Sequence record: MZ375240.1
Length of the DNA: 38,831 nucleotides
Strand: one strand, 5' to 3'
DNA from: Escherichia phage T7
In this document: positions 1-38,831 of the stretch, piece after piece
How the letters are laid out: each line of letters starts with the position of its first letter
How positions within the stretch are numbered: the stretch's first letter is position 1
Notes under the pieces: model-generated
What the model was told of the DNA's origin: nothing
The model's database searches: none
What the model saw: the letters and a program-made list of their open reading frames with translations, nothing else
Position numbers and translations under genes: made by a program

Positions 1-160
1 TCTCACAGTGTACGGACCTAAAGTTCCCCCATAGGGGGTACCTAAAGCCCAGCCAATCACCTAAAGTCAACCTTCGGTTGACCTTGAGGGTTCCCTAAGG
101 GTTGGGGATGACCCTTGGGTTTGTCTTTGGGTGTTACCTTGAGTGTCTCTCTGTGTCCCT
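1..160. repeat. Left 160-bp direct terminal repeat (terminal redundancy of mature T7 DNA)
   Basis: Bases 1-160 are repeated identically at 38672-38831; the sequence begins TCTCACAGTGTACGGACC, the known T7 left end. Confidence 0.97.
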
Positions 161-350
161 CTCTGTTACAGTCTCCTAAAGTATCCTCCTAAAGTCACCT
201 CCTAACGTCCATCCTAAAGCCAACACCTAAAGCCTACACCTAAAGACCCATCAAGTCAACGCCTATCTTAAAGTTTAAACATAAAGACCAGACCTAAAGA
301 CCAGACCTAAAGACACTACATAAAGACCAGACCTAAAGACGCCTTGTTGT
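161..350. repeat. Left-end array of short CCTAAAG-type repeats (SRL), including three near-tandem AAAGACCAGACCTAAAGAC units
   Basis: Repeated cctaaag / acctaaag motifs visible directly; known T7 end-proximal repeats associated with concatemer processing and packaging. Confidence 0.8.
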
Positions 351-387
351 TAGCCATAAAGTGATAACCTTTAATCATTGTCTTTAT

Positions 388-410
388 TAATACAACTCAC
401 TATAGGGAGA
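388..410 (+). promoter_or_regulatory. T7 RNAP promoter phiOL (+1 near 405)
   Basis: TAATACAACTCACTATAGGGAGA, one mismatch to the 23-bp consensus; same position as reference phiOL. Confidence 0.85.
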
Positions 411-462
411 GACAACTTAAAGAGACTTAAAAGATTAATTTAAAATTTATCAAAAAGAGTAT

Positions 463-498
463 TGACTTAAAGTCTAACCTATAGGATACTTACAGCCA
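463..498 (+). promoter_or_regulatory. E. coli sigma70 early promoter A1
   Basis: TTGACT (463-468), 17-bp spacer region, GATACT -10; start near 498 as in reference T7. Confidence 0.85.
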
Positions 499-588
499 TC
501 GAGAGGGACACGGCGAATAGCCATCCCAATCGACACCGGGGTCAACCGGATAAGTAGACAGCCTGATAAGTCGCACGAAAAACAGGTA

Positions 589-626
589 TTGACAACATGA
601 AGTAACATGCAGTAAGATACAAATCG
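589..626 (+). promoter_or_regulatory. E. coli sigma70 early promoter A2
   Basis: TTGACA (589-594) and TAAGAT -10 (613-618); start near 626. Confidence 0.85.
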
Positions 627-713
627 CTAGGTAACACTAGCAGCGTCAACCGGGCGCACAGTGCCTTCTAGGTGACTTAAGCGCACCACGGCACATAAGG
701 TGAAACAAAACGG

Positions 714-750
714 TTGACAACATGAAGTAAACACGGTACGATGTACCACA
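714..750 (+). promoter_or_regulatory. E. coli sigma70 early promoter A3
   Basis: TTGACA (714-719) and TACGAT -10 (737-742); start near 750. Confidence 0.85.
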
Positions 751-844
751 TGAAACGACAGTGAGTCACCACACTGAAAGGTGATGCGGTCTAACGAAAC
801 CTGACCTAAGACGCTCTTTAACAATCTGGTAAATAGCTCTTGAG

Positions 845-895
845 TGCATGACTAGCGGATAACTCAAGGGTATCGCAAGGTGCCCTTTATGATAT
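845..895 (+). promoter_or_regulatory. RNase III processing hairpin R0.3
   Basis: ctcaaggg...ccctttatgat hairpin motif shared with the other T7 RNase III sites, immediately upstream of gene 0.3. Confidence 0.7.
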
Positions 896-924
896 TCACT
901 AATAACTGCACGAGGTAACACAAG

Positions 925-1278
925 ATGGCTATGTCTAACATGACTTACAACAACGTTTTCGACCACGCTTACGAAATGCTGAAAGAAAACATCCGTTATG
1001 ATGACATCCGTGACACTGATGACCTGCACGATGCTATTCACATGGCTGCCGATAATGCAGTTCCGCACTACTACGCTGACATCTTTAGCGTAATGGCAAG
1101 TGAGGGCATTGACCTTGAGTTCGAAGACTCTGGTCTGATGCCTGACACCAAGGACGTAATCCGCATCCTGCAAGCGCGTATCTATGAGCAATTAACGATT
1201 GACCTCTGGGAAGACGCAGAAGACTTGCTCAATGAATACTTGGAGGAAGTCGAGGAGTACGAGGAGGATGAAGAGTAA
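925..1278 (+). CDS. ocr: Gene 0.3 Ocr, DNA-mimic inhibitor of type I restriction-modification (also anti-BREX)
   Basis: ORF track 117 aa; highly acidic with C-terminal [11 protein letters not shown]; recognised as T7 Ocr; coordinates identical to reference. Confidence 0.97.
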
Positions 1279-1409
1279 TGTCTACTACCAACGTGCAATA
1301 CGGTCTGACCGCTCAAACTGTACTTTTCTATAGCGACATGGGGCGGCGTGGCATAGACGAAAGGAAAAGGTTAAAGCCAAGAAACTCGCCGCACTTGAAC
1401 AGGCACTAG
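1278..1409 (+). pseudogene. 0.4: Gene 0.4 remnant: first 21 codons of gp0.4 (FtsZ inhibitor) fused to 22 codons from the distal gene 0.6 region
   Basis: ATG at 1278 overlaps the ocr stop as in T7; reading frame [21 protein letters not shown] then GRRGIDERKRLKPRNSPHLNRH, stop TAG 1407-1409; genes 0.5 and 0.6 are not present. Confidence 0.6.
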
Positions 1410-1457
1410 CCAACACACTGAACGCTATCTCATAACGAACATAAAGGACACAATGCA

Positions 1458-2537
1458 ATGAACATTACCGACATCATGAACGCTATCGACGCAATCAAAG
1501 CACTGCCAATCTGTGAACTTGACAAGCGTCAAGGTATGCTTATCGACTTACTGGTCGAGATGGTCAACAGCGAGACGTGTGATGGCGAGCTAACCGAACT
1601 AAATCAGGCACTTGAGCATCAAGATTGGTGGACTACCTTGAAGTGTCTCACGGCTGACGCAGGGTTCAAGATGCTCGGTAATGGTCACTTCTCGGCTGCT
1701 TATAGTCACCCGCTGCTACCTAACAGAGTGATTAAGGTGGGCTTTAAGAAAGAGGATTCAGGCGCAGCCTATACCGCATTCTGCCGCATGTATCAGGGTC
1801 GTCCTGGTATCCCTAACGTCTACGATGTACAGCGCCACGCTGGATGCTATACGGTGGTACTTGACGCACTTAAGGATTGCGAGCGTTTCAACAATGATGC
1901 CCATTATAAATACGCTGAGATTGCAAGCGACATCATTGATTGCAATTCGGATGAGCATGATGAGTTAACTGGATGGGATGGTGAGTTTGTTGAAACTTGT
2001 AAACTAATCCGCAAGTTCTTTGAGGGCATCGCCTCATTCGACATGCATAGCGGGAACATCATGTTCTCAAATGGAGACGTACCATACATCACCGACCCGG
2101 TATCATTCTCGCAGAAGAAAGACGGTGGCGCATTCAGCATCGACCCTGAGGAACTCATCAAGGAAGTCGAGGAAGTCGCACGACAGAAAGAAATTGACCG
2201 CGCTAAGGCCCGTAAAGAACGTCACGAGGGGCGCTTAGAGGCACGCAGATTCAAACGTCGCAACCGCAAGGCACGTAAAGCACACAAAGCTAAGCGCGAA
2301 AGAATGCTTGCTGCGTGGCGATGGGCTGAACGTCAAGAACGGCGTAACCATGAGGTAGCTGTAGATGTACTAGGAAGAACCAATAACGCTATGCTCTGGG
2401 TCAACATGTTCTCTGGGGACTTTAAGGCGCTTGAGGAACGAATCGCGCTGCACTGGCGTAATGCTGACCGGATGGCTATCGCTAATGGTCTTACGCTCAA
2501 CATTGATAAGCAACTTGACGCAATGTTAATGGGCTGA
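1458..2537 (+). CDS. 0.7: Gene 0.7 serine/threonine protein kinase with host-shutoff domain
   Basis: ORF track 359 aa, recognised as T7 gp0.7; 563 bp left of its reference position. Confidence 0.95.
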
Positions 2538-2544
2538 TAGTCTT

Positions 2545-2600
2545 ATCTTACAGGTCATCTGCGGGTGGCCTGAATAGGTACGATTTACTAACTGGAAGAG
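2545..2600 (+). promoter_or_regulatory. RNase III site R1 between genes 0.7 and 1
   Basis: Position equivalent to reference R1; intergenic segment with hairpin potential; not folded computationally. Confidence 0.5.
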
Positions 2601-2607
2601 GCACTAA

Positions 2608-5259
2608 ATGAACACGATTAACATCGCTAAGAACGACTTCTCTGACATCGAACTGGCTGCTATCCCGTTCAACACTCTGGCTGACCATTACGGTGAGCGT
2701 TTAGCTCGCGAACAGTTGGCCCTTGAGCATGAGTCTTACGAGATGGGTGAAGCACGCTTCCGCAAGATGTTTGAGCGTCAACTTAAAGCTGGTGAGGTTG
2801 CGGATAACGCTGCCGCCAAGCCTCTCATCACTACCCTACTCCCTAAGATGATTGCACGCATCAACGACTGGTTTGAGGAAGTGAAAGCTAAGCGCGGCAA
2901 GCGCCCGACAGCCTTCCAGTTCCTGCAAGAAATCAAGCCGGAAGCCGTAGCGTACATCACCATTAAGACCACTCTGGCTTGCCTAACCAGTGCTGACAAT
3001 ACAACCGTTCAGGCTGTAGCAAGCGCAATCGGTCGGGCCATTGAGGACGAGGCTCGCTTCGGTCGTATCCGTGACCTTGAAGCTAAGCACTTCAAGAAAA
3101 ACGTTGAGGAACAACTCAACAAGCGCGTAGGGCACGTCTACAAGAAAGCATTTATGCGAGTTGTCGAGGCTGACATGCTCTCTAAGGGTCTACTCGGTGG
3201 CGAGGCGTGGTCTTCGTGGCATAAGGAAGACTCTATTCATGTAGGAGTACGCTGCATCGAGATGCTCATTGAGTCAACCGGAATGGTTAGCTTACACCGC
3301 CAAAATGCTGGCGTAGTAGGTCAAGACTCTGAGACTATCGAACTCGCACCTGAATACGCTGAGGCTATCGCAACCCGTGCAGGTGCGCTGGCTGGCATCT
3401 CTCCGATGTTCCAACCTTGCGTAGTTCCTCCTAAGCCGTGGACTGGCATTACTGGTGGTGGCTATTGGGCTAACGGTCGTCGTCCTCTGGCGCTGGTGCG
3501 TACTCACAGTAAGAAAGCACTGATGCGCTACGAAGACGTTTACATGCCTGAGGTGTACAAAGCGATTAACATTGCGCAAAACACCGCATGGAAAATCAAC
3601 AAGAAAGTCCTAGCGGTCGCCAACGTAATCACCAAGTGGAAGCATTGTCCGGTCGAGGACATCCCTGCGATTGAGCGTGAAGAACTCCCGATGAAACCGG
3701 AAGACATCGACATGAATCCTGAGGCTCTCACCGCGTGGAAACGTGCTGCCGCTGCTGTGTACCGCAAGGACAAGGCTCGCAAGTCTCGCCGTATCAGCCT
3801 TGAGTTCATGCTTGAGCAAGCCAATAAGTTTGCTAACCATAAGGCCATCTGGTTCCCTTACAACATGGACTGGCGCGGTCGTGTTTACGCTGTGTCAATG
3901 TTCAACCCGCAAGGTAACGATATGACCAAAGGACTGCTTACGCTGGCGAAAGGTAAACCAATCGGTAAGGAAGGTTACTACTGGCTGAAAATCCACGGTG
4001 CAAACTGTGCGGGTGTCGATAAGGTTCCGTTCCCTGAGCGCATCAAGTTCATTGAGGAAAACCACGAGAACATCATGGCTTGCGCTAAGTCTCCACTGGA
4101 GAACACTTGGTGGGCTGAGCAAGATTCTCCGTTCTGCTTCCTTGCGTTCTGCTTTGAGTACGCTGGGGTACAGCACCACGGCCTGAGCTATAACTGCTCC
4201 CTTCCGCTGGCGTTTGACGGGTCTTGCTCTGGCATCCAGCACTTCTCCGCGATGCTCCGAGATGAGGTAGGTGGTCGCGCGGTTAACTTGCTTCCTAGTG
4301 AAACCGTTCAGGACATCTACGGGATTGTTGCTAAGAAAGTCAACGAGATTCTACAAGCAGACGCAATCAATGGGACCGATAACGAAGTAGTTACCGTGAC
4401 CGATGAGAACACTGGTGAAATCTCTGAGAAAGTCAAGCTGGGCACTAAGGCACTGGCTGGTCAATGGCTGGCTTACGGTGTTACTCGCAGTGTGACTAAG
4501 CGTTCAGTCATGACGCTGGCTTACGGGTCCAAAGAGTTCGGCTTCCGTCAACAAGTGCTGGAAGATACCATTCAGCCAGCTATTGATTCCGGCAAGGGTC
4601 TGATGTTCACTCAGCCGAATCAGGCTGCTGGATACATGGCTAAGCTGATTTGGGAATCTGTGAGCGTGACGGTGGTAGCTGCGGTTGAAGCAATGAACTG
4701 GCTTAAGTCTGCTGCTAAGCTGCTGGCTGCTGAGGTCAAAGATAAGAAGACTGGAGAGATTCTTCGCAAGCGTTGCGCTGTGCATTGGGTAACTCCTGAT
4801 GGTTTCCCTGTGTGGCAGGAATACAAGAAGCCTATTCAGACGCGCTTGAACCTGATGTTCCTCGGTCAGTTCCGCTTACAGCCTACCATTAACACCAACA
4901 AAGATAGCGAGATTGATGCACACAAACAGGAGTCTGGTATCGCTCCTAACTTTGTACACAGCCAAGACGGTAGCCACCTTCGTAAGACTGTAGTGTGGGC
5001 ACACGAGAAGTACGGAATCGAATCTTTTGCACTGATTCACGACTCCTTCGGTACCATTCCGGCTGACGCTGCGAACCTGTTCAAAGCAGTGCGCGAAACT
5101 ATGGTTGACACATATGAGTCTTGTGATGTACTGGCTGATTTCTACGACCAGTTCGCTGACCAGTTGCGCGAGTCTCAATTGGACAAAATGCCAGCACTTC
5201 CGGCTAAAGGTAACTTGAACCTCCGTGACATCTTAGAGTCGGACTTCGCGTTCGCGTAA
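2608..5259 (+). CDS. 1: Gene 1, T7 DNA-dependent RNA polymerase (single-subunit)
   Basis: ORF track 883 aa, MNTINIAKNDFSDIELAAIPF...DFAFA; recognised as T7 RNAP. Confidence 0.98.
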   Translation: MNTINIAKNDFSDIELAAIPFNTLADHYGERLAREQLALEHESYEMGEARFRKMFERQLKAGEVADNAAAKPLITTLLPKMIARINDWFEEVKAKRGKRPTAFQFLQEIKPEAVAYITIKTTLACLTSADNTTVQAVASAIGRAIEDEARFGRIRDLEAKHFKKNVEEQLNKRVGHVYKKAFMRVVEADMLSKGLLGGEAWSSWHKEDSIHVGVRCIEMLIESTGMVSLHRQNAGVVGQDSETIELAPEYAEAIATRAGALAGISPMFQPCVVPPKPWTGITGGGYWANGRRPLALVRTHSKKALMRYEDVYMPEVYKAINIAQNTAWKINKKVLAVANVITKWKHCPVEDIPAIEREELPMKPEDIDMNPEALTAWKRAAAAVYRKDKARKSRRISLEFMLEQANKFANHKAIWFPYNMDWRGRVYAVSMFNPQGNDMTKGLLTLAKGKPIGKEGYYWLKIHGANCAGVDKVPFPERIKFIEENHENIMACAKSPLENTWWAEQDSPFCFLAFCFEYAGVQHHGLSYNCSLPLAFDGSCSGIQHFSAMLRDEVGGRAVNLLPSETVQDIYGIVAKKVNEILQADAINGTDNEVVTVTDENTGEISEKVKLGTKALAGQWLAYGVTRSVTKRSVMTLAYGSKEFGFRQQVLEDTIQPAIDSGKGLMFTQPNQAAGYMAKLIWESVSVTVVAAVEAMNWLKSAAKLLAAEVKDKKTGEILRKRCAVHWVTPDGFPVWQEYKKPIQTRLNLMFLGQFRLQPTINTNKDSEIDAHKQESGIAPNFVHSQDGSHLRKTVVWAHEKYGIESFALIHDSFGTIPADAANLFKAVRETMVDTYESCDVLADFYDQFADQLRESQLDKMPALPAKGNLNLRDILESDFAFA

Positions 5260-5267
5260 CGCCAAAT

Positions 5268-5290
5268 CAATACGACTCACTATAGAGGGA
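5268..5290 (+). promoter_or_regulatory. T7 promoter phi1.1A
   Basis: CAATACGACTCACTATAGAGGGA, near-consensus. Confidence 0.85.
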
Positions 5291-5292
5291 CA

Positions 5293-5330
5293 AACTCAAG
5301 GTCATTCGCAAGAGTGGCCTTTATGATTGA
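5293..5330 (+). promoter_or_regulatory. RNase III site R1.1
   Basis: actcaaggtcattcgcaagagtggcctttatgat hairpin motif. Confidence 0.7.
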
Positions 5331-5342
5331 CCTTCTTCCGGT

Positions 5343-5365
5343 TAATACGACTCACTATAGGAGAA
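5343..5365 (+). promoter_or_regulatory. T7 promoter phi1.1B
   Basis: TAATACGACTCACTATAGGAGAA. Confidence 0.88.
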
Positions 5366-5443
5366 CCTTAAGGTTTAACTTTAAGACCCTTAAGTGTTAA
5401 TTAGAGATTTAAATTAAAGAATTACTAAGAGAGGACTTTAAGT

Positions 5444-5572
5444 ATGCGTAACTTCGAAAAGATGACCAAACGTTCTAACCGTAATGCTCGTGACTTCGAG
5501 GCAACCAAAGGTCGCAAGTTGAATAAGACTAAGCGTGACCGCTCTCACAAGCGTAGCTGGGAGGGTCAGTAA
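5444..5572 (+). CDS. 1.1: Gene 1.1, small basic protein of unknown function
   Basis: 42 codons MRNFEKMTKRSNRNARDFEATKGRKLNKTKRDRSHKRSWEGQ with RBS gagagga upstream; matches the reference gene. Confidence 0.85.
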   Translation: MRNFEKMTKRSNRNARDFEATKGRKLNKTKRDRSHKRSWEGQ

Positions 5573-5573
5573 G

Positions 5574-5831
5574 ATGGGACGTTTATATAGTGGTAATCTG
5601 GCAGCATTCAAGGCAGCAACAAACAAGCTGTTCCAGTTAGACTTAGCGGTCATTTATGATGACTGGTATGATGCCTATACAAGAAAAGATTGCATACGGT
5701 TACGTATTGAGGACAGGAGTGGAAACCTGATTGATACTAGCACCTTCTACCACCACGACGAGGACGTTCTGTTCAATATGTGTACTGATTGGTTGAACCA
5801 TATGTATGACCAGTTGAAGGACTGGAAGTAA
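5574..5831 (+). CDS. 1.2: Gene 1.2, inhibitor of host dGTP triphosphohydrolase (Dgt)
   Basis: 85 aa from the ATG at 5574 inside ORF-track entry 5535..5831 (MGRLYSGNLAAF...). Confidence 0.9.
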   Translation: MGRLYSGNLAAFKAATNKLFQLDLAVIYDDWYDAYTRKDCIRLRIEDRSGNLIDTSTFYHHDEDVLFNMCTDWLNHMYDQLKDWK

Positions 5832-5851
5832 TACGACTCAGTATAGGGACA
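5829..5851 (+). promoter_or_regulatory. T7 promoter phi1.3
   Basis: TAATACGACTCAGTATAGGGACA (C to G at -7, as in reference phi1.3). Confidence 0.85.
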
Positions 5852-5895
5852 ATGCTTAAGGTCGCTCTCTAGGAGTGGCCTTAGTCATTTAACCA
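5851..5895 (+). promoter_or_regulatory. RNase III site R1.3
   Basis: gcttaaggtcgctctctaggagtggccttagtcat hairpin motif. Confidence 0.7.
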
Positions 5896-5911
5896 ATAGG
5901 AGATAAACATT

Positions 5912-6991
5912 ATGATGAACATTAAGACTAACCCGTTTAAAGCCGTGTCTTTCGTAGAGTCTGCCATTAAGAAGGCTCTGGATAACGCTGGGTATCTTAT
6001 CGCTGAAATCAAGTACGATGGTGTACGCGGGAACATCTGCGTAGACAATACTGCTAACAGTTACTGGCTCTCTCGTGTATCTAAAACGATTCCGGCACTG
6101 GAGCACTTAAACGGGTTTGATGTTCGCTGGAAGCGTCTACTGAACGATGACCGTTGCTTCTACAAAGATGGCTTTATGCTTGATGGGGAACTCATGGTCA
6201 AGGGCGTAGACTTTAACACAGGGTCCGGCCTACTGCGTACCAAATGGACTGACACGAAGAACCAAGAGTTCCATGAAGAGTTATTCGTTGAACCAATCCG
6301 TAAGAAAGATAAAGTTCCCTTTAAGCTGCACACTGGACACCTTCACATAAAACTGTACGCTATCCTCCCGCTGCACATCGTGGAGTCTGGAGAAGACTGT
6401 GATGTCATGACGTTGCTCATGCAGGAACACGTTAAGAACATGCTGCCTCTGCTACAGGAATACTTCCCTGAAATCGAATGGCAAGCGGCTGAATCTTACG
6501 AGGTCTACGATATGGTAGAACTACAGCAACTGTACGAGCAGAAGCGAGCAGAAGGCCATGAGGGTCTCATTGTGAAAGACCCGATGTGTATCTATAAGCG
6601 CGGTAAGAAATCTGGCTGGTGGAAAATGAAACCTGAGAACGAAGCTGACGGTATCATTCAGGGTCTGGTATGGGGTACAAAAGGTCTGGCTAATGAAGGT
6701 AAAGTGATTGGTTTTGAGGTGCTTCTTGAGAGTGGTCGTTTAGTTAACGCCACGAATATCTCTCGCGCCTTAATGGATGAGTTCACTGAGACAGTAAAAG
6801 AGGCCACCCTAAGTCAATGGGGATTCTTTAGCCCATACGGTATTGGCGACAACGATGCTTGTACTATTAACCCTTACGATGGCTGGGCGTGTCAAATTAG
6901 CTACATGGAGGAAACACCTGATGGCTCTTTGCGGCACCCATCGTTCGTAATGTTCCGTGGCACCGAGGACAACCCTCAAGAGAAAATGTAA
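5912..6991 (+). CDS. 1.3: Gene 1.3, ATP-dependent DNA ligase
   Basis: ORF track 359 aa; ligase adenylation motif KYDGVRG near the N-terminus. Confidence 0.96.
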   Translation: MMNIKTNPFKAVSFVESAIKKALDNAGYLIAEIKYDGVRGNICVDNTANSYWLSRVSKTIPALEHLNGFDVRWKRLLNDDRCFYKDGFMLDGELMVKGVDFNTGSGLLRTKWTDTKNQEFHEELFVEPIRKKDKVPFKLHTGHLHIKLYAILPLHIVESGEDCDVMTLLMQEHVKNMLPLLQEYFPEIEWQAAESYEVYDMVELQQLYEQKRAEGHEGLIVKDPMCIYKRGKKSGWWKMKPENEADGIIQGLVWGTKGLANEGKVIGFEVLLESGRLVNATNISRALMDEFTETVKEATLSQWGFFSPYGIGDNDACTINPYDGWACQISYMEETPDGSLRHPSFVMFRGTEDNPQEKM

Positions 6992-6994
6992 TCA

Positions 6995-7030
6995 CACTGG
7001 CTCACCTTCGGGTGGGCCTTTCTGCGTTTA
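6995..7030 (+). terminator. Early terminator TE (rho-independent, host RNAP)
   Basis: GC-rich hairpin ggctcacc-ttcg-ggtgggcc followed by tttctgcgttta, just after the ligase stop. Confidence 0.85.
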
Positions 7031-7041
7031 TAAGGAGACAC

Positions 7042-7064
7042 TTTTACGACTCACTAAAGGAGGT
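7042..7064 (+). promoter_or_regulatory. T7 promoter phi1.5 with altered upstream edge (TTT at -17..-15 where the reference has TAA)
   Basis: cTTTTACGACTCACTAAAGGAGG; the -14..+6 part matches phi1.5, the upstream part is fused to the gene 1.4 RBS. Confidence 0.75.
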
Positions 7065-7071
7065 ACACACC

Positions 7072-7161
7072 ATGATGTACTTAATGCCATTACTCATCGT
7101 CATTGTAGGATGCCTTGCGCTCCACTGTAGCGATGATGATATGCCAGATGGTCACGCTTAA
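7072..7161 (+). CDS. 1.5: Gene 1.5, small hydrophobic protein
   Basis: 29 codons MMYLMPLLIVIVGCLALHCSDDDMPDGHA; position matches the reference gene. Confidence 0.7.
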   Translation: MMYLMPLLIVIVGCLALHCSDDDMPDGHA

Positions 7162-7181
7162 TACGACTCACTAAAGGAGAC
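7159..7181 (+). promoter_or_regulatory. T7 promoter phi1.6
   Basis: TAATACGACTCACTAAAGGAGAC. Confidence 0.88.
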
Positions 7182-7186
7182 ACTAT

Positions 7187-7447
7187 ATGTTTCGACTTCA
7201 TTACAACAAAAGCGTTAAGAATTTCACGGTTCGCCGTGCTGACCGTTCAATCGTATGTGCGAGCGAGCGCCGAGCTAAGATACCTCTTATTGGTAACACA
7301 GTTCCTTTGGCACCGAGCGTCCACATCATTATCACCCGTGGTGACTTTGAGAAAGCAATAGACAAGAAACGTCCGGTTCTTAGTGTGGCAGTGACCCGCT
7401 TCCCGTTCGTCCGTCTGTTACTCAAACGAATCAAGGAGGTGTTCTGA
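7187..7447 (+). CDS. 1.6: Gene 1.6, function unknown
   Basis: ORF track 86 aa. Confidence 0.85.
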
Positions 7448-8029
7448 TGGGACTGTTAGATGGTGAAGCCTGGGAAAAAGAAAACCCGCCAGTACAAGCA
7501 ACTGGGTGTATAGCTTGCTTAGAGAAAGATGACCGTTATCCACACACCTGTAACAAAGGAGCTAACGATATGACCGAACGTGAACAAGAGATGATCATTA
7601 AGTTGATAGACAATAATGAAGGTCGCCCAGATGATTTGAATGGCTGCGGTATTCTCTGCTCCAATGTCCCTTGCCACCTCTGCCCCGCAAATAACGATCA
7701 AAAGATAACCTTAGGTGAAATCCGAGCGATGGACCCACGTAAACCACATCTGAATAAACCTGAGGTAACTCCTACAGATGACCAGCCTTCCGCTGAGACA
7801 ATCGAAGGTGTCACTAAGCCTTCCCACTACATGCTGTTTGACGACATTGAGGCTATCGAAGTGATTGCTCGTTCAATGACCGTTGAGCAGTTCAAGGGAT
7901 ACTGCTTCGGTAACATCTTAAAGTACAGACTACGTGCTGGTAAGAAGTCAGAGTTAGCGTACTTAGAGAAAGACCTAGCGAAAGCAGACTTCTATAAAGA
8001 ACTCTTTGAGAAACATAAGGATAAATGTT

Positions 8030-8037
<8 letters not shown>
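7447..8037 (+). CDS. 1.7: Gene 1.7, nucleotide (dGMP/dTMP) kinase
   Basis: ORF track 196 aa; ATG overlaps the gene 1.6 stop (TGATG). Confidence 0.9.
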
Positions 8038-8370
<333 letters not shown>

Positions 8371-8373
<3 letters not shown>

Positions 8374-8394
8374 TACGACTCACTATTAGGGAAG
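8371..8394 (+). promoter_or_regulatory. T7 promoter phi2.5
   Basis: TAATACGACTCACTATTAGGGAAGA. Confidence 0.85.
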
Positions 8395-8438
8395 ACTCCC
8401 TCTGAGAAACCAAACGAAACCTAAAGGAGATTAACATT

Positions 8439-9137
8439 ATGGCTAAGAAGATTTTCACCTCTGCGCTGGGTACCGCTGAACCTTACGCTTACATCGCCAA
8501 GCCGGACTACGGCAACGAAGAGCGTGGCTTTGGGAACCCTCGTGGTGTCTATAAAGTTGACCTGACTATTCCCAACAAAGACCCGCGCTGCCAGCGTATG
8601 GTCGATGAAATCGTGAAGTGTCACGAAGAGGCTTATGCTGCTGCCGTTGAGGAATACGAAGCTAATCCACCTGCTGTAGCTCGTGGTAAGAAACCGCTGA
8701 AACCGTATGAGGGTGACATGCCGTTCTTCGATAACGGTGACGGTACGACTACCTTTAAGTTCAAATGCTACGCGTCTTTCCAAGACAAGAAGACCAAAGA
8801 GACCAAGCACATCAATCTGGTTGTGGTTGACTCAAAAGGTAAGAAGATGGAAGACGTTCCGATTATCGGTGGTGGCTCTAAGCTGAAAGTTAAATATTCT
8901 CTGGTTCCATACAAGTGGAACACTGCTGTAGGTGCGAGCGTTAAGCTGCAACTGGAATCCGTGATGCTGGTCGAACTGGCTACCTTTGGTGGCGGTGAAG
9001 ACGATTGGGCTGACGAAGTTGAAGAGAACGGCTATGTTGCCTCTGGTTCTGCCAAAGCGAGCAAACCACGCGACGAAGAAAGCTGGGACGAAGACGACGA
9101 AGAGTCCGAGGAAGCAGACGAAGACGGAGACTTCTAA
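8439..9137 (+). CDS. 2.5: Gene 2.5, single-stranded DNA-binding protein
   Basis: ORF track 232 aa with acidic C-terminal tail ...EADEDGDF. Confidence 0.97.
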   Translation: MAKKIFTSALGTAEPYAYIAKPDYGNEERGFGNPRGVYKVDLTIPNKDPRCQRMVDEIVKCHEEAYAAAVEEYEANPPAVARGKKPLKPYEGDMPFFDNGDGTTTFKFKCYASFQDKKTKETKHINLVVVDSKGKKMEDVPIIGGGSKLKVKYSLVPYKWNTAVGASVKLQLESVMLVELATFGGGEDDWADEVEENGYVASGSAKASKPRDEESWDEDDEESEEADEDGDF

Positions 9138-9557
9138 GTGGAACTGCGGGAGAAAATCCTTGAGCGAATCAAGGTGACTTCCTCTGGGTGTTGGGAGTGG
9201 CAGGGCGCTACGAACAATAAAGGGTACGGGCAGGTGTGGTGCAGCAATACCGGAAAGGTTGTCTACTGTCATCGCGTAATGTCTAATGCTCCGAAAGGTT
9301 CTACCGTCCTGCACTCCTGTGATAATCCATTATGTTGTAACCCTGAACACCTATCCATAGGAACTCCAAAAGAGAACTCCACTGACATGGTAAATAAGGG
9401 TCGCTCACACAAGGGGTATAAACTTTCAGACGAAGACGTAATGGCAATCATGGAGTCCAGCGAGTCCAATGTATCCTTAGCTCGCACCTATGGTGTCTCC
9501 CAACAGACTATTTGTGATATACGCAAAGGGAGGCGACATGGCAGGTTACGGCGCTAA
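9138..9557 (+). CDS. 2.8: Gene 2.8, HNH endonuclease-like protein (paralog of gene 7.7)
   Basis: ORF track 139 aa, GTG start; CDNPLCCNPEHL and GTPKENS motifs shared with gp7.7. Confidence 0.85.
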   Translation: MELREKILERIKVTSSGCWEWQGATNNKGYGQVWCSNTGKVVYCHRVMSNAPKGSTVLHSCDNPLCCNPEHLSIGTPKENSTDMVNKGRSHKGYKLSDEDVMAIMESSESNVSLARTYGVSQQTICDIRKGRRHGRLRR

Positions 9558-9987
9558 AGGAATCCGAAAGGTTGGAGCGTTTCGCTCTGGCCTAGAGGAC
9601 AAGGTTTCAAAGCAGTTGGAATCAAAAGGTATTAAATTCGAGTATGAAGAGTGGAAAGTGCCTTATGTAATTCCGGCGAGCAATCACACTTACACTCCAG
9701 ACTTCTTACTTCCAAACGGTATATTCGTTGAGACAAAGGGTCTGTGGGAAAGCGATGATAGAAAGAAGCACTTATTAATTAGGGAGCAGCACCCCGAGCT
9801 AGACATCCGTATTGTCTTCTCAAGCTCACGTACTAAGTTATACAAAGGTTCTCCAACGTCTTATGGAGAGTTCTGCGAAAAGCATGGTATTAAGTTCGCT
9901 GATAAACTGATACCTGCTGAGTGGATAAAGGAACCCAAGAAGGAGGTCCCCTTTGATAGATTAAAAAGGAAAGGAGGAAAGAAATAA
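9538..9987 (+). CDS. 3: Gene 3, endonuclease I (Holliday junction resolvase)
   Basis: 149 aa from the ATG at 9538 inside ORF-track entry 9490..9987 (MAGYGAKGIRK...). Confidence 0.93.
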   Translation: MAGYGAKGIRKVGAFRSGLEDKVSKQLESKGIKFEYEEWKVPYVIPASNHTYTPDFLLPNGIFVETKGLWESDDRKKHLLIREQHPELDIRIVFSSSRTKLYKGSPTSYGEFCEKHGIKFADKLIPAEWIKEPKKEVPFDRLKRKGGKK

Positions 9988-10442
9988 TGGCTCGTGTACA
10001 GTTTAAACAACGTGAATCTACTGACGCAATCTTTGTTCACTGCTCGGCTACCAAGCCAAGTCAGAATGTTGGTGTCCGTGAGATTCGCCAGTGGCACAAA
10101 GAGCAGGGTTGGCTCGATGTGGGATACCACTTTATCATCAAGCGAGACGGTACTGTGGAGGCAGGACGAGATGAGATGGCTGTAGGCTCTCACGCTAAGG
10201 GTTACAACCACAACTCTATCGGCGTCTGCCTTGTTGGTGGTATCGACGATAAAGGTAAGTTCGACGCTAACTTTACGCCAGCCCAAATGCAATCCCTTCG
10301 CTCACTGCTTGTCACACTGCTGGCTAAGTACGAAGGCGCTGTGCTTCGCGCCCATCATGAGGTGGCGCCGAAGGCTTGCCCTTCGTTCGACCTTAAGCGT
10401 TGGTGGGAGAAGAACGAACTGGTCACTTCTGACCGTGGATAA
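9987..10442 (+). CDS. 3.5: Gene 3.5, lysozyme (N-acetylmuramoyl-L-alanine amidase) and T7 RNAP inhibitor
   Basis: ORF track 151 aa MARVQFKQRESTDAIFVHCSATK...; recognised as T7 lysozyme. Confidence 0.97.
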   Translation: MARVQFKQRESTDAIFVHCSATKPSQNVGVREIRQWHKEQGWLDVGYHFIIKRDGTVEAGRDEMAVGSHAKGYNHNSIGVCLVGGIDDKGKFDANFTPAQMQSLRSLLVTLLAKYEGAVLRAHHEVAPKACPSFDLKRWWEKNELVTSDRG

Positions 10443-10443
10443 T

Positions 10444-10466
10444 TAATTGAACTCACTAAAGGGAGA
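10444..10466 (+). promoter_or_regulatory. T7 promoter phi3.8
   Basis: TAATTGAACTCACTAAAGGGAGA. Confidence 0.8.
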
Positions 10467-10505
10467 CCACAGCGGTTTCCCTTTGTTCGCATTGGAGGTC
10501 AAATA

Positions 10506-12604
<2,099 letters not shown>

Positions 12605-12607
<3 letters not shown>

Positions 12608-12627
12608 TACGACTCACTAAAGGAGAC
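12605..12627 (+). promoter_or_regulatory. T7 promoter phi4.3
   Basis: TAATACGACTCACTAAAGGAGAC. Confidence 0.88.
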
Positions 12628-12666
12628 ACACCAAATTCTTTGAGTAATCAAACAGGAGAAACCATT

Positions 12667-12936
12667 ATGTCTAACGTAGCTGAAACTATCCGTCTATCCG
12701 ATACAGCTGACCAGTGGAACCGTCGAGTCCACATCAACGTTCGCAACGGTAAGGCGACTATGGTTTACCGCTGGAAGGACTCTAAGTCCTCTAAGAATCA
12801 CACTCAGCGTATGACGTTGACAGATGAGCAAGCACTGCGTCTGGTCAATGCGCTTACCAAAGCTGCCGTGACAGCAATTCATGAAGCTGGTCGCGTCAAT
12901 GAAGCTATGGCTATCCTCGACAAGATTGATAACTAA
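12667..12936 (+). CDS. 4.5: Gene 4.5, small protein reported to inhibit Lon protease
   Basis: 89 aa from the ATG at 12667 inside ORF-track entry 12640..12936 (MSNVAETIRLSDT...). Confidence 0.85.
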   Translation: MSNVAETIRLSDTADQWNRRVHINVRNGKATMVYRWKDSKSSKNHTQRMTLTDEQALRLVNALTKAAVTAIHEAGRVNEAMAILDKIDN

Positions 12937-12939
12937 GAG

Positions 12940-12980
12940 TGGTATCCTCAAGGTCGCCAAAGTGGTGGCCTTCATGAATA
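12940..12980 (+). promoter_or_regulatory. RNase III site R4.7
   Basis: cctcaaggtcgccaaagtggtggccttcatgaat hairpin motif. Confidence 0.7.
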
Positions 12981-13003
12981 CTATTCGACTCACTATAGGA
13001 GAT
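12981..13003 (+). promoter_or_regulatory. T7 promoter phi4.7
   Basis: CTATTCGACTCACTATAGGAGAT. Confidence 0.8.
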
Positions 13004-13009
13004 ATTACC

Positions 13010-13417
13010 ATGCGTGACCCTAAAGTTATCCAAGCAGAAATCGCTAAACTGGAAGCTGAACTGGAGGACGTTAAGTACCATGAAGCTAAGACTCGCTCCG
13101 CTGTTCACATCTTGAAGAACTTAGGCTGGACTTGGACAAGACAGACTGGCTGGAAGAAACCAGAAGTTACCAAGCTGAGTCATAAGGTGTTCGATAAGGA
13201 CACTATGACCCACATCAAGGCTGGTGATTGGGTTAAGGTTGACATGGGAGTTGTTGGTGGATACGGCTACGTCCGCTCAGTTAGTGGCAAATATGCACAA
13301 GTGTCATACATCACAGGTGTTACTCCACGCGGTGCAATCGTTGCCGATAAGACCAACATGATTCACACAGGTTTCTTGACAGTTGTTTCATATGAAGAGA
13401 TTGTTAAGTCACGATAA
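13010..13417 (+). CDS. 4.7: Gene 4.7, function unknown
   Basis: 135 aa from the ATG at 13010 (MRDPKVIQAEI...) inside ORF-track entry 12881..13417, directly after the phi4.7 RBS. Confidence 0.85.
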   Translation: MRDPKVIQAEIAKLEAELEDVKYHEAKTRSAVHILKNLGWTWTRQTGWKKPEVTKLSHKVFDKDTMTHIKAGDWVKVDMGVVGGYGYVRSVSGKYAQVSYITGVTPRGAIVADKTNMIHTGFLTVVSYEEIVKSR

Positions 13418-13435
13418 TCAATAGGAGAAATCAAT

Positions 13436-15550
13436 ATGATCGTTTCTGACATCGAAGCTAACGCCCTCTTAGAGAGCGTCACTAAGTTCCACTGCGGGGT
13501 TATCTACGACTACTCCACCGCTGAGTACGTAAGCTACCGTCCGAGTGACTTCGGTGCGTATCTGGATGCGCTGGAAGCCGAGGTTGCACGAGGCGGTCTT
13601 ATTGTGTTCCACAACGGTCACAAGTATGACGTTCCTGCATTGACCAAACTGGCAAAGTTGCAATTGAACCGAGAGTTCCACCTTCCTCGTGAGAACTGTA
13701 TTGACACCCTTGTGTTGTCACGTTTGATTCATTCCAACCTCAAGGACACCGATATGGGTCTTCTGCGTTCCGGCAAGTTGCCCGGAAAACGCTTTGGGTC
13801 TCACGCTTTGGAGGCGTGGGGTTATCGCTTAGGCGAGATGAAGGGTGAATACAAAGACGACTTTAAGCGTATGCTTGAAGAGCAGGGTGAAGAATACGTT
13901 GACGGAATGGAGTGGTGGAACTTCAACGAAGAGATGATGGACTATAACGTTCAGGACGTTGTGGTAACTAAAGCTCTCCTTGAGAAGCTACTCTCTGACA
14001 AACATTACTTCCCTCCTGAGATTGACTTTACGGACGTAGGATACACTACGTTCTGGTCAGAATCCCTTGAGGCCGTTGACATTGAACATCGTGCTGCATG
14101 GCTGCTCGCTAAACAAGAGCGCAACGGGTTCCCGTTTGACACAAAAGCAATCGAAGAGTTGTACGTAGAGTTAGCTGCTCGCCGCTCTGAGTTGCTCCGT
14201 AAATTGACCGAAACGTTCGGCTCGTGGTATCAGCCTAAAGGTGGCACTGAGATGTTCTGCCATCCGCGAACAGGTAAGCCACTACCTAAATACCCTCGCA
14301 TTAAGACACCTAAAGTTGGTGGTATCTTTAAGAAGCCTAAGAACAAGGCACAGCGAGAAGGCCGTGAGCCTTGCGAACTTGATACCCGCGAGTACGTTGC
14401 TGGTGCTCCTTACACCCCAGTTGAACATGTTGTGTTTAACCCTTCGTCTCGTGACCACATTCAGAAGAAACTCCAAGAGGCTGGGTGGGTCCCGACCAAG
14501 TACACCGATAAGGGTGCTCCTGTGGTGGACGATGAGGTACTCGAAGGAGTACGTGTAGATGACCCTGAGAAGCAAGCCGCTATCGACCTCATTAAAGAGT
14601 ACTTGATGATTCAGAAGCGAATCGGACAGTCTGCTGAGGGAGACAAAGCATGGCTTCGTTATGTTGCTGAGGATGGTAAGATTCATGGTTCTGTTAACCC
14701 TAATGGAGCAGTTACGGGTCGTGCGACCCATGCGTTCCCAAACCTTGCGCAAATTCCGGGTGTACGTTCTCCTTATGGAGAGCAGTGTCGCGCTGCTTTT
14801 GGCGCTGAGCACCATTTGGATGGGATAACTGGTAAGCCTTGGGTTCAGGCTGGCATCGACGCATCCGGTCTTGAGCTACGCTGCTTGGCTCACTTCATGG
14901 CTCGCTTTGATAACGGCGAGTACGCTCACGAGATTCTTAACGGCGACATCCACACTAAGAACCAGATAGCTGCTGAACTACCTACCCGAGATAACGCTAA
15001 GACGTTCATCTATGGGTTCCTCTATGGTGCTGGTGATGAGAAGATTGGACAGATTGTTGGTGCTGGTAAAGAGCGCGGTAAGGAACTCAAGAAGAAATTC
15101 CTTGAGAACACCCCCGCGATTGCAGCACTCCGCGAGTCTATCCAACAGACACTTGTCGAGTCCTCTCAATGGGTAGCTGGTGAGCAACAAGTCAAGTGGA
15201 AACGCCGCTGGATTAAAGGTCTGGATGGTCGTAAGGTACACGTTCGTAGTCCTCACGCTGCCTTGAATACCCTACTGCAATCTGCTGGTGCTCTCATCTG
15301 CAAACTGTGGATTATCAAGACCGAAGAGATGCTCGTAGAGAAAGGCTTGAAGCATGGCTGGGATGGGGACTTTGCGTACATGGCATGGGTACATGATGAA
15401 ATCCAAGTAGGCTGCCGTACCGAAGAGATTGCTCAGGTGGTCATTGAGACCGCACAAGAAGCGATGCGCTGGGTTGGAGACCACTGGAACTTCCGGTGTC
15501 TTCTGGATACCGAAGGTAAGATGGGTCCTAATTGGGCGATTTGCCACTGA
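13436..15550 (+). CDS. 5: Gene 5, DNA polymerase (family A, 3'-5' exonuclease, thioredoxin-binding)
   Basis: ORF track 704 aa [13 protein letters not shown]...; recognised as T7 DNA polymerase. Confidence 0.98.
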
Positions 15551-15565
15551 TACAGGAGGCTACTC

Positions 15566-15922
15566 ATGAACGAAAGACACTTAACAGGTGCTGCTTCTGA
15601 AATGCTAGTAGCCTACAAATTTACCAAAGCTGGGTACACTGTCTATTACCCTATGCTGACTCAGAGTAAAGAGGACTTGGTTGTATGTAAGGATGGTAAA
15701 TTTAGTAAGGTTCAGGTTAAAACAGCCACAACGGTTCAAACCAACACAGGAGATGCCAAGCAGGTTAGGCTAGGTGGATGCGGTAGGTCCGAATATAAGG
15801 ATGGAGACTTTGACATTCTTGCGGTTGTGGTTGACGAAGATGTGCTTATTTTCACATGGGACGAAGTAAAAGGTAAGACATCCATGTGTGTCGGCAAGAG
15901 AAACAAAGGCATAAAACTATAG
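15566..15922 (+). CDS. 5.3: Gene 5.3, function unknown
   Basis: ORF track 118 aa. Confidence 0.85.
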   Translation: MNERHLTGAASEMLVAYKFTKAGYTVYYPMLTQSKEDLVVCKDGKFSKVQVKTATTVQTNTGDAKQVRLGGCGRSEYKDGDFDILAVVVDEDVLIFTWDEVKGKTSMCVGKRNKGIKL

Positions 15923-15933
15923 GAGAAATTATT

Positions 15934-16233
15934 ATGGCTATGACAAAGAAATTTAAAGTGTCCTTCGACGTTACCGCAAAGATGTCGTCTGACGTTCAGG
16001 CAATCTTAGAGGAAGATATGCTGCATCTATGTAAGCAGGTCGGCTCAGGTGCGATTGTCCCCAATGGTAAACAGAAGGAAATGATTGTCCAGTTCCTGAC
16101 ACACGGTATGGAAGGATTGATGACATTCGTAGTACGTACATCATTTCGTGAGGCCATTAAGGACATGCACGAAGAGTATGCAGATAAGGACTCTTTCAAA
16201 CAATCTCCTGCAACAGTACGGGAGGTGTTCTGA
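15934..16233 (+). CDS. 5.5: Gene 5.5, H-NS-binding protein
   Basis: 99 aa from the ATG at 15934 (MAMTKKFKV...) inside ORF-track entry 15886..16233. Confidence 0.88.
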   Translation: MAMTKKFKVSFDVTAKMSSDVQAILEEDMLHLCKQVGSGAIVPNGKQKEMIVQFLTHGMEGLMTFVVRTSFREAIKDMHEEYADKDSFKQSPATVREVF

Positions 16234-16442
16234 TGTCTGACTACCTGAAAGTGCTGCAAGCAATCAAAAGTTGCCCTAAGACTTTCCAGTCCAACTATGT
16301 ACGGAACAATGCGAGCCTCGTAGCGGAGGCCGCTTCCCGTGGTCACATCTCGTGCCTGACTACTAGTGGACGTAACGGTGGCGCTTGGGAAATCACTGCT
16401 TCCGGTACTCGCTTTCTGAAACGAATGGGAGGATGTGTCTAA
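16233..16442 (+). CDS. 5.7: Gene 5.7, small protein
   Basis: ORF track 69 aa; start overlaps the gene 5.5 stop. Confidence 0.85.
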   Translation: MSDYLKVLQAIKSCPKTFQSNYVRNNASLVAEAASRGHISCLTTSGRNGGAWEITASGTRFLKRMGGCV

Positions 16443-16600
16443 TGTCTCGTGACCTTGTGACTATTCCACGCGATGTGTGGAACGATATACAGGGCTACAT
16501 CGACTCTCTGGAACGTGAGAACGATAGCCTTAAGAATCAACTAATGGAAGCTGACGAATACGTAGCGGAACTAGAGGAGAAACTTAATGGCACTTCTTGA
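16442..16600 (+). CDS. 5.9: Gene 5.9, RecBCD inhibitor
   Basis: 52 codons MSRDLVTIPRDVWNDIQGYIDSLERENDSLKNQLMEADEYVAELEEKLNGTS, acidic. Confidence 0.85.
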   Translation: MSRDLVTIPRDVWNDIQGYIDSLERENDSLKNQLMEADEYVAELEEKLNGTS

Positions 16601-17489
16601 CCTTAAACAATTCTATGAGTTACGTGAAGGCTGCGACGACAAGGGTATCCTTGTGATGGACGGCGACTGGCTGGTCTTCCAAGCTATGAGTGCTGCTGAG
16701 TTTGATGCCTCTTGGGAGGAAGAGATTTGGCACCGATGCTGTGACCACGCTAAGGCCCGTCAGATTCTTGAGGATTCCATTAAGTCCTACGAGACCCGTA
16801 AGAAGGCTTGGGCAGGTGCTCCAATTGTCCTTGCGTTCACCGATAGTGTTAACTGGCGTAAAGAACTGGTTGACCCGAACTATAAGGCTAACCGTAAGGC
16901 CGTGAAGAAACCTGTAGGGTACTTTGAGTTCCTTGATGCTCTCTTTGAGCGCGAAGAGTTCTATTGCATCCGTGAGCCTATGCTTGAGGGTGATGACGTT
17001 ATGGGAGTTATTGCTTCCAATCCGTCTGCCTTCGGTGCTCGTAAGGCTGTAATCATCTCTTGCGATAAGGACTTTAAGACCATCCCTAACTGTGACTTCC
17101 TGTGGTGTACCACTGGTAACATCCTGACTCAGACCGAAGAGTCCGCTGACTGGTGGCACCTCTTCCAGACCATCAAGGGTGACATCACTGATGGTTACTC
17201 AGGGATTGCTGGATGGGGTGATACCGCCGAGGACTTCTTGAATAACCCGTTCATAACCGAGCCTAAAACGTCTGTGCTTAAGTCCGGTAAGAACAAAGGC
17301 CAAGAGGTTACTAAATGGGTTAAACGCGACCCTGAGCCTCATGAGACGCTTTGGGACTGCATTAAGTCCATTGGCGCGAAGGCTGGTATGACCGAAGAGG
17401 ATATTATCAAGCAGGGCCAAATGGCTCGAATCCTACGGTTCAACGAGTACAACTTTATTGACAAGGAGATTTACCTGTGGAGACCGTAG
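16587..17489 (+). CDS. 6: Gene 6, 5'-3' exonuclease
   Basis: ORF track 300 aa. Confidence 0.95.
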   Translation: MALLDLKQFYELREGCDDKGILVMDGDWLVFQAMSAAEFDASWEEEIWHRCCDHAKARQILEDSIKSYETRKKAWAGAPIVLAFTDSVNWRKELVDPNYKANRKAVKKPVGYFEFLDALFEREEFYCIREPMLEGDDVMGVIASNPSAFGARKAVIISCDKDFKTIPNCDFLWCTTGNILTQTEESADWWHLFQTIKGDITDGYSGIAGWGDTAEDFLNNPFITEPKTSVLKSGKNKGQEVTKWVKRDPEPHETLWDCIKSIGAKAGMTEEDIIKQGQMARILRFNEYNFIDKEIYLWRP

Positions 17490-17590
17490 CGTATATTGGT
17501 CTGGGTCTTTGTGTTCTCGGAGTGTGCCTCATTTCGTGGGGCCTTTGGGACTTAGCCAGAATAATCAAGTCGTTACACGACACTAAGTGA
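17477..17590 (+). CDS. 6.3: Gene 6.3, small hydrophobic protein
   Basis: 37 codons from the GTG at 17477, overlapping the gene 6 end. Confidence 0.55.
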   Translation: METVAYIGLGLCVLGVCLISWGLWDLARIIKSLHDTK

Positions 17591-17660
17591 TAAACTCAAG
17601 GTCCCTAAATTAATACGACTCACTATAGGGAGATAGGGGCCTTTACGATTATTACTTTAA
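17590..17660 (+). promoter_or_regulatory. RNase III site R6.5, overlapping phi6.5
   Basis: actcaaggtccc...ggggcctttacgat hairpin motif flanking the promoter. Confidence 0.65.
17611..17633 (+). promoter_or_regulatory. T7 promoter phi6.5 (class III)
   Basis: TAATACGACTCACTATAGGGAGA, exact consensus. Confidence 0.95.
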
Positions 17661-17687
17661 GATTTAACTCTAAGAGGAATCTTTATT

Positions 17688-17942
17688 ATGTTAACACCTA
17701 TTAACCAATTACTTAAGAACCCTAACGATATTCCAGATGTACCTCGTGCAACCGCTGAGTATCTACAGGTTCGATTCAACTATGCGTACCTCGAAGCGTC
17801 TGGTCATATAGGACTTATGCGTGCTAATGGTTGTAGTGAGGCCCACATCTTGGGTTTCATTCAGGGCCTACAGTATGCCTCTAACGTCATTGACGAGATT
17901 GAGTTACGCAAGGAACAACTAAGAGATGATGGGGAGGATTGA
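17688..17942 (+). CDS. 6.5: Gene 6.5, function unknown
   Basis: ORF track 84 aa. Confidence 0.85.
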
Positions 17943-17946
17943 CACT

Positions 17947-18213
17947 ATGTGTTTCTCACCGAAAATTAAAACTCCGAAGATGGATACCAATCAGATTCGA
18001 GCCGTTGAGCCAGCGCCTCTGACCCAAGAAGTGTCAAGCGTGGAGTTCGGTGGGTCTTCTGATGAGACGGATACCGAGGGCACCGAAGTGTCTGGACGCA
18101 AAGGCCTCAAGGTCGAACGTGATGATTCCGTAGCGAAGTCTAAAGCCAGCGGCAATGGCTCCGCTCGTATGAAATCTTCCATCCGTAAGTCCGCATTTGG
18201 AGGTAAGAAGTGA
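17947..18213 (+). CDS. 6.7: Gene 6.7, virion protein ejected into the host
   Basis: 88 aa from the ATG at 17947 (MCFSPKIKTPK...) inside ORF-track entry 17926..18213. Confidence 0.85.
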   Translation: MCFSPKIKTPKMDTNQIRAVEPAPLTQEVSSVEFGGSSDETDTEGTEVSGRKGLKVERDDSVAKSKASGNGSARMKSSIRKSAFGGKK

Positions 18214-18614
18214 TGTCTGAGTTCACATGTGTGGAGGCTAAGAGTCGCTTCCGTGCAATCCGGTGGACTGTGGAACACCTTGGGTTGCCTAAAGGATTCG
18301 AAGGACACTTTGTGGGCTACAGCCTCTACGTAGACGAAGTGATGGACATGTCTGGTTGCCGTGAAGAGTACATTCTGGACTCTACCGGAAAACATGTAGC
18401 GTACTTCGCGTGGTGCGTAAGCTGTGACATTCACCACAAAGGAGACATTCTGGATGTAACGTCCGTTGTCATTAATCCTGAGGCAGACTCTAAGGGCTTA
18501 CAGCGATTCCTAGCGAAACGCTTTAAGTACCTTGCGGAACTCCACGATTGCGATTGGGTGTCTCGTTGTAAGCATGAAGGCGAGACAATGCGTGTATACT
18601 TTAAGGAGGTATAA
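18213..18614 (+). CDS. 7: Gene 7, host-range protein
   Basis: 133 aa from the ATG at 18213 (MSEFTCVEAK...) inside ORF-track entry 18210..18614. Confidence 0.85.
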   Translation: MSEFTCVEAKSRFRAIRWTVEHLGLPKGFEGHFVGYSLYVDEVMDMSGCREEYILDSTGKHVAYFAWCVSCDIHHKGDILDVTSVVINPEADSKGLQRFLAKRFKYLAELHDCDWVSRCKHEGETMRVYFKEV

Positions 18615-18617
18615 GTT

Positions 18618-18917
18618 ATGGGTAAGAAAGTTAAGAAGGCCGTGAAGAAAGTCACCAAGTCCGTTAAGAAAGTCGTTAAGGAAGGGGCTCGTCCGGTTAA
18701 ACAGGTTGCTGGCGGTCTAGCTGGTCTGGCTGGTGGTACTGGTGAAGCACAGATGGTGGAAGTACCACAAGCTGCCGCACAGATTGTTGACGTACCTGAG
18801 AAAGAGGTTTCCACTGAGGACGAAGCACAGACAGAAAGCGGACGCAAGAAAGCTCGTGCTGGCGGTAAGAAATCCTTGAGTGTAGCCCATAGCTCCGGTG
18901 GCGGTATCAACATTTAA
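18618..18917 (+). CDS. 7.3: Gene 7.3, tail-associated protein needed for adsorption
   Basis: ORF track 99 aa, Lys- and Ala/Gly-rich. Confidence 0.88.
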   Translation: MGKKVKKAVKKVTKSVKKVVKEGARPVKQVAGGLAGLAGGTGEAQMVEVPQAAAQIVDVPEKEVSTEDEAQTESGRKKARAGGKKSLSVAHSSGGGINI

Positions 18918-18930
18918 TCAGGAGGTTATC

Positions 18931-19323
18931 GTGGAAGACTGCATTGAATGGACCGGAGGTGTCAACTCTAAGGGTTATGGTCGTAAGTGGGTTAATGGTA
19001 AACTTGTGACTCCACATAGGCACATCTATGAGGAGACATATGGTCCAGTTCCAACAGGAATTGTGGTGATGCATATCTGCGATAACCCTAGGTGCTATAA
19101 CATAAAGCACCTTACGCTTGGAACTCCAAAGGATAATTCCGAGGACATGGTTACCAAAGGTAGACAGGCTAAAGGAGAGGAACTAAGCAAGAAACTTACA
19201 GAGTCAGACGTTCTCGCTATACGCTCTTCAACCTTAAGCCACCGCTCCTTAGGAGAACTGTATGGAGTCAGTCAATCAACCATAACGCGAATACTACAGC
19301 GTAAGACATGGAGACACATTTAA
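18931..19323 (+). CDS. 7.7: Gene 7.7, HNH endonuclease-like protein (paralog of gene 2.8)
   Basis: 130 aa from the GTG at 18931 inside ORF-track entry 18898..19323; CDNPRCYNIKHL and GTPKDNSEDMVTKGR motifs. Confidence 0.85.
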   Translation: MEDCIEWTGGVNSKGYGRKWVNGKLVTPHRHIYEETYGPVPTGIVVMHICDNPRCYNIKHLTLGTPKDNSEDMVTKGRQAKGEELSKKLTESDVLAIRSSTLSHRSLGELYGVSQSTITRILQRKTWRHI

Positions 19324-29677: not shown

Positions 29678-32600
29678 ATGGATAAGTACGATAAGAACGT
29701 ACCAAGTGATTATGATGGTCTGTTCCAAAAGGCTGCTGATGCCAACGGGGTCTCTTATGACCTTTTACGTAAAGTCGCTTGGACAGAATCACGATTTGTG
29801 CCTACAGCAAAATCTAAGACTGGACCATTAGGCATGATGCAATTTACCAAGGCAACCGCTAAGGCCCTCGGTCTGCGAGTTACCGATGGTCCAGACGACG
29901 ACCGACTGAACCCTGAGTTAGCTATTAATGCTGCCGCTAAGCAACTTGCAGGTCTGGTAGGGAAGTTTGATGGCGATGAACTCAAAGCTGCCCTTGCGTA
30001 CAACCAAGGCGAGGGACGCTTGGGTAATCCACAACTTGAGGCGTACTCTAAGGGAGACTTCGCATCAATCTCTGAGGAGGGACGTAACTACATGCGTAAC
30101 CTTCTGGATGTTGCTAAGTCACCTATGGCTGGACAGTTGGAAACTTTTGGTGGCATAACCCCAAAGGGTAAAGGCATTCCGGCTGAGGTAGGATTGGCTG
30201 GAATTGGTCACAAGCAGAAAGTAACACAGGAACTTCCTGAGTCCACAAGTTTTGACGTTAAGGGTATCGAACAGGAGGCTACGGCGAAACCATTCGCCAA
30301 GGACTTTTGGGAGACCCACGGAGAAACACTTGACGAGTACAACAGTCGTTCAACCTTCTTCGGATTCAAAAATGCTGCCGAAGCTGAACTCTCCAACTCA
30401 GTCGCTGGGATGGCTTTCCGTGCTGGTCGTCTCGATAATGGTTTTGATGTGTTTAAAGACACCATTACGCCGACTCGCTGGAACTCTCACATCTGGACTC
30501 CAGAGGAGTTAGAGAAGATTCGAACAGAGGTTAAGAACCCTGCGTACATCAACGTTGTAACTGGTGGTTCCCCTGAGAACCTCGATGACCTCATTAAATT
30601 GGCTAACGAGAACTTTGAGAATGACTCCCGCGCTGCCGAGGCTGGCCTAGGTGCCAAACTGAGTGCTGGTATTATTGGTGCTGGTGTGGACCCGCTTAGC
30701 TATGTTCCTATGGTCGGTGTCACTGGTAAGGGCTTTAAGTTAATCAATAAGGCTCTTGTAGTTGGTGCCGAAAGTGCTGCTCTGAACGTTGCATCCGAAG
30801 GTCTCCGTACCTCCGTAGCTGGTGGTGACGCAGACTATGCGGGTGCTGCCTTAGGTGGCTTTGTGTTTGGCGCAGGCATGTCTGCAATCAGTGACGCTGT
30901 AGCTGCTGGACTGAAACGCAGTAAACCAGAAGCTGAGTTCGACAATGAGTTCATCGGTCCTATGATGCGATTGGAAGCCCGTGAGACAGCACGAAACGCC
31001 AACTCTGCGGACCTCTCTCGGATGAACACTGAGAACATGAAGTTTGAAGGTGAACATAATGGTGTCCCTTATGAGGACTTACCAACAGAGAGAGGTGCCG
31101 TGGTGTTACATGATGGCTCCGTTCTAAGTGCAAGCAACCCAATCAACCCTAAGACTCTAAAAGAGTTCTCCGAGGTTGACCCTGAGAAGGCTGCGCGAGG
31201 AATCAAACTGGCTGGGTTCACCGAGATTGGCTTGAAGACCTTGGGGTCTGACGATGCTGACATCCGTAGAGTGGCTATCGACCTCGTTCGCTCTCCTACT
31301 GGTATGCAGTCTGGTGCCTCAGGTAAGTTCGGTGCAACAGCTTCTGACATCCATGAGAGACTTCATGGTACTGACCAGCGTACTTATAATGACTTGTACA
31401 AAGCAATGTCTGACGCTATGAAAGACCCTGAGTTCTCTACTGGCGGCGCTAAGATGTCCCGTGAAGAAACTCGATACACTATCTACCGTAGAGCGGCACT
31501 AGCTATTGAGCGTCCAGAACTACAGAAGGCACTCACTCCGTCTGAGAGAATCGTTATGGACATCATTAAGCGTCACTTTGACACCAAGCGTGAACTTATG
31601 GAAAACCCAGCAATATTCGGTAACACAAAGGCTGTGAGTATCTTCCCTGAGAGTCGCCACAAAGGTACTTACGTTCCTCACGTATATGACCGTCATGCCA
31701 AGGCGCTGATGATTCAACGCTACGGTGCCGAAGGTTTGCAGGAAGGGATTGCCCGCTCATGGATGAACAGCTACGTCTCCAGACCTGAGGTCAAGGCCAG
31801 AGTCGATGAGATGCTTAAGGAATTACACGGGGTGAAGGAAGTAACACCAGAGATGGTAGAGAAGTACGCTATGGATAAGGCTTATGGTATCTCCCACTCA
31901 GACCAGTTCACCAACAGTTCCATAATAGAAGAGAACATTGAGGGCTTAGTAGGTATCGAGAATAACTCATTCCTTGAGGCACGTAACTTGTTTGATTCGG
32001 ACCTATCCATCACTATGCCAGACGGACAGCAATTCTCAGTGAATGACCTAAGGGACTTCGATATGTTCCGCATCATGCCAGCGTATGACCGCTGTGTCAA
32101 TAGTGACATCGCCATCATGGGGTCTACTGGTAAAACCACTAAGGAACTTAAGGATGAGATTTTGGCTCTCAAAGCGAAAGCTGAGGGAGACGGTAAGAAG
32201 ACTGGCGAGGTACATGCTTTAATGGATACCGTTAAGATTCTTACTGGTCGTGCTAGACGCAATCAGGACACTGTGTGGGAAACCTCACTGCGTGCCATCA
32301 ATGACCTAGGGTTCTTCGCTAAGAACGCCTACATGGGTGCTCAGAACATTACGGAGATTGCTGGGATGATTGTCACTGGTAACGTTCGTGCTCTAGGGCA
32401 TGGTATCCCAATTCTGCGTGATACACTCTACAAGTCTAAACCAGTTTCAGCTAAGGAACTCAAGGAACTCCATGCGTCTCTGTTCGGGAAGGAGGTGGAC
32501 CAGTTGATTCGGCCTAAACGTGCTGACATTGTGCAGCGCCTAAGGGAAGCAACTGATACCGGACCTGCCGTGGCGAACATCGTAGGGACCTTGAAGTATT

Positions 32601-33634
32601 CAACACAGGAACTGGCTGCTCGCTCTCCGTGGACTAAGCTACTGAACGGAACCACTAACTACCTTCTGGATGCTGCGCGTCAAGGTATGCTTGGGGATGT
32701 TATTAGTGCCACCCTAACAGGTAAGACTACCCGCTGGGAGAAAGAAGGCTTCCTTCGTGGTGCCTCCGTAACTCCTGAGCAGATGGCTGGCATCAAGTCT
32801 CTCATCAAGGAACATATGGTACGCGGTGAGGACGGGAAGTTTACCGTTAAGGACAAGCAAGCGTTCTCTATGGACCCACGGGCTATGGACTTATGGAGAC
32901 TGGCTGACAAGGTAGCTGATGAGGCAATGCTGCGTCCACATAAGGTGTCCTTACAGGATTCCCATGCGTTCGGAGCACTAGGTAAGATGGTTATGCAGTT
33001 TAAGTCTTTCACTATCAAGTCCCTTAACTCTAAGTTCCTGCGAACCTTCTATGATGGATACAAGAACAACCGAGCGATTGACGCTGCGCTGAGCATCATC
33101 ACCTCTATGGGTCTCGCTGGTGGTTTCTATGCTATGGCTGCACACGTCAAAGCATACGCTCTGCCTAAGGAGAAACGTAAGGAGTACTTGGAGCGTGCAC
33201 TGGACCCAACCATGATTGCCCACGCTGCGTTATCTCGTAGTTCTCAATTGGGTGTTCCTTTGGCTATGGTTGACCTAGTTGGTGGTGTTTTAGGGTTCGA
33301 GTCCTCCAAGATGGCTCGCTCTACGATTCTACCTAAGGACACCGTGAAGGAACGTGACCCAAACAAACCGTACACCTCTAGAGAGGTAATGGGCGCTATG
33401 GGTTCAAACCTTCTGGAACAGATGCCTTCGGCTGGCTTTGTGGCTAACGTAGGGGCTACCTTAATGAATGCTGCTGGCGTGGTCAACTCACCTAATAAAG
33501 CAACCGAGCAGGACTTCATGACTGGTCTTATGAACTCCACAAAAGAGTTAGTACCGAACGACCCATTGACTCAACAGCTTGTGTTGAAGATTTATGAGGC
33601 GAACGGTGTTAACTTGAGGGAGCGTAGGAAATAA
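29678..33634 (+). CDS. 16: Gene 16, internal core protein with N-terminal lytic transglycosylase domain
   Basis: ORF track 1318 aa; N-terminal transglycosylase-like segment ...TESRFVPTAKSKTGPLGMMQF... Confidence 0.97.
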   Translation: MDKYDKNVPSDYDGLFQKAADANGVSYDLLRKVAWTESRFVPTAKSKTGPLGMMQFTKATAKALGLRVTDGPDDDRLNPELAINAAAKQLAGLVGKFDGDELKAALAYNQGEGRLGNPQLEAYSKGDFASISEEGRNYMRNLLDVAKSPMAGQLETFGGITPKGKGIPAEVGLAGIGHKQKVTQELPESTSFDVKGIEQEATAKPFAKDFWETHGETLDEYNSRSTFFGFKNAAEAELSNSVAGMAFRAGRLDNGFDVFKDTITPTRWNSHIWTPEELEKIRTEVKNPAYINVVTGGSPENLDDLIKLANENFENDSRAAEAGLGAKLSAGIIGAGVDPLSYVPMVGVTGKGFKLINKALVVGAESAALNVASEGLRTSVAGGDADYAGAALGGFVFGAGMSAISDAVAAGLKRSKPEAEFDNEFIGPMMRLEARETARNANSADLSRMNTENMKFEGEHNGVPYEDLPTERGAVVLHDGSVLSASNPINPKTLKEFSEVDPEKAARGIKLAGFTEIGLKTLGSDDADIRRVAIDLVRSPTGMQSGASGKFGATASDIHERLHGTDQRTYNDLYKAMSDAMKDPEFSTGGAKMSREETRYTIYRRAALAIERPELQKALTPSERIVMDIIKRHFDTKRELMENPAIFGNTKAVSIFPESRHKGTYVPHVYDRHAKALMIQRYGAEGLQEGIARSWMNSYVSRPEVKARVDEMLKELHGVKEVTPEMVEKYAMDKAYGISHSDQFTNSSIIEENIEGLVGIENNSFLEARNLFDSDLSITMPDGQQFSVNDLRDFDMFRIMPAYDRCVNSDIAIMGSTGKTTKELKDEILALKAKAEGDGKKTGEVHALMDTVKILTGRARRNQDTVWETSLRAINDLGFFAKNAYMGAQNITEIAGMIVTGNVRALGHGIPILRDTLYKSKPVSAKELKELHASLFGKEVDQLIRPKRADIVQRLREATDTGPAVANIVGTLKYSTQELAARSPWTKLLNGTTNYLLDAARQGMLGDVISATLTGKTTRWEKEGFLRGASVTPEQMAGIKSLIKEHMVRGEDGKFTVKDKQAFSMDPRAMDLWRLADKVADEAMLRPHKVSLQDSHAFGALGKMVMQFKSFTIKSLNSKFLRTFYDGYKNNRAIDAALSIITSMGLAGGFYAMAAHVKAYALPKEKRKEYLERALDPTMIAHAALSRSSQLGVPLAMVDLVGGVLGFESSKMARSTILPKDTVKERDPNKPYTSREVMGAMGSNLLEQMPSAGFVANVGATLMNAAGVVNSPNKATEQDFMTGLMNSTKELVPNDPLTQQLVLKIYEANGVNLRERRK

Positions 33635-33654
33635 TACGACTCACTATAGGGAGA
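33632..33654 (+). promoter_or_regulatory. T7 promoter phi17
   Basis: TAATACGACTCACTATAGGGAGA, exact consensus. Confidence 0.95.
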
Positions 33655-33706
33655 GGCGAAATAATCTTCTCCCTGTAGTCTCTTAGATTTACTTTAAGGA
33701 GGTCAA

Positions 33707-35368
33707 ATGGCTAACGTAATTAAAACCGTTTTGACTTACCAGTTAGATGGCTCCAATCGTGATTTTAATATCCCGTTTGAGTATCTAGCCCGTAAGTTCG
33801 TAGTGGTAACTCTTATTGGTGTAGACCGAAAGGTCCTTACGATTAATACAGACTATCGCTTTGCTACACGTACTACTATCTCTCTGACAAAGGCTTGGGG
33901 TCCAGCCGATGGCTACACGACCATCGAGTTACGTCGAGTAACCTCCACTACCGACCGATTGGTTGACTTTACGGATGGTTCAATCCTCCGCGCGTATGAC
34001 CTTAACGTCGCTCAGATTCAAACGATGCACGTAGCGGAAGAGGCCCGTGACCTCACTACGGATACTATCGGTGTCAATAACGATGGTCACTTGGATGCTC
34101 GTGGTCGTCGAATTGTGAACCTAGCGAACGCCGTGGATGACCGCGATGCTGTTCCGTTTGGTCAACTAAAGACCATGAACCAGAACTCATGGCAAGCACG
34201 TAATGAAGCCTTACAGTTCCGTAATGAGGCTGAGACTTTCAGAAACCAAGCGGAGGGCTTTAAGAACGAGTCCAGTACCAACGCTACGAACACAAAGCAG
34301 TGGCGCGATGAGACCAAGGGTTTCCGAGACGAAGCCAAGCGGTTCGAGAATACGGCTGGTCAATACGCTACATCTGCTGGGAACTCTGCTTCCGCTGCGC
34401 ATCAATCTGAGGTAAACGCTGAGAACTCTGCCACAGCATCCGCTAACTCTGCTCATTTGGCAGAACAGCAAGCAGACCGTGCGGAACGTGAGGCAGACAA
34501 GCTGGAAAATTACAATGGATTGGCTGGTGCAATTGATAAGGTAGATGGAACCAATGTGTACTGGAAAGGAAATATTCACGCTAACGGGCGCCTTTACATG
34601 ACCACAAACGGTTTTGACTGTGGCCAGTATCAACAGTTCTTTGGTGGTGTCACTAATCGTTACTCTGTCATGGAGTGGGGAGATGAGAACGGATGGCTGA
34701 TGTATGTTCAACGTAGAGAGTGGACAACAGCGATAGGCGGTAACATCCAGTTAGTAGTAAACGGACAGATCATCACCCAAGGTGGAGCCATGACCGGTCA
34801 GCTAAAATTGCAGAATGGGCATGTTCTTCAATTAGAGTCCGCATCCGACAAGGCGCACTATATTCTATCTAAAGATGGTAACAGGAATAACTGGTACATT
34901 GGTAGAGGGTCAGATAACAACAATGACTGTACCTTCCACTCCTATGTACATGGTACGACCTTAACACTCAAGCAGGACTATGCAGTAGTTAACAAACACT
35001 TCCACGTAGGTCAGGCCGTTGTGGCCACTGATGGTAATATTCAAGGTACTAAGTGGGGAGGTAAATGGCTGGATGCTTACCTACGTGACAGCTTCGTTGC
35101 GAAGTCCAAGGCGTGGACTCAGGTGTGGTCTGGTAGTGCTGGCGGTGGGGTAAGTGTGACTGTTTCACAGGATCTCCGCTTCCGCAATATCTGGATTAAG
35201 TGTGCCAACAACTCTTGGAACTTCTTCCGTACTGGCCCCGATGGAATCTACTTCATAGCCTCTGATGGTGGATGGTTACGATTCCAAATACACTCCAACG
35301 GTCTCGGATTCAAGAATATTGCAGACAGTCGTTCAGTACCTAATGCAATCATGGTGGAGAACGAGTAA
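33707..35368 (+). CDS. 17: Gene 17, tail fibre protein (receptor binding)
   Basis: ORF track 553 aa. Confidence 0.97.
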   Translation: MANVIKTVLTYQLDGSNRDFNIPFEYLARKFVVVTLIGVDRKVLTINTDYRFATRTTISLTKAWGPADGYTTIELRRVTSTTDRLVDFTDGSILRAYDLNVAQIQTMHVAEEARDLTTDTIGVNNDGHLDARGRRIVNLANAVDDRDAVPFGQLKTMNQNSWQARNEALQFRNEAETFRNQAEGFKNESSTNATNTKQWRDETKGFRDEAKRFENTAGQYATSAGNSASAAHQSEVNAENSATASANSAHLAEQQADRAEREADKLENYNGLAGAIDKVDGTNVYWKGNIHANGRLYMTTNGFDCGQYQQFFGGVTNRYSVMEWGDENGWLMYVQRREWTTAIGGNIQLVVNGQIITQGGAMTGQLKLQNGHVLQLESASDKAHYILSKDGNRNNWYIGRGSDNNNDCTFHSYVHGTTLTLKQDYAVVNKHFHVGQAVVATDGNIQGTKWGGKWLDAYLRDSFVAKSKAWTQVWSGSAGGGVSVTVSQDLRFRNIWIKCANNSWNFFRTGPDGIYFIASDGGWLRFQIHSNGLGFKNIADSRSVPNAIMVENE

Positions 35369-35426
35369 TTGGTAAATCACAAGGAAAGACGTGTAGTCCA
35401 CGGATGGACTCTCAAGGAGGTACAAG

Positions 35427-35630
35427 GTGCTATCATTAGACTTTAACAACGAATTGATTAAGGCTGCTCCAATTGTTGGGACGGGTGTAGCAGATGTTAG
35501 TGCTCGACTGTTCTTTGGGTTAAGCCTTAACGAATGGTTCTACGTTGCTGCTATCGCCTACACAGTGGTTCAGATTGGTGCCAAGGTAGTCGATAAGATG
35601 ATTGACTGGAAGAAAGCCAATAAGGAGTGA
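35427..35630 (+). CDS. 17.5: Gene 17.5, class II holin
   Basis: ORF track 67 aa with a hydrophobic transmembrane segment and charged C-terminus. Confidence 0.9.
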   Translation: MLSLDFNNELIKAAPIVGTGVADVSARLFFGLSLNEWFYVAAIAYTVVQIGAKVVDKMIDWKKANKE

Positions 35631-35635
35631 TATGT

Positions 35636-35905
35636 ATGGAAAAGGATAAGAGCCTTATTACATTCTTAGAGATGTTGGACACTGCGATGGCTCAGCGTAT
35701 GCTTGCGGACCTTTCGGACCATGAGCGTCGCTCTCCGCAACTCTATAATGCTATTAACAAACTGTTAGACCGCCACAAGTTCCAGATTGGTAAGTTGCAG
35801 CCGGATGTTCACATCTTAGGTGGCCTTGCTGGTGCTCTTGAAGAGTACAAAGAGAAAGTCGGTGATAACGGTCTTACGGATGATGATATTTACACATTAC
35901 AGTGA
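35636..35905 (+). CDS. 18: Gene 18, terminase small subunit
   Basis: 89 aa from the ATG at 35636 (MEKDKSLITFLEM...) inside ORF-track entry 35627..35905. Confidence 0.9.
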   Translation: MEKDKSLITFLEMLDTAMAQRMLADLSDHERRSPQLYNAINKLLDRHKFQIGKLQPDVHILGGLAGALEEYKEKVGDNGLTDDDIYTLQ

Positions 35906-35945
35906 TATACTCAAGGCCACTACAGATAGTGGTCTTTATGGATGT
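35906..35945 (+). promoter_or_regulatory. RNase III site R18.5
   Basis: actcaaggccactacagatagtggtctttatggat hairpin motif. Confidence 0.7.
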
Positions 35946-35999
35946 CATTGTCTATACGAGATGCTCCTACGTGAAATCTGAAAGTTAACGGGAGGCATT

Positions 36000-36431
36000 A
36001 TGCTAGAATTTTTACGTAAGCTAATCCCTTGGGTTCTCGCTGGGATGCTATTCGGGTTAGGATGGCATCTAGGGTCAGACTCAATGGACGCTAAATGGAA
36101 ACAGGAGGTACACAATGAGTACGTTAAGAGAGTTGAGGCTGCGAAGAGCACTCAAAGAGCAATCGATGCGGTATCTGCTAAGTATCAAGAAGACCTTGCC
36201 GCGCTGGAAGGGAGCACTGATAGGATTATTTCTGATTTGCGTAGCGACAATAAGCGGTTGCGCGTCAGAGTCAAAACTACCGGAACCTCCGATGGTCAGT
36301 GTGGATTCGAGCCTGATGGTCGAGCCGAACTTGACGACCGAGATGCTAAACGTATTCTCGCAGTGACCCAGAAGGGTGACGCATGGATTCGTGCGTTACA
36401 GGATACTATTCGTGAACTGCAACGTAAGTAG
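36000..36431 (+). CDS. 18.5: Gene 18.5, spanin inner-membrane component (Rz-like)
   Basis: ORF track 143 aa with an N-terminal transmembrane segment. Confidence 0.9.
   Translation: MLEFLRKLIPWVLAGMLFGLGWHLGSDSMDAKWKQEVHNEYVKRVEAAKSTQRAIDAVSAKYQEDLAALEGSTDRIISDLRSDNKRLRVRVKTTGTSDGQCGFEPDGRAELDDRDAKRILAVTQKGDAWIRALQDTIRELQRK
36115..36366 (+). CDS. 18.7: Gene 18.7, outer-membrane lipoprotein spanin (Rz1-like) nested in 18.5
   Basis: ORF track 83 aa embedded in 18.5 in another frame; lipobox-like LICVATISGCAS and Pro-rich tail. Confidence 0.8.
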   Translation: MSTLRELRLRRALKEQSMRYLLSIKKTLPRWKGALIGLFLICVATISGCASESKLPEPPMVSVDSSLMVEPNLTTEMLNVFSQ

Positions 36432-36452
36432 GAAATCAAGTAAGGAGGCAAT

Positions 36453-38213
36453 GTGTCTACTCAATCCAATCGTAATGCGCTCGTAGTGGCGCAACTGAAA
36501 GGAGACTTCGTGGCGTTCCTATTCGTCTTATGGAAGGCGCTAAACCTACCGGTGCCCACTAAGTGTCAGATTGACATGGCTAAGGTGCTGGCGAATGGAG
36601 ACAACAAGAAGTTCATCTTACAGGCTTTCCGTGGTATCGGTAAGTCGTTCATCACATGTGCGTTCGTTGTGTGGTCCTTATGGAGAGACCCTCAGTTGAA
36701 GATACTTATCGTATCAGCCTCTAAGGAGCGTGCAGACGCTAACTCCATCTTTATTAAGAACATCATTGACCTGCTGCCATTCCTATCTGAGTTAAAGCCA
36801 AGACCCGGACAGCGTGACTCGGTAATCAGCTTTGATGTAGGCCCAGCCAATCCTGACCACTCTCCTAGTGTGAAATCAGTAGGTATCACTGGTCAGTTAA
36901 CTGGTAGCCGTGCTGACATTATCATTGCGGATGACGTTGAGATTCCGTCTAACAGCGCAACTATGGGTGCCCGTGAGAAGCTATGGACTCTGGTTCAGGA
37001 GTTCGCTGCGTTACTTAAACCGCTGCCTTCCTCTCGCGTTATCTACCTTGGTACACCTCAGACAGAGATGACTCTCTATAAGGAACTTGAGGATAACCGT
37101 GGGTACACAACCATTATCTGGCCTGCTCTGTACCCAAGGACACGTGAAGAGAACCTCTATTACTCACAGCGTCTTGCTCCTATGTTACGCGCTGAGTACG
37201 ATGAGAACCCTGAGGCACTTGCTGGGACTCCAACAGACCCAGTGCGCTTTGACCGTGATGACCTGCGCGAGCGTGAGTTGGAATACGGTAAGGCTGGCTT
37301 TACGCTACAGTTCATGCTTAACCCTAACCTTAGTGATGCCGAGAAGTACCCGCTGAGGCTTCGTGACGCTATCGTAGCGGCCTTAGACTTAGAGAAGGCC
37401 CCAATGCATTACCAGTGGCTTCCGAACCGTCAGAACATCATTGAGGACCTTCCTAACGTTGGCCTTAAGGGTGATGACCTGCATACGTACCACGATTGTT
37501 CCAACAACTCAGGTCAGTACCAACAGAAGATTCTGGTCATTGACCCTAGTGGTCGCGGTAAGGACGAAACAGGTTACGCTGTGCTGTACACACTGAACGG
37601 TTACATCTACCTTATGGAAGCTGGAGGTTTCCGTGATGGCTACTCCGATAAGACCCTTGAGTTACTCGCTAAGAAGGCAAAGCAATGGGGAGTCCAGACG
37701 GTTGTCTACGAGAGTAACTTCGGTGACGGTATGTTCGGTAAGGTATTCAGTCCTATCCTTCTTAAACACCACAACTGTGCGATGGAAGAGATTCGTGCCC
37801 GTGGTATGAAAGAGATGCGTATTTGCGATACCCTTGAGCCAGTCATGCAGACTCACCGCCTTGTAATTCGTGATGAGGTCATTAGGGCCGACTACCAGTC
37901 CGCTCGTGACGTAGACGGTAAGCATGACGTTAAGTACTCGTTGTTCTACCAGATGACCCGTATCACTCGTGAGAAAGGCGCTCTGGCTCATGATGACCGA
38001 TTGGATGCCCTTGCGTTAGGCATTGAGTATCTCCGTGAGTCCATGCAGTTGGATTCCGTTAAGGTCGAGGGTGAAGTACTTGCTGACTTCCTTGAGGAAC
38101 ACATGATGCGTCCTACGGTTGCTGCTACGCATATCATTGAGATGTCTGTGGGAGGAGTTGATGTGTACTCTGAGGACGATGAGGGTTACGGTACGTCTTT
38201 CATTGAGTGGTGA
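36453..38213 (+). CDS. 19: Gene 19, terminase large subunit (DNA maturase)
   Basis: ORF track 586 aa, GTG start after taaggaggcaat; Walker A-like GIGKSF. Confidence 0.96.
37099..37356 (+). CDS. 19.2: Gene 19.2, ORF nested in gene 19
   Basis: Position matches the reference ORF, lying inside ORF-track entry 37087..37356; no independent support. Confidence 0.25.
37636..37809 (+). CDS. 19.3: Gene 19.3, ORF nested in gene 19
   Basis: 57-codon ORF at the reference position; no independent support. Confidence 0.25.
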
Positions 38214-38294
38214 TTTATGCATTAGGACTGCATAGGGATGCACTATAGACCACGGATGGTCAGTTCTTTAAGTTACTGAAAAGACACGATAAAT

Positions 38295-38317
38295 TAATAC
38301 GACTCACTATAGGGAGA
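38295..38317 (+). promoter_or_regulatory. T7 promoter phiOR (right-end replication promoter)
   Basis: TAATACGACTCACTATAGGGAGA, exact consensus. Confidence 0.95.
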
Positions 38318-38471
38318 GGAGGGACGAAAGGTTACTATATAGATACTGAATGAATACTTATAGAGTGCATAAAGTATGCATAATGGTGTACCTAGAGTGA
38401 CCTCTAAGAATGGTGATTATATTGTATTAGTATCACCTTAACTTAAGGACCAACATAAAGGGAGGAGACTC

Positions 38472-38519
38472 ATGTTCCGCTTATTGTTGAACCTACTGCG
38501 GCATAGAGTCAAGTCCTAA
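38472..38519 (+). pseudogene. 19.5: Gene 19.5 truncated to 15 codons
   Basis: ATG at 38472 after agggaggagactc RBS; MFRLLLNLLRHRVKS then stop, whereas the gene encodes about 49 aa in reference T7. Confidence 0.7.
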
Positions 38520-38671
38520 GGTATACCCATAAAGAGCCTCTAATGGTCTATCCTAAGGTCTATACCTAAAGATAGGCCATCCTATCAGTGTCACCTAAAG
38601 AGGGTCTTAGAGAGGGCCTATGGAGTTCCTATAGGGTCCTTTAAAATATACCATAAAAATCTGAGTGACTA
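38520..38671. repeat. Right-end array of short CCTAAAG / CCTAAGG-type repeats (SRR)
   Basis: cctaagg and cctaaag motifs recur immediately left of the right terminal repeat. Confidence 0.75.
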
Positions 38672-38831
38672 TCTCACAGTGTACGGACCTAAAGTTCCCC
38701 CATAGGGGGTACCTAAAGCCCAGCCAATCACCTAAAGTCAACCTTCGGTTGACCTTGAGGGTTCCCTAAGGGTTGGGGATGACCCTTGGGTTTGTCTTTG
38801 GGTGTTACCTTGAGTGTCTCTCTGTGTCCCT
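38672..38831. repeat. Right 160-bp direct terminal repeat
   Basis: Identical to bases 1-160. Confidence 0.97.

Follow-up and report, generated by a model that had tools for sequence, protein, structure and literature searches.

Between gene 0.3 (ocr) and gene 0.7 (protein kinase), the Escherichia phage T7 sequence MZ375240.1 carries a single short reading frame that starts as gene 0.4 and runs on into sequence from the distal 0.6 region. We compared the whole stretch of DNA analysed here (38,831 bp, hereafter the window) with the T7 reference V01146 (39,937 bp). The two sequences were colinear at >99.9% identity, with four deletions and 13 point differences otherwise, and the first of the four deletions lies at this locus. 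The features around its junction, in window coordinates, are:

925..1278, plus strand: gene 0.3 (ocr), the intact left flank, a 117-aa ORF identical to the reference annotation
Plus strand: overlap of the gene 0.3 stop with the gene 0.4 start, TAATG
1278..1409, plus strand: chimeric 43-aa ORF, gp0.4 residues 1-21 followed by 22 residues from the distal 0.6 region
1278..1340, plus strand: retained 5′ part of gene 0.4, codons 1-21, an exact match to wild-type 1278-1340
1341..1352, plus strand: junction with the right-hand repeat copy GGGCGGCGTGGC kept; G 1341 is common to both flanks
1342..1435, plus strand: 3′ remnant of the 0.6B / ORF 1781-1999 region, equal to wild-type 1906-1999
1436..1457, plus strand: gene 0.7 leader and ribosome-binding region, unchanged, an exact colinear match to reference 1999-2020
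1458..2537, plus strand: gene 0.7 (protein kinase), the intact right flank, a 359-aa ORF

Relative to V01146, positions 1342-1904 (563 bp) are missing from the window, with one shared G at the junction (window 1341). Both flanks are colinear and error-free, and no SNPs were found in the gene 0.3 region. The gene 0.4 start at 1278 is intact, as an initial annotation of the sequence had proposed; it overlaps the gene 0.3 stop as in the wild type, and a GAGGAGG Shine–Dalgarno-like sequence lies upstream of the unchanged start codon. Besides most of gene 0.4, the missing segment contained genes 0.5 and 0.6A, the minor E. coli promoter B (annotated at 1514 in V01146) and the RNase III site R0.5. 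The absence of the gene 0.5 and 0.6 ORFs and of the R0.5 hairpin, also part of that annotation, was confirmed against the V01146 and DQ100054 annotations. Gene 0.7 starts at 1458, 49 bp past the stop at 1409, and the alignment to reference T7 that had been proposed as a check recovered the deletion and placed the reference gene 0.7 at 2021, that is, 563 bp further to the right, exactly as first described. The annotation of the related clone T7_30L gives the protein kinase the same coordinates as gene 0.7 of the window.

The true size of the deletion is 564 bp (hereafter Δ564). One additional A follows V01146 position 1895 in two independent wild-type sequences, AY264774 and T7_10L (MZ375233). 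This base falls inside the deleted interval, so that the segment actually lost is wild-type 1342-1905 in AY264774 numbering, with breakpoints at 1341/1906. The size of about 563 bp given by the initial annotation is thus correct relative to V01146, but the real event is 564 bp and the reference is short by one base. V01146/NC_001604 lacks this A (1895/1896), which shifts the C-terminal frame of its 'possible gene 0.6B'.

The missing base also changes how the chimeric ORF has to be read. Its description as a 43-aa peptide, with 21 codons of gp0.4 followed by distal 0.6 sequence and a stop at 1409, was borne out by the sequence; the tail that follows gp0.4 residues 1-21 is GRRGIDERKRLKPRNSPHLNRH (22 residues). 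Residue for residue, this tail is the V01146 frame ending at 1972, which is annotated as 'possible gene 0.6B', and we at first accepted it as the real gp0.6B frame. We dropped this assignment since the extra A moves the frame of the real ORF: the corrected downstream ORF spans wild-type 1781-1999 and ends in ...NTLNAIS, as annotated in MZ375233, and the chimeric tail is out of frame with it. The stop codon of the real ORF lies at window 1433-1435 and that of the chimeric ORF at 1407-1409. The proposed check of the 22 C-terminal residues against the gp0.6B frame therefore succeeds with V01146, where the match is an artefact of the missing base, but fails with the corrected T7 ORF, which uses another frame. 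In the DQ100054 annotation, the 3′ end of gp0.6B is given as 'not determined'. The intact gene 0.4 start probably still directs translation of the 43-aa peptide, which would be functionless.

Gp0.4 is a two-helix, 51-aa inhibitor of FtsZ that depends on every one of V15, V22, W28, M32, L35 and Y39; a single W28L or L35P change already abolishes FtsZ binding and toxicity (PMC13423816). Only residues 1-21 are kept in the chimera, where V22, W28, M32, L35 and Y39 are lost or changed. Judged by these required residues, the window's gp0.4 is predicted to be a null allele, and the loss of FtsZ-inhibitor function suggested by the initial annotation appears well supported. By inference, the window phage should also escape CapRel-Ebc, a defence whose trigger is FtsZ-bound Gp0.4. 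Also lost from the window are gp0.5 and gp0.6, the latter reported to inhibit MreB (PMC5624674).

At the RNA level, the R0.5 stem-loop, which we located from the DQ100054 (T7.1) annotation, occupies wild-type 1428-1479 with a cut site at 1469 (−25.4 kcal/mol; z −3.0); the window lacks it. No unusual or compensating RNA structure was predicted for the new junction region (folding z −0.06). A 15-mer elsewhere in the window that gave the appearance of a relocated R0.5 belongs to the related R1.1 site at ∼5312, and none of the Rfam families covers T7 RNase III sites. Based on the known T7 processing map, the loss of R0.5 should place genes 0.3 and 0.7 together on one early mRNA, as a single RNase III product reaching from R0.3 to R1.

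The window's exact junction is present in 31 GenBank records, from T7_30L (MZ375237) to T7_300S (MZ375292), each matching in one piece over 100/100 nt and each titled 'Mutant Escherichia phage T7 clone T7_nL/S'. These clones belong to the CiPGr experiment of Yuan et al. (2022, NAR 50:13183, PMC9825161), in which the host for serial T7 transfers was E. coli MG1655 with SpCas9 and a pooled cassette library. Each cassette consisted of a spacer and 2×50-bp arms and was designed to delete a whole gene or 100 bp; in the clone names, the number stands for the transfer and L or S for the plaque size (PMC9825161). T7_10L (MZ375233) is the earliest clone of the series. Within the series (MZ375237-MZ375292), the junction was identical to that of the window at 100% over 1 kb, and clones with Δ564 span transfers 30 to 300 of the passaging on the Cas9 library host. 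Outside the CiPGr series, the window's junction was not found among 50,697 phage records or in contig collections (viral, metagenome and genome); these contig collections also lacked the second junction variant, described below.

Three further deletions distinguish the window from the reference:

Window 7044/7045: gene 1.4 deletion, reference 7608-7763, 156 bp, the CDS exactly from ATG to TAA, zero microhomology
Window 12631-12633: gene 4.3 deletion, reference ∼13353-13550, 198 bp, starting from the ATG, with CCA (3 bp) shared
Window 38503-38511: gene 19.5 deletion, reference ∼39429-39617, 189 bp, between perfect 9-bp direct repeats ATAGAGTCA

The gene 1.4 deletion looks designed, its pattern being the one expected of a 'cassette-gene' edit. 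The TAA of gene 1.4 doubles as positions −17 to −15, the opening three bases, of promoter φ1.5, which now begins TTTTACGACTCACTAAAGGAG and formerly began TAATACGACTCACTAAAGGAG. The gene 4.3 deletion leaves the last ∼14 nucleotides of the gene and is probably a designed edit that spared the gene 4.5 ribosome-binding region; T7_300S has the same junction. Most of gene 19.5 is gone, which corresponds to the undesigned 'gp19.5' loss of Yuan et al., and this junction is found in T7_300S as well. In a sibling, T7_50L, a 292-bp internal deletion of gene 3.8 at 10534/10535, again free of microhomology, looks designed; it is absent from the window, and the record's annotation shows the remainder of gene 3.8 fused to the gene 4 reading frame.

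The window also carries point changes. At window 405, an A-to-G change at the annotated +1 of φOL converts TATAAGGAGA to TATAGGGAGA, which is the consensus for initiation and probably makes the promoter stronger; the change is found in T7_30L, 50L, 150L, 200S, 240L and 300S and is absent from 10L, 20L and 40L. Two changes fall in gene 1 (T7 RNA polymerase), at window 3158 and 5168: Q184R is common to T7_30L through 300S, and H854R is private to the window. Substitutions at 12168, 16012, 29636, 32093 and 32102 (gene 4 M441I, gene 5.5 K27E, a synonymous change in gene 15, and gene 16 R806C and G809S) were absent from the six full sibling genomes that we compared, and the two gene 16 changes lie nine bases apart. 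The base following the 160-bp terminal repeat differs as well (A161C in the window; T162C in T7_30L, 40L and 50L), which may reflect assembly at the end of the repeat rather than real variation. T7_150L and T7_5t1, later clones of the series, share an 18-bp deletion (GGGTTGGGGATGACCCTT) in the left terminal repeat region that the window (99-116) does not have. The window thus has the gene 1.4 deletion, φOL A405G and gene 1 Q184R in common with the CiPGr series, and the gene 4.3 and gene 19.5 junctions in common with T7_300S, but differs from its siblings by gene 1 H854R, gene 4 M441I, gene 5.5 K27E and gene 16 R806C/G809S. From the shared junctions and SNPs, we infer that the window is a CiPGr genome-reduced clone.

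Δ564 is not the only deletion that arose at this locus in the experiment. We counted at least six alleles including that of the window: Δ564 in two variants, a 677-bp deletion (Δ677) in two variants, a 700-bp deletion in T7_200S, and a 1481-bp deletion in T7_20L, 20S and 30S. The T7_200S allele has the same left breakpoint as the window and reaches into gene 0.7. The 1481-bp deletion lies between 13-bp repeats AGGAAGTCGAGGA and is the classical H1 deletion of Studier, with breakpoints at ∼1256/2735 within the AGGAAGTCGAGG(A) repeat and a 0.3::0.7 fusion ORF; laboratory stocks acquire H1 spontaneously, and both its 0.3::0.7 fusion and its link to higher fitness have been described (PMC7261183). 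H1 and the window allele are alike in that both map to the same locus, remove 0.4-0.6 and R0.5, are viable, involve short direct repeats and were favoured in the laboratory. They are nevertheless distinct, as H1 removes 1481 bp at a perfect 12-13-bp repeat and leaves ocr and the 0.7 kinase truncated and fused into one protein, whereas the window has lost 564 bp at a 9/12 imperfect repeat and keeps genes 0.3 and 0.7 intact. We therefore rejected an identification of the window deletion (breakpoints 1341/1906) with H1, which is present in T7_20L and not in the window. In the series, H1 occurs only at transfers 20-30, and afterwards it gives way to alleles that leave 0.3 and 0.7 intact, in line with the authors' view that gp0.3 (ocr) is needed on the restricting host MG1655 (PMC9825161).

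The breakpoints of Δ564 lie on an imperfect direct repeat. Wild-type 1341-1352 (GTGCGCTGTGGC, left) and 1905-1916 (GGGCGGCGTGGC, right) match, in register, at 9 of 12 positions, and flanking similarity this good occurs in ∼1% of random breakpoint pairs (P ∼0.01), both locally and genome-wide. The estimate of at most about 1 bp of microhomology in the initial annotation is accurate for the exactly shared sequence, which is the single G, but it missed this repeat. The window allele (1a) has kept the right copy of the repeat. A second allele (1b) has kept the left copy GTGCGCTGTGGC and is carried by 10 records: T7_150L (MZ375261), six other MZ clones and OL964739-741. Allele 1b (for example in T7_150L and in T7_5t1, OL964739) has the same 564-bp deletion, register and 43-aa ORF frame as the window and differs at exactly the three mismatched positions, giving the peptide ...DMVRCGIDERK... 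in place of ...DMGRRGIDERK... in the window. The same arrangement was found for Δ677, which lies at an 8/9 repeat, CTGA[C/A]CGCT, with the right copy kept in T7_40L (2a) and the left copy in T7_240L (2b). Above-chance breakpoint similarity, together with alternative resolutions within the same repeat pair (1a/1b and 2a/2b), is what a repeat-mediated deletion leaves behind.

We considered reference bias as the source of the 'b' alleles and judged it unlikely because the CiPGr genomes were assembled de novo (PMC9825161). It is conceivable, if rather doubtful, that 1a/1b and 2a/2b are the sister products of single annealing events, in which the resected ends of a Cas9-cut T7 genome paired at a homeologous repeat, the resulting heteroduplex passed mismatch repair, and its two strands went into separate lineages upon replication. 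Alternatively, each pair may stem from two independent events and not from the two strands of one heteroduplex. We also considered φOL A405G as a marker of a common origin of 1a and 1b; it is present on both, but also on allele 2b (T7_240L) and in T7_200S, and is therefore uninformative on shared origin.

We consider it likely that Δ564 is an undesigned deletion of the CiPGr experiment that arose by illegitimate joining at an imperfect repeat and rose through Cas9 escape combined with the tolerance of T7 for early-region deletions. In this scenario, the joining would have taken place at the short imperfect direct repeat GTGCGCTGTGGC / GGGCGGCGTGGC, either by annealing of resected ends after a presumed Cas9 break inside the 0.4-0.6 cluster or by replication slippage at the repeat. 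Blunt end-joining at a cut may be another route, given that just 1 bp is exactly shared. A candidate Cas9 cut (1904|1905; protospacer 1888-1907) falls at the right breakpoint but none at the left, and with about one candidate site per 11 nt such a coincidence has a ∼15-20% probability by chance. It is therefore not significant and we did not count it as evidence, nor did we retain the idea that Cas9 cut sites set the breakpoints. The allele would then have risen because one step was enough to shed most of the Cas9 targets in 0.4, 0.5 and 0.6, which are dispensable genes; a second reason may be that T7 in rich laboratory culture intrinsically tolerates, or even gains from, early-region deletions. 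Ocr (0.3) and the 0.7 kinase both stay intact, and keeping them matters on a restricting K-12 host. Of the 66 candidate NGG protospacers that the four ORFs contain, Δ564 destroys 56 and leaves none in 0.5 or 0.6A; it would therefore be an efficient single-step escape, with the reservation that these are candidate sites and not library spacers. Counting against escape, 10 candidate protospacers survive in the retained stubs. Yuan et al. reported three losses of large T7 fragments (gp0.3-0.6, gp4.3-4.7 and gp19.5) and regarded the gp0.3-0.6 loss as outside the design and probably a CRISPR escape (PMC9825161). A comparable case is the 59-nt gene 0.7 deletion under type I-E targeting (Strotskaya et al. 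2017), in which loss of a targeted non-essential early segment lets T7 escape CRISPR interference, as proposed for Δ564; it involved another CRISPR type and a single small deletion, whereas Δ564 is much larger and removed dozens of potential targets.

Cas9 selection may, however, not have been needed at all, given that H1 wins without any Cas9. Δ564 could then be a purely spontaneous early deletion of the type described by Studier, selected only for faster growth in rich medium. The locus is a long-known site of non-essential deletions, and H1 (1257-2737, 13-bp repeat) arises spontaneously in many laboratories in association with increased fitness (PMC7261183) and occurs both in this series and in unrelated PV2238xx records. 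We nonetheless consider an origin with no role for Cas9 unlikely: H1 recurs in unrelated stocks, whereas the Δ564 junction is confined to the CiPGr records; every sampled clone from transfer 20 on has a deletion here, with at least six alleles, which fits strong directed selection; and the authors themselves attribute such losses to CRISPR escape (PMC9825161). The initial annotation had called the deletion spontaneous and undesigned. It was right about the lack of design, in that the breakpoints are off the CDS boundaries and the paper describes the loss as undesigned, but the event was very probably a selected CRISPR escape and not an accident of the phage stock.

A designed deletion by homology-directed repair, whether from a whole-gene or 100-bp design or from a mis-synthesised or chimeric cassette, would be in keeping with the designed-looking edits in the same genome (gene 1.4 removed exactly from ATG to stop, gene 4.3 from its ATG) and with the finding that only ∼42% of the cloned cassettes matched their design exactly (PMC9825161). 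The gene 1.4 edit follows its CDS precisely and shows no microhomology; Δ564, by contrast, starts in gene 0.4 codon 22 and stops 94 bp short of the end of ORF 1781-1999, and a 564-bp span over four ORFs fits neither a 100-bp nor a single-gene design. Moreover, two junction variants that differ at three repeat mismatches could not both have come from one repair template, and the paper calls the loss undesigned (PMC9825161). Together, this makes a designed origin very improbable. That the deletion is an assembly or sequencing artefact is scarcely credible, since the same junction recurs in 31 independently assembled clones over 270 transfers, the assembly was de novo and the flanks are colinear and error-free. 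Nothing specific speaks for an artefact; the series does contain small inconsistencies near the genome end, for example in T7_10L, which lacks the first base and has an additional A at 577.

Δ564 is thus real and was correctly read from the window, but it is already known, as a deposited allele of an old class of non-essential T7 early-region deletions. The dispensability of the 0.4-0.6 early gene region has been known since the 1970s. There is accordingly little new biology in the deletion itself, which is deposited in 31 sibling genomes, was reported as an undesigned loss and affects dispensable genes. For users of the window phage, it means working without the FtsZ inhibitor gp0.4, the MreB inhibitor gp0.6, gp0.5 and the RNase III site R0.5. 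The base missing at ∼1896 in RefSeq/V01146 misplaces the C-terminal frame of 'gene 0.6B' and makes the 564-bp deletion appear as 563 bp. This effect on the '0.6B' frame and the imperfect repeats with their twin resolutions, a small mechanistic detail, are minor points absent from the paper of Yuan et al. If the twin pairs are indeed sister products of single annealing events, they would be a direct in vivo trace of Cas9 breaks in T7 having been repaired by single-strand annealing and would offer a sequence-only means of telling annealing from slippage.

What the first reader, a model, noticed from the sequence alone, without database searches (positions are those of the whole stretch)
7031..7064. 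Scarless removal of gene 1.4 from start codon to stop codon, altering the upstream edge of promoter phi1.5
After the gene 1.4 ribosome-binding site (taaggagacacttt) the sequence runs straight into TACGACTCACTAAAGGAGG, which is phi1.5 from position -14 onward. In reference T7 the gene 1.4 stop TAA forms promoter positions -17 to -15. The 156 missing bp therefore equal the gene 1.4 ORF exactly, from the A of ATG through the stop, which is very unlikely for a spontaneous event and suggests engineering. A side effect is that phi1.5 now reads TTT instead of TAA at -17..-15, in the AT-rich region contacted by the RNAP N-terminal domain, so gene 1.5 expression from this promoter may be changed.
Basis: partly seen in the sequence, partly recalled or inferred. 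Interest (0 to 1): 0.6.

Follow-up and report, generated by a model that had tools for sequence, protein, structure and literature searches.

The report
Engineered gene 1.4 deletion in T7
The window is a laboratory genome-reduced phage T7 in which the small non-essential gene 1.4 was cut out exactly from start codon to stop codon by a published CRISPR/homology-template method; this also changes two bases at the upstream edge of promoter phi1.5, and it is real but ordinary and already known.

Summary
Against reference T7 (V01146) the window lacks exactly reference 7608-7763, which is 156 bp and is gene 1.4 from the A of ATG through TAA. The junction lies at window 7044|7045, with no microhomology and no ambiguity in placement.

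The gene 1.4 stop codon was positions -17..-15 of phi1.5, so the promoter now reads TTTTA instead of TAATA at -17..-13.

The exact junction occurs in 63 public phage records. All are "Mutant Escherichia phage T7 clone" genomes from the CiPGr genome-reduction study (Yuan et al. 2022, NAR). [quoted passage not shown] Clones from transfers 10 and 20 still carry gene 1.4; every clone from transfer 30 onward lacks it. The window is probably one of these clones; MZ375240 is missing from the collection.

The promoter edit hits positions that are A in 16/17 (-16) and 17/17 (-15) native T7 promoters. Published in vitro data show A-to-T there is the mildest substitution, about 68% activity each. The promoter is therefore probably weakened a few-fold, not lost. 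Gene 1.5 is also read from upstream promoters.

This is already known and of low interest.

The parts
5912..6991 (+). Gene 1.3 (DNA ligase), intact, immediately upstream of the edited locus
   Evidence: ORF 5912..6991; corresponds to V01146 6475-7554.
6999..7029 (+). Host-RNAP early terminator TE (GC-rich hairpin ggctcacc/ggtgggcc plus T-rich tail), intact
   Evidence: Identical to V01146 around the annotated TE at 7588, which is window 7025.
7031..7044 (+). Orphaned gene 1.4 ribosome-binding site and leader (taaggagacacttt), now followed by no start codon; its last three T's supply positions -17..-15 of phi1.5
   Evidence: In V01146 this sequence directly precedes the gene 1.4 ATG. In the window no ATG, GTG or TTG follows within normal spacing.
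7044..7045 (+). Deletion junction: reference 7607 joined to 7764. The 156 bp of gene 1.4 (ATG..TAA) are absent, with zero microhomology and no scar
   Evidence: The same 40-bp junction occurs in 63 CiPGr T7 records.
7042..7064 (+). Promoter phi1.5, -17..+6, start site at 7059. It reads TTTTACGACTCACTAAAGGAGGT (A to T at -16 and -15); -14..+6 is unchanged
   Evidence: PWM score is 23.7 bits against 31.9 for wild type. This is the lowest of the 17 promoters but far above the best non-promoter site (8.0 bits).
7072..7161 (+). Gene 1.5 (29 aa), intact
   Evidence: Identical to V01146 7791-7880; matches phrog_12128.
7159..7181 (+). Promoter phi1.6 (-17..+6, start site 7176), intact. It shares TACGACTCACTAAAGGAG with phi1.5
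   Evidence: This repeat mediated a further loss of gene 1.5 in sibling clones.

Best explanation

How it arose. Phage T7 was passaged on E. coli carrying SpCas9 and a plasmid library. Each cassette-gene plasmid supplied a spacer against one non-essential gene and a 100-bp repair template made of the 50 bp on either side of that gene. Cas9 cut gene 1.4, and recombination with the template (predicted to be window 6995-7044 plus 7045-7094) joined reference 7607 to 7764. Continued Cas9 targeting of the intact allele drove the deletion to fixation between transfers 20 and 30.

Consequences.
- Loss of gp1.4, a 51-aa hydrophobic protein of unknown function (DUF5464).
- An orphaned Shine-Dalgarno sequence.
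- Replacement of phi1.5 positions -16 and -15 (A, A) by T, T, because the designers' ORF boundary overlapped the promoter by 3 bp.
- The promoter keeps an all-A/T -17..-13 element and an unchanged -14..+6. It most likely still fires at a few-fold lower rate, with little effect on gene 1.5 because upstream T7 promoters read through.

Shown: the sequence change, its exclusivity to the engineered lineage, and its time of appearance. Inferred: the exact template sequence, the size of the promoter effect, and the identity of the window as clone MZ375240.
For: - Deletion is exactly reference 7608-7763, the annotated gene 1.4, with 0 bp microhomology.
- The 40-bp junction is present in 63 of 50,697 phage records, all in the series MZ375237-294 and OL9647xx, 'Mutant Escherichia phage T7 clone T7_nL/nS/..'.
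- The naming (transfer number plus large or small plaque) and the sampling every 10 transfers from the cassette-gene library match the paper.
- Clones T7_10L, T7_10S and T7_20S retain gene 1.4. All later clones have the junction (57 MZ records plus 6 OL records).
- The other three junctions of the window also recur only in sibling clones.
- MZ375240 is absent from the collection.
- Promoter effect: native promoters have A at -16 in 16/17 and at -15 in 17/17. In the Komura et al. 2018 S2 data, A-16T gives 114.5 and A-15T gives 115.7 against a wild-type mean of 169, about 68% each. G or C at these positions gives 4-15%.
- No reversion or second-site change in the 40-bp junction region in any of the 63 genomes up to transfer 300.
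Against: - The cassette sequences (supplementary tables of the paper) are not held, so the designed template could not be compared directly.
- Other apparently designed deletions in sibling clones are not ORF-precise. Gene 3.8, for example, loses 11254-11545 out of 11225-11590. 'Entire gene' was therefore not applied uniformly, and the ATG-to-TAA rule for gene 1.4 is inferred from the product.
- One clone with 100-bp cassette-100-type deletions (OL964748) also carries the 156-bp gene 1.4 deletion. The library of origin for that allele is not fully pinned down.
- The exact double mutant TTT in an otherwise unchanged promoter was not in the held part of the Komura table. Compound variants containing TTT imply anything from about 0.14 to 0.46 of the expected activity (my arithmetic on single-barcode values).
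Confidence: 0.95

Rival explanations
1. Spontaneous deletion, for example a CRISPR-escape event by illegitimate or microhomology-mediated joining, that happens to coincide with the ORF boundaries.
For: The same genome carries unplanned deletions: 563 bp in genes 0.4-0.6 and 189 bp in gene 19.5 between 9-bp repeats. The paper reports undesigned losses at gp0.3-0.6, gp4.3-4.7 and gp19.5.
Against: There is no repeat or microhomology at the ends (ACTTT|ATGTT and GGTAA|TACGA). Both ends fall on the first base of ATG and the last base of TAA, roughly a 1e-4 or smaller coincidence for endpoints free to vary over about 100 bp each (my estimate). gp1.4 is not among the undesigned losses listed.
Confidence: 0.03
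2. A pre-existing polymorphism of the laboratory's T7 stock, or a natural T7-like variant lacking gene 1.4.
For: Every clone from transfer 30 onward has it, which could look like an ancestral state.
Against: T7_10L, T7_10S and T7_20S from the same experiment carry gene 1.4 intact. All other T7 records (V01146, NC_001604, AY264774, GU071091, the LR7457xx and PP3843xx series and others) match the query only as two pieces separated by gene 1.4. No non-engineered record has the junction.
Confidence: 0.01
3. Assembly or record-editing artefact: the gene is present in the phage but dropped from the sequence.
For: None specific.
Against: The identical junction appears in 63 separately assembled genomes with differing other deletions. 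A similar deletion was deliberately rebuilt and shown viable by another laboratory.
Confidence: 0.01

Closest known systems
CiPGr cassette-gene deletions in phage T7 (Yuan et al. 2022, Nucleic Acids Res 50:13183; GenBank MZ375233-294 and OL9647xx)
   Same: The junction is identical over at least 2.5 kb of flanking sequence in sibling clones. The genome shares the companion deletions. The design principle is whole-gene removal with 50-bp arms.
   Different: Nothing detectable at the locus. The window is a particular combination of four deletions plus private SNPs, and that combination was not among the top-listed hits when the window was searched in two halves. This fits its being the missing MZ375240.
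SMART T7-B chassis phage gp1.4 deletion (mBio 2025, PMC12153263; PV223881 and PV223883)
   Same: Seamless engineered removal of gp1.4 at the same locus, leaving the 1.4 RBS next to phi1.5.
   Different: It was built independently by Red-ccdB recombineering. The junction reads ACTTTA|ACGACTC, a 156-bp deletion shifted by +1 nt (or the same deletion plus a T-14A change). phi1.5 therefore also loses T at -14, and the PWM score is 18.5 bits against 23.7.
Wild-type T7 class II promoter phi1.5 (TAATACGACTCACTAAAGGAGGT)
   Same: -14..+6 is identical. The -17..-13 element is still composed only of A and T.
   Different: A to T at -16 and -15. These positions are A in 16/17 and 17/17 native T7 promoters.
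Classical spontaneous T7 early-region deletions between short direct repeats (Studier-type deletion mutants; own knowledge)
   Same: They remove non-essential early or class II genes and give viable phage. Deletion 4 of this window (9-bp repeat ATAGAGTCA) is of this kind.
   Different: The gene 1.4 deletion has no flanking repeat and is ORF-delimited.

Membership tests
Designed scarless whole-ORF deletion (CiPGr cassette-gene edit) | Both deletion ends coincide with the target ORF's first and last base | tested here: met
   The deleted segment is reference 7608-7763, which is the annotated gene 1.4. Placement is unique.
Designed scarless whole-ORF deletion (CiPGr cassette-gene edit) | No scar, insert or junction microhomology | tested here: met
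   0 bp overlap and 0 inserted bases.
Designed scarless whole-ORF deletion (CiPGr cassette-gene edit) | The allele is restricted to the engineered lineage and absent from its early or parental members | tested here: met
   63 of 63 junction-bearing records are CiPGr clones. T7_10L, T7_10S and T7_20S keep the gene.
Designed scarless whole-ORF deletion (CiPGr cassette-gene edit) | The junction equals the synthesized 2 x 50 bp repair template for gp1.4 | not testable with these tools
   The supplementary tables of PMC9825161 are not held.
Functional T7 RNA polymerase promoter (phi1.5) | Conserved core -12..-5 (CGACTCAC) and initiation region unchanged | tested here: met
   -14..+6 is identical to wild-type phi1.5.
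Functional T7 RNA polymerase promoter (phi1.5) | Canonical TAATA at -17..-13, the A/T-rich element bound by the N-terminal AT-rich recognition loop (established structural knowledge) | tested here: not met
   It reads TTTTA. -15 T is seen in 0/17 native promoters and -16 T in 1/17. The element is still 100% A/T.
Functional T7 RNA polymerase promoter (phi1.5) | Measured transcription initiation from the site | not testable with these tools
   Only extrapolation is available. Single A-16T and A-15T variants keep about 68% in vitro activity. The PWM score of 23.7 bits is close to native phi4.7 at 25.1.
Spontaneous repeat- or microhomology-mediated deletion | A short direct repeat at both ends, one copy retained | tested here: not met
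   None at this junction. Compare the 9-bp repeat at the gene 19.5 deletion.

The most novel reading that the evidence does not exclude
The rapid and permanent fixation of the gene 1.4 deletion (absent at transfer 20, present in every clone from transfer 30 to 300) may not be due to Cas9 counter-selection alone. Losing gp1.4, or retuning phi1.5 through the TTT upstream edge, could itself be beneficial to T7 under these conditions. That would make this an accidental adaptive promoter or gene edit.
Probability: 0.08. Interest if true: 0.3.

Novelty: already known. Interest (0 to 1): 0.08.

Why it matters
It matters little for biology.

The one mildly useful point is a design lesson. Deleting an ORF "start to stop" in T7 clips the first three bases of a promoter that overlaps the stop codon. 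This produces a phi1.5 variant (TTTTA upstream element) that was carried without reversion through about 270 further transfers. That suggests weak or no selection on -16/-15 of this promoter, or on phi1.5 strength.

Tried and rejected
- Spontaneous deletion was rejected: there is no microhomology, the ends are ORF-precise, and the other three deletions in the same genome look different.
- Ancestral or natural polymorphism was rejected: early clones and all other T7 records keep gene 1.4.
- A new ORF or gene fusion created by the junction was considered. A 49-aa GTG ORF (7012..7161) runs in frame into gene 1.5. It starts inside the TE hairpin with no Shine-Dalgarno, and the orphan 1.4 SD has no start codon at usable spacing. 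I treat it as a mechanical ORF.
- I tried to read the cassette list and accession table of Yuan et al.; the supplements are not held.
- I tried to fetch MZ375240 to prove the window's identity; it is not in the collection.
- I tried to find the exact TTT double mutant in the Komura et al. data; it is not in the held portion. Only single mutants and compound variants were available.
- I checked whether the PV22388x junction was a compensatory point mutation derived from the CiPGr lineage. Its other deletion ends differ by 1-14 bp from the CiPGr ones, and the paper describes independent recombineering. It is therefore an independent construct.

Full report
**What is in the sequence**

Window 7029-7077 reads tataaggagacacttt|tacgactcactaaaggaggtacacaccATGATG. 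A megablast of window 6000-8500 against the phage collection shows that the window is phage T7. The reference records V01146, NC_001604 and AY264774 match only as two pieces, whereas dozens of "Mutant Escherichia phage T7 clone" records match in one piece.

Alignment to V01146 shows one gap of 156 bp. A whole-genome block comparison places it at reference 7608-7763. The leftmost and rightmost placements are identical, so there is no microhomology and no ambiguity.

V01146 annotates gene 1.4 at 7608-7763 and the phi1.5 start site at 7778. The missing segment is therefore the gene 1.4 ORF from the A of ATG through the last A of TAA. That TAA (7761-7763) was positions -17..-15 of phi1.5, and the first retained base (window 7045) is -14.

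The one refinement is that only -16 and -15 change (A to T), while -17 remains T.

**The rest of the genome**

The window is 1,106 bp shorter than V01146 through four deletions:

| Deletion | Size | Reference span | Junction homology | Genes affected |
|---|---|---|---|---|
| 1 | 563 bp | about 1341-1904 | 1 bp | 0.4-0.6 |
| 2 | 156 bp | 7608-7763 | 0 bp | 1.4, exactly ATG..TAA |
| 3 | 198 bp | within 13350-13550 | 3 bp ambiguity | 4.3, last 15 bp left |
| 4 | 189 bp | about 39420-39617 | 9-bp direct repeat ATAGAGTCA | most of 19.5 |

Only the gene 1.4 deletion is delimited by ORF boundaries and free of junction homology. This contrast within a single genome is itself an argument for design.

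**Provenance**

- A 40-bp probe centred on the junction can seed a megablast hit only if the junction is present. It finds 63 records. All belong to the series MZ375237-294 and OL9647xx, and all are described as mutant T7 clones with names such as T7_30L, T7_50L, T7_220S and T7_5t1.
- These names match Yuan et al. 2022 (PMC9825161). In that study T7 was passaged 300 times on cells carrying SpCas9 and a "cassette-gene" plasmid library. Large (L) and small (S) plaques were picked every 10 transfers, and 60 T7 mutants were sequenced.
- The cassettes carried a 20-bp spacer and a 100-bp repair template with 50-bp arms. [quoted passage not shown]
- Clones T7_10L, T7_10S and T7_20S still contain gene 1.4. 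Every clone from T7_30L onward has the junction. The allele therefore arose and fixed between transfers 20 and 30.
- The other three junctions of the window also occur only in sibling clones, in 31, 28 and 41 records.
- Accession MZ375240, which falls between T7_30L (MZ375237) and T7_50L (MZ375241) in the numbering, is missing from the collection. The window is probably that record (inference).

**An independent construct**

PV223881 and PV223883 are T7-B-G and T7-B-J from the SMART study (mBio 2025, PMC12153263). They also lack gp1.4, "deleted seamlessly" by Red-ccdB recombineering. Their junction is ACTTTA|ACGACTC, shifted by one base. Their other deletion ends differ from the CiPGr ones. 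They are a separate engineering event at the same locus.

**Mechanism**

- Shown: the exact product, its restriction to the engineered lineage, and the time it appeared.
- Inferred: Cas9 cleavage within gene 1.4 was repaired by recombination with a plasmid template equal to window 6995-7044 plus 7045-7094. Persistent Cas9 targeting of the intact allele drove the edit to fixation.
- The supplementary cassette list that would confirm the template is not held.

**Consequences**

- Lost gene. gp1.4 is a 51-aa hydrophobic protein of unknown function (Pfam DUF5464, phrog_17655).
- Orphan RBS. The gene 1.4 Shine-Dalgarno sequence remains but has no start codon at usable spacing. A 49-aa GTG ORF that runs across the junction in frame with gene 1.5 is mechanical only.
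- Neighbours. Terminator TE, gene 1.5 and phi1.6 are unchanged.
- Native conservation. Among the 17 annotated T7 promoters, -16 is A in 16 and -15 is A in all 17. The edit therefore touches conserved positions. This region is contacted in the minor groove by the AT-rich recognition loop of the RNA polymerase N-terminal domain (established structural knowledge).
- In vitro data. In the Komura et al. 2018 data set, wild type averages 169 (RNA/DNA reads). A-16T gives 114.5 and A-15T gives 115.7, about 68% each. G or C at those positions gives 4-15%, and AGG at -17..-15 gives 0.9%. A-to-T is thus the mildest possible change.
- Size of the effect. A multiplicative estimate for the double change is about 0.46. 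Compound variants that include TTT imply 0.14-0.25, but these are single-barcode values and noisy. The exact double mutant was not in the held part of the table.
- PWM score. A matrix built from the other 16 promoters scores the edited phi1.5 at 23.7 bits. Wild type scores 31.9, native phi4.7 scores 25.1, and the best non-promoter site in the window scores 8.0.
- Overall. I conclude the promoter is probably weakened a few-fold but still functional. Gene 1.5 is also transcribed by read-through from phi1.1A, phi1.1B and phi1.3 (T7 transcription map, own knowledge), so its expression should change little.
- No reversion. No reversion or nearby compensatory change appears in any of the 63 genomes through transfer 300. 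This argues against strong selection on these bases.
- Further loss in siblings. Three late clones instead lost phi1.5 and gene 1.5 altogether. The cause was recombination between the phi1.5 and phi1.6 repeats, which left a TTT-headed phi1.6.

**Rivals**

- A spontaneous escape deletion is contradicted by the absence of microhomology and by the ORF-exact ends.
- An ancestral or natural polymorphism is contradicted by the early clones and by all other T7 records.
- An assembly artefact is contradicted by 63 independent assemblies and by an independent viable rebuild.

**Verdict**

The feature is a known, published, engineered deletion, so novelty is "already known" and interest is low. The residual open question is how much TTTTA weakens phi1.5, and whether the allele is neutral. 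It is small and directly testable.

Noticed in passing
window 1341 (junction; reference ~1341-1904 missing): A 563-bp deletion removes the end of gene 0.4, gene 0.5 and most of gene 0.6, with only 1 bp of junction homology and ends inside genes. It is shared with 31 sibling CiPGr records. It corresponds to the undesigned gp0.3-0.6 region losses mentioned in the paper.
   Followed up: partly
window 12631-12633 (junction; reference 13350-13550 range missing): A 198-bp deletion removes gene 4.3. It can be placed to start exactly at the ATG (13352) but leaves the last 15 bp (AAATTCTTTGAGTAA). There is a 3-bp CCA ambiguity. It is present in 28 sibling records. Whether it was designed or is an escape deletion could not be decided without the cassette list.
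   Followed up: partly
window 38503-38511 (junction; reference ~39420-39617 missing): A 189-bp deletion lies between two copies of the 9-bp direct repeat ATAGAGTCA and removes most of gene 19.5. This is a classic repeat-mediated spontaneous deletion. It is present in 41 sibling records. The SMART paper reports that gp19.5 loss reduces plaque size.
   Followed up: partly
window 405: The start-site base of promoter phiOL is G instead of A, giving ...CACTATAGGGAGA, closer to the class III consensus (PWM 33.4 to 36.1 bits). It is shared with T7_50L and T7_220S but not with T7_10L or T7_1t1.
   Followed up: partly
window 3158 and 5168 (gene 1, T7 RNA polymerase): There are two missense changes in T7 RNA polymerase. 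Q184R is shared with T7_50L, T7_220S and T7_1t1, so it swept in the experiment. H854R was seen only in the window among the genomes compared. Functional meaning is unknown.
   Followed up: partly
window 161, 12168, 16012, 29636, 33255: Further substitutions relative to the early clone T7_10L are 161 A>C (non-coding, left end), gene 4A M441I, gene 5.5 K27E, gene 15 Y743 synonymous, and gene 16 A1193V. The last is shared with later clones.
   Followed up: no
L008 (MZ375286, T7_270S) 151-215; also MZ375283 and MZ375290: In three late clones the gene 1.4 deletion is extended through gene 1.5. The TTT junction is fused directly to the phi1.6 promoter, consistent with recombination between the 18-bp phi1.5/phi1.6 repeat TACGACTCACTAAAGGAG. 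Gene 1.5 is thus also dispensable.
   Followed up: partly
L007 and L013 (PV223881, PV223883) around locus position 190 / record 6126: The independently engineered T7-B chassis phages carry a gp1.4 deletion offset by +1 nt (ACTTTA|ACGACTC). phi1.5 there reads TTTAA at -17..-13 and also loses the invariant T at -14 (PWM 18.5 bits). The paper reports the gp1.4 locus gave the lowest reporter expression of eight loci tested.
   Followed up: partly
L012 (OL964748, T7_1t1): This clone combines several exact 100-bp, zero-microhomology deletions (reference 8163-8262, 14172-14271 and 39565-39664, of cassette-100 type) with the 156-bp whole-gene 1.4 deletion. Either the two libraries or populations were mixed, or gene 1.4 was handled the same way in both.
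   Followed up: no

Follow-up and report, generated by a model that had tools for sequence, protein, structure and literature searches.

Early-region deletion mutants of bacteriophage T7, formed between short direct repeats, were reportedly described by Studier and colleagues. Classical T7 deletions use longer repeats than the one at the locus described below, and they are not known to be tied to start codons. A different set of T7 deletions comes from CiPGr, the experiment of Yuan et al. (NAR 2022; PMC9825161), where E. coli MG1655 with SpCas9 and a library of pooled plasmids served as the host for passaging T7. The cassettes of that system, 200 nt in length, each pair a 20-nt spacer, directed at a non-essential gene, with a repair template made of two 50-bp arms; the 'cassette-gene' templates were intended to remove whole genes, and the sequenced T7 isolates came from that library. 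Plaques of large (L) and small (S) size were sampled at intervals of 10 transfers up to transfer 300. The undesigned large-fragment losses given in PMC9825161 are gp0.3-0.6, gp4.3-4.7 and gp19.5 only, and 4.3 is absent from its known non-essential genes that were missed. Deliberate removal of 4.3 by homologous recombination has also been described for the PhageMaP gene 4.3 deletion (PMC11482910) and for the DCHR delta-gp4.3-4.7 phage (PMC12664982). As described, these knockouts are set apart from the present one by their methods and junctions, which involve a lox scar or cassette insertion, or loss of the whole 1.02-kb 4.3-4.7 block.

The stretch of DNA analysed here (the window, 38,831 bp) is a complete linear T7 genome that ends in a copy of its own first 160 nt, resembling the terminal repeat of T7. 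Compared with reference T7 NC_001604 (39,937 bp; its positions are given below as ref), the window aligns in five collinear blocks with greater than 99.9% identity, and 1,106 bases are missing in four deletions:

Ref ~1342-1904, window junction 1341: 563-bp deletion in genes 0.4-0.6, with an exact repeat of 1 nt and an imperfect repeat of 9/12
Ref 7608-7763, between window positions 7044 and 7045: 156-bp deletion of exactly the gene 1.4 ORF, ATG to TAA, with no repeat
Ref 13352-13549 (or shifted by up to 3 nt), window 12631-12633: 198-bp deletion in gene 4.3, with the 3-nt repeat CCA
Ref 39420/29-39608/17, window 38503-38511: 189-bp deletion in the 19.5 region, with the 9-nt repeat ATAGAGTCA

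The 563-bp deletion takes most of 0.4 and the whole of 0.5 and 0.6A/B, and its ends are unrelated to ORF ends. This early-region loss fits the 'undesigned gp0.3-0.6' category of Yuan et al., for which sister clones carry alleles of 676, 699 and 1480 bp. The 189-bp deletion, between two copies of ATAGAGTCA, has eliminated the greater part of gene 19.5 together with a further 70-80 bp downstream. Sisters that retain the 19.5 region instead have clustered point changes at ref 39572-39596, which resemble escape mutations in a Cas9 protospacer situated outside the ORF annotated as 19.5. The gene 1.4 deletion (window 7042-7064) also clips the first three bases of promoter phi1.5, which now reads TTTTACGACTCACTAAAGGAG, because the TAA stop of 1.4 occupies -17 to -15 of that promoter. 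Every examined clone from transfer 30 on has this allele, and the clipped phi1.5 is therefore tolerated.

Besides the deletions, the window has 13 point differences from the reference. At position 405 (ref 405), an A-to-G change at +1 of phiOL converts TATAAGGAGAG to TATAGGGAGAG, nearer the strong class III consensus. The change is common to most clones from transfer 40 onward, and its spread through the clones suggests selection during passaging. Nonsynonymous changes are present in RNA polymerase (Q184R, window 3158; H854R, 5168), primase/helicase (M441I, 12168), gp5.5 (K27E, 16012), gp7.3 (R91H, 18889), gp11 (A153E, 23768), gp16 (R806C, 32093; G809S, 32102; A1193V, 33255) and the tail fibre gp17 (K214E, 34346). 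The changes at ref 24685, 34172 and 35263 were found in all 11 of the 11 clones compared, and are probably differences in the starting T7 stock of that laboratory. Private to the window are the changes at ref 5731, 12887 and 16929 and a synonymous one at 30553, and the window is without 26243 A>G and 34067 A>G.

An earlier note, made from the window's sequence alone, had proposed that gene 4.3 is deleted from its start codon and that promoter phi4.3 now stands directly upstream of gene 4.5. Whole-window BLAST against NC_001604, a deterministic rather than a statistical comparison, confirmed that 198 bp of gene 4.3 are absent and that the 70-codon gene is not present. At this site the two collinear blocks are window 7045-12633, equivalent to ref 7764-13352, and window 12631-38511, equivalent to ref 13548-39428. 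The features of the locus are as follows:

12605 to 12627, forward strand: promoter phi4.3 (-17 to +6, TAATACGACTCACTAAAGGAGAC), found by pattern match; equal to ref 13324-13346 with no SNPs, at a 719-nt offset, with +1 at 12622
12620 to 12625, forward strand: orphan Shine-Dalgarno of gene 4.3 (AAGGAG); the reference has its ATG 7 nt on, where the window reads AAA
12622 to 12666, forward strand: new 45-nt untranslated leader of the phi4.3 transcript, from +1 to the base preceding the gene 4.5 ATG
12631 to 12633, forward strand: junction of the 4.3 deletion (CCA); the ATG-anchored break lies between 12632 and 12633
12633 to 12647, forward strand: gene 4.3 remnant AAA TTC TTT GAG TAA (K F F E stop), equal to ref 13550-13564 and untranslatable as such
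12654 to 12659, forward strand: gene 4.5 Shine-Dalgarno (AGGAGA), same as the reference
12667 to 12936, forward strand: gene 4.5, 89 aa plus stop, intact and identical to the reference CDS 13584-13853; an ORF at 12640 to 12936 is in frame with the ATG at 12667

In the reference annotation, phi4.3 has its +1 at 13341, gene 4.3 occupies 13352-13564 and gene 4.5 occupies 13584-13853. The reference reads ...ACACACC ATG TTC AAA ... CTT TCC AAA TTC TTT GAG TAA at this site. The window reads ...TAATACGACTCACTAAAGGAGACACACC joined to AAATTCTTTGAGTAATCAAACAGGAGAAACCATTATG across the junction; after ...ACACACC it continues AAATTCTTTGAGTAA (12633-12647), so that of the 70 amino acids of reference gp4.3 only the last four codons and the stop are kept, as the earlier note had read them. 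The two blocks overlap by 3 nt at the junction, CCA at window 12631-12633, and copies of CCA are found in the reference at both ends of the deleted segment, at ref 13350-13352 (just before and over the 4.3 ATG) and ref 13548-13550. The microhomology that had been raised as a possibility is therefore real, and with this 3-nt ambiguity the deletion has four equivalent placements, from ref 13350-13547 through 13353-13550. One of them, ref 13352-13549, begins exactly at the A of the ATG and extends to codon 66, in agreement with the suggested anchoring; the gene 1.4 deletion is the other precisely anchored deletion that had been alluded to. In the ATG-anchored placement the deletion starts at +12 of the phi4.3 transcript and leaves +1 to +11 unchanged. 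No point differences from the reference were found in the phi4.3 promoter, in the residual 15 nt of 4.3 or in gene 4.5, and the promoter and its ribosome-binding site are intact, as claimed. The distance from phi4.3 to 4.5 falls from 243 nt in the reference to 45 nt in the window; the short untranslated leader that the earlier note had placed before gene 4.5 was thus correctly described, and the 45-bp interval is not that of wild-type T7.

We then compared the junction with other phage genomes, using a 42-nt probe centred on it, which the wild type cannot match under the 28-nt word requirement of megablast. The exact 42-nt junction was present in 28 records, all of them mutant T7 clones (the MZ375243-MZ375294 series and OL964740), and in no natural phage record of the phage collection searched; wild-type T7 records keep the full gene 4.3. 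A 1.5-kb query around the site gave a one-piece match to MZ375243, 'Mutant Escherichia phage T7 clone T7_60L', and matched most T7 records in two pieces. Clones seen by name were T7_30S, 40L, 50L, 50S, 60L, 60S, 70L, 200S, 270S, 290S, 300L, 300S, 5t1 and 5t2. All four deletion alleles of the window, and many of its SNPs, are common to the T7_nL/nS records. The window is a genome-reduced T7 from the CiPGr series of Yuan et al., the link being made by method and by clone names, which fit the L and S plaque sampling of that study, rather than by a printed accession. From the accession order 30L, 30S, 40L, [MZ375240], 50L, 50S, the clone is probably T7_40S. The 4.3 deletion is therefore already known, being public in 28 GenBank records, and is not a natural variant.

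Among these relatives, T7_60L (MZ375243), T7_60S (MZ375244), T7_200S (MZ375272) and T7_300L (MZ375291) have the same 4.3 junction as the window, and the 1.4 deletion, the 563-bp early allele, the 189-bp 19.5 allele and many SNPs are likewise held in common by the window and the CiPGr clones. They differ from it in their combination of alleles: the window has the 563-bp, 1.4, 4.3 and 189-bp deletions and is without the 3.8 deletion, and no record identical to it was found in the searched collection. SNP and deletion patterns are mosaic among the clones. For example, the window has ref 161 in common with 60S/200S/300L/300S, ref 19806 in common with 30S/60L/70L and ref 33010 in common with 300L/300S, and such patterns indicate that co-infecting phages often recombined in the population under passage. 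When the SNP haplotypes were used to ask whether the 4.3 allele arose by recurrent editing or had a single origin, the mosaic clones did not discriminate between the two.

Deletions were catalogued against the reference in 16 sister genomes and fell into two classes. The single-gene deletions were as follows:

Ref 7608-7763: gene 1.4, ATG to stop, microhomology 0
Ref 8193-8728: gene 1.7, internal, microhomology 4 nt
Ref 11254-11545: gene 3.8, internal with the gene 4A start spared, microhomology 0
Ref 13352-13549: gene 4.3, ATG to 15 nt short of the end, microhomology 3 nt
Ref 13927-14334: gene 4.7, ATG to stop, microhomology 0
Ref 16483-16820: gene 5.3, ATG to 19 nt short of the ORF end, microhomology 0
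Ref 19848-20216: gene 7.7, ATG to 24 nt short of the end, microhomology 0

Each of these was represented by one allele in every clone examined. For the 4.3-only deletion this was one allele in 29 genomes (the window and the 28 records), with no alternative 4.3-only allele among the 16 clones analysed. The multi-gene or non-ORF deletions had several alleles per region and boundaries unrelated to ORFs. In the early region, alleles of 563, 676, 699 and 1480 bp had repeats of 1, 4, 0 and 13 nt, respectively; in the 19.5 region, alleles of 189 and 356 bp were found. A third example is a ~1021-bp 4.3-4.7 deletion in T7_270S (MZ375286) and T7_290S (MZ375290), which runs from ref ~13277 (in 4.2, upstream of phi4.3) to ~14298 (in 4.7), is flanked by the imperfect 13-nt repeat ACAGG(A/T)TTCTTGA, and takes phi4.3, 4.3, 4.5, phi4.7 and most of 4.7. 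Both this deletion and that of the window remove 4.3 in one and the same population under selection by Cas9; the larger one has ends that bear no relation to ORF starts, and phi4.3 and 4.5 are lost with it. As these late clones lack 4.5, that gene is also dispensable under these conditions. The multi-allele class covers exactly the three undesigned regions of Yuan et al. (gp0.3-0.6, gp4.3-4.7 and gp19.5; PMC9825161).

Several members of the single-gene class leave part of the ORF behind: 3' stubs of 15 nt (4.3), 19 nt (5.3) and 24 nt (7.7) are kept, and the 3.8 deletion also leaves part of its ORF. Given these remnants, the whole-gene removal stated in PMC9825161 is loose wording. No rule for the 3' boundaries emerged from the comparisons made. 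The number of nucleotides kept upstream of the next ATG was 18, 19, 23, 27, 30 and 34 (4.7, 3.8, 7.7, 1.4, 5.3 and 4.3, respectively), with no constant; neither the first nor the last SpCas9 site coincided with the deletion boundaries, and no PAM rule reproduced the seven 3' boundaries; deletion lengths of 156, 198, 292, 338, 369, 408 and 536 followed no in-frame rule.

Taken against this background, the 4.3 deletion was likely directed by a repair template in the CiPGr experiment of Yuan et al. In such an event, Cas9 would have cut within gene 4.3 of T7 passaged on cells with SpCas9 and the library, and recombination with the template, through putative arms at ref 13302-13351 and 13550-13599, would have removed ref 13352-13549. 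The edited phage would have escaped further cutting, every Cas9 target in 4.3 being destroyed; by our count, 18 of the 18 SpCas9 protospacer-plus-PAM (NGG) sites inside the gene are removed or broken by the deletion. The phage has lost gp4.3 and kept phi4.3 and the 4.3 ribosome-binding site, which now lead into the 45-nt untranslated leader, and gene 4.5, which retains its own ribosome-binding site and ATG, would still be transcribed from phi4.3 and all upstream class II promoters. The CCA at both ends would be a chance coincidence. We infer a repair oligonucleotide having exactly these arms, and 4.5 expression that is essentially unaffected. The deletion is read as template-directed because its sisters in 1.4, 4.7, 5.3 and 7.7 start at the ATG and have one allele each, and escape deletions ignore gene boundaries. 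Moreover, the sole 4.3 allele is most simply that of the template, because slippage on 3 nt should compete very poorly with a 50-bp template that every targeting cell contains. The designed event suggested in the earlier note is accordingly supported by the published Cas9 and template series and by four ATG-anchored sisters, and is short of proof, the CCA leaving room for a spontaneous escape.

That spontaneous route, which we regard as unlikely, would have the two CCA copies joined after a Cas9 cut or by replication slippage with the loss of 198 bp; the allele would then have spread by selection and phage-phage recombination, and its coincidence with the ATG would be due to chance. The deletion is indeed flanked by the exact 3-nt repeat, with an imperfect 6/8 extension (CCATGTTC / CCAAATTC); undesigned deletions with 0-13 nt of homology arose in the same population, and the mosaic haplotypes mean that one allele could reach many backgrounds by recombination. 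Like deletions of the classical Studier type, that of 4.3 has lost non-essential DNA and has a short direct repeat at its junction, but the window's 19.5 deletion, with its 9-nt repeat, is a much closer fit to that type. Junction ambiguity of 3 nt or more is found in only 5.5% of random T7 deletions, and at least 3 nt of microhomology in 2 of the 7 putative template deletions (4.3 with 3 nt and 1.7 with 4 nt), somewhat above expectation. Further evidence that counts against design is that the loss does not cover the whole ORF, unlike the design in PMC9825161: 4.3 was not removed 'entirely', its last 15 nt including the stop being retained. The distance from stop to next ATG is 20 nt for 4.3, much like the 19 nt for 4.7, yet the 4.7 ORF was fully removed, and the 15-nt stub of 4.3 therefore needs an unexplained design choice. 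Against spontaneous joining, only 2 of the 28 possible deletions with at least 3 nt of microhomology in the plausible range can be anchored at the ATG, and longer repeats of 6 and 5 nt that were able to delete 4.3 exist and were not used. In addition, four sisters with zero microhomology share the ATG anchor, two of them with a 3' stub. Ends independent of genes and several alleles would be expected of spontaneous escapes, and the 4.3 deletion has neither. Had there been a 4.3 template with other boundaries, its much more efficient product should also have appeared, whereas the window and 28 records hold a single allele, and PMC9825161 names no 4.3-only undesigned loss. The two coincidences, CCA by chance under design and the ATG anchor by chance under slippage, are similar in size, with rough likelihoods about even (5.5% chance microhomology and 2/28, respectively).

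It is considerably less probable still that a whole-ORF 4.3 template allele was counter-selected and that a rare CCA-mediated deletion won, the retained 15 nt, or the 34 nt before the 4.5 ATG, being a cis element for proper 4.5 expression. A minor variant is that the orphan 4.3 ribosome-binding site may drive a weak start at the in-frame TTG at 12640, extending gp4.5 by 9 residues. It is extremely improbable that engineering played no part and that the deletion is a variant natural to T7 or an error of sequencing or assembly. In favour of such an origin there is only the general tendency of T7 in culture to lose non-essential DNA; against it, independent assemblies of 28 clones gave this one junction, and the exact ATG-to-stop loss of 1.4 with zero microhomology is unexplained by spontaneous events. 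We rejected this origin as no non-engineered record in the searched collection has the junction. Whether by template or by spontaneous joining, the 4.3 allele was made and selected in the CiPGr experiment.

We also assessed what the deletion means for expression of the neighbouring gene. The window clone cannot make gp4.3. The new leader has a predicted folding energy of -14.8 kcal/mol (z = 0.19 versus shuffled sequences), and the wild-type context gave z = 0.30; neither is more stable than shuffled sequence, so no claim of altered 4.5 translation is made. In the predicted lowest-energy structure, UUCUUU of the 4.3 stub pairs with the 4.5 Shine-Dalgarno (GGAGAA), a pairing that is equally possible in the wild type. 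A scan of the junction found no new sigma-70 promoter or terminator, and no ATG, GTG or TTG lies at a workable spacing after the orphan 4.3 Shine-Dalgarno. The nearest start candidate, the TTG at 12640, is 14 nt away and in frame with 4.5, and it is present in the wild type too. Class II transcripts from upstream T7 promoters are reported to read through the 4.3-4.5 region (Dunn and Studier 1983), and 4.5 therefore never depended on phi4.3 alone.

Where the PhageMaP preprint (PMC11482910) mentions gp4.5, the protein is cited as a Lon inhibitor countering the sanaTA toxin-antitoxin system, which agrees with the anti-Lon role that the earlier note had assigned to it. The same preprint proposes gp4.3 and gp4.5 as counters to RADAR, with ~70% lower plating when either is deleted. 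Given these proposed anti-defence roles, the window clone should suffer a slight handicap on such hosts only. ORF-anchored deletions without microhomology (1.4) beside repeat-mediated ones (19.5), as in this genome, are a signature of Cas9-plus-template editing by which engineering can be recognised. A published experiment in minimising the phage genome yielded the 4.3 deletion as a by-product, and this deletion again shows that 4.3 is dispensable on E. coli K-12 in rich medium. The allele is a ready-made clean 4.3 knockout in which phi4.3 and 4.5 are intact, and it could serve in tests of the proposed anti-defence roles of gp4.3 and gp4.5.

Follow-up and report, generated by a model that had tools for sequence, protein, structure and literature searches.

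A repeat-mediated 189-bp deletion in gene 19.5 of a phage T7 clone very probably from a Cas9 genome-reduction series also removes a probable M-hairpin region

The DNA analyzed here (the window, 38,831 bp in full) is a derivative of phage T7, whose reference sequence V01146 is 39,937 bp long. At its right end, which shares 100% identity with phage T7, the late promoter phiOR (TAATACGACTCACTATAGGGAGA, 38295-38317, plus strand) is intact, and by the reference annotation its start site at window 38312 corresponds to reference 39229 (offset 917). Further along the same strand are the ribosome-binding site of gene 19.5 (GGAGG, 38461-38465), which is retained and is the same as the reference in the alignment, and a remnant of gene 19.5 itself (MFRLLLNLLRHRVKS, 38472-38519). 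The right-end short-repeat region (38512-38671, plus strand) is 100% identical to reference 39618-39777. The right copy of the 160 bp terminal repeat (38672-38831, plus strand) closes the genome; it is identical to window 1-160 and was matched by BLAST to reference 1-160.

Wild-type gp19.5 consists of 49 residues. In the window the gene keeps its ATG at 38472, and after 13 native codons the frame reads K, S, and a stop codon (38517-38519). A truncation that spares the start and the ribosome-binding site had been proposed in a preliminary description of this DNA, and translation returned the 15-codon remnant given there, made up of the 13 native codons and 2 new ones. The Pfam DUF5465 match of the wild-type protein (residues 31-49) is gone from this 15-residue product; gp19.5 also matches phrog_2193. 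Likewise lost is the membrane segment predicted for the protein by Heineman et al. (2009). In PMC2680503, gp19.5 is presented as a small protein of unassigned function and as a candidate secondary holin. In total, gene 19.5 lost its codons 11/14-49, 70 bp past the stop codon were removed as well, and the short-repeat region was moved 189 bp nearer phiOR, in line with the earlier statement that the right end had been brought closer to this promoter. The 70 bp non-coding loss, with the conserved inverted repeat that it holds, was absent from that description.

Pairwise alignment with V01146, which had been suggested as a check, produced a single clean gap of exactly 189 columns with both flanks 100% identical, and thus bears out the deletion size first estimated from the sequence. 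Both reported values of the offset between window and reference were reproduced by BLAST: it is 917 for the match that ends at window 38511 and 1106 for the next, which begins at window 38503, so the two overlap by 9 bp. The same nine positions (38503-38511, plus strand) hold the sole copy of ATAGAGTCA in the window (n = 1), which was identified as the deletion junction by alignment, BLAST and repeat counts. In the reference, ATAGAGTCA was found only twice when either strand was counted, at 39420-39428 and 39609-39617, both on the plus strand, so that the two copies which the preliminary description had given for it do exist and one of them remains here. Their spacing is 189 bp, the deleted length, and no bases were inserted; the loss can be written as reference 39420-39608 or, equivalently, 39429-39617. 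The bases next to the two copies are unlike on either side (GGC-ATAGAGTCA-CCT versus CCT-ATAGAGTCA-AGT), and the microhomology is therefore exactly 9 bp. The upstream copy occupies codons 11-14 of gene 19.5, and the downstream copy directly follows the conserved inverted repeat.

By itself, such a pair of 9-mers is unremarkable in a region of this size; two copies of ATAGAGTCA were reached in 4 of 100 shuffled sequences. End points placed exactly on such a pair have a random expectation of about 4^-9. Moreover, of the exact direct repeats in the interval from the end of gene 19 to the terminal repeat, the ATAGAGTCA pair is the longest to bracket gene 19.5, and the other 9-mer repeats of this interval were found only within the short-repeat array, at distances of 29 and 37 bp. 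The evidence supports a 189-bp deletion that was repeat-mediated and not engineered, and ATAGAGTCA is a predictable deletion hot spot when the right end of T7 is engineered.

The genome very probably belongs to the Cas9-driven reduction series (CiPGr) of Yuan et al. (2022), and the clone is most likely T7_40S (transfer 40, small plaque), the name that the naming pattern along the accession run MZ375233-MZ375293 gives for MZ375240. In that study, T7 went through 300 transfers on E. coli MG1655 with Cas9 and a pooled cassette library, in which each cassette carried a spacer and two 50-bp arms in a whole-gene deletion design, and large (L) and small (S) plaques were sampled every 10 transfers (Yuan et al., 2022, NAR 50:13183, PMC9825161). 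The authors described the loss of a gp19.5 fragment as undesigned and probably a CRISPR escape, and saw it in population sequencing too; the main text reports this loss without its end points, the 9-bp repeat, the hairpin or a link to small plaques (PMC9825161). The preliminary description had called the deletion spontaneous and repeat-mediated. The second term stands, but the first tells half the story, as the loss was undesigned yet belongs to a Cas9 genome-reduction series and is probably a CRISPR escape.

BLAST over the whole length against V01146 returned five collinear blocks separated by four deletions, which total 1,106 bp, the difference between 39,937 and 38,831. Besides the loss at gene 19.5, these are a 563-bp deletion in genes 0.4-0.6 (from reference 1341/1353 to 1903/1915, with an imperfect junction overlap of 12 bp), a 156-bp deletion of the gene 1.4 coding sequence (reference 7608-7763 exactly, no overlap), and a 198-bp deletion within gene 4.3 (from reference 13350/13353 to 13547/13550, with a 3-bp overlap, CCA). 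Since the gene 1.4 deletion is coding-sequence-exact and has no overlap, it reads as a cassette product and is the signature of a designed edit. A contrast between the gene 19.5 event and those in genes 1.4 and 4.3 had been drawn in the preliminary description; it holds for gene 1.4, but is less clear for gene 4.3, where 198 bp and part of the coding sequence are lost with a 3-bp overlap. The gene 4.3 deletion fits a designed label less clearly than that of gene 1.4 and is not clearly repeat-mediated either. Unlike gene 1.4, the other undesigned deletions of the series lie between repeats of 9-13 bp.

Several details of these other junctions were also recorded. The 563-bp junction lies at window 1341-1352 on imperfect 12-bp repeats in genes 0.4-0.6, and the apparent SNPs at reference 1342, 1346 and 1347 mean that the right-hand repeat copy was retained. 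Removal of gene 1.4 is scarless (window 7044/7045) and was seen in all sister clones that were examined at or after transfer 30. The gene 4.3 deletion (window 12631-12633) begins at the ATG, spares the last 15 bp and is shared with T7_60S.

The presence of a clearly designed edit in the same genome, running from the start codon to the stop codon of gene 1.4, would favor deliberate engineering of the gene 19.5 region as well, by cassette edit or by cloning. However, a whole-gene design would take out reference 39389-39538, and the end points observed ignore the gene boundaries (one in codon 11-14, the other 70 bp beyond the stop) and fall on a natural 9-bp repeat. Furthermore, the loss of gp19.5 is stated to be undesigned by the authors (PMC9825161). 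With end points that lie off the gene boundaries and on a natural repeat, a designed CiPGr whole-gene deletion was rejected, and engineering in any deliberate form is regarded as highly improbable.

The distribution of the deletion was examined with a 45-mer across the junction, designed such that an undeleted genome would give it no seed for a match. This probe matched 41 of 50,697 phage records, all of them within MZ375238-MZ375292 and titled 'Mutant Escherichia phage T7 clone T7_nS/L'; among these 50,697 records the junction was found in none outside the clone series. The full stretch is kept in 19 sister clones, and among the 60 sequenced clones no gene 19.5 allele other than the 189-bp deletion occurs. 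It is absent in 10L, 10S, 20L and 20S, appears first in 30S, and is present in every clone of MZ375266-292. At least three left-end backgrounds carry it, with deletions of 1480 bp (30S), 563 bp (the window) and 676 bp (50S and 60S), which means recurrence or recombination. These left-end deletions all lie on repeats as well, of 12 bp for the 563-bp, 9 bp for the 676-bp and 13 bp for the 1,480-bp deletion.

The deleted non-coding part contains an imperfect inverted repeat (reference 39568-39586/39590-39608), whose right arm ends directly before the second copy of ATAGAGTCA. Folded as single-stranded DNA it has a predicted stability of -7.2 kcal/mol, compared with a shuffle mean of -3.1 (z = -2.8). 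Conservation of the deleted stretch extends over Teseptimavirus, Teetrevirus and Przondovirus, with 72-76% nucleotide identity in the latter two genera. When six genomes were aligned, the strongest non-coding conservation was at T7 39592-39618 (CACACCACTTCATCCCTATAGAGTCAAG), a block that comprises the right arm and the second repeat copy. In IMG/VR, a pattern scan located the CACACCACTTCATCCCTATAGAGTCAAG block at 71 loci, which form three sequence classes. Between the T7 and T3 classes 15 of 15 stem pairs are kept, four of them via changes on both sides (compensatory), a covariation that was counted on two lineages only and is modest evidence, although each difference in the stem is balanced by its partner. 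No compensatory pairs appeared in a control in which the partners were slid by 1-3 columns. RNAalifold on all three phage classes gave invariant pairs only, owing to an apical stem of different build in the Przondovirus class.

T7 uses a structure known as the M-hairpin in concatemer processing. The inverted repeat at 39568-39608 is most likely this M-hairpin, an assignment based on its position adjoining gene 19.5, as given in PMC2680503, and on the description reportedly provided by Chung et al. (1990). According to PMC2680503, the M-hairpin is non-essential, and its loss together with gene 19.5 leads to small plaques and late lysis (Kim and Chung, 1996; Kim, Kim and Chung, 1997). Loss of the hairpin may outweigh loss of gp19.5 for the phenotype. 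As a separate observation, the hairpin right arm and the second repeat copy read CTTGACTC-TATAGGGATG on the minus strand, which resembles positions -9 to +5 of the T7 promoter with two bases missing. Nine bp of this block are perfectly complementary to phiOR (reference 39604-39612 versus 39224-39232). The phiOR copy at window 38307-38315 is the sole one kept of this complementary pair; the block is conserved in the three genera.

Plaque size was found to be associated with the deletion. Among transfers 30-170 it is carried by 14 of 15 S clones versus 2 of 15 L clones (Fisher p = 2e-5), where the undeleted clones were identified by name (30L-80L, 100L, 100S, 110L, 130L-170L) and the deleted ones by elimination, most names of the latter being inferred from accession order and perhaps imperfect at the late end. 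One length disagrees with the published record, as T7_300L is given as 36,937 bp in PMC9825161, at odds with MZ375291. The association indirectly fits the published small-plaque phenotype and suggests that the early-transfer S class was largely set by the 189-bp deletion. The small-plaque class thus largely coincides with this deletion and does not follow how many genes were lost by design, which is useful to anyone interpreting phenotypes of these published clones; beyond annotation it carries little weight.

These data also bear on the chance that the junction is an assembly or sequencing artefact produced by repeat collapse. Short repeats can in principle mislead assemblers, with no specific support for this here. 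However, a 9-bp repeat is far below read length, the junction was recovered in 41 independently assembled clones beside the 19 sisters with the full stretch, the deletion tracks the plaque phenotype, and fragment loss was seen in population sequencing too (PMC9825161). An artefact was rejected on these grounds, its probability being vanishingly small.

Clones in which the stretch survives have changed in another way. From transfer 30 on there are 15 such sister clones, and each of them has one or more substitutions at paired hairpin positions. Five alleles were distinguished: 39606 C>A in 30L; 39572 A>G, 39590 A>T and 39592 C>G in 40L; 39590 A>T and 39592 C>G in 50L; 39596 C>T in 70L; and 39591 T>C in 60L, 80L, 100L, 100S, 100L.2, 110L and 130L-170L. 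No hairpin substitutions were present in 10L and 20L. The six substituted positions are all paired, and every allele makes the predicted fold less stable, at -3.9 to -4.9 kcal/mol instead of -7.2. These alleles were found in records of this study only and are absent from the other evolved T7 series in the collection. No mutations inside gene 19.5 were found in the clones keeping it.

Two readings of the point mutations were considered, escape from Cas9 and selection against the hairpin itself. For the first, a minus-strand protospacer at 39599-39618 places 39596 in its PAM (39596-98) and 39606 at seed position 8, and the 189-bp deletion would remove the PAM and seed of this protospacer. Moreover, 39590T and 39592G together convert ATCACA to TTGACA at the place where the right arm of a cassette would end; in a whole-gene 19.5 cassette this arm would end at 39588/39589. 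TTGACA is presumably the start of the J23119 promoter, which we expect to follow the 50-bp right arm in the cassette. From its sequence, the double substitution looks like a possible gene-conversion scar from a cassette, which would point to nearby breaks. Against escape, positions 39590-39592 lie outside every NGG protospacer. A single Cas9 protospacer for all of the hairpin mutations was considered and rejected, given that 39599-39618 covers 39596 and 39606 but not 39590-39592, and that no NGG site does.

Taken together, it is highly likely that the window represents a laboratory T7 clone (most probably T7_40S) in which an undesigned, repeat-mediated 189-bp deletion removed gp19.5 and the hairpin and was fixed in the Cas9-library host. 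The loss would have arisen by recombination or slippage between the sole two copies of ATAGAGTCA in the T7 genome, either through replication slippage or through a double-strand break followed by resection and annealing of the repeats. Each route would leave one copy and no scar, and the sequence product would be the same. The event destroys gp19.5 and takes out the whole hairpin; since phiOR is spared along with the short-repeat region and the terminal repeat, the phage is viable. The deletion phage would form small plaques on a naive host, and fixation in the library host may have come about through escape from Cas9 cutting at the gene 19.5 region, a step less certain than the rest. The provenance of the series places the origin of the deletion under Cas9 targeting of the phage, and about 22 NGG protospacers overlap the deleted stretch, so that the loss may readily have taken out a targeted protospacer or its PAM. 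Fixation in the Cas9-library host despite a cost on the naive host is also the behavior expected of an escape mutation. The deletion thus appears to have been selected, and possibly break-stimulated, rather than neutral. Counting against selection by Cas9 escape, gene 19.5 is unmutated in the clones that keep it, which would be odd if the gene were cut effectively.

A doubtful alternative is pure slippage without Cas9, in which the deletion would have spread through loss or weakening of the hairpin, through the benefit of a shorter genome under serial transfer in E. coli K-12, or by hitch-hiking. Deletions of T7 between short repeats are classic in nuclease-free settings, and the substitution of a paired position with lowered stability in every undeleted clone of transfers 30-170 looks like selection against the structure; the unmutated state of gene 19.5 where the stretch is kept would fit this as well. 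However, plaques of the deletion phage would be small on a naive host, and yet the deletion was fixed in the Cas9-library host, and both it and the hairpin alleles are limited to one study and missing from the other evolved T7 series in the collection. Conservation of the hairpin in nature means, moreover, that its loss is not generally advantageous. An undesigned and selected deletion in a Cas9 genome-reduction lineage, which also removes the conserved probable M-hairpin region, is the form in which the finding is supported.

On the other side of the terminal repeat, additional mutations were noted. Window 161 A>C alters the first base after the left terminal repeat, which is the first base of ATCTGTT. 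We take ATCTGTT to be the class II signal at which T7 RNA polymerase pauses in the concatemer junction. Alleles at positions 161-164 comprise 161C in 34 records, 162 T>C in 20 and 164 T>G in one; none of them occurs in 20L, and they are confined to records of this study. By their sequence context they could alternatively be read as Cas9 escape, as a minus-strand protospacer at 161-180 (PAM CCT, 158-160) would have 161, 162 and 164 as positions 1, 2 and 4 of its seed. Furthermore, Gln184 of T7 RNA polymerase is replaced by Arg through an A>G change in gene 1 (window 3158, reference 3721), which most clones from transfer 30 on carry together with the pause-signal mutations. Gln184 is presumably close to the 172-180 region, nicking or deletion of which we understand to abolish recognition of the class II pause.

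At least five independent hairpin point alleles, the 189-bp deletion and three pause-signal alleles all arose between transfers 20 and 30. A tentative idea, which we hold to be rather improbable, is that the neighborhood of the concatemer junction, with ATCTGTT just right of the terminal repeat and the hairpin some 170-210 bp to its left, came under intense parallel selection because of its function and not as an off-design Cas9 target. Weaker concatemer-processing signals would then be adaptive in some conditions, with the 189-bp deletion as the extreme allele. If true, this would provide a genetic handle on the role of the conserved hairpin block, and the parallel hairpin and pause-signal mutations are of possible use to researchers of T7 DNA maturation.

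Deletions between short direct repeats in T7 were reportedly described by Studier et al. in 1979 and by Kong and Masker in 1994, both of which PMC5630979 cites. The present event resembles these classic cases in that one copy is kept and the deleted length matches the spacing of a repeat of some 9-13 bp. The classic studies mostly concerned the early (left) region or test constructs, whereas the event described here lies at the right end and its stimulation by Cas9 breaks is a possible reading. A close known counterpart is a mutant which, according to PMC2680503, likewise lacks gene 19.5 and the adjacent hairpin region and is viable (Kim and Chung, 1996, Virology 216:20; Kim, Kim and Chung, 1997, Virology 236:37). 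Small plaques are the phenotype of that mutant as described in PMC2680503, and here the deletion is associated with S clones, whose names are partly inferred. Unlike the 1996 mutant, the window originates from Cas9 selection and also lacks genes 0.4-0.6, 1.4 and 4.3. The loss of a 'large fragment' of gp19.5 reported by Yuan et al. (2022) is very probably the same event in the same clone series (PMC9825161), and the end points, the 9-bp repeat, the hairpin and the small-plaque link are added here to what its main text gives. As publications exist both on gene 19.5 and the M-hairpin being dispensable (1996/1997) and on the fragment loss (2022), the finding as such is already known. The exact 9-bp junction, the association with S plaques, and the parallel hairpin and pause-signal mutations are mildly new.

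Two minor observations concern the left end of the genome. Window 405 (reference 405) carries A>G at the annotated start of the phiOL promoter, a change common to T7_30L and T7_50S. From MZ375257 onward, the sequence after the left terminal repeat lies 18-29 bp nearer the genome end, and the terminal repeat was thus shortened during the experiment.
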